From the IMG/VR virus record IMGVR_UViG_3300027686_001029: DNA of 64,000 nt. One strand, written 5' to 3'. The DNA comes from a virus. The translations under genes were made by a program, and so were the position numbers. A model generated the notes under the pieces. The model worked only from the letters and a program-made list of their open reading frames with translations. It made no database searches and was not told where the DNA came from. Positions 1-64,000 of this stretch are shown here, one piece after another. Within the stretch, counting starts at the first letter, position 1; the number at the start of each line of letters is the position of its first letter.

Positions 1-66
1 AGACGGGTCTTCTATAGCATCTAGAAAGTACCCTTGAGGAGTTAGTTTACTATCGCTTAATTTCAT
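1..66 (-). CDS. 5' part of a gene running off the window (MKLSDSKLTPQGYFLDAIEDPS...)
   Basis: Manual translation; ATG at 66-64 overlaps the stop of the 63..389 ORF. Confidence 0.6.
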   Translation of the reverse strand, partial: MKLSDSKLTPQGYFLDAIEDPS

Positions 67-389
67 TTTTTACCGCCTTTCATATTAGCACACCAATGGT
101 ACATTTTAGCTTTCTCGCCTGAAGCGTTCTTAGCCTTTCTGCGAAGGTCAGTTACAGAACCATTACAGCTAGCACCAGATTTTTTTACTCTACCTGGTTT
201 TGACTTACCTTTCTTTTTACCGTCCTTAAAGTTCTCTAAAGCATGAGGGGTATTATTATGTCCACATTTATGACACATATATAAATCATCACCTCCGTCT
301 TCTTTGTTCCAGCTCCAACCGCAATTATCACAAATGATTTTACTATCAGTTATGATCTCTCCTATAAGTTGTGCTAGAGTTAATTTCAT
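63..389 (-). CDS. Small basic protein with Zn ribbon and C-terminal Lys-rich HWCANMK module
   Basis: CDNC/CHKC zinc ribbon; Lys-rich tail; N-terminal MKLTLAQLIGE tag. Confidence 0.8.
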   Translation of the reverse strand: MKLTLAQLIGEIITDSKIICDNCGWSWNKEDGGDDLYMCHKCGHNNTPHALENFKDGKKKGKSKPGRVKKSGASCNGSVTDLRRKAKNASGEKAKMYHWCANMKGGKK

Positions 390-1471
390 TTTAATTTATT
401 ATCAGCTTTTCTTTTAGCTTTTTGAGCTGCTACGTCTGCATCTTTTCTATCTTTAGTAGCTTTAGACATAGGCCATTTGTAATTTGAACCTTGATGTTCT
501 GTTTCTTTTAGTTTATTACCTGCTTTAACTGCATCTTTATGTGCATTAGAATTACCATGAGAAGATTTCTTACCTGCTTTTTTCTTAGCATTAATATTAG
601 CCCAAAGACCTTCTTCGGTCGTATCTTCTGCTACTACATCTTTATAGTGCTCATACATCTCTCTTCTAAACTCTTCTAATTCTTGATCATTTAATTTTCT
701 ATAAACGTTCTCTCTTAAATGAGCAATAATATCTCTAGCGTATGTATACCCTTTACCGAGGTCATCTTCGTTATACTGTGTGGCTTTAGGTACTTTAGAT
801 CTTGTCTTATCTTTTGGATCTGATTTACGAGCTCCTCTTTCTTTAGCATCTGCAGACATAGTTCCTTTTACAAGGTTGCCAGATTTAGTGAAGTAATGTC
901 CTGATGGTGCTCCTTTAGTCTCAGATTTATTAATCTTCTCACCAGCTTTAACTGCATCTTTATGTGCATTAGAATTTTTATGGGCAGGTTTTGCACCTCT
1001 AGCCTTTTTAGCTCTTATGTTAGCCCAAAGACCTGGTTTTCCTTCTGCTAATACTTCTATAATTTCTTCATAAGTCTTTTCTTCCATTACCCTTCTCATT
1101 TTCATAAGTTCGTATTGCTCCGGTCTTTCGTTCCTGAGGTATGTTTGTAGTTGTCTATAAGTAGTTTTTATTATATCGAATAACTGTCTAGCATCTTTAT
1201 CGCCTGCTATTTCTTGATTCTTTGCAAGATATTTAACACTCCCGACCAATTTAGAGTATATTAAGTACATACTTTCAAAAGAAGGCATATTAATAGGTCT
1301 ATGGGTTACGCTACCTGTTGTTTTATTTTCACCGTCAAATTTAAAATAAGTCTTTTTATCTCCAGATAGAAAATCTTGAGGGTGTACTTCACCATATCTA
1401 TCTGCTAACTTTTTTTGATATTTAGCAGGTAAAGTGCTTACTCTTATAGTATCTTTATTAGTTTCTTTCAT
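386..1471 (-). CDS. Modular basic protein with duplicated GLWANI...NSNAHKDAVKAG unit (putative head-internal protein)
   Basis: 361-aa ORF in operon; internal duplication visible in protein and DNA. Confidence 0.8.
   Translation of the reverse strand: MKETNKDTIRVSTLPAKYQKKLADRYGEVHPQDFLSGDKKTYFKFDGENKTTGSVTHRPINMPSFESMYLIYSKLVGSVKYLAKNQEIAGDKDARQLFDIIKTTYRQLQTYLRNERPEQYELMKMRRVMEEKTYEEIIEVLAEGKPGLWANIRAKKARGAKPAHKNSNAHKDAVKAGEKINKSETKGAPSGHYFTKSGNLVKGTMSADAKERGARKSDPKDKTRSKVPKATQYNEDDLGKGYTYARDIIAHLRENVYRKLNDQELEEFRREMYEHYKDVVAEDTTEEGLWANINAKKKAGKKSSHGNSNAHKDAVKAGNKLKETEHQGSNYKWPMSKATKDRKDADVAAQKAKRKADNKLK
520..1033. repeat. Two-copy intragenic direct repeat (about 90 bp; about 520-610 and 942-1033)
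   Basis: gctttaactgcatctttatgtgcattagaatt and ttagcccaaagacc occur in both copies. Confidence 0.9.
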
Positions 1472-1833
1472 TATAAATTTATTTTATCTGAGTGCATCAT
1501 TAACATTCTTATAATAATAGATGCTAATGCACCGAAAATAATCCACAAAGCTTTAGTTGTAGCTGATTTCCATTGTTTTAATTCTTTAATGTCAGACATA
1601 TGGTATTGAAACTTTTCTTCACCTTCTTCCATTTTACGTCGAAAGTCTGAGTTTTTATTAGTTTTTACGATGATACCGTCTTCTGGGTTCATTAACATAT
1701 ATTTCATATCCGATATATCCTCCTTTAAATCATGCAAGTCCGCTTGGATAATTTTCATTTCACCATTTGGCATATGTGTCTTAATATGCCTTATCTCTTT
1801 TAATAGCGAATCTAGTGTCTCTTTTTGAGTCAT
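1471..1833 (-). CDS. Coiled-coil protein with C-terminal TM helix (XhlA/holin-like)
   Basis: C-terminal hydrophobic ALWIIFGALASIIIRMLM after heptad-like region. Confidence 0.55.
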   Translation of the reverse strand: MTQKETLDSLLKEIRHIKTHMPNGEMKIIQADLHDLKEDISDMKYMLMNPEDGIIVKTNKNSDFRRKMEEGEEKFQYHMSDIKELKQWKSATTKALWIIFGALASIIIRMLMMHSDKINL

Positions 1834-1867
1834 TCTAACGTTAATTAATTATATATTATAAATATAA

Positions 1868-2449
1868 CTATACTATGTGTTTATTTAGAATATCTAAATA
1901 ATCTTTTACGTTCTTTATAACTTGTTTTTTAGCACTGCTATTAGAGTTCCAGTCTTCTATTACTCCGTCCTCTGTTACTACATCTTGACTCTCGTTAACA
2001 AAGTCAACTGACCAGTCTTGTATATCTTGTGCAAATGCTCTCATATTACCTTGCATCATTCTTTTTTCATACTGATCGTATAATCCGGCTTTCTTTAAAG
2101 CTTGTTCATTTTCTACAGTACAGTTAAAACACACACCGTGTATCTTATACATTTTTTTTGCTAACCAATGAGTCATTTTTCCTTTGCATTGAGGACAAGC
2201 TAATGGAATTCGTATAGCTTTTTTTGCTGCATCTAATTTAGTAATGTTTTGCTTTAAACCATTTTTAATCGTCCAGCTCTTACCTCCTTCATTCCATATG
2301 TCTCCTTCAATACGTCTAACGTATGATTTTTGATATCCTGTTTGTGTTTTAGTAGAGCCTGTAAAGTCCTTATTTACTAGGTTCCTTGCTCTTTGTAAAT
2401 CACTTTCTTTGAATTCTTTTTTTAATAACGATTCTTTTTCATCACGCAT
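1868..2449 (-). CDS. Hypothetical protein with CPQC/CFNC zinc finger
   Basis: 193-aa ORF, two CxxC pairs. Confidence 0.75.
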   Translation of the reverse strand: MRDEKESLLKKEFKESDLQRARNLVNKDFTGSTKTQTGYQKSYVRRIEGDIWNEGGKSWTIKNGLKQNITKLDAAKKAIRIPLACPQCKGKMTHWLAKKMYKIHGVCFNCTVENEQALKKAGLYDQYEKRMMQGNMRAFAQDIQDWSVDFVNESQDVVTEDGVIEDWNSNSSAKKQVIKNVKDYLDILNKHIV

Positions 2450-2990
2450 AACCTAACTCTTTTAATTTATTTATAACATGGTTAGTATCTCCGTCTTTAC
2501 ATCTTATTGCAATTCCGCCTTTAGCTGCCCATTCATTTATATTAGACGGTTTATCGTCTATTAATATACTATTCTCATTTGCATACCTCTGTTTATCTTT
2601 AGAGTACGCAAGTATTACTTTTGGCTTCGGACTTAAGTTATTCTTAGCCCATAACTGTTTACCTAGTCTTGAACTATTATCTCTAGAAGGAGAAGTTAAT
2701 AGGTCTGGTTGATATTGTTTAATAAAATTCCATAATTCTTGACCTTGTGGCATCCAGCCCATACCTATCCAAAACTTTATTCCTACCTCTACATCTATTA
2801 AGTTCCAAAACTTCTGGAGTCCATATTGTTTTTCATATACTTGAGGATGTTTACCTGTATAGTGTTCAAATCTTGATTCGAAATCTGTTAGTACTCCATC
2901 CATATCACAGTATATTTTATACGGTGGTACTTCTTTTTGTTCTGGCAGAGGGTATCCTTCTGCTAATAGTTCACTTATTTTTTGTTTCAT
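2442..2990 (-). CDS. 5'(3')-deoxyribonucleotidase (NT5C-like HAD)
   Basis: HAD motifs DMDGVLTDF, LLTSP, LIDDKPSN; start moved to 2990 (MKQKISELLAE) because it follows the recurrent AAAGGTTATG leader and overlaps the upstream stop. Confidence 0.85.
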   Translation of the reverse strand: MKQKISELLAEGYPLPEQKEVPPYKIYCDMDGVLTDFESRFEHYTGKHPQVYEKQYGLQKFWNLIDVEVGIKFWIGMGWMPQGQELWNFIKQYQPDLLTSPSRDNSSRLGKQLWAKNNLSPKPKVILAYSKDKQRYANENSILIDDKPSNINEWAAKGGIAIRCKDGDTNHVINKLKELGYA

Positions 2991-4834
2991 AACCTTTGTT
3001 TTATTCCTAAAGCAGGTAAACGTCGATTCCAAAGAGCTTTTATAATAGGTCTTTCTTCTCGTGTTACTTTAGCCTTGTTAAAATAATCATCAACTACATC
3101 TACAAATGGAGTTTTAGATTTTTTAGCTTTAAAGTACATACCTTGAATCATTGCATCTACTTCTTTAGGAAGTTTATAATATTCATCTTTATCTAATAGT
3201 CCAGCATCAATTAGAGCTCTTAAGTCTCCATCATCTGGAATGTATTTACCTTGTTTAAGGTTTTCACCATCTTGGGTGAGGTGTTCTACTTCGTGTCTTA
3301 TTACGTCTTTTAAATCAAAAGATAACTCCTTTAGGTCAATATTAGTTGGTACTTGAAATACTATATTGATAAAAGGGTCTATATCGTCTCCATCGTCATC
3401 ATACCCTGCATTTGCTCCTCCGTCTACAGAGTAGATATCATCTGTTACTTTAATAATAGCTTGAACGTCAAAGCTCATTTTATGTTTTATATCTGCATCT
3501 TCCTGTGGACCGATAGTAATATTAAACTCTCCATCTTCTCCTTTTACTATTGCTTCTTTAAATGAATCAAATATAGTAGAAGAAATACGATTCGTAAGTG
3601 TATCGTAACTACCTTCTGCAACTTGTTCTTTAGGGTTTTTAACTGAATCTTCCCAGTTTCTAAAAGTAATATTGCCCTTTAAGTATGCTTCTTTTTCTAT
3701 TTCTAGCAAGTCATTATCTTCATTAGTATTACTAGTAGATATACCTCCAAGCCTTTTTTCCATATTTTGCATATGGTGAACCATTTCATGAGTAAAGGAC
3801 CTCATTACATCTTTTGGATGTCTTCCTTCTGTATATAAGACAACTTCTTTTATGTTAGGATCATAGTAAGCAGTCTTTCCAAAGAAATTAGAAGCTTCAT
3901 CAATATCTTTTTTAAGTTTAATTTCAGGTAAAGGAGTAATTTTCATTCCCTCATTTAACATATACTCTAATAGGGAAGCCATGTGAGGAGTATAGTCAAA
4001 TGAACTTCTATCTGAGTCATTCTTTAAGCTAACTTCTATTCTATCTTGTTTAAAATTTACTAATACTAATTCAGTGTTGAGTACTGTACGGAGTTTATTA
4101 TATATTTTAACAAGATCTGCTCTATCTTCTGATCTCATTACTCCGTGAGTATTAATTGTATGTTGATTTCTTCTTGGTTTTTCATTTGAAGCAAAACCGT
4201 TAAAGATCTCTTCAATGGTTATGTTCATTTGCTCTGCAATTATACTGTCTTTTAACATGTTAGTAATTTTTAACATTTCTTCTCTTGATAATTCTTTAGG
4301 AAAGAAATCTAAAGTATCATCTAAGTTTCCTGATATTAGCTTATTTCTAAAGTTTGTTGCTCTAATAGCAAGATTTTCTCCTGAAGGTACTAAAGCTAAT
4401 CCCTCTACATTAGTTAGGTTTTTAAATGTTGATATACGTTTTAAATCAATTAAATCTTCTTCTCCTCTTATTCCTGTAACAGCATAAAAGTTTTCTGTTG
4501 GTCTGTCTTTAGCATATACCTTAGCATTTAACATAGGGTTAGGAACTCTATCGTATATTACTACTTCTCCTGGTAAATATTTAGCGTATATTTCCCATAT
4601 TGCCTTAGATTTATCTGCTCCTAAACCATTACGATCTTTTCCTCCTATGAATATAACAACTTTATTTATTGGTTCTGCCTTAGAGTCTTCTCCTTCTAAA
4701 GCCTTTATACCTGCTTCTTTATAATCATCAAGGCCATATAGCTTTCCAGTGAAGGAACCGTTAAGTAGACTCTTAACGACTTCAAAATGACCTCTATGAG
4801 GTGGTTTAAATGCTCCTGGGTATAATGCTATCAT
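2987..4834 (-). CDS. HIGH-family nucleotidyltransferase domain fused to two HExxH metallopeptidase-like domains
   Basis: YPGAFKPPHRGH at N-terminus; SFTHEMVHH and VIRHEVEH zinc motifs. Confidence 0.75.
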   Translation of the reverse strand: MIALYPGAFKPPHRGHFEVVKSLLNGSFTGKLYGLDDYKEAGIKALEGEDSKAEPINKVVIFIGGKDRNGLGADKSKAIWEIYAKYLPGEVVIYDRVPNPMLNAKVYAKDRPTENFYAVTGIRGEEDLIDLKRISTFKNLTNVEGLALVPSGENLAIRATNFRNKLISGNLDDTLDFFPKELSREEMLKITNMLKDSIIAEQMNITIEEIFNGFASNEKPRRNQHTINTHGVMRSEDRADLVKIYNKLRTVLNTELVLVNFKQDRIEVSLKNDSDRSSFDYTPHMASLLEYMLNEGMKITPLPEIKLKKDIDEASNFFGKTAYYDPNIKEVVLYTEGRHPKDVMRSFTHEMVHHMQNMEKRLGGISTSNTNEDNDLLEIEKEAYLKGNITFRNWEDSVKNPKEQVAEGSYDTLTNRISSTIFDSFKEAIVKGEDGEFNITIGPQEDADIKHKMSFDVQAIIKVTDDIYSVDGGANAGYDDDGDDIDPFINIVFQVPTNIDLKELSFDLKDVIRHEVEHLTQDGENLKQGKYIPDDGDLRALIDAGLLDKDEYYKLPKEVDAMIQGMYFKAKKSKTPFVDVVDDYFNKAKVTREERPIIKALWNRRLPALGIKQRL

Positions 4835-5769
4835 GCTAAGAATGATTGTACTTTAGTATCTATTTCTTTAGGTGTTGAATGTTTTAGTAGTTCTTGAAAT
4901 TCAGGTGAATATATCATGTCAGCGATACTGGTTAGTACTGCATCGCTTTTTTCTTTTTCGCCAACACTTTTATCTTTATATTTTTTTACCGTGTCTTTAA
5001 GTTTATCCTCACCTGGTCCAGTACCTATTTTTTGATAAGACTTAAGGAAGGCTGTTTTTAAAGCTTTATCTTCTGATCTGTTATCTTTATTCCAATCGAC
5101 GTTTACTACAGCTTTATTAAATTCTTGTTCCTCTTCTGAAGACATTACTACTGGTTTAAAGAAAGAGCTTTTCCCTGCTCCTGTCTTTTCGTTATATGCA
5201 GCTAAGTAGTCTTTAATACCGTTAATGCCGTTTTTAGCAGCAGTATTAAATGCCTCTACTTCATTAGTAAATTTACCTCCGTGATCGTTTACAAATATTG
5301 AAAGATTACCTTTAGTCTTCTTTTGAAACTCACCAATTTTTTGATAAGCGTTTCTCCAAGTTGAGAAAACTGATGCTGCAGGTATATTTCTACCTCTAGA
5401 GAAGTTAGAGATATAAGAAATCATAGGGTGACTATATACTAGTATCATATATATATCATAACCTAATGAAATTAACTTATTTAATGTTTCATCAAATCTA
5501 ACTCCCGATGCTGTTGTATCCCATAAAAAACTCATTTTATCATCTGCAGCGGCATTTACGTCTTTATTTATTTGGTTTGATGCAGCTCCTAGGTTATTAT
5601 GGTAGGGATGATCTGGATCTTCAACGTATTTGTCTGGATTAAAAGAAGTTAGTCCTTCTATACCGAGTTGGTTAAGTAGATATGTTTTCCCAGAGCCTGC
5701 TCCTCCTGCCATTATTACAGCTTTAGGTTTATTACTATCTTCGGTTAATATGTGCATTAATTTAATCAT
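4831..5769 (-). CDS. P-loop kinase, zeta-toxin/AAA_33-like
   Basis: Walker A GGAGSGKT, NPD motif, WDTTA. Confidence 0.75.
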   Translation of the reverse strand: MIKLMHILTEDSNKPKAVIMAGGAGSGKTYLLNQLGIEGLTSFNPDKYVEDPDHPYHNNLGAASNQINKDVNAAADDKMSFLWDTTASGVRFDETLNKLISLGYDIYMILVYSHPMISYISNFSRGRNIPAASVFSTWRNAYQKIGEFQKKTKGNLSIFVNDHGGKFTNEVEAFNTAAKNGINGIKDYLAAYNEKTGAGKSSFFKPVVMSSEEEQEFNKAVVNVDWNKDNRSEDKALKTAFLKSYQKIGTGPGEDKLKDTVKKYKDKSVGEKEKSDAVLTSIADMIYSPEFQELLKHSTPKEIDTKVQSFLA

Positions 5770-6650
5770 TGTTGCTTTCTTCCGTTATTAGATGTAGACT
5801 TATTATTACTTCTAGTAGGAGTATTACTACTATTAGAACTACTTCTTCTAGGAGTAGAGGTTCTTTGAACTTCTTGTCTCCTTATTTGATTAGACCTACT
5901 ATTATTATTATTATAAATAGTACGTCTATTATTGGTTCTAGTCAGCTGTATATTATTATTTCTACGTCTTATTACAGTAGGTACACTGTTAGGACTTAGA
6001 TATACTCTTACTTCTTTATTTTTTTCTCTCAATTTATTAACCATACGGTCGATTGTAGAAGCGGGTTGTTGGTTAACTAGGGTATTACCTGCTGTTGCTG
6101 ATCTTGGATTAACACTGCTACTTCCTCTTCTACCTCTATTGTAAGATATGTTTCTATTTTTAGGTTGATTATAATACAAGTTATTCCATGTATATCGATT
6201 ACCCCTTCTGTTATATGGATCATACCAGCTATTACCGTATCCCCAATTATTATAACCGTTACTTCCATACATTGAATTAAACCCAAAAGGGTCTCTCCAG
6301 TTATAATTAAAGTTATTAAATGGGTAATCAAATGCCCAATTCATCCAAAAGTTATTACTGTTAGCGTACATATCGAACCTACTATATGGATTCCACATGT
6401 TATACCTATTAAGTGTGCGGTTATTAAAGTACCAGCTGTAAGGCTGATTCATTGCATATTCAGCAAAATTATATCTAAATTGAAAATCGTCTCTTAGCTT
6501 TCTATTTAATTCCCATTGAGTATTAATTACACCTACTTCAATTTCATCTCCTGTTGGTCCGTATATAGGATCATAGTTATGAGTCGAGAGTTTAAAAGTA
6601 GAACAGCCTATTAAAATAAGAATAGATAAGGTAAGTAGTAATTTTCGCAT
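5766..6650 (-). CDS. Lipoprotein with W/Y/N-rich core and R/N/S-rich low-complexity tail
   Basis: Signal peptide with lipobox LIGC. Confidence 0.7.
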   Translation of the reverse strand: MRKLLLTLSILILIGCSTFKLSTHNYDPIYGPTGDEIEVGVINTQWELNRKLRDDFQFRYNFAEYAMNQPYSWYFNNRTLNRYNMWNPYSRFDMYANSNNFWMNWAFDYPFNNFNYNWRDPFGFNSMYGSNGYNNWGYGNSWYDPYNRRGNRYTWNNLYYNQPKNRNISYNRGRRGSSSVNPRSATAGNTLVNQQPASTIDRMVNKLREKNKEVRVYLSPNSVPTVIRRRNNNIQLTRTNNRRTIYNNNNSRSNQIRRQEVQRTSTPRRSSSNSSNTPTRSNNKSTSNNGRKQQ

Positions 6651-6653
6651 ATA

Positions 6654-7436
6654 TTATAGTTTAAGTGTAGTAGGGTAACTATTATAAATAGGTTCAACTA
6701 CGGGATGTTCTAATCCGTATAGTCTATATATAAGTTGAAATAGTTCAAAGTTCTCTTCAATTTTGTCTATTTGTAATACTTTCCATCCTTTACCCTGTAT
6801 TACATTTTTCTGTTTAGAGGGTCCTCTACTTTGAGCTTTAAGCCAAATGATACCTGTCCTATCAATTTTCTGGTTTTTAGATTCTTCTAACGCTTTTGCA
6901 TATGAAGCTAACTGAAGATCAAAAGACTTGTGTACTGAGTTGGATGTTTTGATGTCTAGTAACCATATTTCTCCATTCATTTTACATACAATGTCTGCTG
7001 TACCTGCATACTTATGTTTATCTGACCATACAAATTCTTCTGCAGAAATAAGTTCTGGTTTATGAGTTGTCCAGAAGTCATGAAACTTTAATATCATTTC
7101 CCATACAAGTTGGCTATATTTAGCTCTACCGTAATCATCCATCCATGTTACTTCATTTCCTAGTATCAACTGTTCTGCAGCTTCATGTACTTGTGTACCT
7201 TCTTTACCTGCTCTACGCATAATAAGATCAGCGTTATGCCCAACATCCTTCATCCACGATTCGAAGAACTTATTCTTGGGCATATATTGGAGTATTGTAG
7301 TTACGGACGGGTAATATACTCCTTCGCCTCTCTTATAGACTCTACGGTCTAAAAAGTTTATTTGCTTTAATTTAGGGTTAAAGTCTAATTTCTTTTTTTC
7401 ATTCTGTTCTAGAATGTTCATACCTTGTTTTATCAT
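6654..7436 (-). CDS. PD-(D/E)XK (Cas4-like) exonuclease
   Basis: YPSVTTIL, GTQVH, GTAD...LLDIKTS, QLASY motifs. Confidence 0.85.
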   Translation of the reverse strand: MIKQGMNILEQNEKKKLDFNPKLKQINFLDRRVYKRGEGVYYPSVTTILQYMPKNKFFESWMKDVGHNADLIMRRAGKEGTQVHEAAEQLILGNEVTWMDDYGRAKYSQLVWEMILKFHDFWTTHKPELISAEEFVWSDKHKYAGTADIVCKMNGEIWLLDIKTSNSVHKSFDLQLASYAKALEESKNQKIDRTGIIWLKAQSRGPSKQKNVIQGKGWKVLQIDKIEENFELFQLIYRLYGLEHPVVEPIYNSYPTTLKL

Positions 7437-8356
7437 AAATCTAGCTTATGCATCATTAGACTGCTAAGGTCTAATTCTTCTGCTGTTTTAATTAAATCTG
7501 TAAATGACTTAAAGCCCATGTTAGATGGGTCTTTTTCTTTCATATCAATTAAGAATACTCTTTTACCGAGGTTTAAGAATTGTTCTGATATTTGTAATGC
7601 TTTTGTTTTAGCATCATTATCTAATGCAATGTATATATCTTCAAGAGGGCTTATAAGAATCTTTTTGTATAGAGCTGTAGAGATTGACTTTCCTAGTATG
7701 GGTATGACATTACGTTTTATAGCTATAGCATCAAATACACCTTCACATAGTATGATAGGCATATTCCAATTAATTAAGTTCTCAAAGAATATTATATCTT
7801 TTGAAGTTTCAGGGTTCTTGTATTTAAAGTAATCCCCCTGGTAACTTCGTGCAACAAAGAAATTGAGTTGATTGGATCTAGAATAACTTGGAATAATAAC
7901 TCTTCCTCCATACTCTCCACTTGCTGCGTATCCAATACCATATTTAATAAAATCTGTTGAGCTAAGTCCTCTTGCATATAGGTATTTTTTAATTAAGTTA
8001 GCTGTAACTGATGTTGTTGTTGCATTTTGAAGCAATTGAAACTCTTTTGGTAGTTCTAATATAGATAGGTGTTTGTATTCCACCTCATTCCCTTTCGGTA
8101 CAAACTTAAGAATATCTACTGCTTGATCACGAGGTGTTTGCAACTGTCTTAATAGGGACCTAATCGTAGTCCCTCTAGTTTGACAAACCCAACATTCCCA
8201 GTAGTTCTTACCTTCTTCGTTAGTAAACATATTAATTTCTAACTTAGGTTTGCGGTGATTGCAAAAAGGGCATGAGAAAGCATAATTATCTCTAGCTCTC
8301 TTATGACTCTTACCTAGTATATTCTCTATACTTCCTAAAAGAAAAGCGTAATCCAT
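7433..8356 (-). CDS. DNA primase (Zn finger + TOPRIM)
   Basis: CPFCNH...CWVC zinc domain; CEGVFDA and LDNDA TOPRIM motifs. Confidence 0.9.
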   Translation of the reverse strand: MDYAFLLGSIENILGKSHKRARDNYAFSCPFCNHRKPKLEINMFTNEEGKNYWECWVCQTRGTTIRSLLRQLQTPRDQAVDILKFVPKGNEVEYKHLSILELPKEFQLLQNATTTSVTANLIKKYLYARGLSSTDFIKYGIGYAASGEYGGRVIIPSYSRSNQLNFFVARSYQGDYFKYKNPETSKDIIFFENLINWNMPIILCEGVFDAIAIKRNVIPILGKSISTALYKKILISPLEDIYIALDNDAKTKALQISEQFLNLGKRVFLIDMKEKDPSNMGFKSFTDLIKTAEELDLSSLMMHKLDL

Positions 8357-8377
8357 ATAACCGTCCGTATCTTATAG

Positions 8378-8410
8378 TAAAGATAAGAACTTTTATTCAG
8401 ACGGCAAACT
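8378..8410 (-). promoter_or_regulatory. Bacteroidota-type sigma-A promoter for primase operon
   Basis: Minus strand TTG-N19-TATCTTTA versus consensus TTG-N19-TAnnTTTG. Confidence 0.7.
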
Positions 8411-8416
8411 TTTATA

Positions 8417-8611
8417 TTATTTGTTTTGGAGCAGTTCGTTAATAGCAGTTGCTACTGTAATCCTTATAAGGTCTCTGTTGCCTGTGTCTAGGAATTCTTC
8501 TAGTTGATTTGTTATAGATTCAGTTAGTTTATTGATATCATCATTAGACATATCTACTTCTGTTCTTGCTACAATAGTTTTATCTTCTAGTATAATTTTG
8601 GATAGTTTCAT
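8417..8611 (-). CDS. Small protein with MKLSKIILE tag
   Basis: ORF track; shared N-terminal motif. Confidence 0.75.
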   Translation of the reverse strand: MKLSKIILEDKTIVARTEVDMSNDDINKLTESITNQLEEFLDTGNRDLIRITVATAINELLQNK

Positions 8612-8952
8612 TTTACATCGCTTTGTGAAAACTCGAATTGTATTCTAGGATAGTAATATCTATCCCCATCATCATCATAGTAATTAGCTTCTGATGTTAC
8701 ATTATATTTTCTGGTTTTAAGGAACGCTACTACTTGTCTAAATGTGTCATCTGGAAGTGCTTCTTCAACTTTAAATTCAACTGATCCATATCCTTTCCCT
8801 GCATTAGGTCCGTCCTCAACATAATGCCCCATACTAACCATTGGATTATAATCACCGTATCCAACAGTAAGCTCTTTTGTTATATCGAGAGCTACATGCT
8901 TATATTTATCATAGTCATGTCCTTCTGTTAAGATAATATCTGATAGTTTCAT
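8608..8952 (-). CDS. Hypothetical protein with MKLSDIILTE tag
   Basis: ORF track; shared N-terminal motif. Confidence 0.8.
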   Translation of the reverse strand: MKLSDIILTEGHDYDKYKHVALDITKELTVGYGDYNPMVSMGHYVEDGPNAGKGYGSVEFKVEEALPDDTFRQVVAFLKTRKYNVTSEANYYDDDGDRYYYPRIQFEFSQSDVK

Positions 8953-8962
8953 TTAAGTTATT

Positions 8963-9229
8963 TTATAGTTTCCAAACTTTGAGAGTTATATCACCTGTTC
9001 CTTTTATAAGTCTGTGGTAAGTCTCTTTAGGTATAAATAGTTTACTATTACCGAACTCCACAGGTACTGTATTGTCTAGTTGTAGCTTCCAATCAGAATA
9101 ATTAATAGGCTGTACGTACCTATCTTCTTTATCTCTATGCCAAACATATTCAAGTGATGAGGTACTCTGTAAAAACTCTCTCACAGAATACTCCTTACCT
9201 AATGTTTCTTTGTAGGGTTTATTATTCAC
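8963..9229 (-). CDS. Small cupin-fold protein
   Basis: WHRDxEDR and FIPKETYHRLIKG cupin motifs. Confidence 0.7.
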   Translation of the reverse strand: MNNKPYKETLGKEYSVREFLQSTSSLEYVWHRDKEDRYVQPINYSDWKLQLDNTVPVEFGNSKLFIPKETYHRLIKGTGDITLKVWKL

Positions 9230-9314
9230 TTGGTAAACAAGCAGATGGTGCGATTTGATAATCGTTTAGTGGTAGTAGTAATAACTTTTTCATTAAGGTG
9301 AAAATTTAAAATAA

Positions 9315-9632
9315 TTATCCGTGTTTAATAATTAACTCTCCTAGAACCTCTAACCTCCCCATTTCTTTTTGAAACGCCGTCTGGCTCATAGTAGAACTAA
9401 TTTTTTTGTGAGTCTCTTCAAACTCTTTTTGAGCTGCTTCTAGATTAAATTTTCCGTCAGCTGCTTTTTTATAATAAGAAAGCTTTACGTTAAAGTGTTC
9501 ATAAGTTAATAATGAATCACCTCCTTTTTCTTTAGCAGATGAAGCAATTTTACTTGCTCCTTTTTCTCTACCTTCAGCAAAGTCATCGAAAGTTTCTTTT
9601 GTATCCTCTAATATAAGTTTAATTAATTTCAT
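9315..9632 (-). CDS. Hypothetical protein with MKLIKLILE tag
   Basis: ORF track; shared N-terminal motif. Confidence 0.8.
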   Translation of the reverse strand: MKLIKLILEDTKETFDDFAEGREKGASKIASSAKEKGGDSLLTYEHFNVKLSYYKKAADGKFNLEAAQKEFEETHKKISSTMSQTAFQKEMGRLEVLGELIIKHG

Positions 9633-9635
9633 ATC

Positions 9636-10421
9636 CTACCAATATCCTGAAAAGTTAGCGCTGCCGCCTAATGATTTCCAATAGCGACCTATATTACAGG
9701 ACCAGTACCCTGCTTTTGTTTTGTCTTTCTTAGTAGCACATTTATGTCGTGCTGCAAAAGATGCTCTTGCTCCTTTTTGTTTAAACTTAACTGATAAGTT
9801 AGTATCTCCAAAAGATACTTTTTTTACATTACCTTTTTTAGATTTAACATATACGTAGAATTTTTTAGAGCCTCCACGTTTAGGTTTGTTAAGTTTTACT
9901 TTTTTACCTTTATATTCTAGCTCATTCATATATCCGACTGAGGCTTTTATCATGTCAAATCCAGAATAGTCAAATGATTCATTTTGAATACTAACTGCTT
10001 TCCTAAATTTATCCATATTAATATTTGCTCCAATTGATTCTACTAGCTCTTTTATTAAATCAAAATCTATCATTTGCTCGATAGTAGAGGCTTCGTCGAT
10101 TGTGTCCTCGTTTTCAATCATATCGTCAATTAGACAGCCAATTTCAAATAGTGGGTTATATTTTGCAGAGACCATTGGTAAGTCTAAAGGTACCCTCATA
10201 CCATTATAATCTGCGTATTCTCCTATGTCAGTTGTTTCTAAGAGCTCTCTATCTGTTTCGTTTAACTCAATAGCTTCGTCTCTAAGAGCTTCTCTTGCTT
10301 CATTAAACAATTGTATAAAGGCTTTAGAGTTATAACGGTAGACATGCTCATGCAATGAGAGCTTATTGTCTATATGGTAAGCTAGAGATGGGTATCCTAA
10401 TATATCTTTTATTCTTATCAT
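9636..10421 (-). CDS. Acidic N-domain plus basic C-terminal module (DUF6321-like phage family)
   Basis: KFYVYV...KVSFGD...SFAARHKC...AGYWSC C-terminus recurrent in T4-like phages. Confidence 0.7.
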   Translation of the reverse strand: MIRIKDILGYPSLAYHIDNKLSLHEHVYRYNSKAFIQLFNEAREALRDEAIELNETDRELLETTDIGEYADYNGMRVPLDLPMVSAKYNPLFEIGCLIDDMIENEDTIDEASTIEQMIDFDLIKELVESIGANINMDKFRKAVSIQNESFDYSGFDMIKASVGYMNELEYKGKKVKLNKPKRGGSKKFYVYVKSKKGNVKKVSFGDTNLSVKFKQKGARASFAARHKCATKKDKTKAGYWSCNIGRYWKSLGGSANFSGYW

Positions 10422-10422
10422 A

Positions 10423-10728
10423 TTATTTCATTTCTGGGTGAAACATAAATTTTATTATTTTTGCATCTTTAGATACTTCTACACCGTCTATCTCTATTCC
10501 TATAGGATAAGGCTTAGTCTTATCGTCTGCCCAGTATGCTACATCGTAACTTTTATCTTTATTGCTAGTTACTAGTAATCCTCTATTATATGTATCCTCC
10601 TCTGCTTGGAGTACAACCATTTTATCAGTAGGAAGAATCATATCACCCATTAGTTTGATATCTCCTTCGTCGTAACCGTCGTCGTTGTACCTGTTATCTT
10701 CTTTTAGAATTATATCTGCTAGTTTCAT
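10423..10728 (-). CDS. Acidic protein with MKLADIILKE tag
   Basis: ORF track; shared N-terminal motif. Confidence 0.8.
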   Translation of the reverse strand: MKLADIILKEDNRYNDDGYDEGDIKLMGDMILPTDKMVVLQAEEDTYNRGLLVTSNKDKSYDVAYWADDKTKPYPIGIEIDGVEVSKDAKIIKFMFHPEMK

Positions 10729-11219
10729 ACTTTAAAGTCTTTACGGTAAAATTTACCGAGTACGTTATCATTTATATGAGAACTGTATTCATCCTCTAAT
10801 ACGTTATTAATAAATAGGTGTTTAGTCTCATAATAGGTTAACAGCTTTTTATTAGGTACAAATTCAAGGATTCTTTTTTCCCAATTCTCTTGAGCATTAT
10901 CTTTTTTAGATATAGCTAATATTTCTTTTTGAGAACCATAATAAGATTTCCAATCTGATTCTGTTACTACTTTTTGCTTAAGTGGAGTCCTACCGCCTAT
11001 TCCTTTTGCCTTTCTATCTAATCTTAATTCCTCTAAAGCTCTTTTACCTAGTCTTTTATTACGTTCAAAGTAGAGAACTTTTTTTCCTATGTATCTAGTA
11101 TCAGTTGGTTTATGAATTACTTCATATATAAACCCATAGGTACCTTTTGGCATATCTGAAATGTCAGTAATTAACCTCCCCTGGTGTGACCAGGTAGGTT
11201 GTGTTGGCATGTTTTTCAT
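10725..11219 (-). CDS. GIY-YIG-like protein
   Basis: GFIY...RYIGKK motif. Confidence 0.65.
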   Translation of the reverse strand: MKNMPTQPTWSHQGRLITDISDMPKGTYGFIYEVIHKPTDTRYIGKKVLYFERNKRLGKRALEELRLDRKAKGIGGRTPLKQKVVTESDWKSYYGSQKEILAISKKDNAQENWEKRILEFVPNKKLLTYYETKHLFINNVLEDEYSSHINDNVLGKFYRKDFKV

Positions 11220-11234
11220 GATTAGTTCTGGTCG

Positions 11235-13763
11235 CTAGAGTTTAGATTTCAGCTCATCAATTTGACCTTGCTGATCTTTTATAGCTTCAATTAATAACGC
11301 GACAATTTTTTCATAACGTACAGCTTTATAGCCGTTATCTCTATCTACTACTATTTCTGGAAGTATGGCTTCTATTTCTTGAGCAATAACTCCAACATCG
11401 TGTCCTTCATGGTTTGATTTAGAATTCCAATCAAATTCATATCCCCCTATAGATTTTAATTTCTCTATCGGGTTTGATATAGGAGTAACATTATCTTTTA
11501 ACCTTTCATCCGAAGAGTAGTATGCTGTTATATCTCCTGTAGCTCTTATATCCCCTGCTACATCTAATTTTGCAGCAGGAGCACTAGTCCCTATACCAAC
11601 ATTACCGTTAGCTGCAATTCTCATGCGCTCGGTATTGTTGTAAGTAGCAAATGCCATACCCGTATCAGCACCACTTGCAATCTCTGCTTTCATAGACACA
11701 GAACCTCTAAGCACTGCTCCTGGTGCTGTTGTATCTGCTGAGAAAAAGTCTAGTGAACCTATAGTGTTTCCTACAGCCCACGTTCCATCCTTTGTGCATC
11801 CCAATCTAATTCTAGCTGTATCAACATTAGAACTTTCTATATTTAAAAGTGCATCAGGAGTAGTTGTTCCTATACCAACGTTGCCGCCGTTAAAGTAAGT
11901 ATTATTGTTTGCTTGAATTTCAACTTTTACAGTAGCATCTGACTTCATTAAAAGACGAGCATCATTAGTGGCATTTGTTGTAAACTCAAAAGTTTGTTTA
12001 CCATCTGTATTCGGAGCAATAACAACCACTCCATTTACGTCTAATTTTGCGTTAGGCGAATCAGTCCCGATACCAATGTTACCGTCAGAATCTATACGTG
12101 CCTTTTCTGTGCCATCTGTTTTGAATATAACATTTGAACTTCCTCCTGTATATGAGCCATCTTCATCAGCACCTAATGTTAGGTTTTTTTGAGAATGAAT
12201 TTCAATTCCTCCTGTTACTTGTTTTATAACTCCAGCTTCTCCTTGTGTATCTCTTGAAATAAGTATAGCATTAGTTGTTCCTGCAGATGGTGTATTTACA
12301 TTTAATGTTGCAAGTTTTGCATTACTTCCTGTTATCTTAAGGCCTGTTATGTTACCATTAATATTAATTCCACCCGAGCCTGATATGATGCGAGAATTTA
12401 TATCTAAATTTCCTCCTAGTTTTGGAGCATTATCGTCCACTATATTTGTTGAACCGCCACTTGCTGCTGATATTGAAGAAGAAACATTAGTAATACCCGG
12501 TATGGCAAATGTTCCAGAAGTTACAGTCACTGTCGAACCGTTGTCTGTTATATTACTACCTGTTAAATGGCCGGTACCTGTTCCTTTTTGAATTTGATTT
12601 GCTAAAGGATATATCGGAGTTCCTTTAGTAGGGTAAGACGGTCCAAATATTACTACCTTATGATCATCTGCTCCACCTTCATATTCTTGGAACCAATCGT
12701 TAGTTGATCCATCAAACTGTAGTGATGCTGTTACATTAGACGATCCTGAGTCTATTACTTTTATCCCTGCATACCTAGCAGTTGGAGTATTATTATTAAG
12801 TATAAGAAATGCATCTCCTATTATTTTAGCTGACCCGGTAATTGTTTGAACGTAACCAAATGAACCTGTACCGTTGACTTGTAAGTTACCAGCAACTTGT
12901 AAGTTACTGCTTACTACTCCTGATCCGGTAACTTTAAGGTTACCTGTAAGTTGAGTTTCACCTGTCCTTGTAAGTAGTCCAGTTTGAGTGACTCCTCCTG
13001 TTAGAGTAACATTACCTGTTGAGTTTATAGATATTGAACCTGAATGTGTAAGGCTTCCAGTATGAAGTATGCTTCCATTTATAGTAGTGTTTCCTGTTTG
13101 ATTTACATTACCAACATGAGTTACATTACCAGTTACTGTGTGAGTAGATCCTGAAAGAATAGTGTTACCTGTTGATTGTAGTACTCCTGTCAAGTTAGTA
13201 TTTCCAATTCTAGTAGTATTACCTAAGTGTAAGTTACTTCCAGTAAGTTCTAATTTACCTACTGTTGTATTGTTTCCTGTTTGAGTATAATTTCCAATTA
13301 ATGCTCCACTTCCTGTTGTACTTACGCTACCTGTAAAATCGTGAAAATCGTCTAATGAGTCTCCAAACTTAGTTGATCCTGAGTCGAATATAATAGACGA
13401 ACTAATTAGTTCTGTTTTAAACTCTTGTGCAAATACTGTTCCTCCTACAGTAAGGTCTCCCGTAATGTTTCCTGATCCGGTTACAATAAGTTTCTTTTGG
13501 TTATAGTTCCATAAGAAGTAGCTTGACCCTGTTGCAATAGATCCTGTACCTAATGCTTCGGATCCAGATTTAACCTGTATTGAGTATTTAGATCCTCTTG
13601 CTTGGTTAACAGGAAGGATTGTCTCTGCATTTAGAGATTTAGATTTAAATAAACTTATAGAATGAGAGGTATAAGAACTTGAATAATATAGTTCTCTAAA
13701 GTTAGTATCTAACTCTGTATGAGTTAAAGCTCTTCCTAATCCGTCTCTAAATGTTAGTGCCAT
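11235..13763 (-). CDS. Long tail fibre with C-terminal peptidase S74 intramolecular chaperone
   Basis: TG-rich beta repeats, three N(V/I)GIGT repeats, SDERLKDN...GVIAQEIE...VRYEKIVALLIEAIK. Confidence 0.9.
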   Translation of the reverse strand: MALTFRDGLGRALTHTELDTNFRELYYSSSYTSHSISLFKSKSLNAETILPVNQARGSKYSIQVKSGSEALGTGSIATGSSYFLWNYNQKKLIVTGSGNITGDLTVGGTVFAQEFKTELISSSIIFDSGSTKFGDSLDDFHDFTGSVSTTGSGALIGNYTQTGNNTTVGKLELTGSNLHLGNTTRIGNTNLTGVLQSTGNTILSGSTHTVTGNVTHVGNVNQTGNTTINGSILHTGSLTHSGSISINSTGNVTLTGGVTQTGLLTRTGETQLTGNLKVTGSGVVSSNLQVAGNLQVNGTGSFGYVQTITGSAKIIGDAFLILNNNTPTARYAGIKVIDSGSSNVTASLQFDGSTNDWFQEYEGGADDHKVVIFGPSYPTKGTPIYPLANQIQKGTGTGHLTGSNITDNGSTVTVTSGTFAIPGITNVSSSISAASGGSTNIVDDNAPKLGGNLDINSRIISGSGGININGNITGLKITGSNAKLATLNVNTPSAGTTNAILISRDTQGEAGVIKQVTGGIEIHSQKNLTLGADEDGSYTGGSSNVIFKTDGTEKARIDSDGNIGIGTDSPNAKLDVNGVVVIAPNTDGKQTFEFTTNATNDARLLMKSDATVKVEIQANNNTYFNGGNVGIGTTTPDALLNIESSNVDTARIRLGCTKDGTWAVGNTIGSLDFFSADTTAPGAVLRGSVSMKAEIASGADTGMAFATYNNTERMRIAANGNVGIGTSAPAAKLDVAGDIRATGDITAYYSSDERLKDNVTPISNPIEKLKSIGGYEFDWNSKSNHEGHDVGVIAQEIEAILPEIVVDRDNGYKAVRYEKIVALLIEAIKDQQGQIDELKSKL

Positions 13764-13765
13764 TG

Positions 13766-14407
13766 TTATTTATTTTTTAACTCGTCTACTTGTTCCTGTA
13801 GGTCCTTTATTGCTTCTATCAAGTATGGTACTATACCACTATAGTTAACTCCAAGATAGCCTTTTTTATCTTCATAGACAACTTCCGGAATAACTTTCTG
13901 TATTTCTTGGGCAATTACACCTGGATTGGTATCACCTGAATCTTTCCAGTCAAAATTAACTCCTCTCAAGTGTAGTACTTTTTCTATACCGTCTTCTATA
14001 TCAACAATGTTTTCTTTTAACCTTTCATCTGATCCTTGTATTACTGTAGCTGATGCTTTTATACTACCGGATACTTCTAATGCGTAAGTTAAAGGAACAT
14101 CACCTGTTTCGTTTAATCCTATTCCAACTTTACCGCTGTGTACGATAAATCCTGGGGTTGTTGTAAGAGCTGCGCTACTTGTAAAGTAAGGTATTCTCAT
14201 ATTAGAACCTGCGGTTCCGATACCCTTTGTTAATGGTACAGCAATAGTTGCTTGATTCATACTTGCTGCTGCACTACTTGTGTAGTGTAGGTCTAGCTGT
14301 TGTCCATTGTTAGAAGTCGATGCTGAGTAAATGTAACTACCTAAGTTGGTATCCATTTCTGCATACGATAATGCTTGTCCTTTTTGTGCTCTAAATGTTA
14401 TAGCCAT
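13766..14407 (-). CDS. Short tail fibre with peptidase S74 chaperone
   Basis: SDERLKEN...GVIAQE...VNYSGIVPYLIEAIK; N-terminus similar to 11235..13763. Confidence 0.85.
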   Translation of the reverse strand: MAITFRAQKGQALSYAEMDTNLGSYIYSASTSNNGQQLDLHYTSSAAASMNQATIAVPLTKGIGTAGSNMRIPYFTSSAALTTTPGFIVHSGKVGIGLNETGDVPLTYALEVSGSIKASATVIQGSDERLKENIVDIEDGIEKVLHLRGVNFDWKDSGDTNPGVIAQEIQKVIPEVVYEDKKGYLGVNYSGIVPYLIEAIKDLQEQVDELKNK

Positions 14408-14408
14408 T

Positions 14409-15452
14409 TTATATGTCTAATTTTACTATAAATGTTGTATCAACTTCTTCCGGTTTCGGAATTGGTTTATTTGTTTTTGCTACTGCAATTAATTCATTTG
14501 CATCGTTATATAATCCTATTGAGGTTATATATGGGCTAAAATCACTACCTGTGATATTATTCCTCAGTACCCCGTTTGAACCTGATGTAGCTGATGGATT
14601 TTGTGAGAAATTAAACTCTGAATCTTTTATTCTACAGTATACGTTATACGTATAAATAGGTTGGTTTGATTTCCATCGTAAATTATGTCTGCTAAAGGTA
14701 CTTAAATATCTTGCTACATCTGTATCTGTGATAATAAGCATTCCTTCATTATATATTATATCTCCTACTACTCTCAGAGGCTTTGTATAATCTAAATTAG
14801 AGTAAGCAGTAACTAATCTTCCTTCCCCATCATCAATGATTTGTATACTCTGTTGACTTCTATTAATATCTACGTACAGTCCATTTGATTCTGTAACATA
14901 CGTAGCTGAAGAGCTAATATAAGGTGTATTACTTAAAGGCTCACTATCATACCAGTATCCTATATCTTCTGTATACTGGTTCGTTCCATCAAACTTATCA
15001 ATAATATACCCGTCTGTTAGGTACTTATCTTTTGATGCTGATTCAGGAGAAAATAATAAAGAGTGCGGAACGATATTAGTTCCGTATACCTTTCTTGGTA
15101 TACTTATGATACCTACTTCGGTTTTAAGGTCTCGTGAACGAGATAAAGTTAATGTGGATTGGTAGTGTAGGTCGTATGCAGATCCTGATTTTTCATATAT
15201 AGATCCACTGTACCCTAAGGAACCGGAAGTGCCTCTATAGTATAGTTGGTCGACACTTCTAAAGTTCAGTTCTTCATGTCTCCCTTTATATAAATCATGC
15301 GGGTAGTGTCTGTCGGTTACAGATCCGCTAAAACCTCTTAGTGTTTCTAGACCATAACTACCAGTTAGGCTACCTGAGGCATGCCATGATTTACGGGCGG
15401 GGTAGGTTGTAACAAATACATCCTGATGGTTTAGTTTTTTCCAAGCGCTCAT
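14409..15452 (-). CDS. Virion structural protein (tail collar/baseplate-fibre junction)
   Basis: C-terminal SIGLYNDANELIAVAK resembles the DUF3751/P2 gpH motif. Confidence 0.65.
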   Translation of the reverse strand: MSAWKKLNHQDVFVTTYPARKSWHASGSLTGSYGLETLRGFSGSVTDRHYPHDLYKGRHEELNFRSVDQLYYRGTSGSLGYSGSIYEKSGSAYDLHYQSTLTLSRSRDLKTEVGIISIPRKVYGTNIVPHSLLFSPESASKDKYLTDGYIIDKFDGTNQYTEDIGYWYDSEPLSNTPYISSSATYVTESNGLYVDINRSQQSIQIIDDGEGRLVTAYSNLDYTKPLRVVGDIIYNEGMLIITDTDVARYLSTFSRHNLRWKSNQPIYTYNVYCRIKDSEFNFSQNPSATSGSNGVLRNNITGSDFSPYITSIGLYNDANELIAVAKTNKPIPKPEEVDTTFIVKLDI

Positions 15453-15455
15453 TCA

Positions 15456-16484
15456 TTAATAGTCTAACTTAATTCTTATAAGAGACTCTTTTGTAAAATC
15501 TTTCAAAAGAGGTCTTGATAGTTTTGCTACTGCTAGTAGATCATTATTATCGTTATATAGTCCCACTGCTGTTACAAAGGTCTGTGGTGAGTCAATTAAT
15601 ACGTTATGTATTAACTCTCCTGACCCTGTTGTTATAGAAGGATTTGTAGTATAGTTAAATTCACTGTTACGAGCTCTAACGAATATGAAGTTAGAAGAAA
15701 TAGTTTCTTCACCTTGCATTCTAAAGTTAGATCCCCATCTGATTAGTTCAAAGAATTGTTTTTTATTATTATCACCAATAGCATTGTTACCTCGGCTGCT
15801 AGTATAGTTTAATCCTCCAGCACTAACAGGTGTTTTTAATGCATTAGCATTAATTAATATTACTCCAATATCCGGTAGTAATTTTCCATATGATCCTGAG
15901 TTGGTAGTATAGCCGTTCGATTCTTTTTTACCTGATGAAAGAACTCCTTTTGAACCGCTGATCAGTTCGTATACTCTACCTGAATCTGCAAATGTTGTAG
16001 TTGGAACAGTTATACTGTTATCAGTTAAATGTATTACATGTCCACTTCCTGATTTAGTCAACGCTAAATCCATTGTACCAGGTAAAAGCTTTTCTTTATA
16101 TCTTGCTCTATCTACATTTATGACATAGAAGTTATCTGAGGTTACTCCTCCAAAGTTAAATGAAGCTTCTTCGTCTCCTAGTATTAAGTTTCTATATTGG
16201 CCGTATATTGTAGAAGAAGGTGACTTACCTGTTACTCCAGCATTAAATAATACTGATCCGCTTCCTTTTTCATCTGCATATGCTATAGAAAATTGTACTT
16301 TCGCTCCTGTTAAGTTAGAAGCAGTCTGGTAAATATCATAATAATATTCTCCTGATGTTGCTCCTGTCTGTGTAGAGGAGGTAAAAAAAGTAGTAAGTGT
16401 TGTTGTATCACCTGACCATATTGGAGAAGTTATCGACTCAGCGCTAACTACTACATCTTCGGTATCAAATCTTTTATATGACAT
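15456..16484 (-). CDS. Virion structural protein, paralog of 14409..15452
   Basis: C-terminal AVGLYNDNNDLLAVAK; shared NSEFN(Y/F)xxNPS. Confidence 0.65.
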   Translation of the reverse strand: MSYKRFDTEDVVVSAESITSPIWSGDTTTLTTFFTSSTQTGATSGEYYYDIYQTASNLTGAKVQFSIAYADEKGSGSVLFNAGVTGKSPSSTIYGQYRNLILGDEEASFNFGGVTSDNFYVINVDRARYKEKLLPGTMDLALTKSGSGHVIHLTDNSITVPTTTFADSGRVYELISGSKGVLSSGKKESNGYTTNSGSYGKLLPDIGVILINANALKTPVSAGGLNYTSSRGNNAIGDNNKKQFFELIRWGSNFRMQGEETISSNFIFVRARNSEFNYTTNPSITTGSGELIHNVLIDSPQTFVTAVGLYNDNNDLLAVAKLSRPLLKDFTKESLIRIKLDY

Positions 16485-16485
16485 T

Positions 16486-17142
16486 TTAGTTAGTTTTAAT
16501 TATTGTTACTGGAATCGTTAACCTTGCACCTGAGTCTCTACCTATTATTGTTACTGTAGTAGATAACTGTGTATTTGTGCCGAATAAAGTATTAACTGTA
16601 GTGGCGGTTAAGTTTACAGATGTACCTATTACCGTCTTAGATACATTTGTACCTAATGTAGTGTTAGCATTTAAAGCTTCTGCAGCATCTGTATTGACTC
16701 CTACTCCTGTAAATGAATTAAGTACTCTTGTATCTGCTATTGTTGCAGTATACCCGCCTGCTTCGAAAATTGAAGTAGCACCTAAGTAGTTTAGTGTTTG
16801 AGGGGTGATTGCTAATGAAGCTCCTTGTTTAAGAGTAATAGTAGCAAATCCTAAATCTAGTACTGGAAGTTTAGAAGTACCTCGAGGAAGAGTAGTTAAC
16901 TTATACTTCAAGATTTGGTTTTCGTCTGGGAATGCTTCTAGTAGAGGCATATTTTCTATAGCCTCTCCGTATAATGCTGATCCAGATGGATGTGCAGGAT
17001 TATATAATGTATAATCGATCTCATCATCCCCTAAAGCAAATTGTGTTATTTTAAAAGAACCATCTCCTCGGGCTAATAGCTCTCTTCCTTTTTTTGTTAG
17101 GATAGCATCCACTGTTACTATCGCATTATCTAAGTATCCCAT
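16486..17142 (-). CDS. Virion structural protein (tail-collar N-terminal-like)
   Basis: LTKKGRELLA...ITQFALGD resembles DUF3751 N-terminus. Confidence 0.6.
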   Translation of the reverse strand: MGYLDNAIVTVDAILTKKGRELLARGDGSFKITQFALGDDEIDYTLYNPAHPSGSALYGEAIENMPLLEAFPDENQILKYKLTTLPRGTSKLPVLDLGFATITLKQGASLAITPQTLNYLGATSIFEAGGYTATIADTRVLNSFTGVGVNTDAAEALNANTTLGTNVSKTVIGTSVNLTATTVNTLFGTNTQLSTTVTIIGRDSGARLTIPVTIIKTN

Positions 17143-17160
17143 TTTGTTATTGTTATTTTA

Positions 17161-17168
17161 TATAAATA
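17161..17168 (-). promoter_or_regulatory. Putative late promoter TATTTATA
   Basis: Recurrent motif upstream of structural-gene starts. Confidence 0.55.
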
Positions 17169-17183
17169 TATGAAAATTTTATT

Positions 17184-18098
17184 TTACTCTATACTAGTTA
17201 CTATACCATTTAAGTCTACGTTGTATACCTCGTCTGTATCGATTGAATATACTCGAGATGTTACTATTCTGTTAAATACATTTCCTTCTGGTGTAAATAC
17301 TATACTAGAAGAAGCTGGAAAATTTTGAACTGACATTATAGAGGCTGATTTTATTGTTCTTGCATTAAAAAATATCTCTTCTATCTCTCTATCAGCAAAT
17401 AGCTGTGCTTTTATAGTCACTACGGTAGCGTCTTCACTATATATACTGCCTTCAAAAGACCTTAGTGCAAGAGCAGGATCATTACCTACTACGCTTCCGC
17501 TGTTTAATTTAGTTCCTTCATACCTAGCTCTTACTATTCCAGCTATAGTATAGTTGCTATCTTGTACTTGAGCAAATGCAGCTGATTGAGAAATAATTGC
17601 AGATAGGTTAGAAGGATTAGCAATTCCTGTATTTCTGTCTACCTGCTGTCTAACCGTATTTTTCTTCTCTACTGTTGAATTTCCTTGTAGAGGGTAAAAT
17701 TCACTATTTTCAAATCCTTTAGCAACATAAGGCTCAAATATTAATGGAGAAAGAAGTTCTCTTGGATTACCTGCATCATCATCAACTGGTAAACTTGTTG
17801 CTACCGTATCTCTCAGCCTAAAGTAGTAGTGTGTATTTTGCTGCTGTCTACCTACTATATCTGAGGTGTATACTGTGCCACCGTATGCATAGGATACGTT
17901 ATTCATTTCAGTTAAAGCAGACCTAATAGAAGTTCCATCTTGTGATCTAAAAGGTATAGTCATACCCTGTATAACAAAGGGAGCTATATTAATAGAAGCA
18001 GATACACTGCTGCTTACAAGTAAGTTTATATTACCTACTCCTCCAGTATAGTTAGAAAATGCTGCAGGATTTAACGCTATGAATTCATCTATTATCAT
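17184..18098 (-). CDS. Putative virion structural protein
   Basis: Within baseplate module; S/T/N-rich. Confidence 0.6.
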   Translation of the reverse strand: MIIDEFIALNPAAFSNYTGGVGNINLLVSSSVSASINIAPFVIQGMTIPFRSQDGTSIRSALTEMNNVSYAYGGTVYTSDIVGRQQQNTHYYFRLRDTVATSLPVDDDAGNPRELLSPLIFEPYVAKGFENSEFYPLQGNSTVEKKNTVRQQVDRNTGIANPSNLSAIISQSAAFAQVQDSNYTIAGIVRARYEGTKLNSGSVVGNDPALALRSFEGSIYSEDATVVTIKAQLFADREIEEIFFNARTIKSASIMSVQNFPASSSIVFTPEGNVFNRIVTSRVYSIDTDEVYNVDLNGIVTSIE

Positions 18099-18100
18099 CT

Positions 18101-21010
18101 TTAATTAAATATTGCGTATATGTTATTACCGTATACAGGTTCGAATGTTTCGTATACACTTAAGGTTGTATCGGTAGAAATTAAGTTACCTGAGCTTGAG
18201 GTAGGTGCTTTATACCACCCCCTAAATGTTCTTGGATATGTGGCTGTTTGAGTTAAAGTAAAGAACTCATAGTCATCATAATTTTGAGCTATATTAATAC
18301 TGGCTGCTTCTGTAACAGCAACTGGGTAACTGGATCCAACTTTTCCTGTTGTTGCAGCTGACCCTGTAGCAAATATACTAAAGTAATCACCTGCATAAGT
18401 AACCTGTAAAGAAATATTACATGAAGCAGGAATTGGATCAGATAAGAATAGAGTAGTAAGGTCCATTAGTACTTGAGGCTGTGCAGCTGATTTATATGGA
18501 TTACTAGCATTCAGTTCTCCAGTCGTAACTATAGTTAGTGAACCTTTAAATTCTCCTGTATACTTAGGAGCTTCATCTGTAACGTTCCTTGGAGCTGATC
18601 CTAGTGGTGTATTTATAGTGCCGGTATAGTTTGTTGTATACGCTGTACTTGCTGAAACTGGAAAAGATCCTGCATCTCCTGCTGAGGCTGTTACAATTGC
18701 TATTGATGCTGTATGTATAGTGTTTTCGGCTGTTGCTTTAGGGGCTTTAGCTTTACTTCTATTCATCAAGTGGGGTTCAATAATAAGGCCTGTTGCTACA
18801 GTTGCCCTAGCTGGAACAAAGTTTTTAATCATCTTAAATAAAGAATTATCAAAAAACTTTAATAGTCTTATAAATGCTTTAGGTGATTTTTCCCAGTATT
18901 GTTCTGAGTTCCATATTGCGTTGTTTTCGTTCCATTTACCAGATGCTTCATCCCAAGTGGCAGTTAAGTTCATTAAGCTACTTGCTAGAGTGTTTAAAGC
19001 ATCATAACTTCCTGACTGCTCTAAGCTAGGGTCTCCTATATACTGGTCAATGTTAAATGAACCGGTAGTTCTACTTCTTAACTTATCGTTGTATTGGTTA
19101 TTTATATTGAATCCTACGTGTATCTCACTTGTATCTTGAGAATACTTTTTACTTGGTTTTTCTATAGATGTATAGTTAGAAACTACACTTTCACTAAGGT
19201 AGCTTCCTGTGGCGTCAGTTCTAATAGAATTTAAAGAGCCTGTTACGTTTACTTCGTATCCAAAATAATCATCAGATCCTATCTTAGCGCCTGCTCCTAA
19301 TTCTATAGAGAGGATACTATCAGGTATACCGAAGCATGCAGTTAGTGCCCTAAGCCCTCTTATAGTTCCTTTTCCTTTTGTTAGTAAGGGTAGATTATGG
19401 TATATTCGTTTATATACCTCTTGTTTATAGCTTTGCTTAGCCATAGGTTGTTGGTAAGCAAGGTTACTTCCAGAGGTTATTACTTTAATATAATTTATAT
19501 CTTCACTTCCAGTCTGATATGTTTCACCTACATAAGAAGAGAATAAATTATCTATATTTTCATTTCCATCGTATAGGTTAATACCAAAAGACTGTACTAC
19601 TTCTCTTACTATATCTTTACTTACACCAAAGTCTATCCTATTATCAGAGTCGTATTTATCTGTAACGGCTTTAGAGTATATCCATAAGTTATCAAAATGA
19701 TGTGCGATCATATGCACAAACATTAAGTAAGATGTATTGTTAGCATCTTCTCTTATAAAGTTAGGAATAGTGTTTATTAAAATATCAAAATTACTAAAGT
19801 CGTAGTTATTAGCAACTGCTATTTGACTATTAAACCAGGTTACAGCTTCTGAAGTACTACTAGCGTAATTAGTATATGGTTTAATACTATTAGATTTAGG
19901 CCAAGAAGAAGATCCACTACTAAAATATAGGTGTCTATCGTAATGATCAAAATTATCTACTATCCCCTCTATTAGTCCGTTATAGTATGCTTTACTTCCA
20001 GATATTCCTGTTCCTATATATGTGCCTGCTGTAGCTGTATCTAAACTAGTTCTATAAGAATTTACTAGGTCTAACTTGTATTTAAAGTTTCTTAACCTTT
20101 CTTCTGCTGAAGAGAAGTGTACAAAATTACTATAGTCCGAGTGGTTTATAGATACGTTTACGCTTTTTTCCTTGAGTAAAGAGTGTAACTCATAATTAGA
20201 ACCTGTTACTGGGTAGCTAAATAAGTCGTTGTAGTCTAAGTATTCTGTTGGACTATCTGAAGTTTCTGATATGGGAATGCTAAAGTTTGGTCCTCTAAGG
20301 TATTCAATAGATTCTTTTTCCTCTATAAAATCAGCTTCTATATTAAAAGCAATTGTGTTAGATACAATCTCTGATATAGTTACTTGGTCCTTACTTACAA
20401 CTGTGTTAGGAAGAGGTTTCATCAGTTTTATAACCACGGAGTAACCTTTAGGTACTTCTTCTGATGTTATATTTATACCTACTGAGGATGTATCATTACT
20501 TAAGTTTACGTAGAACTCAGAAAAGTATGCTTCTTGTTCTAGTTTACTTGTAAATGCTTCTGTATAGGTTTTAGTCTGTTCGTCAGTTAACCCTAATGCA
20601 AACAGTCTAATTTCTGTTCTATCAGGTGATATCTGGTCTATATAGAAGTTTCCTCCTGATCTATTATCCGTGTAGGGGTTATTTAGGAAGCTATATACTA
20701 CGTTAACGTCTCCTGCTTCATATCCATTTGCAATAATATCGTCTATAGGACTTAAAGTAATCTGACTAGCTCCTGATTGGCCTGCTGATACAGCGTTAAG
20801 GAGCTCACTATATCTTTTGTAATTTGAGTTAGAGAGTAAGAGAGTGTTCTGAATTGAGTATATTTCAAGTTTTAATTGATTCTTACTAGACTCAAAAAAC
20901 GTGTTAATAGAATAATCACTAACTATATCAGTTACTTTTTTATCTATTACCAACTCTTCTTTTATCTCTGAAGCTGAGGTGGGGTTCACTATGTAATTAA
21001 CCTCTTGCAT
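18101..21010 (-). CDS. Large baseplate wedge protein
   Basis: 969 aa; KGKGTIRGLRALTACFG resembles the P2 gpI/gp7-type wedge motif; adjacent to gp6-like gene. Confidence 0.6.
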   Translation of the reverse strand: MQEVNYIVNPTSASEIKEELVIDKKVTDIVSDYSINTFFESSKNQLKLEIYSIQNTLLLSNSNYKRYSELLNAVSAGQSGASQITLSPIDDIIANGYEAGDVNVVYSFLNNPYTDNRSGGNFYIDQISPDRTEIRLFALGLTDEQTKTYTEAFTSKLEQEAYFSEFYVNLSNDTSSVGINITSEEVPKGYSVVIKLMKPLPNTVVSKDQVTISEIVSNTIAFNIEADFIEEKESIEYLRGPNFSIPISETSDSPTEYLDYNDLFSYPVTGSNYELHSLLKEKSVNVSINHSDYSNFVHFSSAEERLRNFKYKLDLVNSYRTSLDTATAGTYIGTGISGSKAYYNGLIEGIVDNFDHYDRHLYFSSGSSSWPKSNSIKPYTNYASSTSEAVTWFNSQIAVANNYDFSNFDILINTIPNFIREDANNTSYLMFVHMIAHHFDNLWIYSKAVTDKYDSDNRIDFGVSKDIVREVVQSFGINLYDGNENIDNLFSSYVGETYQTGSEDINYIKVITSGSNLAYQQPMAKQSYKQEVYKRIYHNLPLLTKGKGTIRGLRALTACFGIPDSILSIELGAGAKIGSDDYFGYEVNVTGSLNSIRTDATGSYLSESVVSNYTSIEKPSKKYSQDTSEIHVGFNINNQYNDKLRSRTTGSFNIDQYIGDPSLEQSGSYDALNTLASSLMNLTATWDEASGKWNENNAIWNSEQYWEKSPKAFIRLLKFFDNSLFKMIKNFVPARATVATGLIIEPHLMNRSKAKAPKATAENTIHTASIAIVTASAGDAGSFPVSASTAYTTNYTGTINTPLGSAPRNVTDEAPKYTGEFKGSLTIVTTGELNASNPYKSAAQPQVLMDLTTLFLSDPIPASCNISLQVTYAGDYFSIFATGSAATTGKVGSSYPVAVTEAASINIAQNYDDYEFFTLTQTATYPRTFRGWYKAPTSSSGNLISTDTTLSVYETFEPVYGNNIYAIFN

Positions 21011-21347
21011 CTGCTAATTTTGTATTTAGGTCAAGAATCTCTTGTTGATCCTTTAATATGTTTTCTCTCAAATTAGCTATCTCATCTAATAGAGGCTGTA
21101 TATCTTCTGTTTCTTTATCTATTCCTACTAGTTCATTACTTCTTCTAACTAAGTACTCATGAGATTCTTCAGGTCCATTCACTGTTATATCCATATAGAG
21201 TCTTTCGTATTCGTTGAAAAACTCGTCTACAGTTAATTCTACTACAGCAGGAGCAGGTTGAGCAAAGGTTTTAAAGTCTCTATCGACTACTTTGTCAAAT
21301 TCATCTTTTGTGTATACAGTTTTTTCAATCTTAATATCATTAGCCAT
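20997..21347 (-). CDS. Small baseplate-module protein with coiled coil
   Basis: ORF track; coupled to neighbours. Confidence 0.65.
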   Translation of the reverse strand: MANDIKIEKTVYTKDEFDKVVDRDFKTFAQPAPAVVELTVDEFFNEYERLYMDITVNGPEESHEYLVRRSNELVGIDKETEDIQPLLDEIANLRENILKDQQEILDLNTKLADARG

Positions 21348-22395
21348 TTCTTACAACTTTGAATATGTTTTTATTATCAATTACTAAGTCACTCCCGTTC
21401 AGAGTTGTTTTTATTAACAGCCTATAGTACCTTTCTGGTTGTAGTGTATCCATATATATATCGAAGAAACTTCCGCTACTATCGTAGGATACCTTAGTAT
21501 AGTTGGTATCAAAATCAATAATCATTTCTTCACTATATTCATCTCGTATGCCCCAATATGTAGTAGCTGGTAGTCTGTAGTTTGTCGTGTAGATAGAAGC
21601 TGTTACAAATGTTCTCGGTGGATATTTAGGTCGTGCCGCTAATCTAAATCTACTTTTATCTGAGTCTGTGTATTCTGCTTTAGCGTTCTTTATACTAATG
21701 GTTGCTATGTCTGTTGTAAGTTCAGTTAAAGAGCCAGCTGTTGAAGAGTCGTCCCATTTAAACTGTAAGTAAGGTGGAAATATAGTATTCGTATCAGATC
21801 CAAAGTACTTCAAGTGTATGCTTGCACTAGTGTACCCTTCGTATGCAGATTCCATTCTTAATAACCATCCATTATTAGCTATAGAACTGCTTGCAAATGC
21901 TTTAGTAGCAGATGTTACGTCCATATTAATATCATAAGTAGATGTCTTATCGAAAGCTTGCGAGCTTTGGGATACTGCTAAATAGTCTCCTCCTAGAGTA
22001 GTCCATTGAGTTGTTGCTGCATCCTTATATTTCCAGGTTGCTCCTGTTCTATTTACAGGATTATCTGCTTGTTTACCTACCCCTTCTGTCCAGGAGGAAG
22101 AAACTGGATTAGCGAAGACTGTAAAAGATGTTGGTATTTCTCCAGCTGTTGCTAGAGCTAGATTAATACTTGCAGAATAATTTCCTGATACTTTATCTGT
22201 TAAAGCAGAAGTTATGTCTGACTGTTTAAATTGTATTAGAGTCCTACTAGTTCTTCCTGTGAGTGGAAAACTAGGATCAGGATAGCCACCTATTTCTAAA
22301 ATCTCATCACGACCAGCATTTCCATATAGACCAGCAATAGTTGGTGTGCTAAATAGGAAGGTGTCTTTTTCTGGATATATTCTATATACTGCCAT
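21340..22395 (-). CDS. DNRLRE/CBM96-like virion protein
   Basis: DTFL...GRDEILEIG...SRTLIQF...NNGWLLR pattern. Confidence 0.55.
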   Translation of the reverse strand: MAVYRIYPEKDTFLFSTPTIAGLYGNAGRDEILEIGGYPDPSFPLTGRTSRTLIQFKQSDITSALTDKVSGNYSASINLALATAGEIPTSFTVFANPVSSSWTEGVGKQADNPVNRTGATWKYKDAATTQWTTLGGDYLAVSQSSQAFDKTSTYDINMDVTSATKAFASSSIANNGWLLRMESAYEGYTSASIHLKYFGSDTNTIFPPYLQFKWDDSSTAGSLTELTTDIATISIKNAKAEYTDSDKSRFRLAARPKYPPRTFVTASIYTTNYRLPATTYWGIRDEYSEEMIIDFDTNYTKVSYDSSGSFFDIYMDTLQPERYYRLLIKTTLNGSDLVIDNKNIFKVVRNG

Positions 22396-22398
22396 TGT

Positions 22399-24216
22399 TT
22401 ATAATGTTGTTACACGTCCTTCAATATCGGAATTTGGATATTTTATTTCAAATATACATGGATCATATGAAGGGTATACTATGTTATTTCTAGTAGCTCC
22501 TTTCACATCGTATGCGTATGTTGAATATTTACCGCCTGTTAAATTATCTACTTCTACTGTTTTTACTGTTTGTACTCCTTTTACTTTATCTAATAGTGTA
22601 TATATGCTAGATAAGTTAATAGGTTGGTTAATGTTCCATTTACTTATACTGAAATACTCTTTAAGTTCTTCTGTACAGGAAAGAAGTACGTCTCTAGAAG
22701 AAACATTTGGAAGAGCTACTATCTCAAACTTAACTTTTATATTAACTATGAATGCATCTTTAAGATTGATTGCATCAGTAAGCATTATATATTGAGAAAG
22801 GTATTTTTTAAGGTTAGCTTTTAAAGACGAACTAGTATTAACTAATTTTTTATTAATATCGTACCCTAACGTATACATGCTTAATGCTAAAGAATTAACA
22901 TCAGAATTTTGCTGTTCACTATTTAAAGTAGCTAATCCCTTACTTACATATACTTTAGCAACAGATCCGAATTGAGTAGGCATTGATAATGCTCTTACTG
23001 TGAAGTCGTTTTCTGTTACCATTCTTTGTTGCTCAGCAAATGAACGGAGAGAGTTTTGTCTAAGTTCATCAATTGAATCACCGTCTCCTCCTCCTGTAGC
23101 GGCTTCAACGTTATTAAATGCTAGTGTTGAGGTATAAGAGCTGTCTGTTGCTGATGTAGTTACTGTTCCGAGTGCTGTAATAGAGTTTGCTGGAGCATTT
23201 GATGCTACTCCTCCTCCTACTATATAGGTTATAGTTAATGTAGTATTTGTAGGTGATATACCATATGCACCTGTAAAGAGAAAATTAGAAGGATCATAAG
23301 CATAGTCTAATTTATTAACGTCTTGCTTAGTTCCTGTTATCTGTTCATTTGGGTTTGGAAGGAAAGAATCATTATCTGTCCCAGTTATACCGGACCCAAA
23401 TTGTATTTGTAATACTCCTTTTGATGTAAACCTAGTGACAAACCTTCTTGGTGCTTTAACTAAATTAAGGGTAGAGGGGACTAAGTTACTATCTGTTGCA
23501 CTATTTGTTACCTCTTGAAATACGGTATCTTGTCCTAAAAAAGGAACCTCTTTCCACTCATTGCCATCACTATCTACTATACTTTGTACTTTTACTATAT
23601 TAGTGTCTCCTAATTCTATAGTGGCAAATTTCTCTGCTGTTGTAAAGGTTGAGGTTGTAACTTTTGGTGCTCCTGAAGTAACTAGTACTTTTTTGGATAA
23701 TAAAAATTCAGCAGGTTGTCCTCCATCTAGTGAAAAGATAGTTACGTCTGTTGGATCGTAGGAACTAGAAAAACTAAAGTCAATTGGTTCAGAAGTTGTA
23801 AAAGTAGTTGAACCTGATACAGTTGATGTTACTGTGGCTCCTTCAGTGATTTTTAATGCTTGATTATAGTTAGGGGTGTAGGTTGAACCTTGTGCTGCTA
23901 CTCTCTGCGTAACTGTTAATACTGTGCTAGATACAGCTGAAACTTTAGGCCTATAGCCCATCATGTAGGCTAAAGAATATAGATTAGATGGGTTCTTCGC
24001 GTGTTGTAAGAAGGTTTCCTGAAGTTGTGTATCTTGGTAGAAGGATAGTACATCTCCTAGATATGAGGCCATTTCTATAAACATCATACCAGGTGATGTG
24101 GGTGAGAAGTCGTTATAGGCGTCGGGGAAATAGTTCTTAGCTAATTCTATCAGCCCTTGTCTGAAGTCTCCAAACTCCTTATTTACGTACTTTATGTCTC
24201 TTTCTTGTTGTGCCAT
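22399..24216 (-). CDS. Baseplate wedge subunit (T4 gp6/baseplate J-like)
   Basis: YFPDAYNDF..SPGMMFIEM, LQIQFGSG, GGGDGDSIDELR, RMVTENDF. Confidence 0.9.
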   Translation of the reverse strand: MAQQERDIKYVNKEFGDFRQGLIELAKNYFPDAYNDFSPTSPGMMFIEMASYLGDVLSFYQDTQLQETFLQHAKNPSNLYSLAYMMGYRPKVSAVSSTVLTVTQRVAAQGSTYTPNYNQALKITEGATVTSTVSGSTTFTTSEPIDFSFSSSYDPTDVTIFSLDGGQPAEFLLSKKVLVTSGAPKVTTSTFTTAEKFATIELGDTNIVKVQSIVDSDGNEWKEVPFLGQDTVFQEVTNSATDSNLVPSTLNLVKAPRRFVTRFTSKGVLQIQFGSGITGTDNDSFLPNPNEQITGTKQDVNKLDYAYDPSNFLFTGAYGISPTNTTLTITYIVGGGVASNAPANSITALGTVTTSATDSSYTSTLAFNNVEAATGGGDGDSIDELRQNSLRSFAEQQRMVTENDFTVRALSMPTQFGSVAKVYVSKGLATLNSEQQNSDVNSLALSMYTLGYDINKKLVNTSSSLKANLKKYLSQYIMLTDAINLKDAFIVNIKVKFEIVALPNVSSRDVLLSCTEELKEYFSISKWNINQPINLSSIYTLLDKVKGVQTVKTVEVDNLTGGKYSTYAYDVKGATRNNIVYPSYDPCIFEIKYPNSDIEGRVTTL

Positions 24217-24626
24217 TATTGTTCGAAGTTAATAATTACTTCATCTTCTATGTTAGTATCTTGAACAGTGTACGACATTGCAAACTGAACTGTGTGTGTG
24301 TCTGGGTCTCCTACTGTAGTTAGGTTGATTATATTTACTCTAGGAAATAATACTTCCATATCTCTTTCTACAGTTGATTGAATTTGACTGACCTTTTCTT
24401 GTGTTAGATTATCAAAAAGTAAGTTTTGTAGTCTATTCCCAAAATTAGGATTCATAAAGCGTTCTCCTTTGGCTGTTAAGAAGTAATTGATTATATTGGT
24501 TTTAAGTGCATCTTTAGACGTGTAGGTAGAGTTAAAAACAGCTTTTCCAGAAAACGGAAGGGCTACCCCTACTGCTTTACTAGGTTGTGTGTCTATTACG
24601 CTAAGTCTTGTTACTTCAAATGCCAT
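24216..24626 (-). CDS. Baseplate wedge gp25-like protein
   Basis: LLT.KGER..NP.FG..L..LLFD motif. Confidence 0.9.
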   Translation of the reverse strand: MAFEVTRLSVIDTQPSKAVGVALPFSGKAVFNSTYTSKDALKTNIINYFLTAKGERFMNPNFGNRLQNLLFDNLTQEKVSQIQSTVERDMEVLFPRVNIINLTTVGDPDTHTVQFAMSYTVQDTNIEDEVIINFEQ

Positions 24627-25072
24627 TATCTACGTCCTTTTTCTTTATCTTTTTCTATTGAGGCTTTATATATAGCGCCTGCATTTTTTAAAAATGGAAG
24701 TGTGGATAAATCAAGACCTGGTGCAGGACCTGTATTTTCTGTCATTCCCATTTGAGATGCTCCTCTTGAAGCAAAATTAGGTGCAATTGGACCTGAGGTT
24801 CCTGATATGTTTTTATATTCCTCGTTAGACATGGTGTTAGCAGTCTGATTTAACATTTCTTCTAACGTGGACGACTTACCTGATGTCCATTGTTGTTTTT
24901 TTAATTCTTTTTTCGGTGCTGACCAGCTTGTATTACCTGCTTCTGGGGCTGCAGTCATAGTTGTTGGAGCACTGGCTGCTTTAACAGCCTCGTTCATAAC
25001 TTCTTGTAGCTCTGCCTTTATAGCAGATCTAACCTCTTCTCGTATGATTTTTCTTAATTGATCGAGTTTCAT
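24626..25072 (-). CDS. Hypothetical protein with MKLDQLRKIIREE tag
   Basis: ORF track; late-type motif 3 nt upstream of ATG. Confidence 0.75.
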   Translation of the reverse strand: MKLDQLRKIIREEVRSAIKAELQEVMNEAVKAASAPTTMTAAPEAGNTSWSAPKKELKKQQWTSGKSSTLEEMLNQTANTMSNEEYKNISGTSGPIAPNFASRGASQMGMTENTGPAPGLDLSTLPFLKNAGAIYKASIEKDKEKGRR

Positions 25073-25075
25073 ATA

Positions 25076-25083
25076 TATAAATA
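25076..25083 (-). promoter_or_regulatory. Putative late promoter TATTTATA 3 nt upstream of ATG
   Basis: Same 3-nt spacing at 31111, 52460, 54905 and 62876. Confidence 0.6.
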
Positions 25084-25089
25084 GTTGTA

Positions 25090-26139
25090 TTATGCAAGTT
25101 GATTATCTATTCTGAATTTAATTTCATCTATTAGTACAGTTTCAGAAGAACTGTAGGATTTAGCACCTCTTAGCACTACTATATTATTTAGGTTTTTAGC
25201 TACTGCGAACCTTTGAGGTGCTATAGTAGACCCTTCTACATCTAACTCTACATTTAACTTATATACAGTACCGTCTGGTCCTACATGTGAGTACTGTGTA
25301 TCTGACAGGTTACTCGTCTGTCTATCGGAAGTAGCTTGATATGTATCTATTAAATCTTTTAAACTATTTGAATCGTCGAGAGATGGAAGTAGCTCTATAG
25401 CGCTGCTAAGTACAGTTGCTGCTTCTGATTGAGCACTTAGTTCTTGTTGTTCGTTGTTATTAGGGTAGTACGTACTTCCGTCAGTATTAAATTGAGTAGT
25501 ACCAAGGAATATAGGTATAAGAGATGTGAATATATACTCTCCTTTATCATTTAGTAATCCTGCAGCTATTAACTGTTCTTCTGTTAGTTTGCCGTTTGCT
25601 ACTTCTTCTTTTAGTGCATTTTCTATTTTGCAAGCTATAACTGGTAGTTTAGCTGATTGTACTTTCTTGTTTATGTTATCTATAAAGAGTATAGACGGTG
25701 CTACCATAGTTTCAATAGAGCTTACATTTTCTTTTATAGCTGCAATCATTTCTAATAAAAGTATTAGCTGTTCTGTAAATTTATTAGTGATAGATATGGG
25801 TATACCTACACCAGGGGGCACTGCTTGTGGAATAGGTATGTTACCTATCACATTAATTGCTATTTCTAACCCTGTTAATGGGATGCCTAGTTTAGTAGCC
25901 ATCCTCTTAACCTTGTTGGTTTTTTTTGCAGTACTGTTTATAGTACGTTGCATTTGAGAGATTGTCCTTGAAACTTGATTTAGTTTTTGTAGATGCGGAC
26001 AGCCTTCTCTTCTAAAGTCGTCTATCACTTCAAATAGCTTACTTAAGACTTTTTGTTTAAGTATACCAAGAGTTTTACCTACTTGCGGGGCAAGGGCTGC
26101 TACTAATTCTTGTTTATTTGGAAATTTAATATATGGCAT
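25090..26139 (-). CDS. Hypothetical virion-module protein
   Basis: 349-aa ORF between hub and gp25 genes. Confidence 0.7.
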   Translation of the reverse strand: MPYIKFPNKQELVAALAPQVGKTLGILKQKVLSKLFEVIDDFRREGCPHLQKLNQVSRTISQMQRTINSTAKKTNKVKRMATKLGIPLTGLEIAINVIGNIPIPQAVPPGVGIPISITNKFTEQLILLLEMIAAIKENVSSIETMVAPSILFIDNINKKVQSAKLPVIACKIENALKEEVANGKLTEEQLIAAGLLNDKGEYIFTSLIPIFLGTTQFNTDGSTYYPNNNEQQELSAQSEAATVLSSAIELLPSLDDSNSLKDLIDTYQATSDRQTSNLSDTQYSHVGPDGTVYKLNVELDVEGSTIAPQRFAVAKNLNNIVVLRGAKSYSSSETVLIDEIKFRIDNQLA

Positions 26140-27329
26140 TACTCTGTAAATACTTTTTCAGACATTATTCTCCTAAGTTTATTCTTTAATAAGGGTATTG
26201 AAGGTTTTTGCATATTACCTAATACTACTAGTTTAGCAATTCCTGCTGGAGGAGCTGGTGGTAGAGTAGCAAGATTAGTATATATAGCGTCTAATTCATC
26301 TATTATTTCCTCTAACAAGTCTACTGTTCTCTTACCTAGTAGTACCGGTTCGTCTTCTAACCTTTTAGCTGCTTCACCTAAGTATATTTTATCAGCATCG
26401 AATGCTACATATTGTTCTCCGTCTACTGCTACTATGTTACTATTTAGGCCGATAGTTTCTTTAGCAGATATGAACGCTCCTTCATCTTTAGCGTTAAAAA
26501 ATAATCTTCCTCCGTTTACTATAACCTGCGAACCTTTATATTCTTCAGGAGTTATAGGAGGATCTATATATGCTTCTCTTTTATCATTAGCAGGTTCTAT
26601 TTCTACCTGATGGTCCGAGGTTAGGTATATTGAAGAAGGATCTTTATTAATATCTTCTTTTACCGGGTTAATTGAGTCTTCAGGCTCTGCCTGTCCATTA
26701 CTTATTAGAATTGTAGGTTTACCGTTATTATCTTCTACTACAATTGTATTAGACTCTGCTTTAGTTCCGTTAAGTCTAATAGATTGCCCAAACCTTCCCT
26801 CTATTATAGTATCACCGGGAAAAGCTCCAAGGGGTGCTATTGTTTTTTCTGGGTCAAAGTCCTCTCCGTATATGTATCCAGTAATGTCTTCGTTAGGCAT
26901 TACATTAGCATTAGGATGGTTCCAGCCTGCAACAATACCTGTCCAGTATGTTAAAAGTCCTTCTTTGGATCTATTAATGTTGGTCTTATCGTTTGGGGTA
27001 TTTTTTGTAAGTGTGTATACTGATGGGCGTCTTTCTATTACGACTATCTCTCCAGGTATTGGTATCCTTTTAAGAAAAGAGGCATCGCAGTAGGCAAAAC
27101 TGTTAGCTGTTTCATTATCACCATCGCCGTCTGTATAAGGAGTATAAAATACCCCATTTAGACCTTGTGATTTATTATAGTTTTCGTATTCCGGATGGGT
27201 TTCGTTTAGCAGTATATCTAAAACTATCCCAAAGGACATTCCGCCGGAGGATGAAGATTGGCCGGTTGAACCATTACTCATAAGGCTTCCACCTGAAAAG
27301 GTATTTAGACTATACGGATTGTTCGCCAT
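26139..27329 (-). CDS. Baseplate hub/spike protein (gp5/VgrG-like, no lysozyme domain)
   Basis: IPIPGEIVVI OB-fold motif, GDTIIEGRFGQSIRL, SIYLTSD beta-helix region. Confidence 0.75.
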   Translation of the reverse strand: MANNPYSLNTFSGGSLMSNGSTGQSSSSGGMSFGIVLDILLNETHPEYENYNKSQGLNGVFYTPYTDGDGDNETANSFAYCDASFLKRIPIPGEIVVIERRPSVYTLTKNTPNDKTNINRSKEGLLTYWTGIVAGWNHPNANVMPNEDITGYIYGEDFDPEKTIAPLGAFPGDTIIEGRFGQSIRLNGTKAESNTIVVEDNNGKPTILISNGQAEPEDSINPVKEDINKDPSSIYLTSDHQVEIEPANDKREAYIDPPITPEEYKGSQVIVNGGRLFFNAKDEGAFISAKETIGLNSNIVAVDGEQYVAFDADKIYLGEAAKRLEDEPVLLGKRTVDLLEEIIDELDAIYTNLATLPPAPPAGIAKLVVLGNMQKPSIPLLKNKLRRIMSEKVFTE

Positions 27330-27687
27330 CTTTACTTTCTTCTATTTTTACTTGTGTTTCACTGTCTAGTGCTTCTTGCTCCTCTAATAAGTCCTGTAGT
27401 TCTGAGAGGTCAAACATCTCATCTCCTGATCCATTTGCATTTGCTGTTTCAATCCTCTGTACTATAGTAGCCAGTTTAATTAAAGCGTCATCGTTTTTTA
27501 CTTGAATTTCCATGTACTCTTTAATCATGGGTACAATTAAAGTAGCATCCCCTATATTCTCTATAAGAGGTTTTAATTCGTTTATTAGACTTTTTACCTG
27601 GTTCCTAGTAGTAGAAGAATTATCATGTATCTCCCCGAATAGGTCTGAAAGAGTTTTGCCGTTGAATATTTCTTTATCTAAACTCAT
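27310..27687 (-). CDS. Conserved helical phage protein
   Basis: ORF track. Confidence 0.7.
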   Translation of the reverse strand: MSLDKEIFNGKTLSDLFGEIHDNSSTTRNQVKSLINELKPLIENIGDATLIVPMIKEYMEIQVKNDDALIKLATIVQRIETANANGSGDEMFDLSELQDLLEEQEALDSETQVKIEESKDGEQSV

Positions 27688-27711
27688 GGTGTTTTATTTA
27701 TAATAAATAGA

Positions 27712-28413
27712 CTAGTAAGTTTTATCTGTAAGATATCCTTGGTCGTATAGTTTTTGGTACTTCCTTTTAAAGTCCTCTTTTAACACGTTAATTACCTTTG
27801 TAAGGTAGGGGGTGTCACAGTTAGTCATCTCTCTTATATAGATGTAAAGAGCTTTCTTTTTAAAAATATCTAAGTCTTGACGAGTTTTAAATAGAGTAAG
27901 AACAGCATCAGCAATCTGTAAATCTGATTCTTTTTCGAACATATTGTCAAGTACTTCATATACTTCCTTAACCCACATGTCTATAAATTGAGAGAGATTA
28001 ATATGACCTTCCTCTATACCTCTATCTTCAATAGATGAATCGTACATTTCATCAAAAGATCCAATCTGCTTTAGCTTTTTATAGTTCTTATTATTATAGT
28101 TTATTAACCACCTTTTTACTATTGTTCCGAAATACGAATATGCTTTTGCTCCATTATCGGGATCAAATTTCATAATCTTCTCTTCTAATAAAACAGAAAC
28201 AATCTCGTGTTTGAGATCTTCAATTTTATTTACATCCGTATAGTAGAACTTAAAAGTATGTATAATGTTCTCTGCAAGCTTGTAAAATGGTAAGTATATG
28301 TGATCTGTAAAGATCTTCTGTCGTTCAGCTACATCTGATGATCTGTTGTATACTTTTATGTAGGACTCTGTTTCTTGAGTAAAGTAATTAGCTTTCGCTT
28401 TCTTTCGTGCCAT
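27712..28413 (-). CDS. T4 gp55-like late sigma factor
   Basis: KFDPDNGAKAYSYFGTIVKRWL matches the gp55 region 2 pattern (FDPxxxxxxFxYFTxI). Confidence 0.7.
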   Translation of the reverse strand: MARKKAKANYFTQETESYIKVYNRSSDVAERQKIFTDHIYLPFYKLAENIIHTFKFYYTDVNKIEDLKHEIVSVLLEEKIMKFDPDNGAKAYSYFGTIVKRWLINYNNKNYKKLKQIGSFDEMYDSSIEDRGIEEGHINLSQFIDMWVKEVYEVLDNMFEKESDLQIADAVLTLFKTRQDLDIFKKKALYIYIREMTNCDTPYLTKVINVLKEDFKRKYQKLYDQGYLTDKTY

Positions 28414-28696
28414 AGTTTTCTGGGAGCATGTATCTATTCAATTCCTCTTGTACTGCTTGCATTTGTTTGAAAAATGTTCCTACTTCATCGTCGCTTTGAA
28501 ATACCCCCTTTTCATCGAGATTTTGAAGATGTAGTTTTCCTTGAGTTATTGAATTAGATATATTCTGTAAATAATTTACTTGATCTTCTATTATATCTTC
28601 ATGTTTTTCTACTGCATTAAGTAGGTTATAAATAATATAAGAACTAAAAATCAAGCCGGCAACTAATATGGCAATTATTATTTGGTAAGTTAACAT
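28388..28696 (-). CDS. Membrane-anchored coiled-coil protein
   Basis: N-terminal TM helix. Confidence 0.7.
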   Translation of the reverse strand: MLTYQIIIAILVAGLIFSSYIIYNLLNAVEKHEDIIEDQVNYLQNISNSITQGKLHLQNLDEKGVFQSDDEVGTFFKQMQAVQEELNRYMLPENYGTKESES

Positions 28697-28697
28697 T

Positions 28698-29432
28698 TTA
28701 TATATTTTTTAATATGTTAGATAATCCTTCTGAGCTTTTAACTGGTCTTCCAGTTGAAGCAGTAACTTTCCTAGAAGTAGGTTTAGAGCTACCTCCATCT
28801 CTTTTCCACATATCATATTCAACTTTAGAAGCTAAGAAATCTGCTGAGTGAAGTACTGATATAATAGAGGTCTTCTGTCTAGAACCCTCCTGGTGGCTAA
28901 AAAAATATGCTTCATTAGCTTTATCGAAAACTCCATCATGGCAACGTATAGCTAGGAATTCCCTATGTGTTACTTTAATTCCGTTGTTTTGAAGAATATA
29001 TAATGAGCGGTCTGGGATTAGCATAAAATCCAATTCTGAATTATTAGTATACATCTCTGAGAGTTTATCTTGTCTCCATTTATCAGTCTGAGGTATATAA
29101 TTTGGTGATACTCCATCTCCTATTTTTCCTAGGTCGTGAAATAAAGCAGAGAATACTAATTCTTCTTCTGTATAATCTATAGTACCTCCCATATCTTTAT
29201 AGAGTCTAGATTGCTTTACCGCATACTCTACAACTCTATTTACATGATCTACGTACCCTCCTGCAAAAGCATTATGATACCAAGTCTTTCCACTAGCAGG
29301 AGCCATAACATAATTATCTTCTAACGAAGAAAGTAAGGCTAGCACTTGATCTTTACGATTAGTAATGTAGGTCTCTACAATTTTTAAGTGCTTTTCATAG
29401 TTTGAGGCTATTTTTTCTGCTGTTATAGACAT
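28698..29432 (-). CDS. HD-domain phosphohydrolase (YhaM-like HD)
   Basis: YHNAFAGGYVDH, HDLGK, HDG, ADFLAS. Confidence 0.85.
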   Translation of the reverse strand: MSITAEKIASNYEKHLKIVETYITNRKDQVLALLSSLEDNYVMAPASGKTWYHNAFAGGYVDHVNRVVEYAVKQSRLYKDMGGTIDYTEEELVFSALFHDLGKIGDGVSPNYIPQTDKWRQDKLSEMYTNNSELDFMLIPDRSLYILQNNGIKVTHREFLAIRCHDGVFDKANEAYFFSHQEGSRQKTSIISVLHSADFLASKVEYDMWKRDGGSSKPTSRKVTASTGRPVKSSEGLSNILKNI

Positions 29433-29547
29433 ATGTTATTTATTTGATTAATTATTACTATATATATATTTATATATTTATATATTTATATTACTTATTA
29501 AGTTTACTATTTATACTATTATATCTTATATACTAATTAATATATTT

Positions 29548-29580
29548 TTAAGATAATACTTCTAAGGCAGAATAGCAACT
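29548..29580 (-). promoter_or_regulatory. Bacteroidota-type promoter followed by a very AT-rich leader
   Basis: TTG-N20-TATCTTAA. Confidence 0.6.
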
Positions 29581-30088
29581 ATTCTATAATAAACTTTAGA
29601 AAAACTTCCTCTTCTTTCCAATTATTACCTCCATCCCAATTAATATATCCACTAACATTTAAAGTATCTCCCTTTAAACCCTCTAAAACTGGGCCTATTA
29701 TCCGTTTAGTATACATCTTATTAGGTATTTTACCGTGATCGCGTAAGTATAAGCGAGTCTCCTGTACTAACGGTATAAATTCTGTTAACTCTCCGGTTTG
29801 AAGTGGTACCTGTACGAAAATATCTCCGGAAAATCCTGCTGTTACTACTGATTTACTGTTATAATGGTAGAATTCATCTGTTTTAGAAGCAATTACCTCA
29901 ATACTAAACCTAGGATCATACTGCCCATCGTAGTTTAACTTTAAATGGTAGTAACCATTCGCATCTTGTGGAGCATTTACCTTAAATGCAACGCTACAAT
30001 CCCCTCCTATACATAAGTCTGGAAGAATATCTTCCTTTTCACAAGAACTTAAGAAATAACCCAGTAAAAATAGTGAAATTAACCTCAT
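29579..30088 (-). CDS. Lipoprotein
   Basis: Lipobox LSSC followed by EKED. Confidence 0.7.
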   Translation of the reverse strand: MRLISLFLLGYFLSSCEKEDILPDLCIGGDCSVAFKVNAPQDANGYYHLKLNYDGQYDPRFSIEVIASKTDEFYHYNSKSVVTAGFSGDIFVQVPLQTGELTEFIPLVQETRLYLRDHGKIPNKMYTKRIIGPVLEGLKGDTLNVSGYINWDGGNNWKEEEVFLKFIIE

Positions 30089-30109
30089 AACCTTTATTTT
30101 TTTTTATTA

Positions 30110-30146
30110 TACCTTAATATACGAACTATATCTTTGTTACGCAACT
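30110..30146 (-). promoter_or_regulatory. Early promoter cassette
   Basis: AGTTGC...TTCGTATATTAAGGTA followed by AAAGGTTATG leader. Confidence 0.8.
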
Positions 30147-30149
30147 AAT

Positions 30150-30590
30150 TTAATACCTTTCTTCATTTATCTTCTGTACTGCTGCAATAGCTTGAGTAGA
30201 AGAAACATTAAAACCCTCTCTATTCTTACGTACTCTGAAATCTTTAAGGTATTCATGGGTTTTTTGCTCTAAATCATGTGCTTCTGCACACTCTAAATAC
30301 CAATCAGTCTCCCACTCTTCAATAACACCAGTTGCTGAGTTAATCTCCTTTAATCTCTGCTCAGGAGATGTAGTCGTAAATCCAACCTTTACTATTCCAG
30401 GCATAGATTTATTAGAAAGTACATATACATACTCTCCCCACTTAGAACTATACTCCTCTAAACGTTCTTTCATTCCATCTAATCTCCACTGACAATCTTC
30501 TGATAAACCAATATTACCCATAGCCAGGTAACTAGTTTTTCTATTCTGCATCTCTGCAATCTCCTCTTTTAACTCTTGAATCATTCCCAT
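30150..30590 (-). CDS. T5orf172/MUG113 (GIY-YIG-like) protein
   Basis: YVYVLSN..MPGIVKVGFT, RLKEINSATG, NREGF. Confidence 0.85.
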   Translation of the reverse strand: MGMIQELKEEIAEMQNRKTSYLAMGNIGLSEDCQWRLDGMKERLEEYSSKWGEYVYVLSNKSMPGIVKVGFTTTSPEQRLKEINSATGVIEEWETDWYLECAEAHDLEQKTHEYLKDFRVRKNREGFNVSSTQAIAAVQKINEERY

Positions 30591-30611
30591 AACCTTTATT
30601 GTTTTTATATA

Positions 30612-30648
30612 TACTTAAATATACGAATAATAACTCGGGTAGCCAACT
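30612..30648 (-). promoter_or_regulatory. Early promoter cassette
   Basis: AGTTGG-CTACCCGAG...TTCGTATATTTAAGTA. Confidence 0.8.
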
Positions 30649-30663
30649 AAATAACAGGTTCTT

Positions 30664-31107
30664 TTAAACTTTAGGTACCTCAAAATTCTTGAGTGCACCC
30701 TCATAGAGTATATCTTGACTTTTTTTAATGGTACTACATTTTTCATAGTATTCAATTCCCTCAAAATAATCTTTAAGTAAATCTAAAGCCTCATTAGTAC
30801 TTGCAAAATCAAATGAATCTGATATCTTATACGCCTCATTAATATCCTCCCAATCTATTCTCTCTAGATAACCCATAAGGTTAGTAAAATACTTATACCT
30901 AACCATCTTTGTATGTCTCTTATACTCTTCTGGGTATTTCTTAGAGTATAGTGCATCCATTAAATAGTAATTCTCTAAACCACGAATTACCATCCCCATT
31001 AGAACATATGGATTTTTAAGAACTCCCGTTACTCCATGCTCCTTGTACACCTCTTCATCGCTTACTTCAAACATAGCGAAAAGATTATCTTTCTGAATCT
31101 GCTTCAT
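30664..31107 (-). CDS. Hypothetical protein (UVR-like C-terminus)
   Basis: ORF track; YFEGIEYYEKC. Confidence 0.75.
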   Translation of the reverse strand: MKQIQKDNLFAMFEVSDEEVYKEHGVTGVLKNPYVLMGMVIRGLENYYLMDALYSKKYPEEYKRHTKMVRYKYFTNLMGYLERIDWEDINEAYKISDSFDFASTNEALDLLKDYFEGIEYYEKCSTIKKSQDILYEGALKNFEVPKV

Positions 31108-31142
31108 ATAGATAAATATAGTGATAAGTTAATTACCAATCA

Positions 31143-31178
31143 AGTTGGAATCCTGATATGATATTCTTATATTGTATA
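31143..31178 (+). promoter_or_regulatory. Plus-strand promoter reading into a GC-rich non-coding element
   Basis: AGTTGG, TTG-N20-TATATTGT. Confidence 0.55.
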
Positions 31179-31182
31179 TATG

Positions 31183-31296
31183 TGAAGAGCAGGAACCGTT
31201 AAAGGATCGCTTCGCTGGTGGAGGTGTGAGGGCTATAGGTAAATAAACAAGACGGCGAAGCCGTCGCGAGACGCGCACGAGTTGCACCGCAATTTT
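31183..31296 (+). other. GC-rich structured non-coding element (hairpins GACGGC-GAA-GCCGTC and TTGC-ACC-GCAA)
   Basis: Perfect inverted repeat 31251-31265; GCGAAGC on both strands. Confidence 0.6.
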
Positions 31297-31495
31297 ATAG
31301 TCCTTCCTCCTTGCCTACATAACTAAATAAACAAGATATGATAGCGTTTTTAATATGTGTTATAATATTAGCTATAGTCCTCGAGGTAGTAGTATCTAAG
31401 TATGGCAACAATTCAAGTATGTCTATGTTAGATGGCAAAAAAGAAAAGAAGGCTACTAATAGAGATACTACTGAGTCATAAGCTACTGGATCCAC
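31295..31495 (-). CDS. Possible small hydrophobic protein
   Basis: 66-aa ORF, GTG start, no recognisable motif. Confidence 0.3.
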   Translation of the reverse strand: MDPVAYDSVVSLLVAFFSFLPSNIDILELLPYLDTTTSRTIANIITHIKNAIISCLFSYVGKEEGL

Positions 31496-31567
31496 ATATG
31501 GAAGTACTGAGGTATATATAAAAAGGGGTATATAGGGGAAAATTTGCCAAAAAATTTCTCTGTTATT

Positions 31568-31600
31568 AGTTGGAAACCCACCAAAAAGTTCATATATTAA
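31568..31600 (+). promoter_or_regulatory. Plus-strand early promoter for the small-gene cassette
   Basis: AGTTGG, TTG-N20-TATATTAA. Confidence 0.75.
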
Positions 31601-31622
31601 TAATAGGTAGTAAAGTTAGAGA

Positions 31623-31784
31623 ATGAGAGTGGTATGGAGATTATGGGCTAAAGCATTAGGTGAGAAGCAAGGAAAGACAAATGAAGCGGATAGGGTCGCG
31701 TTTATTAGAACTCTTTTAATTATTCAAGCCGTGGTAACCAATGTTTTAATTTCTATCAATATTTTAATGCAATGGAAGAGTTAA
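31623..31784 (+). CDS. Small membrane protein MRVVWRLWAKALGEK... (53 aa)
   Basis: Manual translation; WRLWAKALGEK resembles a recurrent small family in marine phages. Confidence 0.75.
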   Translation: MRVVWRLWAKALGEKQGKTNEADRVAFIRTLLIIQAVVTNVLISINILMQWKS

Positions 31785-31807
31785 ATTGAATCAAAGAATA
31801 CTCAGTA

Positions 31808-31963
31808 ATGATAAAGCTACAAGGAATAAAGACAGGTGACTATATACTTACAGGTAGGTTTAAGAATAAGAAGGTAAAGGTTAATTCTATAACATACGAT
31901 TTACATGGCATGCCTCTTATCAATGGACGTAATGCTTGTACTTTTAGAGCCTATAAAGACTGA
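31808..31963 (+). CDS. Small basic protein MIKLQGIKTGDYILTGRFKNKK... (51 aa)
   Basis: Manual translation; tightly packed in cassette. Confidence 0.7.
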   Translation: MIKLQGIKTGDYILTGRFKNKKVKVNSITYDLHGMPLINGRNACTFRAYKD

Positions 31964-31969
31964 AGCACT

Positions 31970-32074
31970 ATGGGAGAATTTAATTTGGTAGACGATTCAT
32001 GGAATTGTGAATGTGGAGCTTTAAATGCCGCTTATAGGACAATATGTGGCGGATGTAATAAAGTTAAAGAATGA
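31970..32074 (+). CDS. 34-aa RanBP2-like zinc-ribbon peptide
   Basis: WNCECGALN...ICGGC. Confidence 0.65.
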   Translation: MGEFNLVDDSWNCECGALNAAYRTICGGCNKVKE

Positions 32075-32157
32075 TGATGAACGATTATGCAGTAGGACTT
32101 CTGATGATAGCAATGCTTATAATAGGGTTATTTGAAGTATTCTATAAAGAAGATTAG
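32071..32157 (+). CDS. 28-aa single-TM peptide
   Basis: ATGA overlap with previous gene; hydrophobic core. Confidence 0.5.
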   Translation: MMMNDYAVGLLMIAMLIIGLFEVFYKED

Positions 32158-32347
32158 AAACTTAATTAGATGCTCTCAATGCTATGAAGAGTTTCCAAGC
32201 GGGTATGAATATAGACTGCATTGGGAAACTAAGCATTTCTACCCTTATCTCAAAACTAATAGCTTTGATTCGAATAGAGCTTTAGAAGATGCAAGATATA
32301 ATAGGAACATAGACAGGCTCATTAAAGAGATATCTAGCAATATATAA
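32132..32347 (+). CDS. C2H2-like zinc-finger protein
   Basis: CSQC-X12-HWETKH; TTG start. Confidence 0.55.
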   Translation: MKYSIKKIRNLIRCSQCYEEFPSGYEYRLHWETKHFYPYLKTNSFDSNRALEDARYNRNIDRLIKEISSNI

Positions 32348-32503
32348 ATATATATTACCCTATACACCGAAAAATCATCAGAAATATACGACCTAGTATG
32401 GCGCAGCCTCGCAGGCTACCTACCTCTTAGGGAACTATACCGTCAGTGTTATATCACCGTTAGATCACCATGACCACAGGTTGACCGTATTGGGCGGTAG
32501 GAT

Positions 32504-32689
32504 TTAGAGAGTTTGGACCTTCTCATAACCATCCATGCCTACTCTTGATCCATCAGATGTCTCTACTACTATCTCTCCAGCATCCATCGAACGTACCAAC
32601 ACCTCATTCACTCCTTTGTATCCTTGTACCATTGAGCAGTCTACTAAGACTCTCTCACCCACAATACATTCCTTTAGTCTTTTAACCAT
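32504..32689 (-). CDS. Small beta-barrel (SH3-like) protein
   Basis: Own promoter at 32714-32746. Confidence 0.6.
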   Translation of the reverse strand: MVKRLKECIVGERVLVDCSMVQGYKGVNEVLVRSMDAGEIVVETSDGSRVGMDGYEKVQTL

Positions 32690-32713
32690 AATGCTTTATC
32701 TCTTTATATATAA

Positions 32714-32746
32714 TAAAGATACGAATAATATAGCAGGGTACCAACT
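32714..32746 (-). promoter_or_regulatory. Early promoter
   Basis: AGTTGG...TTCGTATCTTTA. Confidence 0.75.
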
Positions 32747-32981
32747 ATTGTTTAAGTTTATTTACTTTGATCAATTGAGTAATAACCATAGAGAACTTAT
32801 CCTTCAGTACCTTTATATCATCTACTGTAGCGTATGTACTACCAGAGTCTTTAGATGAATCTTTAGATAGATCTTTAGATACTAGTTTACTTACAATGGC
32901 ATTCCATGAGAGGTCTGGATACATACCCTTCACCTTTAGGGCTAGTTCTTTATCTATCTGTATCATCTTCTTCTCTACCAT
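32745..32981 (-). CDS. Small putative ribbon-helix-helix DNA-binding protein containing SKD(L/S) repeats
   Basis: MIQIDKELALKVK...SWNAIVSKL; preceded by CGTATATTAAGGTA promoter. Confidence 0.55.
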   Translation of the reverse strand: MVEKKMIQIDKELALKVKGMYPDLSWNAIVSKLVSKDLSKDSSKDSGSTYATVDDIKVLKDKFSMVITQLIKVNKLKQ

Positions 32982-33267
32982 ACCTCTTTATACCTTAATA
33001 TACGATTTAATATGCATATAACCTACCCAATCTTTAGATTTCTTTAGATGAATCTTTAGATAGCCTATGGAAGAATTTAGCATATAGACAAGGCATTAGG
33101 GTGTTTATTTTTATAATCTATAGGATGGATCGACCATCGACACACATGCCCCTGTACTTCTTCTATTACTTCCCATACGCCTTCTTACTTTATTCTATAC
33201 ATTAGTCCATCCTTATTCTACCTACATTCTCTTTAGATCTTTAGATCATCTTTAGTTGTCTTTAGAT
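32848..33267. repeat. Ten TCTTTAGAT repeats in three clusters
   Basis: Starts at 32848, 32860, 32872, 33031, 33041, 33053, 33230, 33238, 33249 (one mismatch) and 33259. Confidence 0.9.
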
Positions 33268-33576
33268 TATATATGTTTATATATGGTTTTACTAAGCAAG
33301 GGATAGCCTTTTCTCTCCTATATTTTAAATATACTTCTAGTATTATTAATAGACTTGGTAAGATGCTACCCATACTACCCCTATAGCAGTAGGTTCTCCC
33401 TACCTCTTACAATGTCTTATGAAGGTTCTATTTAGTTTAATATCAAGTACTAGCCTAAGTCATCTATACTCTCAGACACAGGGTACGATAGTACCCGTTA
33501 GGTGATGCTTCAGCATGACCATGGTAGATTATGTCCTTTATTGGTCCTCTATTTTAGGTGGGTAGTTCGGACAATA

Positions 33577-33614
33577 CGCGCGTGGCACTTCGTGAGAGAG
33601 AAAACGCCCCTCAC
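33577..33614 (-). terminator. Conserved hairpin element, copy 1 (terminator/processing-like)
   Basis: GTGAGGGG-CGTTTTC-TCTCTCAC stem then CCACGCGCG, downstream of a stop codon. Confidence 0.45.
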
Positions 33615-33646
33615 CCTCATCATCCATCCAATCCCACTCCCTACCG

Positions 33647-33859
33647 CTATTGATCATAATGCTCTCCTGTATTACCATTCTGTCCTATGATCCTCATTCT
33701 CTCTTCTAAAGCTTCTTCATCTTCAATCATACGATTGGACTCCTTAGCATGTGATGTACAAGGTCCTGTCTCTCTATTGTAATGCTTATCTAAGAGTTTA
33801 TTCTTTACCTCTTCCGATATCTCATTACTATTATATAATTGTTCTATTAGTTCTATCAT
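33647..33859 (-). CDS. Hypothetical protein
   Basis: ORF track. Confidence 0.65.
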   Translation of the reverse strand: MIELIEQLYNSNEISEEVKNKLLDKHYNRETGPCTSHAKESNRMIEDEEALEERMRIIGQNGNTGEHYDQ

Positions 33860-34014
33860 TTTCTTTTACCTGCTTTAGTTCTTACTCTATAATCATCTAC
33901 TGTCTGGATACCTTTTAGCTTCCTTGTCAATCTTTCTCTTTCTTCCTTCATCTCTCTAGCTACTTGTAGATATGTTTGACTAGTATGCTCACATCCTATA
34001 TATCCTTTCTTCAT
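33856..34014 (-). CDS. Small basic protein MKKGYIGCEHTSQ... (52 aa)
   Basis: Manual translation; GGTTATG leader; ATGA overlap with next gene. Confidence 0.65.
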   Translation of the reverse strand: MKKGYIGCEHTSQTYLQVAREMKEERERLTRKLKGIQTVDDYRVRTKAGKRK

Positions 34015-34017
34015 AAC

Positions 34018-34278
34018 CTATTCTTCTGGTCCATGCATCTTCCCTACTCCTCCATCTGCCCATCCATGAGATGTTGTTACTCTTTCGCCTGGTTGCACTA
34101 CATACTTAACTCCTTGAATCCTACATGTACCGCCTTGCTTGGCTATCTTCTTAAATAAAGTTATATCTCTTTCTGTCCAATTGTGAGACATCTCTACTAT
34201 CCTTTCTCTACTTACAACTCCTTCTCCATCTATAGAGTAAGAAGATGTACGTGTTACTGATACTTTCTTAATTGCCAT
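34018..34278 (-). CDS. Hypothetical protein
   Basis: ORF track. Confidence 0.7.
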   Translation of the reverse strand: MAIKKVSVTRTSSYSIDGEGVVSRERIVEMSHNWTERDITLFKKIAKQGGTCRIQGVKYVVQPGERVTTSHGWADGGVGKMHGPEE

Positions 34279-34298
34279 AATTACTATCTATTATTAAA

Positions 34299-34880
34299 TT
34301 ATTCATAAGCTTTAGGAGAAGGTAAGCCGCCATACTGACACCATTCATCCTCATTATATATGTTTCTAGGTTCAACTCTATTCAATTCACACCAAAATAA
34401 ATAATCATCATCATTAACATAATAACCCCAATGTAAGAGGCTTTGGCATATACGAGGACTAATATTCCAATCACCGCTGAGGTGTATCTTTTTATAGATA
34501 GCATTCCTCCATCGGCCTCTTCCTGGTCCACAAAAGTCCTGCCATCTTCTTATCTGTCTCTCATCATCTTCATGTCTTCTTCCGTTGGAGTACTTACAAT
34601 ACCATTCAAACCAACCGTATGGGTCATCATGATGCATCCAATCCATCTCTAACCAATAGTCATATGGCATACCGGAGCGTATCTTAAACTTATTCTTCTT
34701 AGGACTATACTTCTTACCTAAGTACAATAAAGGGCTAATACCATCTAAGCATTCTGCAAACAAGCTCTGGTAGTCATAATCTCCTTGTAGGTCTTCTACT
34801 CCGAAATATGATCCTCCAAAGATTCCTGCTTCTAACATCTCTTTAGGACTAAGTATTGGATTAAATATTAAATCACTCAT
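34299..34880 (-). CDS. Conserved uncharacterised W/Y-rich protein
   Basis: SPKEMLEAGIFGGSYF, DPYGWFEWYC, GRRHEDDERQIRRW; start moved to ATG 34880. Confidence 0.75.
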   Translation of the reverse strand: MSDLIFNPILSPKEMLEAGIFGGSYFGVEDLQGDYDYQSLFAECLDGISPLLYLGKKYSPKKNKFKIRSGMPYDYWLEMDWMHHDDPYGWFEWYCKYSNGRRHEDDERQIRRWQDFCGPGRGRWRNAIYKKIHLSGDWNISPRICQSLLHWGYYVNDDDYLFWCELNRVEPRNIYNEDEWCQYGGLPSPKAYE

Positions 34881-34951
34881 TATGATATCATTATCAAGAT
34901 GATTAGTATGCCGTATAATATCCACTCTCCTATTGAAGTTTGTTTATTCAT
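34880..34951 (-). CDS. 23-aa membrane micropeptide MNKQTSIGEWILYGILIILIMIS
   Basis: TAATG coupling to next gene; hydrophobic. Confidence 0.5.
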   Translation of the reverse strand: MNKQTSIGEWILYGILIILIMIS

Positions 34952-34968
34952 ATCCTTTTAATTAAATT

Positions 34969-35001
34969 CGCGCGTGGGGAGAAGAAAAACGCCCGCCTCC
35001 C
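34969..35001 (-). terminator. Conserved hairpin element, copy 2
   Basis: GGGAGGCGGG-CGTTTT-TCTTCTCCC stem then CACGCGCG, directly after stop. Confidence 0.45.
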
Positions 35002-35003
35002 TA

Positions 35004-35522
35004 TTATTTAAATAAGCTCAATTGAGTACCTAATTGCTTTCTCTCTAGCTTATAGGCATCTAATACCTTTCTAGTAGGTTTGAACTTAAGAGTATTCCAA
35101 TCCATAAGCTCTCCGTCTACAACACTTAGTGCATGTCCGGCTACCCCTACTATAAAAGATCCTTTTGGATGAGACTCAATAAAGCTTTTTAGAGTCTTCT
35201 TTCTATAAACTATCTCACCTTTTACTTTATACCTATTAGTAAGGTCTGATTTGCCAAGTACAGTAACATCGTACTTTCTACCGAAGATGTCTAAAGACTC
35301 TTCCTGTGCTTTAAGCATAGTAACCATTATCATTGCATTACTAGTACCGGTATTATCTTTTCTATCAAAGAACTTCTTACAAAATCTATGAGACATATTA
35401 TAACTTATATCAGCAGTAGCTGCTAGAGCTCTTACCATACAGTCTCCTTTTTCCTTTAAAGCGATTCCGGTACTACTACCTTTTATTTGTGAGAACGATT
35501 GTTTAATGTTTAAATAACTCAT
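35004..35522 (-). CDS. Hypothetical protein with papain-like Cys/His motifs
   Basis: GDCMVRALAAT and VAGHALSVVDG. Confidence 0.65.
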   Translation of the reverse strand: MSYLNIKQSFSQIKGSSTGIALKEKGDCMVRALAATADISYNMSHRFCKKFFDRKDNTGTSNAMIMVTMLKAQEESLDIFGRKYDVTVLGKSDLTNRYKVKGEIVYRKKTLKSFIESHPKGSFIVGVAGHALSVVDGELMDWNTLKFKPTRKVLDAYKLERKQLGTQLSLFK

Positions 35523-35546
35523 AACCTTTTTTTGTTTTAATATTAT

Positions 35547-35582
35547 ACCTTAATATATGAATAATATCTCGGGTACGCAACT
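35547..35582 (-). promoter_or_regulatory. Early promoter cassette
   Basis: AGTTGCGTACCCGAG...TATATTAAGGTA. Confidence 0.8.
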
Positions 35583-35822
35583 TTAAAACGGTAATTGTTC
35601 TTCTTTTTTATTACTCACAGGCTTACTAATATCATTTAGTCTTCTAAAGCCTATTGTACCGAATTGTTGTTCCATTAGCTCTGTAACTGCTGGTCTAGCA
35701 TTGACATACTTTTCATCAACAACTTCTGTCATTTTATGAGCTCTCTTACGAGCCATATAATCATTCTCTGCATAGACGTACATGTCCATGGTAACTACGT
35801 AACGTTTTTTATTTCTATCCAT
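35583..35822 (-). CDS. Hypothetical protein
   Basis: ORF track. Confidence 0.7.
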   Translation of the reverse strand: MDRNKKRYVVTMDMYVYAENDYMARKRAHKMTEVVDEKYVNARPAVTELMEQQFGTIGFRRLNDISKPVSNKKEEQLPF

Positions 35823-36036
35823 CCCAGTGTATTATATTTTGATCTAAATTCCATTTAACCATTTCAGCAAAGTCTGCTTCAGTATCACCTAGGTCATTCC
35901 AATCAAATATAATAGAATCAGCAATACCGTCTATTCTATCTTCTGAGAGTCTAGGTATATCCTCATTGTTTAATTGCTTAAGAGCAATTGTATCTAGTAC
36001 TTCTTGTACTACGTATTCTTTATTTAATGTTTTCAT
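35815..36036 (-). CDS. Hypothetical acidic protein
   Basis: ORF track. Confidence 0.7.
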   Translation of the reverse strand: MKTLNKEYVVQEVLDTIALKQLNNEDIPRLSEDRIDGIADSIIFDWNDLGDTEADFAEMVKWNLDQNIIHWDG

Positions 36037-36039
36037 AGT

Positions 36040-36270
36040 TTATCCTTTATATAAGTTACTTCCCCATCCTACTCTTTGATCCATCTTACGAATAGTAGTA
36101 GCTGACTCTGCATCTTTAATAATCTCAGTCTCAGCATACTCAGTCTTTCCGGAAATAATATTCCTAACGTACCAAGCATTAGTAGTAGAGCACTTCACAC
36201 AGGTCTTAGTACCTGGTAAAGCTTTGATCCTTAGAGGATTTATATCCTCAGTACATTTTATACACTTCAT
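36040..36270 (-). CDS. TraR/DksA C4-type zinc-finger protein
   Basis: CIKC...INPLRIKALPGTKTCVKC. Confidence 0.75.
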   Translation of the reverse strand: MKCIKCTEDINPLRIKALPGTKTCVKCSTTNAWYVRNIISGKTEYAETEIIKDAESATTIRKMDQRVGWGSNLYKG

Positions 36271-36452
36271 TAGTATCGTTTAGTAATTTCTTGCTCACCA
36301 TCATATAGAATAGTAATACCTTCTGATTCAATAACGTATTTATTCATGCCATTATACCTAATAAATGTAGCATCACATTGAACAGTATCACCGTTGGTAT
36401 CTAAACCTTCCATTTGAAACTTATCACCATCTTTTAAATCTTGAATTTTCAT
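36270..36452 (-). CDS. Small hypothetical protein
   Basis: AAAGGTTATG leader. Confidence 0.7.
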   Translation of the reverse strand: MKIQDLKDGDKFQMEGLDTNGDTVQCDATFIRYNGMNKYVIESEGITILYDGEQEITKRY

Positions 36453-36471
36453 AACCTTTATTTTTAAATTA

Positions 36472-36687
36472 TTAAATGTAATCGTACTGTGAAGCTTCTA
36501 AATCATAACTAAAATCAGACATTCCACTATCCTGATCTATGTTCCAATTCATTTCAATCTCATCATCAACAACAACCGTATAGGTGTTGGTAACTAAGTC
36601 AATCATATCACCACATTCTCTGTCTGTGATAATACCATTAGCATATCCACTAAATAACTCTTCTACTACTTTACTTACATTTATCAT
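36472..36687 (-). CDS. Small acidic protein
   Basis: Own promoter and leader. Confidence 0.7.
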   Translation of the reverse strand: MINVSKVVEELFSGYANGIITDRECGDMIDLVTNTYTVVVDDEIEMNWNIDQDSGMSDFSYDLEASQYDYI

Positions 36688-36712
36688 AACCTTTATTTTA
36701 TCTTATTAATTA

Positions 36713-36749
36713 TACCTTAATATACGATCTTTATCTCGGTTACGCAACT
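36713..36749 (-). promoter_or_regulatory. Early promoter cassette
   Basis: AGTTGCGTAACCGAG...TCGTATATTAAGGTA. Confidence 0.8.
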
Positions 36750-37107
36750 ATTTTTGATATAATCTGTCTTTTATTTTCATCCATAATTGATGATTATATT
36801 CTCTTACTTCAGTATAGCCTCCAGTTTTAAACCCCATATCAACTTCATTACCAAAATAGTTCAATAACCAATCTTCAGCTTTTTTAGCGCCTCCTTTAGA
36901 CTCGTAAACTTTACTCCAAATAACTTTAGTATCAAAATGTTGTTGAAAGCTTTGTTCTTCTAATAAATTATTAAAGTACATTCTTGCATCTCCATCTTGA
37001 AATTCAGTAATACCTGGTTTAAAATACTTTCTATGCTTGGTACCTTTGCGCATAAAGAGTTGTAAGTATGCTTTCCATTGACCGTTTGGAAGTTTTTTAT
37101 AGTACAT
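36748..37107 (-). CDS. Divergent T5orf172/GIY-YIG-like protein
   Basis: YFKPGIT, AKKAE, GYTEV. Confidence 0.45.
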   Translation of the reverse strand: MYYKKLPNGQWKAYLQLFMRKGTKHRKYFKPGITEFQDGDARMYFNNLLEEQSFQQHFDTKVIWSKVYESKGGAKKAEDWLLNYFGNEVDMGFKTGGYTEVREYNHQLWMKIKDRLYQK

Positions 37108-37109
37108 AA

Positions 37110-37412
37110 TTATTCAAATAACATTATCATTTTAGATTTAGATATAGTACCTTCTTTAAGTTTCTCACCTACAACAGTTATAAACTCTTTGGTCCATTTA
37201 TCTTTCTGAAGTCCTTGTTCTCCTTCTGTTAAAATACTGAGGATCTCTTTTACTCTAAATGCAATTGCATCATAAGTTCTATCAACTTCCTTTGCGAAAG
37301 TTTCAATAAGAATACTGTACTCTTTTCTAGTAACATTAGATAAGTAGAAATCTAAGAATGATCTTGCTTCTTCGATCGACCAAGATTCGTAATGGCGTTT
37401 TGCTTTTTTCAT
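37110..37412 (-). CDS. Myb/HTH-like small protein
   Basis: WSIEE...FAKEVDRTYDAIAFR. Confidence 0.55.
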   Translation of the reverse strand: MKKAKRHYESWSIEEARSFLDFYLSNVTRKEYSILIETFAKEVDRTYDAIAFRVKEILSILTEGEQGLQKDKWTKEFITVVGEKLKEGTISKSKMIMLFE

Positions 37413-37439
37413 AACCTTTATTTTTATCTTATTAATTAT

Positions 37440-37477
37440 ACCTTAATATAAGAAGAAATACCCGAGGAGTTAACTTC
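37440..37477 (-). promoter_or_regulatory. Early promoter
   Basis: TTCTTATATTAAGGTA -7 element. Confidence 0.65.
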
Positions 37478-37498
37478 TCCCCGAGTTATTTTTAATTA

Positions 37499-37663
37499 TT
37501 ATTTATGGTCGGTTAGAGATAGAAGAGTTTTTTTGGTTAAATTTTTATTGTATACTAAATTGTAAATATCGTCGGCGAATTCGGGTGTAATCGAATTAGA
37601 TTCTAATAGAGATTGAAGAGTTTTTTTGATGTTTTCGTCGGTGTGATAGATAGTTTGAATCAT
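37499..37663 (-). CDS. 54-aa protein MIQTIYHTDENIKK...
   Basis: Manual translation; own promoter at 37716-37750. Confidence 0.65.
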   Translation of the reverse strand: MIQTIYHTDENIKKTLQSLLESNSITPEFADDIYNLVYNKNLTKKTLLSLTDHK

Positions 37664-37776
37664 AGTAGAAATAAATTAAGTTAATTAGTAAGAGAGTATA
37701 TCTCTCTTTCTTTAATACTTAAAGATATGAATTTTATCTCGTATAACCGGAAGAATATTAAGTTATCTTTGTAACT

Positions 37777-38439
37777 TTAAATAAACTTTTCACTGTAGTA
37801 ACCTTTGTCGTGGTTACCAATTGGATGTGTTGAGTATACACAGGCATAAAGAGGTCGGGGCTCTGTAATATTATTTACTTCTGATTTATGAAGGGTGTTT
37901 CCATCTATTACTATTATATCACCAGCTTTAGTGTCTATGAATTCATACTCTTGAGTAACTTTGTTAAAACAAGATATACCTCCTGCTTCTTTTGGAGAGT
38001 CAACTAATATCATACAGCAGTTAATTGTACTAAACTCCCCTCTTAAAGATCCTTCTGGATCAGGTCCAAATTTATTATCAGTATGGGGAGGAAAGAAGAA
38101 CTCTTCTTCTGGAAGTTTAACTACTGCCTGATCATTAAAAAGATAAGGTATATCAGTGTCGAGGAATCTCTGTGCTATGTCTAACATAAATTCCGACTTG
38201 TAGTACTTCCATAGGTTAGGATCTAATGTGCTAGCTAACTCTAACCCTTTCCAGAACATTCCTGTTCCGTTATGTCTTGGTTCTCCTTCTCTCTCAGCAT
38301 ACTTTATTTTTAAGTTTACTAATCTTTCTCTTAGATCTAAAACAACATAATCTGGTATTACATTTTTAAGATGGTAAAAACCTTTCTCTTTATGTTCTAG
38401 ATATTGATTCATATTTACTTCACTTTGAAAAATAACCAT
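37777..38439 (-). CDS. PhyH-family Fe(II)/2OG dioxygenase
   Basis: FPPHTD...GNTLHKS..N...R HxD/H triad. Confidence 0.85.
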   Translation of the reverse strand: MVIFQSEVNMNQYLEHKEKGFYHLKNVIPDYVVLDLRERLVNLKIKYAEREGEPRHNGTGMFWKGLELASTLDPNLWKYYKSEFMLDIAQRFLDTDIPYLFNDQAVVKLPEEEFFFPPHTDNKFGPDPEGSLRGEFSTINCCMILVDSPKEAGGISCFNKVTQEYEFIDTKAGDIIVIDGNTLHKSEVNNITEPRPLYACVYSTHPIGNHDKGYYSEKFI

Positions 38440-38789
38440 GCGGTTGCTTCATACTCCTTTAAATCTTTTCTAGGCCTTGTAACTACTAGAGTATGTCTAT
38501 CTTGTGATAAAACAAAGTGAAGTGAATATTGATCATCTGGCTTAGTAACAAAGAAGTTCTTTCCTTTGATTTCGTACTTACCTGTAATAGTATCTGTTAC
38601 ACCATCAGTGTCGGTAAATACTCTATTAAATCTACCGTCTAAAGTCATAGTAAGAACATTATTATGTTCAAAATTAATCCATACCCCATTCATATTGCGG
38701 TTAAGATCGGCTGTAATAAAATCTGGGGTTTGTTGAGCTGTAACATATAGGGTAATTATCAGCAGCAGTGATGTAAAAACGTTTTTCAT
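38415..38789 (-). CDS. Secreted lipocalin-like beta protein
   Basis: Sec signal (VTA/QQ); beta-rich. Confidence 0.6.
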   Translation of the reverse strand: MKNVFTSLLLIITLYVTAQQTPDFITADLNRNMNGVWINFEHNNVLTMTLDGRFNRVFTDTDGVTDTITGKYEIKGKNFFVTKPDDQYSLHFVLSQDRHTLVVTRPRKDLKEYEATAWLFFKVK

Positions 38790-38808
38790 TTAGTAATTAT
38801 TAATAGGG

Positions 38809-38994
38809 TTAATTGGTTAGTTCTAGTGTTACTTGTTTTTTAGTGTATTCCATTAAGAGTGCCTGATGCATCATCGTCTGTTGATATACATTAAAGAAGT
38901 TATTAAGGTAGTTATATGCTCCTTCTAGATGTGATTCATTAGTACATGATTCAATTACTTTAACTGCTTTGGCAAATGCTATTTGTTGCTTCAT
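38809..38994 (-). CDS. Hypothetical protein
   Basis: ORF track. Confidence 0.7.
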   Translation of the reverse strand: MKQQIAFAKAVKVIESCTNESHLEGAYNYLNNFFNVYQQTMMHQALLMEYTKKQVTLELTN

Positions 38995-38997
38995 CTA

Positions 38998-40017
38998 TTA
39001 GTTATTTTTCCATATTGCAAAATCACCTGGGAAAATTCCTACTTTAAAATTGGAAATCTCAACGTTATCTTGAGAAAGAATTTTTACATACCCGTCATAT
39101 GTTCCAACGTATACTCTATCGCCAATAGTTTCTACAGAATAAACATTATTAGCATCGTAATTACCAATTAAAGTACTTTCATCTATAGTTAAATCTTCTT
39201 TAATAGAAGCAATTCCTCCTTGGAAACTTCTATAAGTTTTTTGAGCATATGAATGCACTGAGCCTCCACATACAGTCCCTGCACCATAATCTGCTATCCT
39301 AATTGTATTGTCAAGTTTTATATCTATTGAGCTAGTACCATGAAATGCGTTCCAATTTTCATCATAAAAAGTTCTAGCAATATAAATTACATCGTCCTCT
39401 ACTAATAGAGAGGTTGGACCGTCTCCAACTTCGTATGAATCTGTTATATTATTGGCGACTGGGTTAATCTTTACAACTGTTGATGCATCACTATAATCAG
39501 AGTTCATCGTAATTCCAACATATAAATCTCCATTATTTTCTATAATAGATTCAGGTAAACCGTCTACTTCTATAGAGGATTCAATAGTGTAGTTTAATAG
39601 GTTTAAAACTTTGATATCGCTTGTGTTCCAATTAGTAAAGTACAGTTTATCTTGAAATACAATCATTTCTCTTGGAGATGATCCATTTGTAGATATTTCA
39701 GAATCTATTTCTAACATTCCATCTTTAAAAATATTAAATACTTTTATCATGTGAGAGTTATTTACTATAACAAATAACTTATCATTATAAACTAGCAATG
39801 ATTGGACTACATCTCCTACATTCTCTATGGTGTTAATTACACCTTCTTCATCTATTACTGATATAGATCCGTTTTTTTCGCCATAGTTTCCTTCGTTTGC
39901 AACAAATAAAAGTTTAACAGTCGGCTCGGAAATTACTGGATCCAAAACTTCTTCTCCTTTGTTACAGGATATTAAAGTTAAAAAAAGAGTTATAAGTATT
40001 AAAACTTGTTTTTTCAT
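38998..40017 (-). CDS. btuG: BtuG-like (DUF5074/YncE) beta-propeller surface lipoprotein, putative cobalamin binder
   Basis: Lipobox LISC; NEGNY..NGSIS, VGDVVQS, VIVNNSH, SPR, GDGPTSL match Bacteroides BtuG motifs as recalled. Confidence 0.7.
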   Translation of the reverse strand: MKKQVLILITLFLTLISCNKGEEVLDPVISEPTVKLLFVANEGNYGEKNGSISVIDEEGVINTIENVGDVVQSLLVYNDKLFVIVNNSHMIKVFNIFKDGMLEIDSEISTNGSSPREMIVFQDKLYFTNWNTSDIKVLNLLNYTIESSIEVDGLPESIIENNGDLYVGITMNSDYSDASTVVKINPVANNITDSYEVGDGPTSLLVEDDVIYIARTFYDENWNAFHGTSSIDIKLDNTIRIADYGAGTVCGGSVHSYAQKTYRSFQGGIASIKEDLTIDESTLIGNYDANNVYSVETIGDRVYVGTYDGYVKILSQDNVEISNFKVGIFPGDFAIWKNN

Positions 40018-40040
40018 ATTGATTATTTATAGGCTATTAT

Positions 40041-40529
40041 TTATTTAATGTTAAAGTTAATGAGTTTATTTTCAGAATATCTAAATGAATACTTTAATAG
40101 GTAACTGAAAAATAAATCTCCTATTATAGAGTTTATAAAGAAAGGAATTGCCATAGTATAACAAAGTAATAACCCTTCTATTGTTTTTGGATAACCACCT
40201 AACCAAACTCCAAAGTTGGTGATAATAAAAAAGATAACAGATGATGTTAATACATTTGTAACCTTTATCTTTTTCCAATATGTTCCTAGTAGGCTAATTA
40301 AAAAGAACGAACTATATACCCATATTGATATAGAGTAAAATCCTAGGTACAAATCAGATATTCCTAATGCTAGTATTGGTAGAAATATTCCTAACCATTT
40401 ATTTCTAAATGTAGTTGAACCAAATAACGCTAATGCAACTATTGGAGTAAAGTTTGGAGGATGTGGTATTAACCTTATTAAAACTGCAAATGCTACAAAT
40501 GCTAATATTAACTTCTCTTGTTTATTCAT
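40041..40529 (-). CDS. DUF6580-like multi-pass membrane protein (putative vitamin transporter S-component)
   Basis: RLIPHPPNFTPIVALALF, SDLYLGFY, FFIITNFGVW, AIPFFINSIIGD; 5-6 TM segments. Confidence 0.8.
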   Translation of the reverse strand: MNKQEKLILAFVAFAVLIRLIPHPPNFTPIVALALFGSTTFRNKWLGIFLPILALGISDLYLGFYSISIWVYSSFFLISLLGTYWKKIKVTNVLTSSVIFFIITNFGVWLGGYPKTIEGLLLCYTMAIPFFINSIIGDLFFSYLLKYSFRYSENKLINFNIK

Positions 40530-40530
40530 A

Positions 40531-40749
40531 TTATTTTACTTTATATTTCTTTTTATATATTTCTTTAAAGCTAGTTCCTACACCAATCTGTTCTATAATA
40601 GCTCCATTAGGAAGCTTTCTAGATCTTGATGCTACGATAGGATCAGGGCATTTTAGATCTGTAAATTCCTTTATATAGTATTTACGTCCTCTTCCTATCG
40701 TGTATACCACTGCTATAGGAGTATGTTTAGATTTATATACGTATGCCAT
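40531..40749 (-). CDS. Small basic protein
   Basis: ORF track. Confidence 0.7.
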   Translation of the reverse strand: MAYVYKSKHTPIAVVYTIGRGRKYYIKEFTDLKCPDPIVASRSRKLPNGAIIEQIGVGTSFKEIYKKKYKVK

Positions 40750-40751
40750 AG

Positions 40752-40913
40752 TTATAATTTACTATCAGGATAAAAATTATCATCTTCGTCAAAGTTTGGT
40801 TTACTTTTACCTTTTCGACTGTATGCTTTTTTACTTTTCTCTACGTTAGGTTTTGATGCATTCCATATATCCTGCATCGATACTTGAACCTTTTTCAAAC
40901 TCTTCTTTTTCAC
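40752..40913 (-). CDS. 53-aa Lys-rich protein
   Basis: Manual translation fills gap; GTG start overlaps upstream stop. Confidence 0.55.
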   Translation of the reverse strand: MKKKSLKKVQVSMQDIWNASKPNVEKSKKAYSRKGKSKPNFDEDDNFYPDSKL

Positions 40914-41743
40914 TTTGTTTCGCTTACTAATTGACTATTACGTTGAGCAGATTTAATTAAGTACTCTACCTTATCCATTCTGACTCTATCGTAAGTGTTA
41001 GTTGCTTCAGTATCAATATACGATTTAGTATTATCATCCCATCTATTACTCTTTTGGGTAATCTCTAAGTCTGCTGATTTACCAGAAGCAGTCATTCTTA
41101 ATACTTTTAAAGTTTTTATTCTACTTATACTCCAATCCCATCTTACCTCCAACTCAGGTAATTTACCTGACTCGCTATTAGTAAATGTAATTCCTTTTCC
41201 TGATAGTTTATCTCTTAAAGCTTTCTTTTCAAGTTTAGCAATATCGCTTTGCTGTGAGATTAAAGATTCTCTAAGCTCCTTCATAGGCTTATAAAATGTC
41301 TCAGTAAGCTTATCGTACTTTTTTTCGATAGTATTCCAAGCAGCAATTATATCGTCATTGTGATCAACAGCACATTGCATAAATTCAAATCTAGCTTGTG
41401 ACTCATTTAGCATATTTTCATCTAAAGTTTCATAAGTTGAACCATTATGGAATACCTTACTATCAACAACTCTTTCACCATTATCATCTCTTGACCAGTT
41501 GTAGTTTAATTGGTAAGATATAAGCTCTCCATACTTATCACCAGAGTATTTTAACCTTACACATTCATCGCTAGATATTTGACATATAAACTTTTCACTG
41601 TTTACGTGGAAGTAATTACCAAGCATAAGTCTCTGCTCGTTCTTTTTACGTCTTATTAATTTATGCGATCTATCTTCAAGCCCATTCTTACTATCGTAAA
41701 GCTCTTCTAATCTACTTTCTAAAATTTCTATTTGTTTTGACAT
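40910..41743 (-). CDS. Hypothetical coiled-coil early protein
   Basis: Own promoter and leader. Confidence 0.75.
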   Translation of the reverse strand: MSKQIEILESRLEELYDSKNGLEDRSHKLIRRKKNEQRLMLGNYFHVNSEKFICQISSDECVRLKYSGDKYGELISYQLNYNWSRDDNGERVVDSKVFHNGSTYETLDENMLNESQARFEFMQCAVDHNDDIIAAWNTIEKKYDKLTETFYKPMKELRESLISQQSDIAKLEKKALRDKLSGKGITFTNSESGKLPELEVRWDWSISRIKTLKVLRMTASGKSADLEITQKSNRWDDNTKSYIDTEATNTYDRVRMDKVEYLIKSAQRNSQLVSETK

Positions 41744-41767
41744 AACCTTTATTTTATCTTTTTATTA

Positions 41768-41804
41768 TACTATAAATATAAGAAATATAACTCGGGTAGG
41801 CAAC
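41768..41804 (-). promoter_or_regulatory. Early promoter cassette
   Basis: AGTTGCCTACCCGAGTTAT...CTTATATTTATAGTA; near-identical to 48876-48912. Confidence 0.8.
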
Positions 41805-41817
41805 TATTTTTATAGTA

Positions 41818-42537
41818 TTATCCAAATATTTCAACCCTAATATCTTTAGTCATTTTAAATCCTCTTTTAGATAAATGCTCTCTACCTTCTTTTACCATTC
41901 TATCCCATCCACAATAGTATACTAGAGGTTTTTGTAGTCCTAAAAGTTGCTTTTCATCTATTAGTTTAAGATAATGTTCATGAACATATCCGGTTTTACC
42001 TTCCCACTCTTCTTGAGATAAAGTTGGAATAAATTTAAAATTAGGAAGTATGCTTTCAATAAGTTTCATTTCTTCCCAATAACATATGTCCTCTTGTTTT
42101 CTAGTACCAAAGAAAAGTTTTACTTCTTGAGTAGGAACTCCATTTAGAGCTATAAAATTAATCATAGAACGGAAAGGGCTTATACCTGAACCAGTAGATA
42201 CAAAGTAAAGGTCTCTATCTATAGTCTCTGGAAGAGTAAATACTCCCATTGGTCCTCTATACGCAAATTCATCACCTATCTTAGCCTCTTTAAATAGATA
42301 TTCACTCATTGCTCCTCCTTCTAAATAAGTGATAATTAATTCAAATCTAGGAGTACCATCTGCCCAAGAGGCAACTGAATAGTTACGAACTGCTGAATCT
42401 CCCTTACCAGGTTTGCTGCATAACTGTACTAGCATTCCTGATATCATATTAATCCTATCGAGTAAAGGATCTTCAAATATAAATCTCCAATTAGATTTAG
42501 TTTCTTTTATTATATCTACGAGTACTGCTACGTTCAT
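41818..42537 (-). CDS. Ferredoxin/flavodoxin-NADP+ reductase (FNR family)
   Basis: RNYSVAS, GAMSEYL, GPMGVF, STGSGISPF, YCGWDRM. Confidence 0.9.
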   Translation of the reverse strand: MNVAVLVDIIKETKSNWRFIFEDPLLDRINMISGMLVQLCSKPGKGDSAVRNYSVASWADGTPRFELIITYLEGGAMSEYLFKEAKIGDEFAYRGPMGVFTLPETIDRDLYFVSTGSGISPFRSMINFIALNGVPTQEVKLFFGTRKQEDICYWEEMKLIESILPNFKFIPTLSQEEWEGKTGYVHEHYLKLIDEKQLLGLQKPLVYYCGWDRMVKEGREHLSKRGFKMTKDIRVEIFG

Positions 42538-42713
42538 TAAAGTATTTGTTTTACGAATTCATATACAAAGGTTGCCAAACTAAATGGCCATAATAATGTA
42601 TGGAAGAATCTTTCTCTCCAAATCCAATTTCTACCTAATTCACCTTCAATATTACTGGTAGTATAGTATTCTAACCACCAGCACCATATAATTCCTACTA
42701 AAATATATCCCAT
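42537..42713 (-). CDS. 58-aa Trp-rich membrane protein
   Basis: Manual translation; TAATG coupling; two hydrophobic segments. Confidence 0.6.
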   Translation of the reverse strand: MGYILVGIIWCWWLEYYTTSNIEGELGRNWIWRERFFHTLLWPFSLATFVYEFVKQIL

Positions 42714-42714
42714 T

Positions 42715-43860
42715 TTATTTACCGTTTATTAAAGTGCTTATTTTTATTGCTAATTCCCTAAACCAATTGCTACTATGGCCTCTTGTTGTTTCTGCTGCTG
42801 TTCCTATTCGGATACCACTAGTCTCTATGAAACTACGAGGATCGTTAGGAATACCGTTCTTATTAACAGTAATACCGTTCTCTTCTAACATATCAGCAAC
42901 TACTTTTCCACTATGATTTTTAGTGGATAAATCAATTAATATTAAATGAGAATCAGTTCCACCAGTTAAGATAGGTATATTATTATCTCTAAACACATCA
43001 CACATATGGTTTGCGTTTTCTTTTACCTTAACACAGTACTCCTTAAACTCTGGTGTATTTGCTTCTATAAAACATTGTGCTTTAGCAGCAATTATATGCA
43101 TTAGAGGACCACCTTGAGTACCCGGAAATATTGCTCCATTTATTTTCTTTGTATAATCTGAGTTATTCCAGATAATAATTCCGCCTCTCGGTCCTCTTAA
43201 GGTTTTATGAGTTGTTGAAGTTACAACATCTGCATACTCAACTGGATTAGGGTATTCTCCTCCTGCGATAAGACCTGAGTAATGAGCCATATCTACTAAA
43301 AGTATTGCTCCTACTTCATCAGCTATTTCTCTAAACTTCTTCCAATTGATTATTCTTGAATAAGCACTTGCACCAGCTATAATCATTTTTGGTTTTACTT
43401 TTAATGCATAATTTCTTATACCATCGTAATTTAAAAAACCATCTATATCTACTCCGTATGAATATGCATCATAAATTTTACCTGAAATGTTAGGTTTGCT
43501 TCCATGTGATAAATGCCCTCCACTAGCTAAACCCATCCCTAATATCCTATCACCTGGTTTTAAGAATGCTTGAAATACTGCTGTATTAGCATTTGCTCCA
43601 CAATGAGGTTGTACATTGGCAAAGTTACAACTGTATAATTTTTTGAGTTCCTCTATTGCAAGATTTTCAATTTCATCCATATGATCACATCCATTGTAAT
43701 ACCTTTTGCCGGGATACCCTTCTGCGTATTTATTTGTAAGTATTGAGCCTGCTAATTCCATAACAGCATCAGAAGCAAAGTTTTCACTAGCAATTAGTTC
43801 TATAGTACTTGATTGTCTACTCTTTTCTTTATCGAGTATATCTATGATTCGTTTATCCAT
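42715..43860 (-). CDS. glyA: Serine hydroxymethyltransferase
   Basis: LIASENF, NKYAEGYPGKRYY, TTHKTLRGPRGG PLP-lysine motif. Confidence 0.97.
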   Translation of the reverse strand: MDKRIIDILDKEKSRQSSTIELIASENFASDAVMELAGSILTNKYAEGYPGKRYYNGCDHMDEIENLAIEELKKLYSCNFANVQPHCGANANTAVFQAFLKPGDRILGMGLASGGHLSHGSKPNISGKIYDAYSYGVDIDGFLNYDGIRNYALKVKPKMIIAGASAYSRIINWKKFREIADEVGAILLVDMAHYSGLIAGGEYPNPVEYADVVTSTTHKTLRGPRGGIIIWNNSDYTKKINGAIFPGTQGGPLMHIIAAKAQCFIEANTPEFKEYCVKVKENANHMCDVFRDNNIPILTGGTDSHLILIDLSTKNHSGKVVADMLEENGITVNKNGIPNDPRSFIETSGIRIGTAAETTRGHSSNWFRELAIKISTLINGK

Positions 43861-44446
43861 TTAAATCTCTTTTAATGTCTTTTGTAACTACTTTTAAGTA
43901 TTTTTTTCTAGTTGCTGCATCTACAAAAGGTACGGACCAGAATTGCTTGGTCTTAAACCATCTATTAAGATTCCAGCCAAATACAAATGTATATACTCCC
44001 ATCACCAATCTTAACTTAACTGAATTCAGATATAGTGTTATAACTGGAAGCATTGGAGCTCCATGGGTAATATAGGTTCTAACTTTTTTATCACTTAATT
44101 TTGGTTTAGGGTAAGCATATTTACCAAACAAAGGTACAAAGTTATATGCAAATCCCGGTGTAAGAACTTCATCAAAGAATGTTTCCATCTTAGGAGTTAA
44201 TCTAAACCACCAAACAGGAGATATAAAATATAAGTGAGTAGCCCAAGTAACAGAGTTTTTATAGTTTTGTATCATTTCAGTCTTATCTCTATGGAGTTTA
44301 TCCTCGTATAAATCAATAACTCTCCAAGCTACCTGATCTGGGCAATTCTTAAATGTACGTACTATTGTTTTAAATATACCGTTGTAACAAAATGATTTTT
44401 GATCTGGGTGACCTACTATAACTAAGTGTTTAAAATTCTTTTTCAC
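43853..44446 (-). CDS. NAD(P)H:quinone oxidoreductase, flavodoxin-2 family
   Basis: GHPDQKSF, DLYE, SPVWWFRLTPKMETFFDEV. Confidence 0.85.
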   Translation of the reverse strand: MKKNFKHLVIVGHPDQKSFCYNGIFKTIVRTFKNCPDQVAWRVIDLYEDKLHRDKTEMIQNYKNSVTWATHLYFISPVWWFRLTPKMETFFDEVLTPGFAYNFVPLFGKYAYPKPKLSDKKVRTYITHGAPMLPVITLYLNSVKLRLVMGVYTFVFGWNLNRWFKTKQFWSVPFVDAATRKKYLKVVTKDIKRDLNG

Positions 44447-44825
44447 TAACTTCTTTTAAATGTTTACATTTACGATGAGCTATATAGCCCCAACAGTCAC
44501 AATGCAGACCGTTTTTGCCTTCTCTTACAGTATATTCTTTGTCTGATGTAGCTGATTTAAACTTCCAGTTTTTAGGTTCAACAAATAGCTCTTCAAATAA
44601 CTCTTTCTTAGGTTCTTCCACTATTATATCTTTTAATTCAGTTTTATAATGAACTTTTATCCAATGAGGCATTATATACTTCCCCGATATTGTATTAGCT
44701 ATACCGTATACTGGAGCTTTACATTCATAGTAATGCCTCTTTACACTGGTACCTGAAACTGGTGGAGACTGTATATACCCTCTTTGAGAATATTCAATGT
44801 TACCGTTTATATTAAATAGTGCCAT
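44430..44825 (-). CDS. SWIM zinc-finger protein
   Basis: HCDCWGY...KCKH. Confidence 0.8.
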   Translation of the reverse strand: MALFNINGNIEYSQRGYIQSPPVSGTSVKRHYYECKAPVYGIANTISGKYIMPHWIKVHYKTELKDIIVEEPKKELFEELFVEPKNWKFKSATSDKEYTVREGKNGLHCDCWGYIAHRKCKHLKEVSEKEF

Positions 44826-44842
44826 AACCTTTATTTTTATAT

Positions 44843-44876
44843 CTAAATATACGAATATTTACTTGTTTTAACAAAC
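44843..44876 (-). promoter_or_regulatory. Early promoter
   Basis: AGTTTG...TTCGTATATTTAGA. Confidence 0.7.
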
Positions 44877-45142
44877 TATCCCCATAGAAATATCCCGTAA
44901 CCAACTAAGAGGTTACCATTAAGGAGAACTAGGTTCCATTGTTTAGCTAACCACACTTGAGGAGTAGTTAGTACTGCGCCGATAAGGTATGTATACCCTC
45001 CTATATCGCCGTATGGAATTAAATAAGGAGACAGAATAAGAAATCCTGTGCCCATATATGCTGCCCTATTAGCTAATTTCTCACTAGGAGTAATTTTTCG
45101 TTCCTTAACTAATGATTTTATGAACTGTTTATAATTACGCAT
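44876..45142 (-). CDS. Small membrane protein (PQ-loop/PnuC-like)
   Basis: Three hydrophobic segments; TPQVW. Confidence 0.55.
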   Translation of the reverse strand: MRNYKQFIKSLVKERKITPSEKLANRAAYMGTGFLILSPYLIPYGDIGGYTYLIGAVLTTPQVWLAKQWNLVLLNGNLLVGYGIFLWG

Positions 45143-45323
45143 ATATAGTAATTCGAGTTTTTAATTCCTCACTTACTAATCTTCTTACCGCTCTTCTACC
45201 TGCTGGAGCTTTAGAGATAAGTTCATAACTATACCCTTCTACAGATATTCCTTGACCTTCGATCATAGTATCTGAAATCTTTCCGTTCATTCTTGATTTG
45301 GCAATGTAATACTCCTTCTTCAT
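45135..45323 (-). CDS. Hypothetical protein
   Basis: Own promoter 45345-45380. Confidence 0.65.
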   Translation of the reverse strand: MKKEYYIAKSRMNGKISDTMIEGQGISVEGYSYELISKAPAGRRAVRRLVSEELKTRITIYA

Positions 45324-45344
45324 AACTTTTATTTAAATTTATTA

Positions 45345-45380
45345 TACCTTAATATACGAACTTTCTACCTGTGATCAAAA
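45345..45380 (-). promoter_or_regulatory. Early promoter
   Basis: TTG-N19-TATATTAAGGTA. Confidence 0.75.
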
Positions 45381-46126
45381 TATATCTTCTTATATTTTAA
45401 CTTTTCTATATACTCGTTAAAAGTATTTTGATCATCTATCCACCAATCTAGTTCATGTTGTTTACCTATTACTACTTGAGGTTCTATAGTCTCTATATAC
45501 TGTTCCATTGTTAGACCAGAGTCTAAAGCATATTTCATAACCGAAAGCTCATCAGGAACTGCTAATAGGTTATTGTCCATAGATAACTGTATAAGTTTTT
45601 TTGCAACCAGTAAAGAATTACAGTACACAAAGCCAGTATTAGGAATTACATACCCTCCTTTATATTTATAAGAATTAGCTTTGACTTGTTTCTCTAATTC
45701 AGTAATAAAAGGATTAATATTTTTAACTTTTTTTAGCTCTACAAAAGCTTTTTCAGGGTAAATATATAAAGGCACTTGTAAAGGACCTCCTACTTTTAAA
45801 GAAGTATAGAATTCTGAGTCAATCGGTCTGATTAAATGACAGTCCCAATCTACAAGAACTACCTCTTGAAATAACTCTACTCCTATTTCAATAGCTTTAA
45901 GCTTATGGTTTAAACTTCTAAAGTCTTTAAATGTATGATCCGATGCAATGCTAGTATCATAAGGTCCGTCATGTACTAAATAACAATCAAAACCTTTTTC
46001 AGTAAGTATTTTTTCATTCTCTTTACCCCAAACTATAACTTTTTCATTCAAGTTATCTAATTTAGCCTCATCCATTTGATGAATATATTTAGAGAGGTCT
46101 CCCCAAAAAGTTCTTATAAATACCAT
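45365..46126 (-). CDS. GT-A-like nucleotide-sugar transferase
   Basis: LVDWDC DxD motif, PNTGFVY, PDE. Confidence 0.5.
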   Translation of the reverse strand: MVFIRTFWGDLSKYIHQMDEAKLDNLNEKVIVWGKENEKILTEKGFDCYLVHDGPYDTSIASDHTFKDFRSLNHKLKAIEIGVELFQEVVLVDWDCHLIRPIDSEFYTSLKVGGPLQVPLYIYPEKAFVELKKVKNINPFITELEKQVKANSYKYKGGYVIPNTGFVYCNSLLVAKKLIQLSMDNNLLAVPDELSVMKYALDSGLTMEQYIETIEPQVVIGKQHELDWWIDDQNTFNEYIEKLKYKKIYFDHR

Positions 46127-46784
46127 TGTATTGATTTAAAATTGATAAATGTATATGTTTATGTGCTTGTTCGTCAGGATGTAAATCTTCCCTATCTACA
46201 CCTCTTCCGGAATGCATTAAGCCTGTTTTATTTTCTCTATTGTAATCTTTTATAGATAAGTTACCGAATATTTTTACAGTATGTTCATCAATATACTTTT
46301 TAAAGCTATCATCTAAATGTAAAAACAAGTACTTAGTAACCATAGAAGACAGAAGATTATTAGGACAATTATAATTATAAAAGTCACTATCAGAGCCCCA
46401 CTTATTAATATAATCTATTAGAGTTAATAATTTGTCAGGATTAGGATACTTATCTCTACCGCCACCATGTTTATCAAATACCTCTAATGTTTCCTCAAGA
46501 GTAGATGCTAGTCCGGCTGAAGAATAATATTTATCATCATCTCCTATTCTATATCCTTTTCTCACTCCTGCTGTAAATTGGTATATAACTAAGTCATCCT
46601 CTGTAAAATTAGGAGCATCTTGTTGTAGCCTATGAAAGGTTTCTCTATGATCTATAGCAATTTCAGCTCTATTAACTAATTCTTTTTCAAACCAATTCGC
46701 AGTAAGTTGCATCCAACTTTCATGTTCTTCTATAAAGAAAGGAATACTAAACGAACAACCGTATACATATAACTTACCCAACAC
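46089..46784 (-). CDS. SGNH/GDSL-like hydrolase
   Basis: GCSFS block I; DLHPD DxxH. Confidence 0.7.
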   Translation of the reverse strand: MLGKLYVYGCSFSIPFFIEEHESWMQLTANWFEKELVNRAEIAIDHRETFHRLQQDAPNFTEDDLVIYQFTAGVRKGYRIGDDDKYYSSAGLASTLEETLEVFDKHGGGRDKYPNPDKLLTLIDYINKWGSDSDFYNYNCPNNLLSSMVTKYLFLHLDDSFKKYIDEHTVKIFGNLSIKDYNRENKTGLMHSGRGVDREDLHPDEQAHKHIHLSILNQYNGIYKNFLGRPL

Positions 46785-47487
46785 TTTGTATATTAAAATT
46801 AATAACTGCTCTTTGTGTTTTACCGTAAAATGGTTTAACTGAATGAACTATGTCGTAAGGCCATAATATAAGCATACCTTTTTTAGGTCTAATAAAATGG
46901 AGTTGTCCTCTGATATGAAAAGCAAAAGCTCCAGAGTAAGGATGATCCTTAATAGGTTCTCCATCTGCTAGATAATATCCTCCGGAAAACATAAGAGGTT
47001 TTTCTTCTCCTCTTTGCCATCTACAATGGTTGTGAGCATTATGTCCTCTGCCTGAATATGGTTCGTAATATTGAAGCCAGCTCTCTGTTATTTTAGATTC
47101 ATATATAGGTTTATTGATAGACTCTGCTAATATACTGAAGCCTTCTGTAATTCTGTTATTGATATTAGTAACTAGTGGATTATCTATTTCTAGGAAATCA
47201 TTAGGAGGAGTATAAAACCTACTTCCAATAGGGATATCCTCATCTTCTTCTACCCATGTTTCTTTATAGTCAGAAGGTAGTTCATACCATTTCTGTCTAT
47301 TTTCATCATATTGATCAGGAAGCTCTTGACCCATTTGTTTCTGCTCAGGAGATAAATGTTTTAATCCTAATCTAAACACAGCGTCTTGAAAGTCGTCATC
47401 TTCAAATTGCTTACAGTATACGGGTATAGGTGCTAGGTGAAATATGTTCTCCTCTGAAGTTTTATGAAGGGGTTTATCAAAGTACAT
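46774..47487 (-). CDS. Fe(II)/2OG oxygenase (TIGR02466-like)
   Basis: ESW, HNAH, FSGGYY, WPYDIVHSV, RAVINFN. Confidence 0.8.
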   Translation of the reverse strand: MYFDKPLHKTSEENIFHLAPIPVYCKQFEDDDFQDAVFRLGLKHLSPEQKQMGQELPDQYDENRQKWYELPSDYKETWVEEDEDIPIGSRFYTPPNDFLEIDNPLVTNINNRITEGFSILAESINKPIYESKITESWLQYYEPYSGRGHNAHNHCRWQRGEEKPLMFSGGYYLADGEPIKDHPYSGAFAFHIRGQLHFIRPKKGMLILWPYDIVHSVKPFYGKTQRAVINFNIQSVG

Positions 47488-47886
47488 TTAAATTGAATTA
47501 GAGATTAAATTCTTAAACTTTGTAGTAGACCATCCGTGGCTTCTATCTAAATAATGGACAGGTATTTTTAAAACGTCTCCAGTATAAGGCTTATCTATAT
47601 AGTCATCTCCTAAGAATCTAATATCAAATTCTCCAATCTTCAATAGATCTAGTAACGTTTCTTCATAAGTATAGCTAAATACATCATCTATATACCTATT
47701 GCTGTGAAGCATTTCTTTTCTATCTTCTAGAGATAGTATAGGTTTAAGCTTATTTGGTCTCTCTATTGAAGGGTCCGTGTGAAGTAGAACAATAAGACAG
47801 TCGCAATGTAGTTTTGCTTCTTTAAACATCGCAATATAACCAGGATGCATAACATCAAAGTTACCTGCTATAACTCCTTTTTTCAT
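47488..47886 (-). CDS. Cytidylyltransferase (TagD-like)
   Basis: GNFDVMHPGY, GDDY, RSHGWSTT. Confidence 0.85.
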   Translation of the reverse strand: MKKGVIAGNFDVMHPGYIAMFKEAKLHCDCLIVLLHTDPSIERPNKLKPILSLEDRKEMLHSNRYIDDVFSYTYEETLLDLLKIGEFDIRFLGDDYIDKPYTGDVLKIPVHYLDRSHGWSTTKFKNLISNSI

Positions 47887-48029
47887 AACGCGTATACTTT
47901 TTCATAACATGATTGACATAACTGTCCAGCTGCTGCTACATAAAAACTTCTATTAAAAATATTATCTGCAAACTTATAGGGAGTATTCTCCCCACAGTTC
48001 ACACATTTTTCTATTGAATCTGGTATCAT
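47883..48029 (-). CDS. 48-aa Cys4 zinc-binding peptide
   Basis: CVNC...GQLCQSC; manual translation. Confidence 0.65.
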   Translation of the reverse strand: MIPDSIEKCVNCGENTPYKFADNIFNRSFYVAAAGQLCQSCYEKVYAL

Positions 48030-48850
48030 ATTAAATTTGTTGCTAGCTTAAATAATTCTTTATTAACTTTCATATCCTTTTCAAAAGATTTAATCTTACG
48101 AACTTTTCTAACTTTAGCTCCAGTTAAGGCAGCATGAAAGTCTCCTTGAGTGATCTTTTCTTGAATTACGTTAAAAGTTCTCCATAGATCATCTCCTCTA
48201 TCTTCTGAACGTTTAGGTTCTAAGATTTCATCTATAGTTTCTTCATCATAGTTTAAAGTCTTAACTCCTGCTCTAATTAACATAGCATCTAAAGCTAATT
48301 GTCTTTTCTCATCAGTAGAAAGTATTCTTGACTTCATATTATTAAGTACTTCTACTTTGTTAGGTAGATCTTTTACTGCCTCTACCACAACGTTCCTAAG
48401 CTCTCCAAAGGTATAACCTTTATGCTTTATTTTGAATGAAGAAAACTTTTCATCAGCGACAACTAATCCATTAGAACAAACCATTCTAAATATACCAACT
48501 GAAAATTGAAATGATTGCATGCCATCGTGAGAGTTAGTCATAATAATTCTAGGATAAGCATCATCGCCATCTTTAGAAGTAATTTTGATATCTGGATTTT
48601 GAAATGAAATCATATGTTTAGAGAAAATAGTAGATTTCCCTTTACTTTTTCTCTGAGCAGAAGTAACTGGGAACCAGTTTAACTTTGCTAAGTCATCAAT
48701 TATTGTTTCTGAATTAACAAAAAGATACTTATCACTAACATCTGGGTTAGTAGGAGCATCTGCAAACACTAATGGAGTTGACTTTCTAATTTGATCTTTT
48801 GTGAGGTAAGAATCTAAACCTTTACCGAAACTTGATATTACATCTGACAT
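48026..48850 (-). CDS. DUF932 family protein
   Basis: IMTNSHDG, FRMVCSNGLV, DLWRTFNVIQE. Confidence 0.9.
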   Translation of the reverse strand: MSDVISSFGKGLDSYLTKDQIRKSTPLVFADAPTNPDVSDKYLFVNSETIIDDLAKLNWFPVTSAQRKSKGKSTIFSKHMISFQNPDIKITSKDGDDAYPRIIMTNSHDGMQSFQFSVGIFRMVCSNGLVVADEKFSSFKIKHKGYTFGELRNVVVEAVKDLPNKVEVLNNMKSRILSTDEKRQLALDAMLIRAGVKTLNYDEETIDEILEPKRSEDRGDDLWRTFNVIQEKITQGDFHAALTGAKVRKVRKIKSFEKDMKVNKELFKLATNLI

Positions 48851-48875
48851 AATTATAACCTTTTTAAATTAATAT

Positions 48876-48912
48876 ACTATAAATATAAGGAGAATAACTC
48901 GGGTAGGCAACT
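48876..48912 (-). promoter_or_regulatory. Early promoter cassette
   Basis: AGTTGCCTACCCGAGTTAT...CTTATATTTATAGTA. Confidence 0.8.
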
Positions 48913-48918
48913 ACTTAC

Positions 48919-49290
48919 TTAGTTATTTCCTAAAATATTTTTAAGTTTTTGTGCTTTTTCTACAGCAGTATCAGGATGTAAATCTGGGTCAACTATCTTT
49001 TCTAGTTTAAGCCCTTCAATTTTCTTATTAGGAATATACCTCCATGTGTATCCCATTTCTCCATATACACCGAATACACTTTGAGTCCATCCAATACTAA
49101 TAATCATTGCTTGCTTGCCGTCTAATAGTACTTTATCTCCTTCATTAAAATGTTTATTTGTTCTGAACTTCATGCCTTCCATTAATGAAGCTACTAAATC
49201 TTTTACCCACATTATTACGAGTATAGATAAAGCAATTTCGATAAACTCGACATAAAAATTAGACAACTCTACTTTAGGTAAATTTTGCAT
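48919..49290 (-). CDS. Minimal MscS-like membrane protein
   Basis: TM helix then FNEGDKVLLDG...IISIGW...YIPN. Confidence 0.6.
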   Translation of the reverse strand: MQNLPKVELSNFYVEFIEIALSILVIMWVKDLVASLMEGMKFRTNKHFNEGDKVLLDGKQAMIISIGWTQSVFGVYGEMGYTWRYIPNKKIEGLKLEKIVDPDLHPDTAVEKAQKLKNILGNN

Positions 49291-49348
49291 CTGTTATTAT
49301 TTTTAAGGTTAAGTAATGCTACCTTTAAACAGAACATATTTTTGTTAC

Positions 49349-50251
49349 TTATAAATAGTTAAATTTATTCAATTCCCTAATAAAATGTTTAGCTATTGAT
49401 TCTTGATAAACATTGCCTTTATGTGCTAAGTCCATCGCTAAGCCAAGTTCTGAGTCTGCAGGTAGTTTAATATTAGTATTATCGCGACTTTGGAAGGTAT
49501 ACGGATTATACTCATATACTAAGTTGATATTATTTTTCTCACAAATACTTTTAATGCCGTCTAATGCTAGGTTTAAAGTTACTGCTTTATAAGCTGCAGA
49601 GCAAATATTTTCGGTAATGAGCTTAAAAATAGAATCTTGTGTTTGTTTATCTAACTTAGTGTTGGGGGGAGTAAGTACTGTTTTGTCACCGATTGATATA
49701 TGACGTTGTCCAAAAGAATCATAACTAAATAATTCTAACCTACTAAGACCAGGAATAAGTAAGCAAACTGTTTTAGATTTTATATCTGGGAGCCATCTTT
49801 TTAAAAGTCTGTAGCAGCCTATGATAGTTCCTCCGTTGATACCTAGATTGTAACATCTTTTATCAAAATTCTTACTAACTATTCTAGCCCAAGTATTCTT
49901 TTCGTGAGAATAGTGACCGTAAGTATCACTACATCCTAAAAATATGATACCTTCTTGATCTATCCATTCATCAGTTCTAAATCCGTACTTATTTTGATTG
50001 TAGATAGGGTAGTTCCATTTAATTTCTTCACTATCATTTTCAGTTATAAATCCATTTTCTATCCAACTATCTATACTCCCGGGTAAATCTAGTTTAGAAA
50101 ATACATCTTCTTGTAATTCACCACTATAAGTTTCTATCTTAGAAGTAGCTTTATTTATTCTTCCGTAAAACTCTTTTCCGTTAACGAAATCTAAATTAGA
50201 TAATTCTTCTTTTTCCTGCTTTGATAAGTAAGGAAGTTCCCAATTCACCAT
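49349..50251 (-). CDS. SGNH/GDSL-like hydrolase
   Basis: FLGCSDTYG, NLGING, DLAH. Confidence 0.75.
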   Translation of the reverse strand: MVNWELPYLSKQEKEELSNLDFVNGKEFYGRINKATSKIETYSGELQEDVFSKLDLPGSIDSWIENGFITENDSEEIKWNYPIYNQNKYGFRTDEWIDQEGIIFLGCSDTYGHYSHEKNTWARIVSKNFDKRCYNLGINGGTIIGCYRLLKRWLPDIKSKTVCLLIPGLSRLELFSYDSFGQRHISIGDKTVLTPPNTKLDKQTQDSIFKLITENICSAAYKAVTLNLALDGIKSICEKNNINLVYEYNPYTFQSRDNTNIKLPADSELGLAMDLAHKGNVYQESIAKHFIRELNKFNYL

Positions 50252-50541
50252 AGTTTAGCTGCTTCAAGTAATTTCCAGGCATCAATAGCTTTATCTCCTT
50301 CTTCAAGTTCATGATAATGGTTTAAACAGGATTCTAATGAGTCTACCCATTGACTCTGTGGAAGGCTCATTTCAAATGCTCTTTCAGTATCAGCAAAACT
50401 TAGTTCAAAAAGCATAGCTGTTTTATCTCCTTTCTTCATAGCCTCTTCTATTCCGTCGTATATAGTATCAGTAACAGCTAGACTCTTGTTCTTAAATAAA
50501 GTTTCAAATTCTTCTGTTGTATTAAAATGTAATTTAACCAT
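50245..50541 (-). CDS. Hypothetical protein
   Basis: ORF track. Confidence 0.75.
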   Translation of the reverse strand: MVKLHFNTTEEFETLFKNKSLAVTDTIYDGIEEAMKKGDKTAMLFELSFADTERAFEMSLPQSQWVDSLESCLNHYHELEEGDKAIDAWKLLEAAKLW

Positions 50542-50543
50542 AT

Positions 50544-50864
50544 CTATACTCCTCTTTTTTCTGAGATATTTCTAGCTCTTTCCCACTGTTTGTTTTTCTC
50601 TAATGAGCCTGTATCGGAATAAGCTACTACATTATTAGTCCCCCAACTATATACTGGGCCGAAGTATTCATAAGTCATCATAGGTACATCTACATTTCCT
50701 AACTCAGTATATTGAGGTTGAGTTATTCTACGTGGTCCATTAAATGCTCTAAAGTCTTTTGAAATAACTCGAACCCATCTATCGTTTTTAAATATCTCTA
50801 ATGCTCCTGCATAATTATATTCATTGATTAAATTCTGCGCTTCTAGTCCTCCTTTTTCTGCCAT
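50544..50864 (-). CDS. Hypothetical early protein
   Basis: Own promoter and leader. Confidence 0.75.
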   Translation of the reverse strand: MAEKGGLEAQNLINEYNYAGALEIFKNDRWVRVISKDFRAFNGPRRITQPQYTELGNVDVPMMTYEYFGPVYSWGTNNVVAYSDTGSLEKNKQWERARNISEKRGV

Positions 50865-50884
50865 AACCTTTATTTTTTTATTTA

Positions 50885-50921
50885 TACTTAAATATAAGAA
50901 ATATATCTCAGTTACGCAACT
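50885..50921 (-). promoter_or_regulatory. Early promoter cassette
   Basis: AGTTGCGTAACTGAG...CTTATATTTAAGTA. Confidence 0.8.
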
Positions 50922-51699
50922 ATTTAAATAAGTTTAAATGTTGATTTTTTTTCATAACTTGTATGAATATATCTTTAATAGTATTATGAGCTAAACCATC
51001 TAGATGAAAACCATTGTATTTTCTTTTAAGTATATCACCTGGAACGTATGAGTATAAAGAGTTTTCAAATAGAAGGCTTTCTTTTATATGGTGTAAGAGA
51101 GGATTAAGTCTATCATCATATAATTCTTTAGGCCAATCTTCTAAGTGAAAATAATAAAAGTTTCCTCCTCTATCTTCTACATATTGCCTAATTCTAGATA
51201 TAGTTAAAGCATAGTTCCAAATAGTAATATTCTCTAAATTGTCTTGACCGGGTACTGCTCTATACATTATATCGTTTTTGGCATCAGGCAATGCTAATAT
51301 AACTGCAGTATCTTCGAGATCATGTAAATCAAAATCTTCGTATACGATTCCGGAAATGAGATTAAAAGATAGAGTAAAGAGACTCTGGCCGTTTAATTTT
51401 GGTACTAGTACTTCTACAGTATCTTTATAATTATTCTCTACTAACTTAGGCCAGTTCTTACCTTCTCTGAACTCTACAACTTCAGGTAAGTCTTTTGCAA
51501 ATCCATATAGATCACAAATTCTTTTATACTCCTTCTGTATTACTTCAAAGTTAAACTCTGTTTTTTTCATAAATGCCTCCCAATTAGCTGGAAGTAGTTC
51601 TTTTGGAACAAATTTACAATCTATTGCTAATCTTGGCCATTCTGCTCCTACACCTTGGAGAGTATCTGTACCGAAAAATATTACTCTTTTCTTATCCAT
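50920..51699 (-). CDS. Divergent SGNH-like protein
   Basis: FFGTDTLQG block I without Ser; C-terminal FHLDGLAH. Confidence 0.45.
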   Translation of the reverse strand: MDKKRVIFFGTDTLQGVGAEWPRLAIDCKFVPKELLPANWEAFMKKTEFNFEVIQKEYKRICDLYGFAKDLPEVVEFREGKNWPKLVENNYKDTVEVLVPKLNGQSLFTLSFNLISGIVYEDFDLHDLEDTAVILALPDAKNDIMYRAVPGQDNLENITIWNYALTISRIRQYVEDRGGNFYYFHLEDWPKELYDDRLNPLLHHIKESLLFENSLYSYVPGDILKRKYNGFHLDGLAHNTIKDIFIQVMKKNQHLNLFK

Positions 51700-51711
51700 A
51701 ACTTAATAATT

Positions 51712-52293
51712 TTATACTTGGTAACCTGAAAATTTTACTATGTAAGATACAATACTTGTACCTAATCCATCTTTAAACTCTTTGCCTGAACGTAACCATT
51801 TACGAACATTACCAGGCCCAGCTAAATGTGCTGCTGCTAGTAATCCAGATTCAGTAACATATATACCGTGTACTGTTTTGCCTTCGTACTTTTTAATCAG
51901 TCTTTTTAAAACTCTTTTATTGTGTCTTAATAAAGCAGACATTGCTTGTTCTTGTAATCTAGGGCTGTTTAAAAATTCTTTGTTAGTAATGTCTTCGAAT
52001 CCTAATCCATCTAACGTCTTTCTACCAAATTGATACTTCCCCATATAACCAAATTTGTTTACTATTTCGTATCTATTTGAAGATTCTCTCTTTCCTACTT
52101 CATGAAGGAATGAGCTATAGCTTTTACTAGCTAGTTTTACTTCTACTTTTTCTATTGAGGGAACGATTAAGGCCAAAGGCCTGGGAGGTTCCATATCAAT
52201 TGGTGTTGCCTCTTTGATTGCTGCAAAAGTACCAAATGCTAGTACTAAAGAAGAAGCCAATGAAACCATAACAGTTAAAGTCAATTTTTTCAT
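51712..52293 (-). CDS. Lysozyme-like/lytic transglycosylase endolysin with N-terminal signal/anchor
   Basis: RESSNRY, GYMGKYQFG, AAAHLAGPG. Confidence 0.8.
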   Translation of the reverse strand: MKKLTLTVMVSLASSLVLAFGTFAAIKEATPIDMEPPRPLALIVPSIEKVEVKLASKSYSSFLHEVGKRESSNRYEIVNKFGYMGKYQFGRKTLDGLGFEDITNKEFLNSPRLQEQAMSALLRHNKRVLKRLIKKYEGKTVHGIYVTESGLLAAAHLAGPGNVRKWLRSGKEFKDGLGTSIVSYIVKFSGYQV

Positions 52294-52303
52294 ATATAAG
52301 TTT

Positions 52304-52456
52304 TTAGTTGAAGAGATCGAGGAAGCTTGTTCCTATCTCCTTGTCTCGTAACTTTTCATTACGTTCAGAGAGCCGAACTAAGTCATCGGCTACTCTTCTT
52401 TCGAGGGGTTTATGCTTTTTAAAAGTTGAAAGCTTATTAGTTTTCTTCTTAGACAT
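52304..52456 (-). CDS. 50-aa basic protein
   Basis: Manual translation; TATTTATA 3 nt upstream of ATG. Confidence 0.6.
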   Translation of the reverse strand: MSKKKTNKLSTFKKHKPLERRVADDLVRLSERNEKLRDKEIGTSFLDLFN

Positions 52457-52470
52457 GTATATAAATAGTT

Positions 52471-53100
52471 CTAAATTCTAGAGATATATTCTTCCCCTGG
52501 TTTTTCATCGTCGTACAGTCCTAAGTCCTTAAGGTGATCAATATGTGCTTGATCCATCTCCCAATCAGGTTCATCATCACGTGTTTTGACGTAGTCTTCC
52601 ATTGCCTCTGCACGTTTCTCCTCTATTGGAGATGCTGCATACAGAAAAGAGCAATTGTAACAGAGAAACTCTAAGTTTTTTAAATGGTAATTTTTTTTAT
52701 TTCCATCTTTAAAATTTAAAATTACAGGTACTTTTGTATCTGTAACACGTCTCTCCGAAAATCCACAATTAGCACAGACCTCTTCTATTAAACCTTCGAA
52801 TATTAATCTCTGTTTAATTTTACTAGCGTCAAAATGTTCAACTGGGATTCTACCTTCTATAAGGTCCATAAGGGGCGGTTCAGTTCCTCCATTTGATAAG
52901 AATTTAGGAATACCCTTACCCTCTTGGTTCATATGAGCTTCTAATAATGTTATACCATCATCATTTTTATACATCTTAGCATACTTCTTATAATGGTTAT
53001 AAGATACACGAAGATATCTAGCAGCAGACATATTAGAACGAGTCTGTGATTGTGCTGCTACTATTGATTCTTTGGATAATATTTTAGAAGGTCTAGCCAT
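52471..53100 (-). CDS. HTH + degenerate HNH protein
   Basis: N-terminal HTH-like; CANC...NFKDGNKKN...NLEFLCYNC. Confidence 0.7.
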   Translation of the reverse strand: MARPSKILSKESIVAAQSQTRSNMSAARYLRVSYNHYKKYAKMYKNDDGITLLEAHMNQEGKGIPKFLSNGGTEPPLMDLIEGRIPVEHFDASKIKQRLIFEGLIEEVCANCGFSERRVTDTKVPVILNFKDGNKKNYHLKNLEFLCYNCSFLYAASPIEEKRAEAMEDYVKTRDDEPDWEMDQAHIDHLKDLGLYDDEKPGEEYISRI

Positions 53101-53478
53101 TTAGTAATCTATTCCTTTAATTCTAAGGGTATCATTATCGGCTTCATCATCAACAACTTCATCATTAAATACATTATTGACAGATTCTTTTACTGATTGT
53201 GATACTTCGTTTTCGTCTACATCTAAATTAAGGAGTTCTAGCTGTGCTGTTTTATTTCCAGTTTGGTGAGCTTCTGCTGTTGCGATTGCTCTATACTTAT
53301 CTTGGGACATTATGATAATATCGTTATAGGTATGATCTCCTGTACCTTCAACAGTAGTTACACCTACTACACCTTTAACAGTAGAACAGTTAACACATAC
53401 GTGGTAGCCTAATTCTTTTCTCTTTTCCGGGAAATCTTTGCCACATTTAGGACAGGGAAGCATTTTTAATTCTTGCAT
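53101..53478 (-). CDS. TraR/DksA-like C4 zinc-finger protein with acidic tail
   Basis: CPKC...EKRKELGYHVCVNC. Confidence 0.6.
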   Translation of the reverse strand: MQELKMLPCPKCGKDFPEKRKELGYHVCVNCSTVKGVVGVTTVEGTGDHTYNDIIIMSQDKYRAIATAEAHQTGNKTAQLELLNLDVDENEVSQSVKESVNNVFNDEVVDDEADNDTLRIKGIDY

Positions 53479-53504
53479 AGTTATAACCGTTTTTATATTA
53501 GATA

Positions 53505-53537
53505 TAAAGATAAGAAGATCTTATCAGAAAACCAACT
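53505..53537 (-). promoter_or_regulatory. Early promoter
   Basis: AGTTGG...TTCTTATCTTTA. Confidence 0.7.
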
Positions 53538-53547
53538 AATTTTTAAA

Positions 53548-53877
53548 TTAAAGTGAAAAACTTTCTCCGCATCCACAAGATCGAGATGCATTTGGGTTTG
53601 ACCAATGAAATCCTTTTCCATTAAGTCCGGAAGAGTATTCTAAAGTAGTTCCTATAAGGTAGAGTAAACTCTTTTTATCTATGAGAAGGTTAATCCCGTT
53701 AGATTCAACTACTTTATCTCCTTCAGATGACTTATCATCAAAATCTAATATGTAAGATAGACCAGAACAGCCTCCAGATTTTACTCCAACTCTAACGTAA
53801 TTATCTTTAGGAACTTTATTCTCTTCTAAGAATATACTTTGAAGTTGATTAGCTGCTGTATCACTAACATTAACCAT
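53548..53877 (-). CDS. iscA: A-type Fe-S carrier (IscA/SufA/HesB)
   Basis: GVKSGGCSGLSY and NPNASRSCGCGESF. Confidence 0.95.
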   Translation of the reverse strand: MVNVSDTAANQLQSIFLEENKVPKDNYVRVGVKSGGCSGLSYILDFDDKSSEGDKVVESNGINLLIDKKSLLYLIGTTLEYSSGLNGKGFHWSNPNASRSCGCGESFSL

Positions 53878-53879
53878 AT

Positions 53880-54068
53880 CTATAGTCCTAAGTTGGTTTT
53901 TACTGAATTTGCATTTTCTTCTGTGATAAACTCTAAATTGTATACTGGAATACTAATAGCATTTCCAAGAAAAATGATAGTAAGCTGTGTAAGCTCTGTG
54001 TTAGTTTGTAAACTTACTCTGCTATCTTTAATACTCTCTTTAAAATCTGATATATTAATGTTTGCCAT
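53880..54068 (-). CDS. Hypothetical protein
   Basis: ORF track. Confidence 0.6.
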   Translation of the reverse strand: MANINISDFKESIKDSRVSLQTNTELTQLTIIFLGNAISIPVYNLEFITEENANSVKTNLGL

Positions 54069-54077
54069 AGTAGGTAT

Positions 54078-54482
54078 TTATTTAAATTTATTGATAACGT
54101 TCCAGACCTGTGTGGGAGTTTTAAATGATAAAGTCTCTTCAGTCCCGTTAGAAACCTCTACTGTTATTTTACCGTCCCATTCTTTATCCGGAGCTAATTG
54201 GTAAAGGTACATTTGTATTAATTCTAATTGCTCAGTATTAAAAACTATTTTAAATAGATTTTCTATTACTGCAAAAAAATCATCTTCATAAGCTGTCATG
54301 TCCATGCCAATCTCAGTCGTAATAAAATCTCTTCTATCTTCTATTTTACGGAGCTGTTGTATAACTTCTATGAATGCTTTCTTATCCATATGCTTCTTAT
54401 CTACTTTCACTTCTTTAATCCTATACGATAACTTATGTATAGAAAAAAGAACTTGTCTAATTCGTTTTTTTGGGTCAATCAT
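54078..54482 (-). CDS. Hypothetical protein
   Basis: ORF track. Confidence 0.7.
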   Translation of the reverse strand: MIDPKKRIRQVLFSIHKLSYRIKEVKVDKKHMDKKAFIEVIQQLRKIEDRRDFITTEIGMDMTAYEDDFFAVIENLFKIVFNTEQLELIQMYLYQLAPDKEWDGKITVEVSNGTEETLSFKTPTQVWNVINKFK

Positions 54483-54517
54483 ATATTGTAAATTACGTTA
54501 ACCTTAATAAGGTAATA

Positions 54518-54901
54518 CTAAACAGCCGATACGTCTGAATCGTCGACTTCTTTTTCTACCGTAGGGCTTTCACCTGATAGTGCTTTGCGGATAATTTTAT
54601 CAAAGTACTCTATATAAATAAAGAACCCTATAATGCTCTTATCTTTAAGGTTTCTATCACGTTCTACTCTTAATTCGTATTCCGATAGTCCAGATTCTAA
54701 TCTACCTTCAAGTTCTATTGCAATATCATTTTGCTCTGTAGGAGATATTGATCCGAATTCTGTAGGAATAAATTGAACTTTAACTCCTTTCTTCTGAGGA
54801 TCTTCGTTAGTATCTACTTTAAGCATAAACTGATGTCCTGCAAAATTAATCTTTGCTGCTTCGTTTATTACCTTTTTTACAAATGTTTGTATGTTTTTCA
54901 T
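54518..54901 (-). CDS. Hypothetical late protein with MKNIQTFVKKVINE tag
   Basis: TATTTATT 3 nt upstream of ATG. Confidence 0.75.
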   Translation of the reverse strand: MKNIQTFVKKVINEAAKINFAGHQFMLKVDTNEDPQKKGVKVQFIPTEFGSISPTEQNDIAIELEGRLESGLSEYELRVERDRNLKDKSIIGFFIYIEYFDKIIRKALSGESPTVEKEVDDSDVSAV

Positions 54902-54913
54902 ATTAATAAATAG

Positions 54914-55087
54914 TTATCCAAATAGCATTTGCTTGTTATTTGATTTTTCTTCTTTGATTATTTGATGACTAGCTATCGCTCTATTTCTTTTGTACTGTTC
55001 TATAGACCAATCTATCCTGTCTGTTCTTAATGTAACTTCTTCTACTGATCCATCTACATGAGTGAATTCTATTAAATATTTTTTCAT
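54914..55087 (-). CDS. 57-aa hypothetical protein
   Basis: Manual translation fills gap. Confidence 0.6.
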   Translation of the reverse strand: MKKYLIEFTHVDGSVEEVTLRTDRIDWSIEQYKRNRAIASHQIIKEEKSNNKQMLFG

Positions 55088-56763
55088 AGTTTAATTAATT
55101 TGTCTGTATAGGTATTTAATTTAACAACGGTTATTTTCAGGTTACCTAATTCGAATACTCCTTCTTCACCGCTTTCCTTTAATATGCTTGACATTTGAGC
55201 TATTAATTCATAGTCACTATTATCAAAAGTATTACCGTCTATGTTAATATAAATATCAGTATTAATAGTGTTCCCTATTTCTACTCTTTTGCTTAAATCT
55301 ATAATAGTATTAACCTGTTCACTATTTATATACTGATCTATTATAAAAGACGATTCTTTATTTACTGCTACCTTATCTGCCCAAGGTTCTAAAGTAGTTA
55401 ATAAATTTAAATTACAGTTGTCTATTACTAATCCAATATTGTACTTAGGAGGTACAATTGGCTTCATTAACTGATCATGCATTACAAAGTGACCCCATTT
55501 GCGAATAAAGTTTCTAGTAGATCTTTGATTCTGTGCTAACCATTCAGGACTATCTTCATAGATATTAACTGCTTTATCATTCGTATTACGTCTACTTCCT
55601 CTGCATGTCATATGATATACAAAACCCTCCCATGTCTGTTTAAACGTTACTCCGTTTAATTGAAAACGGTTGAATATGTCTGAGTCTTCTTTAGATTGAG
55701 GAGCATAAAGAGGATCGTGTCCTCCTATTGATTGAAAATCCTTTTTATAAAATGCCCATGGAGCAAATATTCCTTCAGTAACTTTAGAAGGGTTCTTAAC
55801 TCTATTGAGGAGGTCTTGTAAGTCTCCTTCTAAAAACTCTTCTGGTTCCTCTCCACCTGCCCATAGTACTTTTTCTGGTCCGTCAGGATGTAAAGGAGGT
55901 TCGATTCGGGTCAAAGATACAATCGTTTTAGGTTTTATAAGTCTTTCTATTGCAGAGATAGCTCCTGGGCATAGATACATATCAGCATGGTAGATCATAC
56001 AAATATCTTTTGTTGCTACTTCATTTACTAAAGTATCGTATAGAATAGTATGTCCTAATCTCTTTGGTCCTTCGTTACGATGTGCTTTAAACAATGGATC
56101 TTTTTTCATCATTTCCAGACACCAGTCCCAAGTACCATCAGTTGATGCGTCGTCTGCAACACATATCTCTACCTCATGAGTATCTTGGTTCTTTCTAATA
56201 GAATCATAAGACCATTTAAGGTATTTAAGATTATTTCTTGCTGGCTGTATTATACTTATTTCCATAGGCTTTTGTTTTTTTAGAGCAACTATAGACTGAT
56301 TCTCTTTTACCATACCTTTAATATAGAATAGTTTTTCTAAACTATGATACTGAGGTCTTCTAAAGTAGTCATGTACTAATATTACTCCATCTTTTTTTAA
56401 ATACTTAATTGCTCTTTCAGCACACTGTACTCTTGCTCTACCATCTACTAATATAACATCGAACATCTCATCAAGCTCATCTATCTTTTCAATATAAGAT
56501 TTAAACTCTTCATACTTAGTAGGAATAGTTCTAGGTAGATCAGGTTCGAGTAGCATATTAACTACATTGTTTAATTTACGAACTTTAATTTCTATATCCA
56601 CCTTATTATACCATTCTTTTATATGTTCTATAGAATAGTATTTCTTAACTAGTGGGCTAAACTCTACTGTGCTTCCCCCTGAGCCCCATTCCAACATAGT
56701 CATATCAGGTTTGAGAAAGTGTTTTACTAGCTCTATCTCACTGCTAGACATCCATGGTTTCAT
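55084..56763 (-). CDS. Class I SAM methyltransferase fused to GT2 glycosyltransferase
   Basis: LEWGSGGST and ILVDG; VADDASTDGT, HADMY, SKEDSD. Confidence 0.85.
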   Translation of the reverse strand: MKPWMSSSEIELVKHFLKPDMTMLEWGSGGSTVEFSPLVKKYYSIEHIKEWYNKVDIEIKVRKLNNVVNMLLEPDLPRTIPTKYEEFKSYIEKIDELDEMFDVILVDGRARVQCAERAIKYLKKDGVILVHDYFRRPQYHSLEKLFYIKGMVKENQSIVALKKQKPMEISIIQPARNNLKYLKWSYDSIRKNQDTHEVEICVADDASTDGTWDWCLEMMKKDPLFKAHRNEGPKRLGHTILYDTLVNEVATKDICMIYHADMYLCPGAISAIERLIKPKTIVSLTRIEPPLHPDGPEKVLWAGGEEPEEFLEGDLQDLLNRVKNPSKVTEGIFAPWAFYKKDFQSIGGHDPLYAPQSKEDSDIFNRFQLNGVTFKQTWEGFVYHMTCRGSRRNTNDKAVNIYEDSPEWLAQNQRSTRNFIRKWGHFVMHDQLMKPIVPPKYNIGLVIDNCNLNLLTTLEPWADKVAVNKESSFIIDQYINSEQVNTIIDLSKRVEIGNTINTDIYINIDGNTFDNSDYELIAQMSSILKESGEEGVFELGNLKITVVKLNTYTDKLIKL

Positions 56764-57665
56764 ATAAGAGGAATTCTATTAGGTACTTTTGGATTATTAA
56801 TCGGTGTAACAAAAGTAGCTTCATCACTAACAGGCATTTGACCCCATTTATCATAAAACTTTCTACTGTTATCACTCTCTGCTTTTTGCTGTCTAGTAGA
56901 TTTAGAATTAAAATTATCTTTAGCTTCATCTCTAAAATGTGATCCTCTAGCAGAAAAGTGGTAAAGTACTGATTTAGATACCATTTTAAAAGTATATCCT
57001 TCGTTTTGCATACGGATAAACAAGTCCATATCGTCAAAAGATGCTGGAGCAAATAGTGGATCATTTCCTCCTATCCATTTATAGTCTTCAGTTCTACAAA
57101 AGAATCCTGCTCCTCCTCCTTTCCTTACTGTCAAGTCATTATCTCTGCTAAATTCAGTTGACCATTCATCAAATTTTTGTTTATCAAAATCATCATGGAA
57201 GGATCCAAAACCATCCATAGGTACAAATACTGTACCAGGTCTGTAGTCAGGATCGTTAGGGAATATTTTAGGTTGTATTCTAAAGGAAGAAGCGATCAAT
57301 CTTTCAGATTTATCTAGTCCATCGTAAAGCTTTAATAGTTCAATATCTTGGTTAGGAGCTATCCACATATCAGAATGTATTATGTTTACATATTTAGTTT
57401 TAGCCTTACTAACACATACGTCCATTCCTCCTCCTATCCCTTTCGGTACTTCGTTTTCCTCTATTATAATAGTCAGGTCTAAAAGTTCTTGAACTGATCT
57501 CAGCCATTTATTAGTGCCATCAGTACAGTTTTCAGCATATATTACTATAGGTTGATTTTTATAGTACGCATTATTCCTAATAGATTCCACAGCTAGTTTT
57601 AAGTATGCAAAATTATTATTAGTATTAATACAGGTTGTTATAGGTTGTTCCATACGTCTTCCCAT
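56760..57665 (-). CDS. GT2 glycosyltransferase
   Basis: ENCTDGT, HSDMW, FDDMDL, YHF. Confidence 0.85.
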   Translation of the reverse strand: MGRRMEQPITTCINTNNNFAYLKLAVESIRNNAYYKNQPIVIYAENCTDGTNKWLRSVQELLDLTIIIEENEVPKGIGGGMDVCVSKAKTKYVNIIHSDMWIAPNQDIELLKLYDGLDKSERLIASSFRIQPKIFPNDPDYRPGTVFVPMDGFGSFHDDFDKQKFDEWSTEFSRDNDLTVRKGGGAGFFCRTEDYKWIGGNDPLFAPASFDDMDLFIRMQNEGYTFKMVSKSVLYHFSARGSHFRDEAKDNFNSKSTRQQKAESDNSRKFYDKWGQMPVSDEATFVTPINNPKVPNRIPLI

Positions 57666-58588
57666 GTGTAAGTTTTACCTTGTTTATTAAAACTATAAGC
57701 ATTATGCTTAGAGTACTCACTTGCAAGTTCATACCATTTATTAGATTTACGTTGTGCATTTAAATCATCTCCTGATTCTCCTTCAACATATTTTCTCTTA
57801 TTAGGATGTTCTCTATTATGTACAAGTAGTATATTCTTAGCAACATAGAAAGGTATCTGCCCGTTACTAAACGTCAAAGATAGTTTATTCATAAAAGCAG
57901 TATCTTCATGTGTAAAGAAGACTGATTCGGGTATATTGACACCTGATCTAACTATTTCAGATGAAAAGAATAGTCCACATCCATTAAATTTGAAATCCTC
58001 TAAATGTTTAATGTCTGGTGATACTACGTCTGAGTTTATCTCTTCCATTTTATCATAGTCCATATAGTGTCTTGTACCGTACCAGGCATATGGATCTCTT
58101 TCTAAGCTAGAAAGTTTAGGATGTTCAACAGTTTTCCAACTATCATCCCACATTTTACAGGTAGCAAAGAATCCTACCCATTTAGGAGTTGTATCTTTTA
58201 CACTGTCTTGTAACAGTAATACAGTTTGAATAGCTTGAGAAGGTACGAGCATATCTGATTCCCCCCAAAATAATACATCTACCTCATTACAGTATTTCTC
58301 ATTAAACGTTCTTCTGTAATCAGCTATAGTAAATAGATCAGGACTTATGTCCCAGTTTACTTTGAATCCAGCTTCTCTTAACTCACCCATCAGGTAATTA
58401 AAACGAGCTTTGATCTCCAACATCACTTCTCCTCCTGCTATAACCTTTTCCAGATCTTGATTAGTTACAAGTTTAAAGTCTATTATGACTTTATCTTCAA
58501 ACCCTTTTGCTGATTTGGCAAGAGAATCTATATACTCTTTTACCATTTCTATTTCGTACCATTGAACTAAACAACCTATTGCTATCAT
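57638..58588 (-). CDS. GT-A fold glycosyltransferase
   Basis: WGESDML, HEDTAF, VHNR. Confidence 0.65.
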   Translation of the reverse strand: MIAIGCLVQWYEIEMVKEYIDSLAKSAKGFEDKVIIDFKLVTNQDLEKVIAGGEVMLEIKARFNYLMGELREAGFKVNWDISPDLFTIADYRRTFNEKYCNEVDVLFWGESDMLVPSQAIQTVLLLQDSVKDTTPKWVGFFATCKMWDDSWKTVEHPKLSSLERDPYAWYGTRHYMDYDKMEEINSDVVSPDIKHLEDFKFNGCGLFFSSEIVRSGVNIPESVFFTHEDTAFMNKLSLTFSNGQIPFYVAKNILLVHNREHPNKRKYVEGESGDDLNAQRKSNKWYELASEYSKHNAYSFNKQGKTYTWEDVWNNL

Positions 58589-59409
58589 AAAGTAATTCTT
58601 GGAATTTTATTATACCCCGGGTTTCTATCGGAAGCCAACTCCCAATCAATATTATTTTCTTTTAGCCATTTAAACATTCCTTCAGTTGACTTGGCCACAG
58701 AGGTTATCTCTCTGGGACCCATAGAAGTTTTAGCATAAACTATCTTTTTATGTTCATCACCGTAAAAGTGTTCTTGAAATACTCTCTGTGTATCATCTTC
58801 TACTCCGTTACTAAAGGAATTTAAGTCCCCAATATCCCAGCCTACAGATATAATTTTGCTACACCCTAAGTGCATAGCTAAAGGAATACATATTTCATAC
58901 ATTATACCAGGTCCCCAAGGTTGATTCATTCCTACTTCAGGGTGATCTAATTTTAAATGCTCAAAGTCTCCTTTCTCTGCTACTGAGTATATCATTTTAT
59001 CCGGCCCTACTCCTCCTCCTGTATGTTGGTTATTTCTATAAACTGGAAGTACTAAGTCACATTCCATATTGTTTTTCTCTATCATCTCGTAATGAAACTG
59101 CTCAAATATTTCCCATAGTACTATAGATTTATTTCCTGTCCAGTCATACTCTCTAAAGTTTGTAAAATTTAAAATATGAAAATCTGTTTCATCTCTTAGT
59201 AAGTCATATGATTGTTTGATAGATAATACTAATTTATCTTTTAAAGCTTCTTTAAGATATTCGTTAGAATAGTTTTTTAACGAAGGTCCACCAGCTATAA
59301 TGTATGCTGTTTCTCCTTTGTATGCATCTTTTAATACACTCAACCTTTTTTCAGGTTCGTCGTAACTAAGTACTTTATTCTTAAGTTCCTGTGTTCGTGA
59401 GTTCATCAA
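58585..59409 (-). CDS. DUF115 (Maf/MptE-like) protein
   Basis: LKDAYKGETAYIIAGGPSL, LAMHLGCSKIISVGWD. Confidence 0.75.
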   Translation of the reverse strand: MMNSRTQELKNKVLSYDEPEKRLSVLKDAYKGETAYIIAGGPSLKNYSNEYLKEALKDKLVLSIKQSYDLLRDETDFHILNFTNFREYDWTGNKSIVLWEIFEQFHYEMIEKNNMECDLVLPVYRNNQHTGGGVGPDKMIYSVAEKGDFEHLKLDHPEVGMNQPWGPGIMYEICIPLAMHLGCSKIISVGWDIGDLNSFSNGVEDDTQRVFQEHFYGDEHKKIVYAKTSMGPREITSVAKSTEGMFKWLKENNIDWELASDRNPGYNKIPRITL

Positions 59410-59788
59410 CCTGTTTTAATGTTTCTTCCCAATTATTAAATCTTAAACCTTTATCGTCTATATAAACTAAAGCTCTTGGCTTCTCTGCTGTTACTTTATT
59501 AATATACGAAGAAAAATTATAGTTTCCTAACCAATCCCATACTAATTGTGCTCCTGTTTTACCGTTAACTAAGGGTCTATCTGGTTTAGCTTTGGCAGTA
59601 AAGACTATTATAGAGTAACCTTGATTATAAAAATGTTTTACTGCATCTAAACTTCCTACTATAGGTTCATCGTAAACTGTACCGTCGTGAAAGCCTTTTG
59701 AGTTACCATGAATTACACCATCAAAATCGATTGCAATTTGTTTACTGTTTTCTGAGTGCTGTATCTTATTATACTCCTCTAGTTTCAT
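59381..59788 (-). CDS. Cap-less HAD phosphatase
   Basis: IDFDGVIH, FTA, YIDDKG. Confidence 0.85.
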   Translation of the reverse strand: MKLEEYNKIQHSENSKQIAIDFDGVIHGNSKGFHDGTVYDEPIVGSLDAVKHFYNQGYSIIVFTAKAKPDRPLVNGKTGAQLVWDWLGNYNFSSYINKVTAEKPRALVYIDDKGLRFNNWEETLKQVDELTNTGT

Positions 59789-60509
59789 CTAAATATCTTT
59801 TTGGTCTATCGCTCTTGTAAGCTAATCCTTTTGTTAATGTATAAGCTCCATATATAAAACGTCTCGGTGTTCTAGTTATTGCTTGTTCTGAGACTGCATG
59901 AAAGGAGTTAGGAGTTGATGCAAATACGAAAGCTGTGTTTGCTTTTGCTTCTACTACTTTATGTACCGGGTAATGATCTTTTTTTTCTTTATTCCATATA
60001 AACTTATCTATTTTATCACTAGAATGTACGATAAAATCTCCGCCTTCCCAATCTTTATTGTTAAAAAATATAAGAAAGTTTATAATTCTTCTTGGAACAT
60101 CAGCGTGAACTTCTCTTTTGTATTTATTCCCAGCAGATGACCAGTCAATATGAAGGTATAGTTTACCTTTTTTATTTTCAGGTTCTAGATCATAATCATC
60201 GAAACTAGTATCCCATTGATCTATTGCTTGTTTATGGTGCTTGATTAGAGCTTTATAAGTTTCATCAGTATTTAATAAGTTATAAACTTTCTTCCAGGTT
60301 GGAGAGTTCCCTAACCATTTTTCATAGTCCTCTTGTATAAAGTTTTTATTGGAATTAGACATTTGATTTCTACCTCCCATTACCGTCTGTCTATATTTCT
60401 GAGGCCATTCTTCATTTAACTTCTTAAAGGTTTCATCATCAAAAACTTTATCGATTTCAGTAAATGAAAACGGATATATAGAATCTTTTCCTTTTGTTAA
60501 ATCTATCAT
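59769..60509 (-). CDS. Fe(II)/2OG oxygenase
   Basis: EVHADV, GGDF, NSFHAV, PRRF. Confidence 0.8.
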   Translation of the reverse strand: MIDLTKGKDSIYPFSFTEIDKVFDDETFKKLNEEWPQKYRQTVMGGRNQMSNSNKNFIQEDYEKWLGNSPTWKKVYNLLNTDETYKALIKHHKQAIDQWDTSFDDYDLEPENKKGKLYLHIDWSSAGNKYKREVHADVPRRIINFLIFFNNKDWEGGDFIVHSSDKIDKFIWNKEKKDHYPVHKVVEAKANTAFVFASTPNSFHAVSEQAITRTPRRFIYGAYTLTKGLAYKSDRPKRYLDETRGV

Positions 60510-60521
60510 ATCAATAAATAC

Positions 60522-62243
60522 TTAAGTTAAAAGTTTTTCTACTTCAATAATATCTGTTGGGTAGTCTACTGCAAGTGTTGATCCGTCTACTTCTATCATC
60601 TTTACTTTATACCCTAACTCTATAAATCTTAATATTTCTATATCCTCTTCTGCCTCTAAAGGAGTTTTACTATTAAGCGAAGTAAACGCTTTTAGATGCT
60701 CTCTATCGAAACCATAAATACATATTTGTTTTTTAGGTCTAGATCCATTGCCAAGCTTAGTACCTGGGATAGGATTCCTACTTGAATATAGTAACTCGTC
60801 ATTAATATTAGTAATAACTTTTGGAATTTTTTTATCAGTAACATCTTCATTAGCGTTTAAGTAAGCTTGACAGTTAATAATATGGTCTGGGTAATCTAGT
60901 TTAGCTTGTATTACTCTCTTAATATCATTAGGATCTAACATAGGTTCATCTCCTTGAATATTAATTATAATATCAGCATCAATCTCTAATGCTGCTTCTG
61001 CTACCCTATCAGTACCGGTTAAGCAACTATCTGAGGTTAGTATAACTCTGTACCCGTAACTTTTTACTACCTTAACAATCTCTTCATTTTCAGTAGCTAT
61101 ATAGACACTATCTTTGTCTATTGCACTAGCTGCTATATCAGCAACTCTTATTATCATTTCCTTACCATCTATAAGTGCTAATGGTTTCCCAGGAAATCTA
61201 GTTGATTTATATCTTGCTGGTATAACAATTGCTACTTTAGGTTCTAATTTATCTTTTATTTTAGTAAAGTCATATTTTAAACTATCTTCAATCCCTAGTA
61301 TTACATCTTCTATTCTATTAGAGTTTAAAAATGATGCTTGAAGTGCTTGAGTGTATAGAGGGTGTATATGCTTTAAGCCGCTTACCATATAGTTATGTGT
61401 AAAACCCCATTTGTAGACCTCTTGTAAAGGTCTCATCCATTTAGAGATAAATTTCTGTATAGAAGTTCCATTATATAAGTTATGTTTAAACTGCATGTAT
61501 GTAACTAACTGTTCAGTCTTAACATTTCCAACACCTCTACCCATTCCTAATAGAGTGCCATCAATAATTTCTGCTCCTGCTTCCATAGATGCTAAACAAT
61601 TTGCAAATGCTAATCCTAAGTTATCATGTGTATGTACTCCGATAGGAAGGCCAAATTGTGAGAATTGTTCTATAATTTTAGAAGCGTCTTTAGGTTCTAA
61701 ATTACCGTAAGTATCTGCAAAGTATAATGCTGAGGGATCTATTTTAGTGAATGCTCCAAACTCTTTTATTTGTTCTTCGCTTAGAAGCGTTATACCCATT
61801 AGGTTAACAAATAAGGTATAGCCCTTGTCCTTAACGTATCTCCCTATGTCTAATGCATGCTCTATTTCGTTATGTTTAATAGCCAATCTACATATACTAA
61901 AGGGGGAATGTTTAGCGTCATGTATTACATCATCAATAAGAGAAAAGTCAACTTCTGCTCCATTTATAAAGTCTTTAGCATCAATCATAAATGCTAATTC
62001 AGAGTTAATTGGAAGTTTATGTTCTAGTACTTCCCAAATAAACCTATCATTACATTTACGGAACTTTCCTCCTTTTATTGGAGATTTAAAACCTAACTCT
62101 ATAATATCTACTCCTGCTAAATCTAGACTTGATATTAAATCTTGGACCATTTCTATTTTGAAATCCCAATTATTATAATATCCTCCGTCCCTAAGTGTGC
62201 AATCTAATAACCTTTTCTTCATTTTACTTAAATTTGTGATCAA
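60522..62243 (-). CDS. DRE-TIM (DmpG/HMGL-like) aldolase fused to KdsB-like CMP-ulosonate synthetase
   Basis: LDCTLRDGGY, HTHDNLGLAFAN, GMGRGVGN; IPARYKSTRFPGKPL, TGTDR, NIQGDEP, LEAEEDIEILR. Confidence 0.9.
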   Translation of the reverse strand: MITNLSKMKKRLLDCTLRDGGYYNNWDFKIEMVQDLISSLDLAGVDIIELGFKSPIKGGKFRKCNDRFIWEVLEHKLPINSELAFMIDAKDFINGAEVDFSLIDDVIHDAKHSPFSICRLAIKHNEIEHALDIGRYVKDKGYTLFVNLMGITLLSEEQIKEFGAFTKIDPSALYFADTYGNLEPKDASKIIEQFSQFGLPIGVHTHDNLGLAFANCLASMEAGAEIIDGTLLGMGRGVGNVKTEQLVTYMQFKHNLYNGTSIQKFISKWMRPLQEVYKWGFTHNYMVSGLKHIHPLYTQALQASFLNSNRIEDVILGIEDSLKYDFTKIKDKLEPKVAIVIPARYKSTRFPGKPLALIDGKEMIIRVADIAASAIDKDSVYIATENEEIVKVVKSYGYRVILTSDSCLTGTDRVAEAALEIDADIIINIQGDEPMLDPNDIKRVIQAKLDYPDHIINCQAYLNANEDVTDKKIPKVITNINDELLYSSRNPIPGTKLGNGSRPKKQICIYGFDREHLKAFTSLNSKTPLEAEEDIEILRFIELGYKVKMIEVDGSTLAVDYPTDIIEVEKLLT

Positions 62244-62251
62244 CCCATAAA

Positions 62252-62872
62252 TTAAGATAGATCTTTTGTTCTTGACCTAACTTGAGTACTATGTATAGTC
62301 TTACCCTTTTTAACTGGGGTGGGTGTTAAAGGATTATTTACTTTCTCCTCTATTGGTTTAGGTTTTAATTTAACCACTTCACCTTTAATAATATAAAGAT
62401 AATCTTTCGTTTTACCAACTTTATATTTAAGTAAATTATTAGCACAGAAAATCTTTAGAAGCTCAATTCCGATTGGCGATATGTCATCTATAAGAAGTAA
62501 GGTATTTATTCTGGCTGCTTCATAAGCTTGTTTAAATATATCTACTGCTGAGGCACTATCAGGTGTATCTAATTTATTAAATCCTATTCTAATTATAGCT
62601 GTTTTATTAGCTTTAATTGCTGTTACTATATTAGTAGAAGCTTTTCCCTCAACTACTGTTGCTCGTTGACTAGAATAGTTTATGAGTTTAGATTTAAAAT
62701 CACTTGTATACCTTAAGTGTTTAGAACCAAGTAGTGTGAAGTTTCTGGATAATATATTATTTTGTTTTATAGCAGTAAATACTTTATCGCTAAATTCACC
62801 TTCGAAGAAAGTAGCATCTAGGAATACTCCTTCTACATTATTAGCTTTATTAAAGATTTTAGCGATGTCCAT
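62252..62872 (-). CDS. Hypothetical protein, degenerate methyltransferase-like fold with basic tail
   Basis: LLLIDD motif; late-type motif 3 nt upstream. Confidence 0.45.
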   Translation of the reverse strand: MDIAKIFNKANNVEGVFLDATFFEGEFSDKVFTAIKQNNILSRNFTLLGSKHLRYTSDFKSKLINYSSQRATVVEGKASTNIVTAIKANKTAIIRIGFNKLDTPDSASAVDIFKQAYEAARINTLLLIDDISPIGIELLKIFCANNLLKYKVGKTKDYLYIIKGEVVKLKPKPIEEKVNNPLTPTPVKKGKTIHSTQVRSRTKDLS

Positions 62873-62886
62873 ATATATAAATAGGG

Positions 62887-63516
62887 TTAATTTAAAGTGT
62901 CGTAGTAGGCATTTTGTTTTTCCTGTCTCTTAATATCTTTAGGATGGTATAAAGAAAGTTCTTCTTGAGCAGGTAACAGTGCATATGATTTATGACCTTT
63001 TAGTTGTTCATGTACTTTATTAACCCATCTTATATTAGGATTGTTCTTCCATACTCGCCATTGGTAATCTGGGTAGTTAACCCAGCCTTGGTCGTTTACA
63101 TTCCATTGCCATTGTTTAATATGCTGTTCAGTTAACCCTTCAACAGTATTTACTCTGGGAACTAGGAATACTTCATTATCAGGATTACTTTCTAATATTG
63201 CAGGTAGATTCTCTATTAAAGCACTATGGGGCATCTCATCAGCATCTATCTGAAATATATAATCTCCATTGCAGTAATCAGTAAGTTGATTTTTCCAGTT
63301 AGCAAAATGACCATCGAAGTCTAATCCTCTCCAGAATTGTACATTAGGGTATTTACTCTGTTTAGTAAGCCAAATAGCTATCTCTTCCTCTCCGTTCTTT
63401 TGATCGTAAAGTACAACTATATCATCCTGTTGTCTTTTATTTTTTCTTAGAAAGTTGACTAGCTTTTGTATCTCTGTAAACTCATTACAGACTGTTATAG
63501 CGTAACTTATTTTCAT
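62887..63516 (-). CDS. GT2 glycosyltransferase
   Basis: ITVCNE, FANWKN, QIDADE, VHE. Confidence 0.85.
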   Translation of the reverse strand: MKISYAITVCNEFTEIQKLVNFLRKNKRQQDDIVVLYDQKNGEEEIAIWLTKQSKYPNVQFWRGLDFDGHFANWKNQLTDYCNGDYIFQIDADEMPHSALIENLPAILESNPDNEVFLVPRVNTVEGLTEQHIKQWQWNVNDQGWVNYPDYQWRVWKNNPNIRWVNKVHEQLKGHKSYALLPAQEELSLYHPKDIKRQEKQNAYYDTLN

Positions 63517-63522
63517 ATTAAC

Positions 63523-64000
63523 TTATCTGAAGTTTGTTAGTATACGATTAGATTCAGATGGAGACGGAGTTGGTCTCTTCATGTATCTTACCCAGCTTCC
63601 ATCTATCGTGACTAAATCCGGTTTGCCTAATATTTCATCTACTGCTTTTTTAACATCTACGCAAGGTAGGTTATAATCATGACCTGCAATTATTCCAGTT
63701 AATTTTAATTTAGGTAGGAATAATTTAATATCTCTTTTTACACTATCGTATTTATGGTCTCCGTCAATATACACAAAGTCCAATGACTTATCTTTAAACT
63801 GTTTGACTACCTCAAAACTATAATCTTCATGTAAAATTATATTATCAAAGTACCTAGTATTAATTTTAAACTCTTCTTTAACTTGTTTCCAACTTCTCTT
63901 TAATATTTTTAAAGCTTCTTCATCTCCTTCAAAAGGATCTATACAATTAATAGATTCAAAAATTTGAGAGGCAGCAAATACAAATGTTGATTCACCTAAA
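63523..64000 (-). CDS. Class I SAM methyltransferase (Methyltransf_24), N-terminus outside window
   Basis: Frame stays open to the window edge (LGESTF...CIDPF...LDFVYIDGDHKY...AGHDY). Confidence 0.85.
   Translation of the reverse strand, partial: LGESTFVFAASQIFESINCIDPFEGDEEALKILKRSWKQVKEEFKINTRYFDNIILHEDYSFEVVKQFKDKSLDFVYIDGDHKYDSVKRDIKLFLPKLKLTGIIAGHDYNLPCVDVKKAVDEILGKPDLVTIDGSWVRYMKRPTPSPSESNRILTNFR

Follow-up and report, generated by a model that had tools for sequence, protein, structure and literature searches.

Does a marine virus carry its own means of acquiring vitamin B12? The question is raised by two adjacent genes in the window, i.e., the whole stretch of 64,000 nucleotides analyzed here, which a sequence-only reading had assigned to a surface lipoprotein resembling the cobalamin-binding protein BtuG and to a membrane protein of the family DUF6580. 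We consider it probable, at roughly 0.7, that the two genes together serve the phage as an auxiliary module by which vitamin B12 (corrinoid) is acquired. The assignment of the pair to B12 has good support, which comes from genome comparison as opposed to biochemistry. Cellular homologues of both genes reside in regulons for B12 or for methionine/SAM, and homologues in other phages in B12-riboswitch operons.

The gene pair and its phage

The features of the window on which the analysis is based are the following.

38998..40017, minus strand: BtuG-family beta-propeller lipoprotein of 339 aa, from a divergent marine subfamily (ORF, Pfam, PDB matches and model)
39964..40017, minus strand: signal peptide with the lipobox LISC (Cys18), then N-K-G-E-E (translation)
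40018..40040, minus strand: A+T-rich spacer of 23 nt between the two genes (coordinates and sequence)
40041..40529, minus strand: DUF6580 membrane protein of 162 aa with six helices and an ECF S-component/BtuM-like fold (PF20221 and model)
11235-13763: match to a PHROG long tail fibre (E 3e-33)
22399-24216: match to a PHROG baseplate wedge (E 1.8e-17)

Both open reading frames are exactly as first read, adjacent and co-oriented, with the DUF6580 gene 23 nt upstream of the lipoprotein gene. No terminator-like site was found between the two genes, and a scan for sigma-70 promoter-like sites returned them at a frequency not above that in shuffled sequences. A 23-nt spacer without a terminator is consistent with co-transcription of both genes.

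The window is part of a T4-like marine phage of about 178 kb; the same genes, identical, are found on metagenome contigs, the longest of which reach 178 kb. Its phage nature is supported by the matches to a baseplate wedge and a long tail fibre of T4 type, plus a series of small ORFs on one strand. When a phage collection was searched, neither megablast with 20 kb of the window nor tblastn with the DUF6580 protein gave a match, and the BtuG-like protein retrieved one weak match in a gut phage. By following the contig outward, to about 19 kb past the window, we found that the same phage encodes apt, a nucleosidase and metK, in this order. The earlier statement that the window contains neither BtuB nor a B12 riboswitch was upheld, in that an Rfam scan at gathering cut-offs gave no hit within it, and none of the BtuB, MetH, MetK and Cob proteins used as tblastn queries produced a match. 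No B12-dependent enzyme was found within the window, and a related viral record that is 41% complete (G206) gave no match to the B12-binding domain PF02310.

To assess whether the two genes co-occur in other phages, as had been proposed, we inspected 79 viral DUF6580 loci. The adjacent pair does recur, in a second phage lineage, so that BtuG-like genes of two separate phage clades adjoin DUF6580; it is nevertheless rare, with a BtuG-like gene beside DUF6580 in just one of the 79 loci. In phages of the L008 type, the pair is set among metK, nucleosidase and apt genes. The viral contigs that bear the closest relatives of the BtuG-like gene (L017-L022) carry a clamp-loader gene alongside it, and no adjacent DUF6580.

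The lipoprotein is a member of the BtuG family

The lipoprotein matches Pfam DUF5074 with 32.2 bits (cut-off 27.2), over residues 38-88 only. Compared with the PDB as a single sequence, using phmmer, it matched BtuG proteins (8P97_B at E 7.1e-10); a profile of its 31 homologues reached E 1.9e-21, with BtuG entries as the top nine matches. PHROGs and NCBIfam provided nothing useful for this protein or for the DUF6580 protein. A Foldseek comparison, which had been suggested at the outset, was carried out with an AlphaFold model of the lipoprotein (pLDDT 89.5). Ranks 1-16 are all BtuG structures, at TM 0.72-0.79 and E 6e-18 to 5e-13, and most of these have cobalamin bound. The next family, AztD, follows at E 5e-12 and TM 0.57, compared with E 6e-18 and TM 0.77-0.79 for the best BtuG matches, and the viral structure library BFVD yielded generic propellers only (TM <= 0.66). 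All of the hallmark motifs originally listed are present, namely NEGNY (residues 41-45), GDVVQS (68-73), VNNSH (85-89), SPR (114-116) and GDGPTSL (198-204), and they align with the same motifs of solved BtuG proteins.

The closest known proteins are BtuG2 (BT1954) and its paralogues BtuG1, BtuG3 and BT2095 of Bacteroides thetaiotaomicron (PDB 8BMY, 8BMZ, 8BN0, 8OKV, 8P97, 8BLW and 3DSM). The phage protein has in common with this group its lipoprotein character, the seven-bladed propeller (TM 0.72-0.79), an acidic surface, a Bacteroidota lineage, and the motifs NEGN, GDVxQS, VNNSH, SPR and PTSL. It differs in sequence, with about 22% identity, a long separate branch, and blades 5-7 that cannot be aligned on this basis. 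It differs also in context, since its gene is not beside btuB, its carrier is a T4-like phage, and its subfamily is found under SAM riboswitches in Flavobacteriales-type genomes.

The lipobox cysteine, Cys18, is invariant in the 31 homologues, and the mature protein, residues 19-339, is strongly acidic, with 49 D+E versus 20 K+R. A second cysteine, Cys250, is also invariant. A signal for the export of Bacteroidota lipoproteins to the cell surface was reportedly described by Lauber et al. in 2016. The N-K-G-E-E stretch that follows Cys18 resembles this signal, from which we infer a surface location.

BtuG2 contacts the corrinoid through Glu55, Phe58, Gln93, Asn107, Ser131, Trp194, Ser195, Tyr196, Gln219, Tyr239, Trp272, Tyr316 and Tyr335 (PMC13616437; PMC10404256). 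The sequence-only reading had itself named a lack of such residues as an argument against B12 binding, and here the result is divided. Five of the eight residues linked to the corrin by hydrogen bonds are invariant or nearly so across the subfamily, and are kept in the phage lipoprotein as E42, Q72, N86, S114 and S176. All 31 members have the same residue as BtuG2 at the positions of Glu55, Gln93, Asn107 and Ser131, and Ser or Thr at that of Ser195; these five are the residues that bind the corrin amide side chains in BtuG2. The positions of Phe58 and Trp194 stay aromatic throughout (Y45 and Y175 in the phage protein). On the other hand, Tyr196 is replaced subfamily-wide by Asp or Ser, or by Ala in one member (D177 in the phage protein), and Gln219 by Gly (G200). 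For Tyr239, Trp272, Tyr316 and Tyr335, in blades 5-7 near the upper ligand, no equivalents can be mapped by sequence. By sequence and by fold, the lipoprotein is a BtuG-family seven-bladed propeller, and it keeps most of the residues with which BtuG2 hydrogen-bonds the corrin amide side chains. Its most likely role, as predicted from these features, is that of a surface corrinoid-capture protein.

In the tree, a very long branch sets the subfamily apart from canonical BtuG. Within the subfamily, the gene from the window is sister to a cellular, metH-adjacent gene with 66% identity (locus L005), which indicates a host origin. At this locus and at two others (L029 and L035), the BtuG-like gene abuts a metH-metF-metK operon. 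In a Marinimicrobia genome, the assembly's only cobalamin riboswitch lies directly upstream of a BtuG-like homologue that is 47% identical. A Cryomorphaceae genome has only three units under SAM-II control, namely the homologue, DUF6580-metH and a metY-like gene. Both BtuG-like and DUF6580 genes are under SAM riboswitches, not B12 riboswitches, in the likeliest host group, and the Cryomorphaceae and Marinoscillum genomes yielded no cobalamin riboswitch. Across 75 cellular loci from the subfamily, the BtuG-like gene was never beside a TonB-dependent receptor gene; the order in two canonical relatives (L094 and L095) is riboswitch-btuB-btuG. The canonical BtuB of L094 gave no match at E <= 1e-10 in three genomes (G001-G003), an absence that is uninformative.

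DUF6580 as a candidate corrinoid importer

The second protein had been described as DUF6580-like with five or six transmembrane segments. It matches Pfam PF20221 with 158.2 bits (cut-off 27) over residues 4-155 of 162, contains all positions that are invariant in 29 homologues, and is modeled with six helices (pLDDT 86.4). The modeled protein has the six-helix fold of the vitamin-binding S-components. Its best match by VIA-align is BtuM with hydroxycobalamin (Z 12.3, rmsd 3.3 Å, 150 residues); this match is statistically tied with those to S-components for other vitamins, which follow at Z 11.6, 11.3, 11.3, 10.8 and 10.4, the aligned length being 141-151 residues across all. Foldseek found no match for the model in the PDB at E <= 0.001 (probabilities reach 1.00, with weak E-values). 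By sequence, phmmer with the single protein returned from the PDB only a chance match to ND4L (E 0.13). The family profile had a sole match there, to helices 1-3 of 6FNP chain A (182 aa; E 0.0067, 19.7 bits), a chain that we take to be CbrT from its size and name; BtuM was not among the sequence matches. A full-text literature search returned no paper on DUF6580.

BtuM of Thiobacillus denitrificans (PDB 6FFV/8OVV) is a solitary, S-component-like B12 transporter, with which DUF6580 has the six-helix fold in common. Like BtuM, DUF6580 occurs in genomes that appear to lack both BtuCD and an ECF module, and is linked to btuB and cobalamin riboswitches. It shows no detectable sequence similarity to BtuM, however, and lacks the cobalt-ligating Cys80 of loop 3 that defines that protein; its own loop-3 region (residues 63-67) contains no cysteine, and its invariant residues are His23, Asp59 and Cys123. 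The distributions differ as well, with DUF6580 in Bacteroidota, Marinimicrobia and phages, and BtuM in Proteobacteria. CbrT, the S-component of ECF-CbrT from Lactobacillus delbrueckii (PDB 6FNP), has the motifs P-N-x-x-P and IS-x-x-x-LGF in common with DUF6580, in a match that is marginal. CbrT binds cobalamin and cobinamide and works with EcfAA'T, a module not found in the DUF6580-bearing proxy genomes; as these are MAGs and SAGs, its absence is tentative. EcfT/CbiQ was detected in none of five such genomes, as compared with 11 of 14 controls, and a FecCD/BtuC permease was not found in four of the five, the control genomes being positive.

DUF6580 is found in about 46% of the sampled Bacteroidota genomes. 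The first statement that it often sits in cobalamin-uptake loci proved partly right. Cobalamin-riboswitch operons that include btuB, btuG or cobT-cobS account for six cellular loci, one of them having the order cobalamin riboswitch-DUF6580-cobT-cobS-phosphatase, and in one set of loci the order is cobalamin riboswitch-btuB(-btuG)-DUF6580 in five of five. Two further operons are under SAM riboswitches, namely SAM riboswitch-metK-queF-like-DUF6580-metH and SAM-II-DUF6580-metH. In Marinimicrobia, DUF6580 is coupled to a protein of about 524 aa. At other Bacteroidota loci, however, a YceI-like gene precedes DUF6580 in 22 of 29 cases, and no link to B12 is seen there.

The family is also found on at least 91 viral contigs. 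The phage proteins make up a single old clade, with strong support (100/99) and pairwise identities of 50-87%. At 33 of the 79 viral loci, DUF6580 adjoins a receptor of about 600 aa, and for the one receptor tested (L221) the sole PDB matches are E. coli BtuB, at E 3e-23. An AdoCbl-II riboswitch lies about 100 nt upstream of DUF6580 at 13 of the 79 loci, 12 of which were verified by Rfam (72-93 bits); in L175, for example, it spans 5821-5901. Such AdoCbl-II riboswitch-DUF6580-btuB operons, on T4-like marine phage contigs (L167-L178 and L180), belong to the same phage DUF6580 family, with 41-47% identity to the protein from the window. They differ in having a BtuB homologue in place of a BtuG lipoprotein on the outer-membrane side, and in their phage-borne riboswitch.

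The sequence-only reading named no characterized phage B12-scavenging system. Phage-borne B12 transport does have a precedent, since a family of gut Bacteroidetes prophages carries btuGBFCD (Frye et al. 2021, PMC8759732), and a literature search for phage-encoded btuB or B12 uptake returned only host genes or this paper. A gut phage record with btuG-btuB (MT835494.1) likewise provides a phage-borne BtuG, as in the window. The prophages are integrated and temperate, and their canonical locus is complete, btuB and btuFCD included, whereas the T4-like marine phage has in the window a divergent BtuG and DUF6580 only, with no btuB, btuFCD or riboswitch.

Proposed role and alternatives

The core of the original reading, i.e., capture of B12 at the cell surface and a step at the inner membrane, in the service of a host enzyme of the MetH type, is favored by the comparative evidence. 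In this mechanism, the lipoprotein would be exported to the surface of an infected marine Flavobacteriales-type host, where it would capture corrinoids and hand them to a BtuB-type TonB-dependent receptor of the host, none being encoded in the window. DUF6580 would then move the corrinoid through the inner membrane alone, in the manner of BtuM; that it acts alone is proposed because the BtuC-type permease and the ECF module were not found in four and five, respectively, of the five proxy genomes. Since the phage carries genes that most likely serve both capture and import, the B12 supply of the host would probably be raised during infection. The added B12 would most likely sustain the B12-dependent methionine synthase of the host, MetH, and the methionine produced could feed a phage loop of MetK, nucleosidase and Apt, yielding SAM for SAM-dependent enzymes of the phage.

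For the DUF6580 protein itself, the most likely role is that of a solitary inner-membrane corrinoid importer, as predicted from fold and context. We lean slightly towards a broader generalization, that DUF6580 is a new family of such importers, common in marine T4-like phages and paired with an outer-membrane capture part suited to the host, BtuG-like in phages of Bacteroidota, and BtuB with an AdoCbl-II riboswitch in others. If so, lytic marine phages would sense B12 and rewire its acquisition by the host during infection, and the phage-borne AdoCbl-II riboswitches would represent direct vitamin sensing by a virus, of which cases are rare. DUF6580, an uncharacterized family for which the comparative data provide a specific proposed function, would also fill the place of the missing inner-membrane B12 transporter in genomes without BtuCD. 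Few microbes in the sea make B12, many others are limited by it, and marine Flavobacteriia need it for methionine synthesis. Viruses with such a module would compete, via their hosts, for a scarce vitamin, and infection would be tied to the marine B12 and methyl cycles.

It is unlikely, in our estimation, that the fold was kept while the ligand shifted, and that the pair handles another tetrapyrrole or another metabolite of the methionine/SAM cycle; candidates are methionine, derivatives of SAM or S-adenosylhomocysteine, folate, or a corrinoid precursor only. A shift of this kind would fit the SAM riboswitches that control both genes in Cryomorphaceae and Marinoscillum, where the cobalamin riboswitch was not found, and the metK, nucleosidase and apt neighbors in the phage. 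It would also fit the long branch, the replacement of Tyr196 and Gln219 beside an unmappable upper-ligand pocket, and an S-component fold common to binders of folate, riboflavin, biotin and thiamin, with tied Z-scores. SAM control of B12 uptake is, however, sensible where MetH is the main consumer of B12, and in Marinimicrobia the same subfamily is found behind a cobalamin riboswitch. DUF6580 in turn resides in the six cellular cobalamin-riboswitch operons and the 13 phage AdoCbl-II/btuB operons, and the five residues kept in the lipoprotein are exactly those that bind corrin amides.

Slightly more doubtful still is a role of the lipoprotein in superinfection exclusion, with DUF6580 as an unrelated neighbor. 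The Llp lipoprotein of phage T5 masks FhuA; by analogy, the lipoprotein would cap a TonB-dependent receptor of the host, and thereby block adsorption of further phages or shield progeny from debris. BtuG does close BtuB off as a tightly fitting lid, through an extensive interface (PMC10404256), tblastn found no phage btuB in the window, and the closest viral relatives have a BtuG-like gene beside a clamp-loader gene and away from DUF6580. Masking alone, however, would not require corrin-binding residues, which are invariant in phage and cellular copies, and no receptor partner is known for the BtuG-like subfamily. The juxtaposition with DUF6580 in two separate phage clades, and the position of the pair among metK, nucleosidase and apt in the L008-type phages, also speak against masking.

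Recent capture of the two genes from a host, as cargo for which the phage has no selected use, might be suggested by the host origin of the BtuG-like gene. This is very improbable given that both ORFs are intact and recur, with identical or almost identical sequence, on 23 and 13 contigs from different samples, that the phage DUF6580 proteins form a single old clade, and that all family-invariant residues are retained.

Family membership and predicted binding site of the lipoprotein

The pair consists of two co-oriented ORFs, separated by an A+T-rich gap of 23 nt in which no terminator-like site was found:

38998-40017, minus strand: BtuG-family lipoprotein, 339 aa (ORF, motifs, PDB sequence and fold matches)
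40041-40529, minus strand: DUF6580 protein, 162 aa (Pfam DUF6580 at 158 bits)

These coordinates match exactly those of the sequence-only reading, whose BtuG motifs are all present in the lipoprotein and whose DUF6580 call agrees with Pfam. We interpret the pair as serving B12 uptake, with a probability of roughly 70%. The window is phage DNA; it carries T4-type baseplate wedge and long tail fibre genes and small ORFs in long same-strand runs, and the proteins of the pair recur on marine metagenome contigs of up to 178 kb. Neither btuB nor a riboswitch was found in the window, as had been noticed before, nor were metH, metK or cob genes. Directly downstream of the pair are genes for a secreted protein of 124 aa that matches DUF6705 weakly, slightly under the cut-off (38415-38789), and for a PhyH-type 2-oxoglutarate dioxygenase (37777-38439).

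The lipoprotein begins with a signal peptide, followed by the lipobox LISC (Cys18). All significant PDB sequence matches of this single sequence are Bacteroides BtuG proteins (E 7e-10), and a profile of 31 homologues finds BtuG at E 1.9e-21. When its AlphaFold model (pLDDT 89.5) was used in a fold search, BtuG structures, most of them with bound cobalamin, filled ranks 1-16 (TM 0.72-0.79, E 6e-18 to 5e-13), and the next family followed at E 5e-12 and TM 0.57. The best matches by sequence, profile and fold are thus all BtuG, as originally proposed, and the lipoprotein extends that family by a new and divergent member.

Corrinoid contacts of BtuG2, the Bacteroides thetaiotaomicron surface propeller (PMC13616437 section 3.4; PMC10404256), were mapped onto 31 members of the marine subfamily via a HMMER alignment to 8BN0_A (UniProt numbering); four upper-ligand residues in blades 5-7 were not mappable by this alignment. 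Glu55, Gln93, Asn107 and Ser131 are identical in 31/31 members, Ser195 is Ser in 29 and Thr in 2, and the positions of Phe58 and Trp194 are aromatic in every one. Tyr196 is replaced by Asp or Ser (Ala in one member), and Gln219 by Gly throughout. Thus, conservation of the corrin contacts indicates that the part of the site predicted to recognize the corrin ring is retained, while the remainder of the site is uncertain. The mature protein is also strongly acidic (49 D+E vs 20 K+R), resembling the corrinoid-attracting face of BtuG2. Cys250 (window 39268-39270), in a VCGG loop, is invariant in the marine subfamily and missing from canonical BtuG motifs.

DUF6580 as a predicted corrinoid importer

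The model of the DUF6580 protein (pLDDT 86.4) has six helices and matches ECF S-components. Its nominal best structural match is BtuM, a solitary S-component-like B12 transporter, with hydroxocobalamin (Z 12.3, rmsd 3.3 Å, 150 residues), tied with folate, riboflavin and biotin binders (Z 10-11.6); because of these ties, the fold alone gives no ligand. An assignment as BtuM was rejected, since the cobalt-ligating loop-3 cysteine is absent. The lone PDB sequence match of the family profile, at E 0.0067, is to ECF-CbrT, a cobalamin transporter, in its membrane chain of 182 aa. As a predicted importer, DUF6580 would work like BtuM or CbrT, yet it belongs to neither. Its invariant residues His23 (window 40461-40463), Asp59 and Cys123 (window 40161-40163), and Cys250 of the lipoprotein, are candidate cobalt or ligand contacts.

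The best reading of DUF6580 is that of a predicted corrinoid importer, whose specificity is given by genomic context, not by fold. The family is present in 92/201 sampled Bacteroidota genomes. Where it adjoins a receptor or BtuG, all five loci are cobalamin riboswitch-btuB(-btuG)-DUF6580 operons, and in a Cyclobacteriaceae genome a cobalamin riboswitch (125 bits) precedes DUF6580, cobT, cobS and a phosphatase gene. To this extent the proposed link to cobalamin-uptake loci stood; it did not extend to 22/29 further Bacteroidota loci, in which DUF6580 follows a YceI-like gene that is uninformative on B12, and these copies fall mostly in one derived clade of 22. No FecCD/BtuC permease was found in 4/5 DUF6580-bearing genomes (controls positive 14/14), and no EcfT in 5/5 (controls positive 11/14), a missing-gene argument of the kind that identified BtuM.

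IMG/VR holds at least 91 DUF6580 relatives, of which 79 viral loci were kept for neighbourhood counts. The phage proteins form a single supported clade (100/99). A TonB-dependent receptor of ~600 aa adjoins DUF6580 in 33/79 loci; for the representative tested (L221; L-numbers denote loci gathered for comparison), E. coli BtuB is the only PDB match, nearly full length (E 3e-23). An AdoCbl-II riboswitch lies ~100 nt upstream of DUF6580 in 13/79 loci (L167-L178 and L180); a BtuB homologue comes after DUF6580, and the contigs, from T4-like marine phages, have gp23, T4-type terminase and gp32-like genes. Rfam verified 12 of the 13 (72-93 bits vs a gathering score of 36.5). In L175, for example:

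5821-5901: AdoCbl-II riboswitch
6001-6441: DUF6580
6618-8351: BtuB-like receptor

Judged by these arrangements, phage DUF6580 copies themselves appear to be wired to B12. A non-exhaustive literature search found no published description of such operons. Another viral contig with a BtuB-like/DUF6580 pair carries a glutamine riboswitch (L212:3686-3733), so some phages bear more than one metabolite sensor.

Methionine and SAM in the setting of the pair

Scanning one genome per species gave 75 cellular loci with 40-54% identity to the lipoprotein; they belong to marine Flavobacteriales/Cryomorphaceae, Marinoscillum and Marinimicrobia. This subfamily is set apart by a long branch with full support from canonical btuB-linked BtuG, whose distant members L094 and L095 show cobalamin riboswitch-btuB-btuG; a TonB-dependent receptor adjoins none of the 75. 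The window locus lacks btuB linkage, one of the features that define BtuG. The regulatory context of the subfamily nevertheless suggests ties to B12 and methionine. One Marinimicrobia assembly has a single cobalamin riboswitch, and it precedes the BtuG-like homologue by ~70 nt. In the Cryomorphaceae BACL29 genome (G001) the homologue comes immediately after a SAM-II riboswitch; this genome contains three SAM-II riboswitches in all, and no cobalamin riboswitch:

L031:7879-7938: SAM-II, BtuG-like gene
L105:7887-7945: SAM-II, DUF6580-metH
L143: SAM-II, metY-like gene

In this genome, SAM and not B12 appears to control B12 uptake. Marinoscillum has SAM-I/IV riboswitch-metK-queF-like-DUF6580-metH, and in L005-L007, L029 and L035 the BtuG-like gene abuts a split metH-DUF2452-metF-metK(-ahcY) cluster.

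The small QueF-like gene (L106:5854-6264; L008:11958-12374; L162:7518-7925) also adjoins the BtuG-like gene in phages, which suggests a SAM-cycle role instead of, or besides, queuosine synthesis. DUF2452, conserved in metH/ahcY clusters, also adjoins a viral DUF6580 (L005:14800-15228; L106:2794-3162; L163:6646-7026). In 23 Marinimicrobia loci and L104:8642-10216, the gene for a conserved ~524-552-aa protein without a Pfam match begins one base past the DUF6580 stop codon and is convergent with the BtuG-like gene under riboswitch control; its product is a candidate for the partner that the system lacks.

A compact group of four genes, 1.3-4 kb upstream of the window's pair (41818-44446), encodes a Flavodoxin_2 NAD(P)H oxidoreductase, SHMT, a membrane peptide of 58 aa and a ferredoxin-NADP-reductase-like flavoprotein; such a one-carbon/redox set could serve MetH or thymidylate synthesis. 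When the phage was traced along contigs carrying its proteins, mutually overlapping genes for an apt-like phosphoribosyltransferase, a PNP_UDP nucleosidase and MetK (L226:1897-3856) were found ~15-18 kb beyond the window end, with GroEL just upstream; in L008-type phages the same three directly flank the pair. Together with the SHMT/flavoprotein set and the cellular metH linkage, these genes favour a role in which the pair, by supplying B12, would sustain host MetH and SAM regeneration. On related phage contigs, radical SAM proteins of ~570-590 aa, encoded 1-2.4 kb from DUF6580 (L014:3281-5050; L146:1952-3646), show a B12-binding domain match below threshold (E 9e-4 and 3e-4) on the N-terminal side of the core, the class B order; this is no more than suggestive. 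The L146 contig also carries a tRNA cluster.

A ligand shifted to a SAM-cycle compound would fit both the SAM riboswitches and the two replaced contact residues, but not the cobalamin and AdoCbl-II riboswitches that precede members of the same families.

Recurrence of the pair and prior art

Adjacent DUF6580 and BtuG-like genes, whose co-occurrence across phages had been proposed as a check, occur in the window's phage (L001-L004) and again in a second lineage (L008-L011, L023/L162), whose pair has apt-like, metK, queF-like and nucleosidase genes on its flanks, though a BtuG-like gene lies within 6 kb of DUF6580 at only 1/79 viral loci. Among viruses, the nearest relatives of the BtuG-like gene (L017-L022, 72-75% identity, clamp-loader gene upstream) have no DUF6580 within the 4-11 kb available per locus. 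The pair therefore recurs but is uncommon, and does not form a fixed module. In the tree, the two lineages' BtuG-like genes form separate clades, with supported branches forcing at least two changes. The sister of the window's clade is the cellular gene next to metH in L005, and Cryomorphaceae MED-G14 branches next, suggesting a Flavobacteriales-type host.

It is conceivable that a lid-like lipoprotein masks a receptor, but this leaves both the invariant corrin-contact residues and the repeated pairing with DUF6580 unexplained. Neutral cargo is unlikely because the pair is conserved across many samples.

Against the earlier view that no characterised phage B12-scavenging system is known stand published gut prophages with btuGBFCD (PMC8759732), which are prior art. 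New here are the T4-like marine setting and minimal BtuG + DUF6580 make-up, the predicted function for DUF6580, and the sister riboswitch-DUF6580-btuB system of other phages. In MT835494.1 (L224:8992-12487), an unannotated human faecal phage scaffold, the gene for a canonical BtuG homologue precedes that for a BtuB-like receptor, in agreement with the published prophage family.
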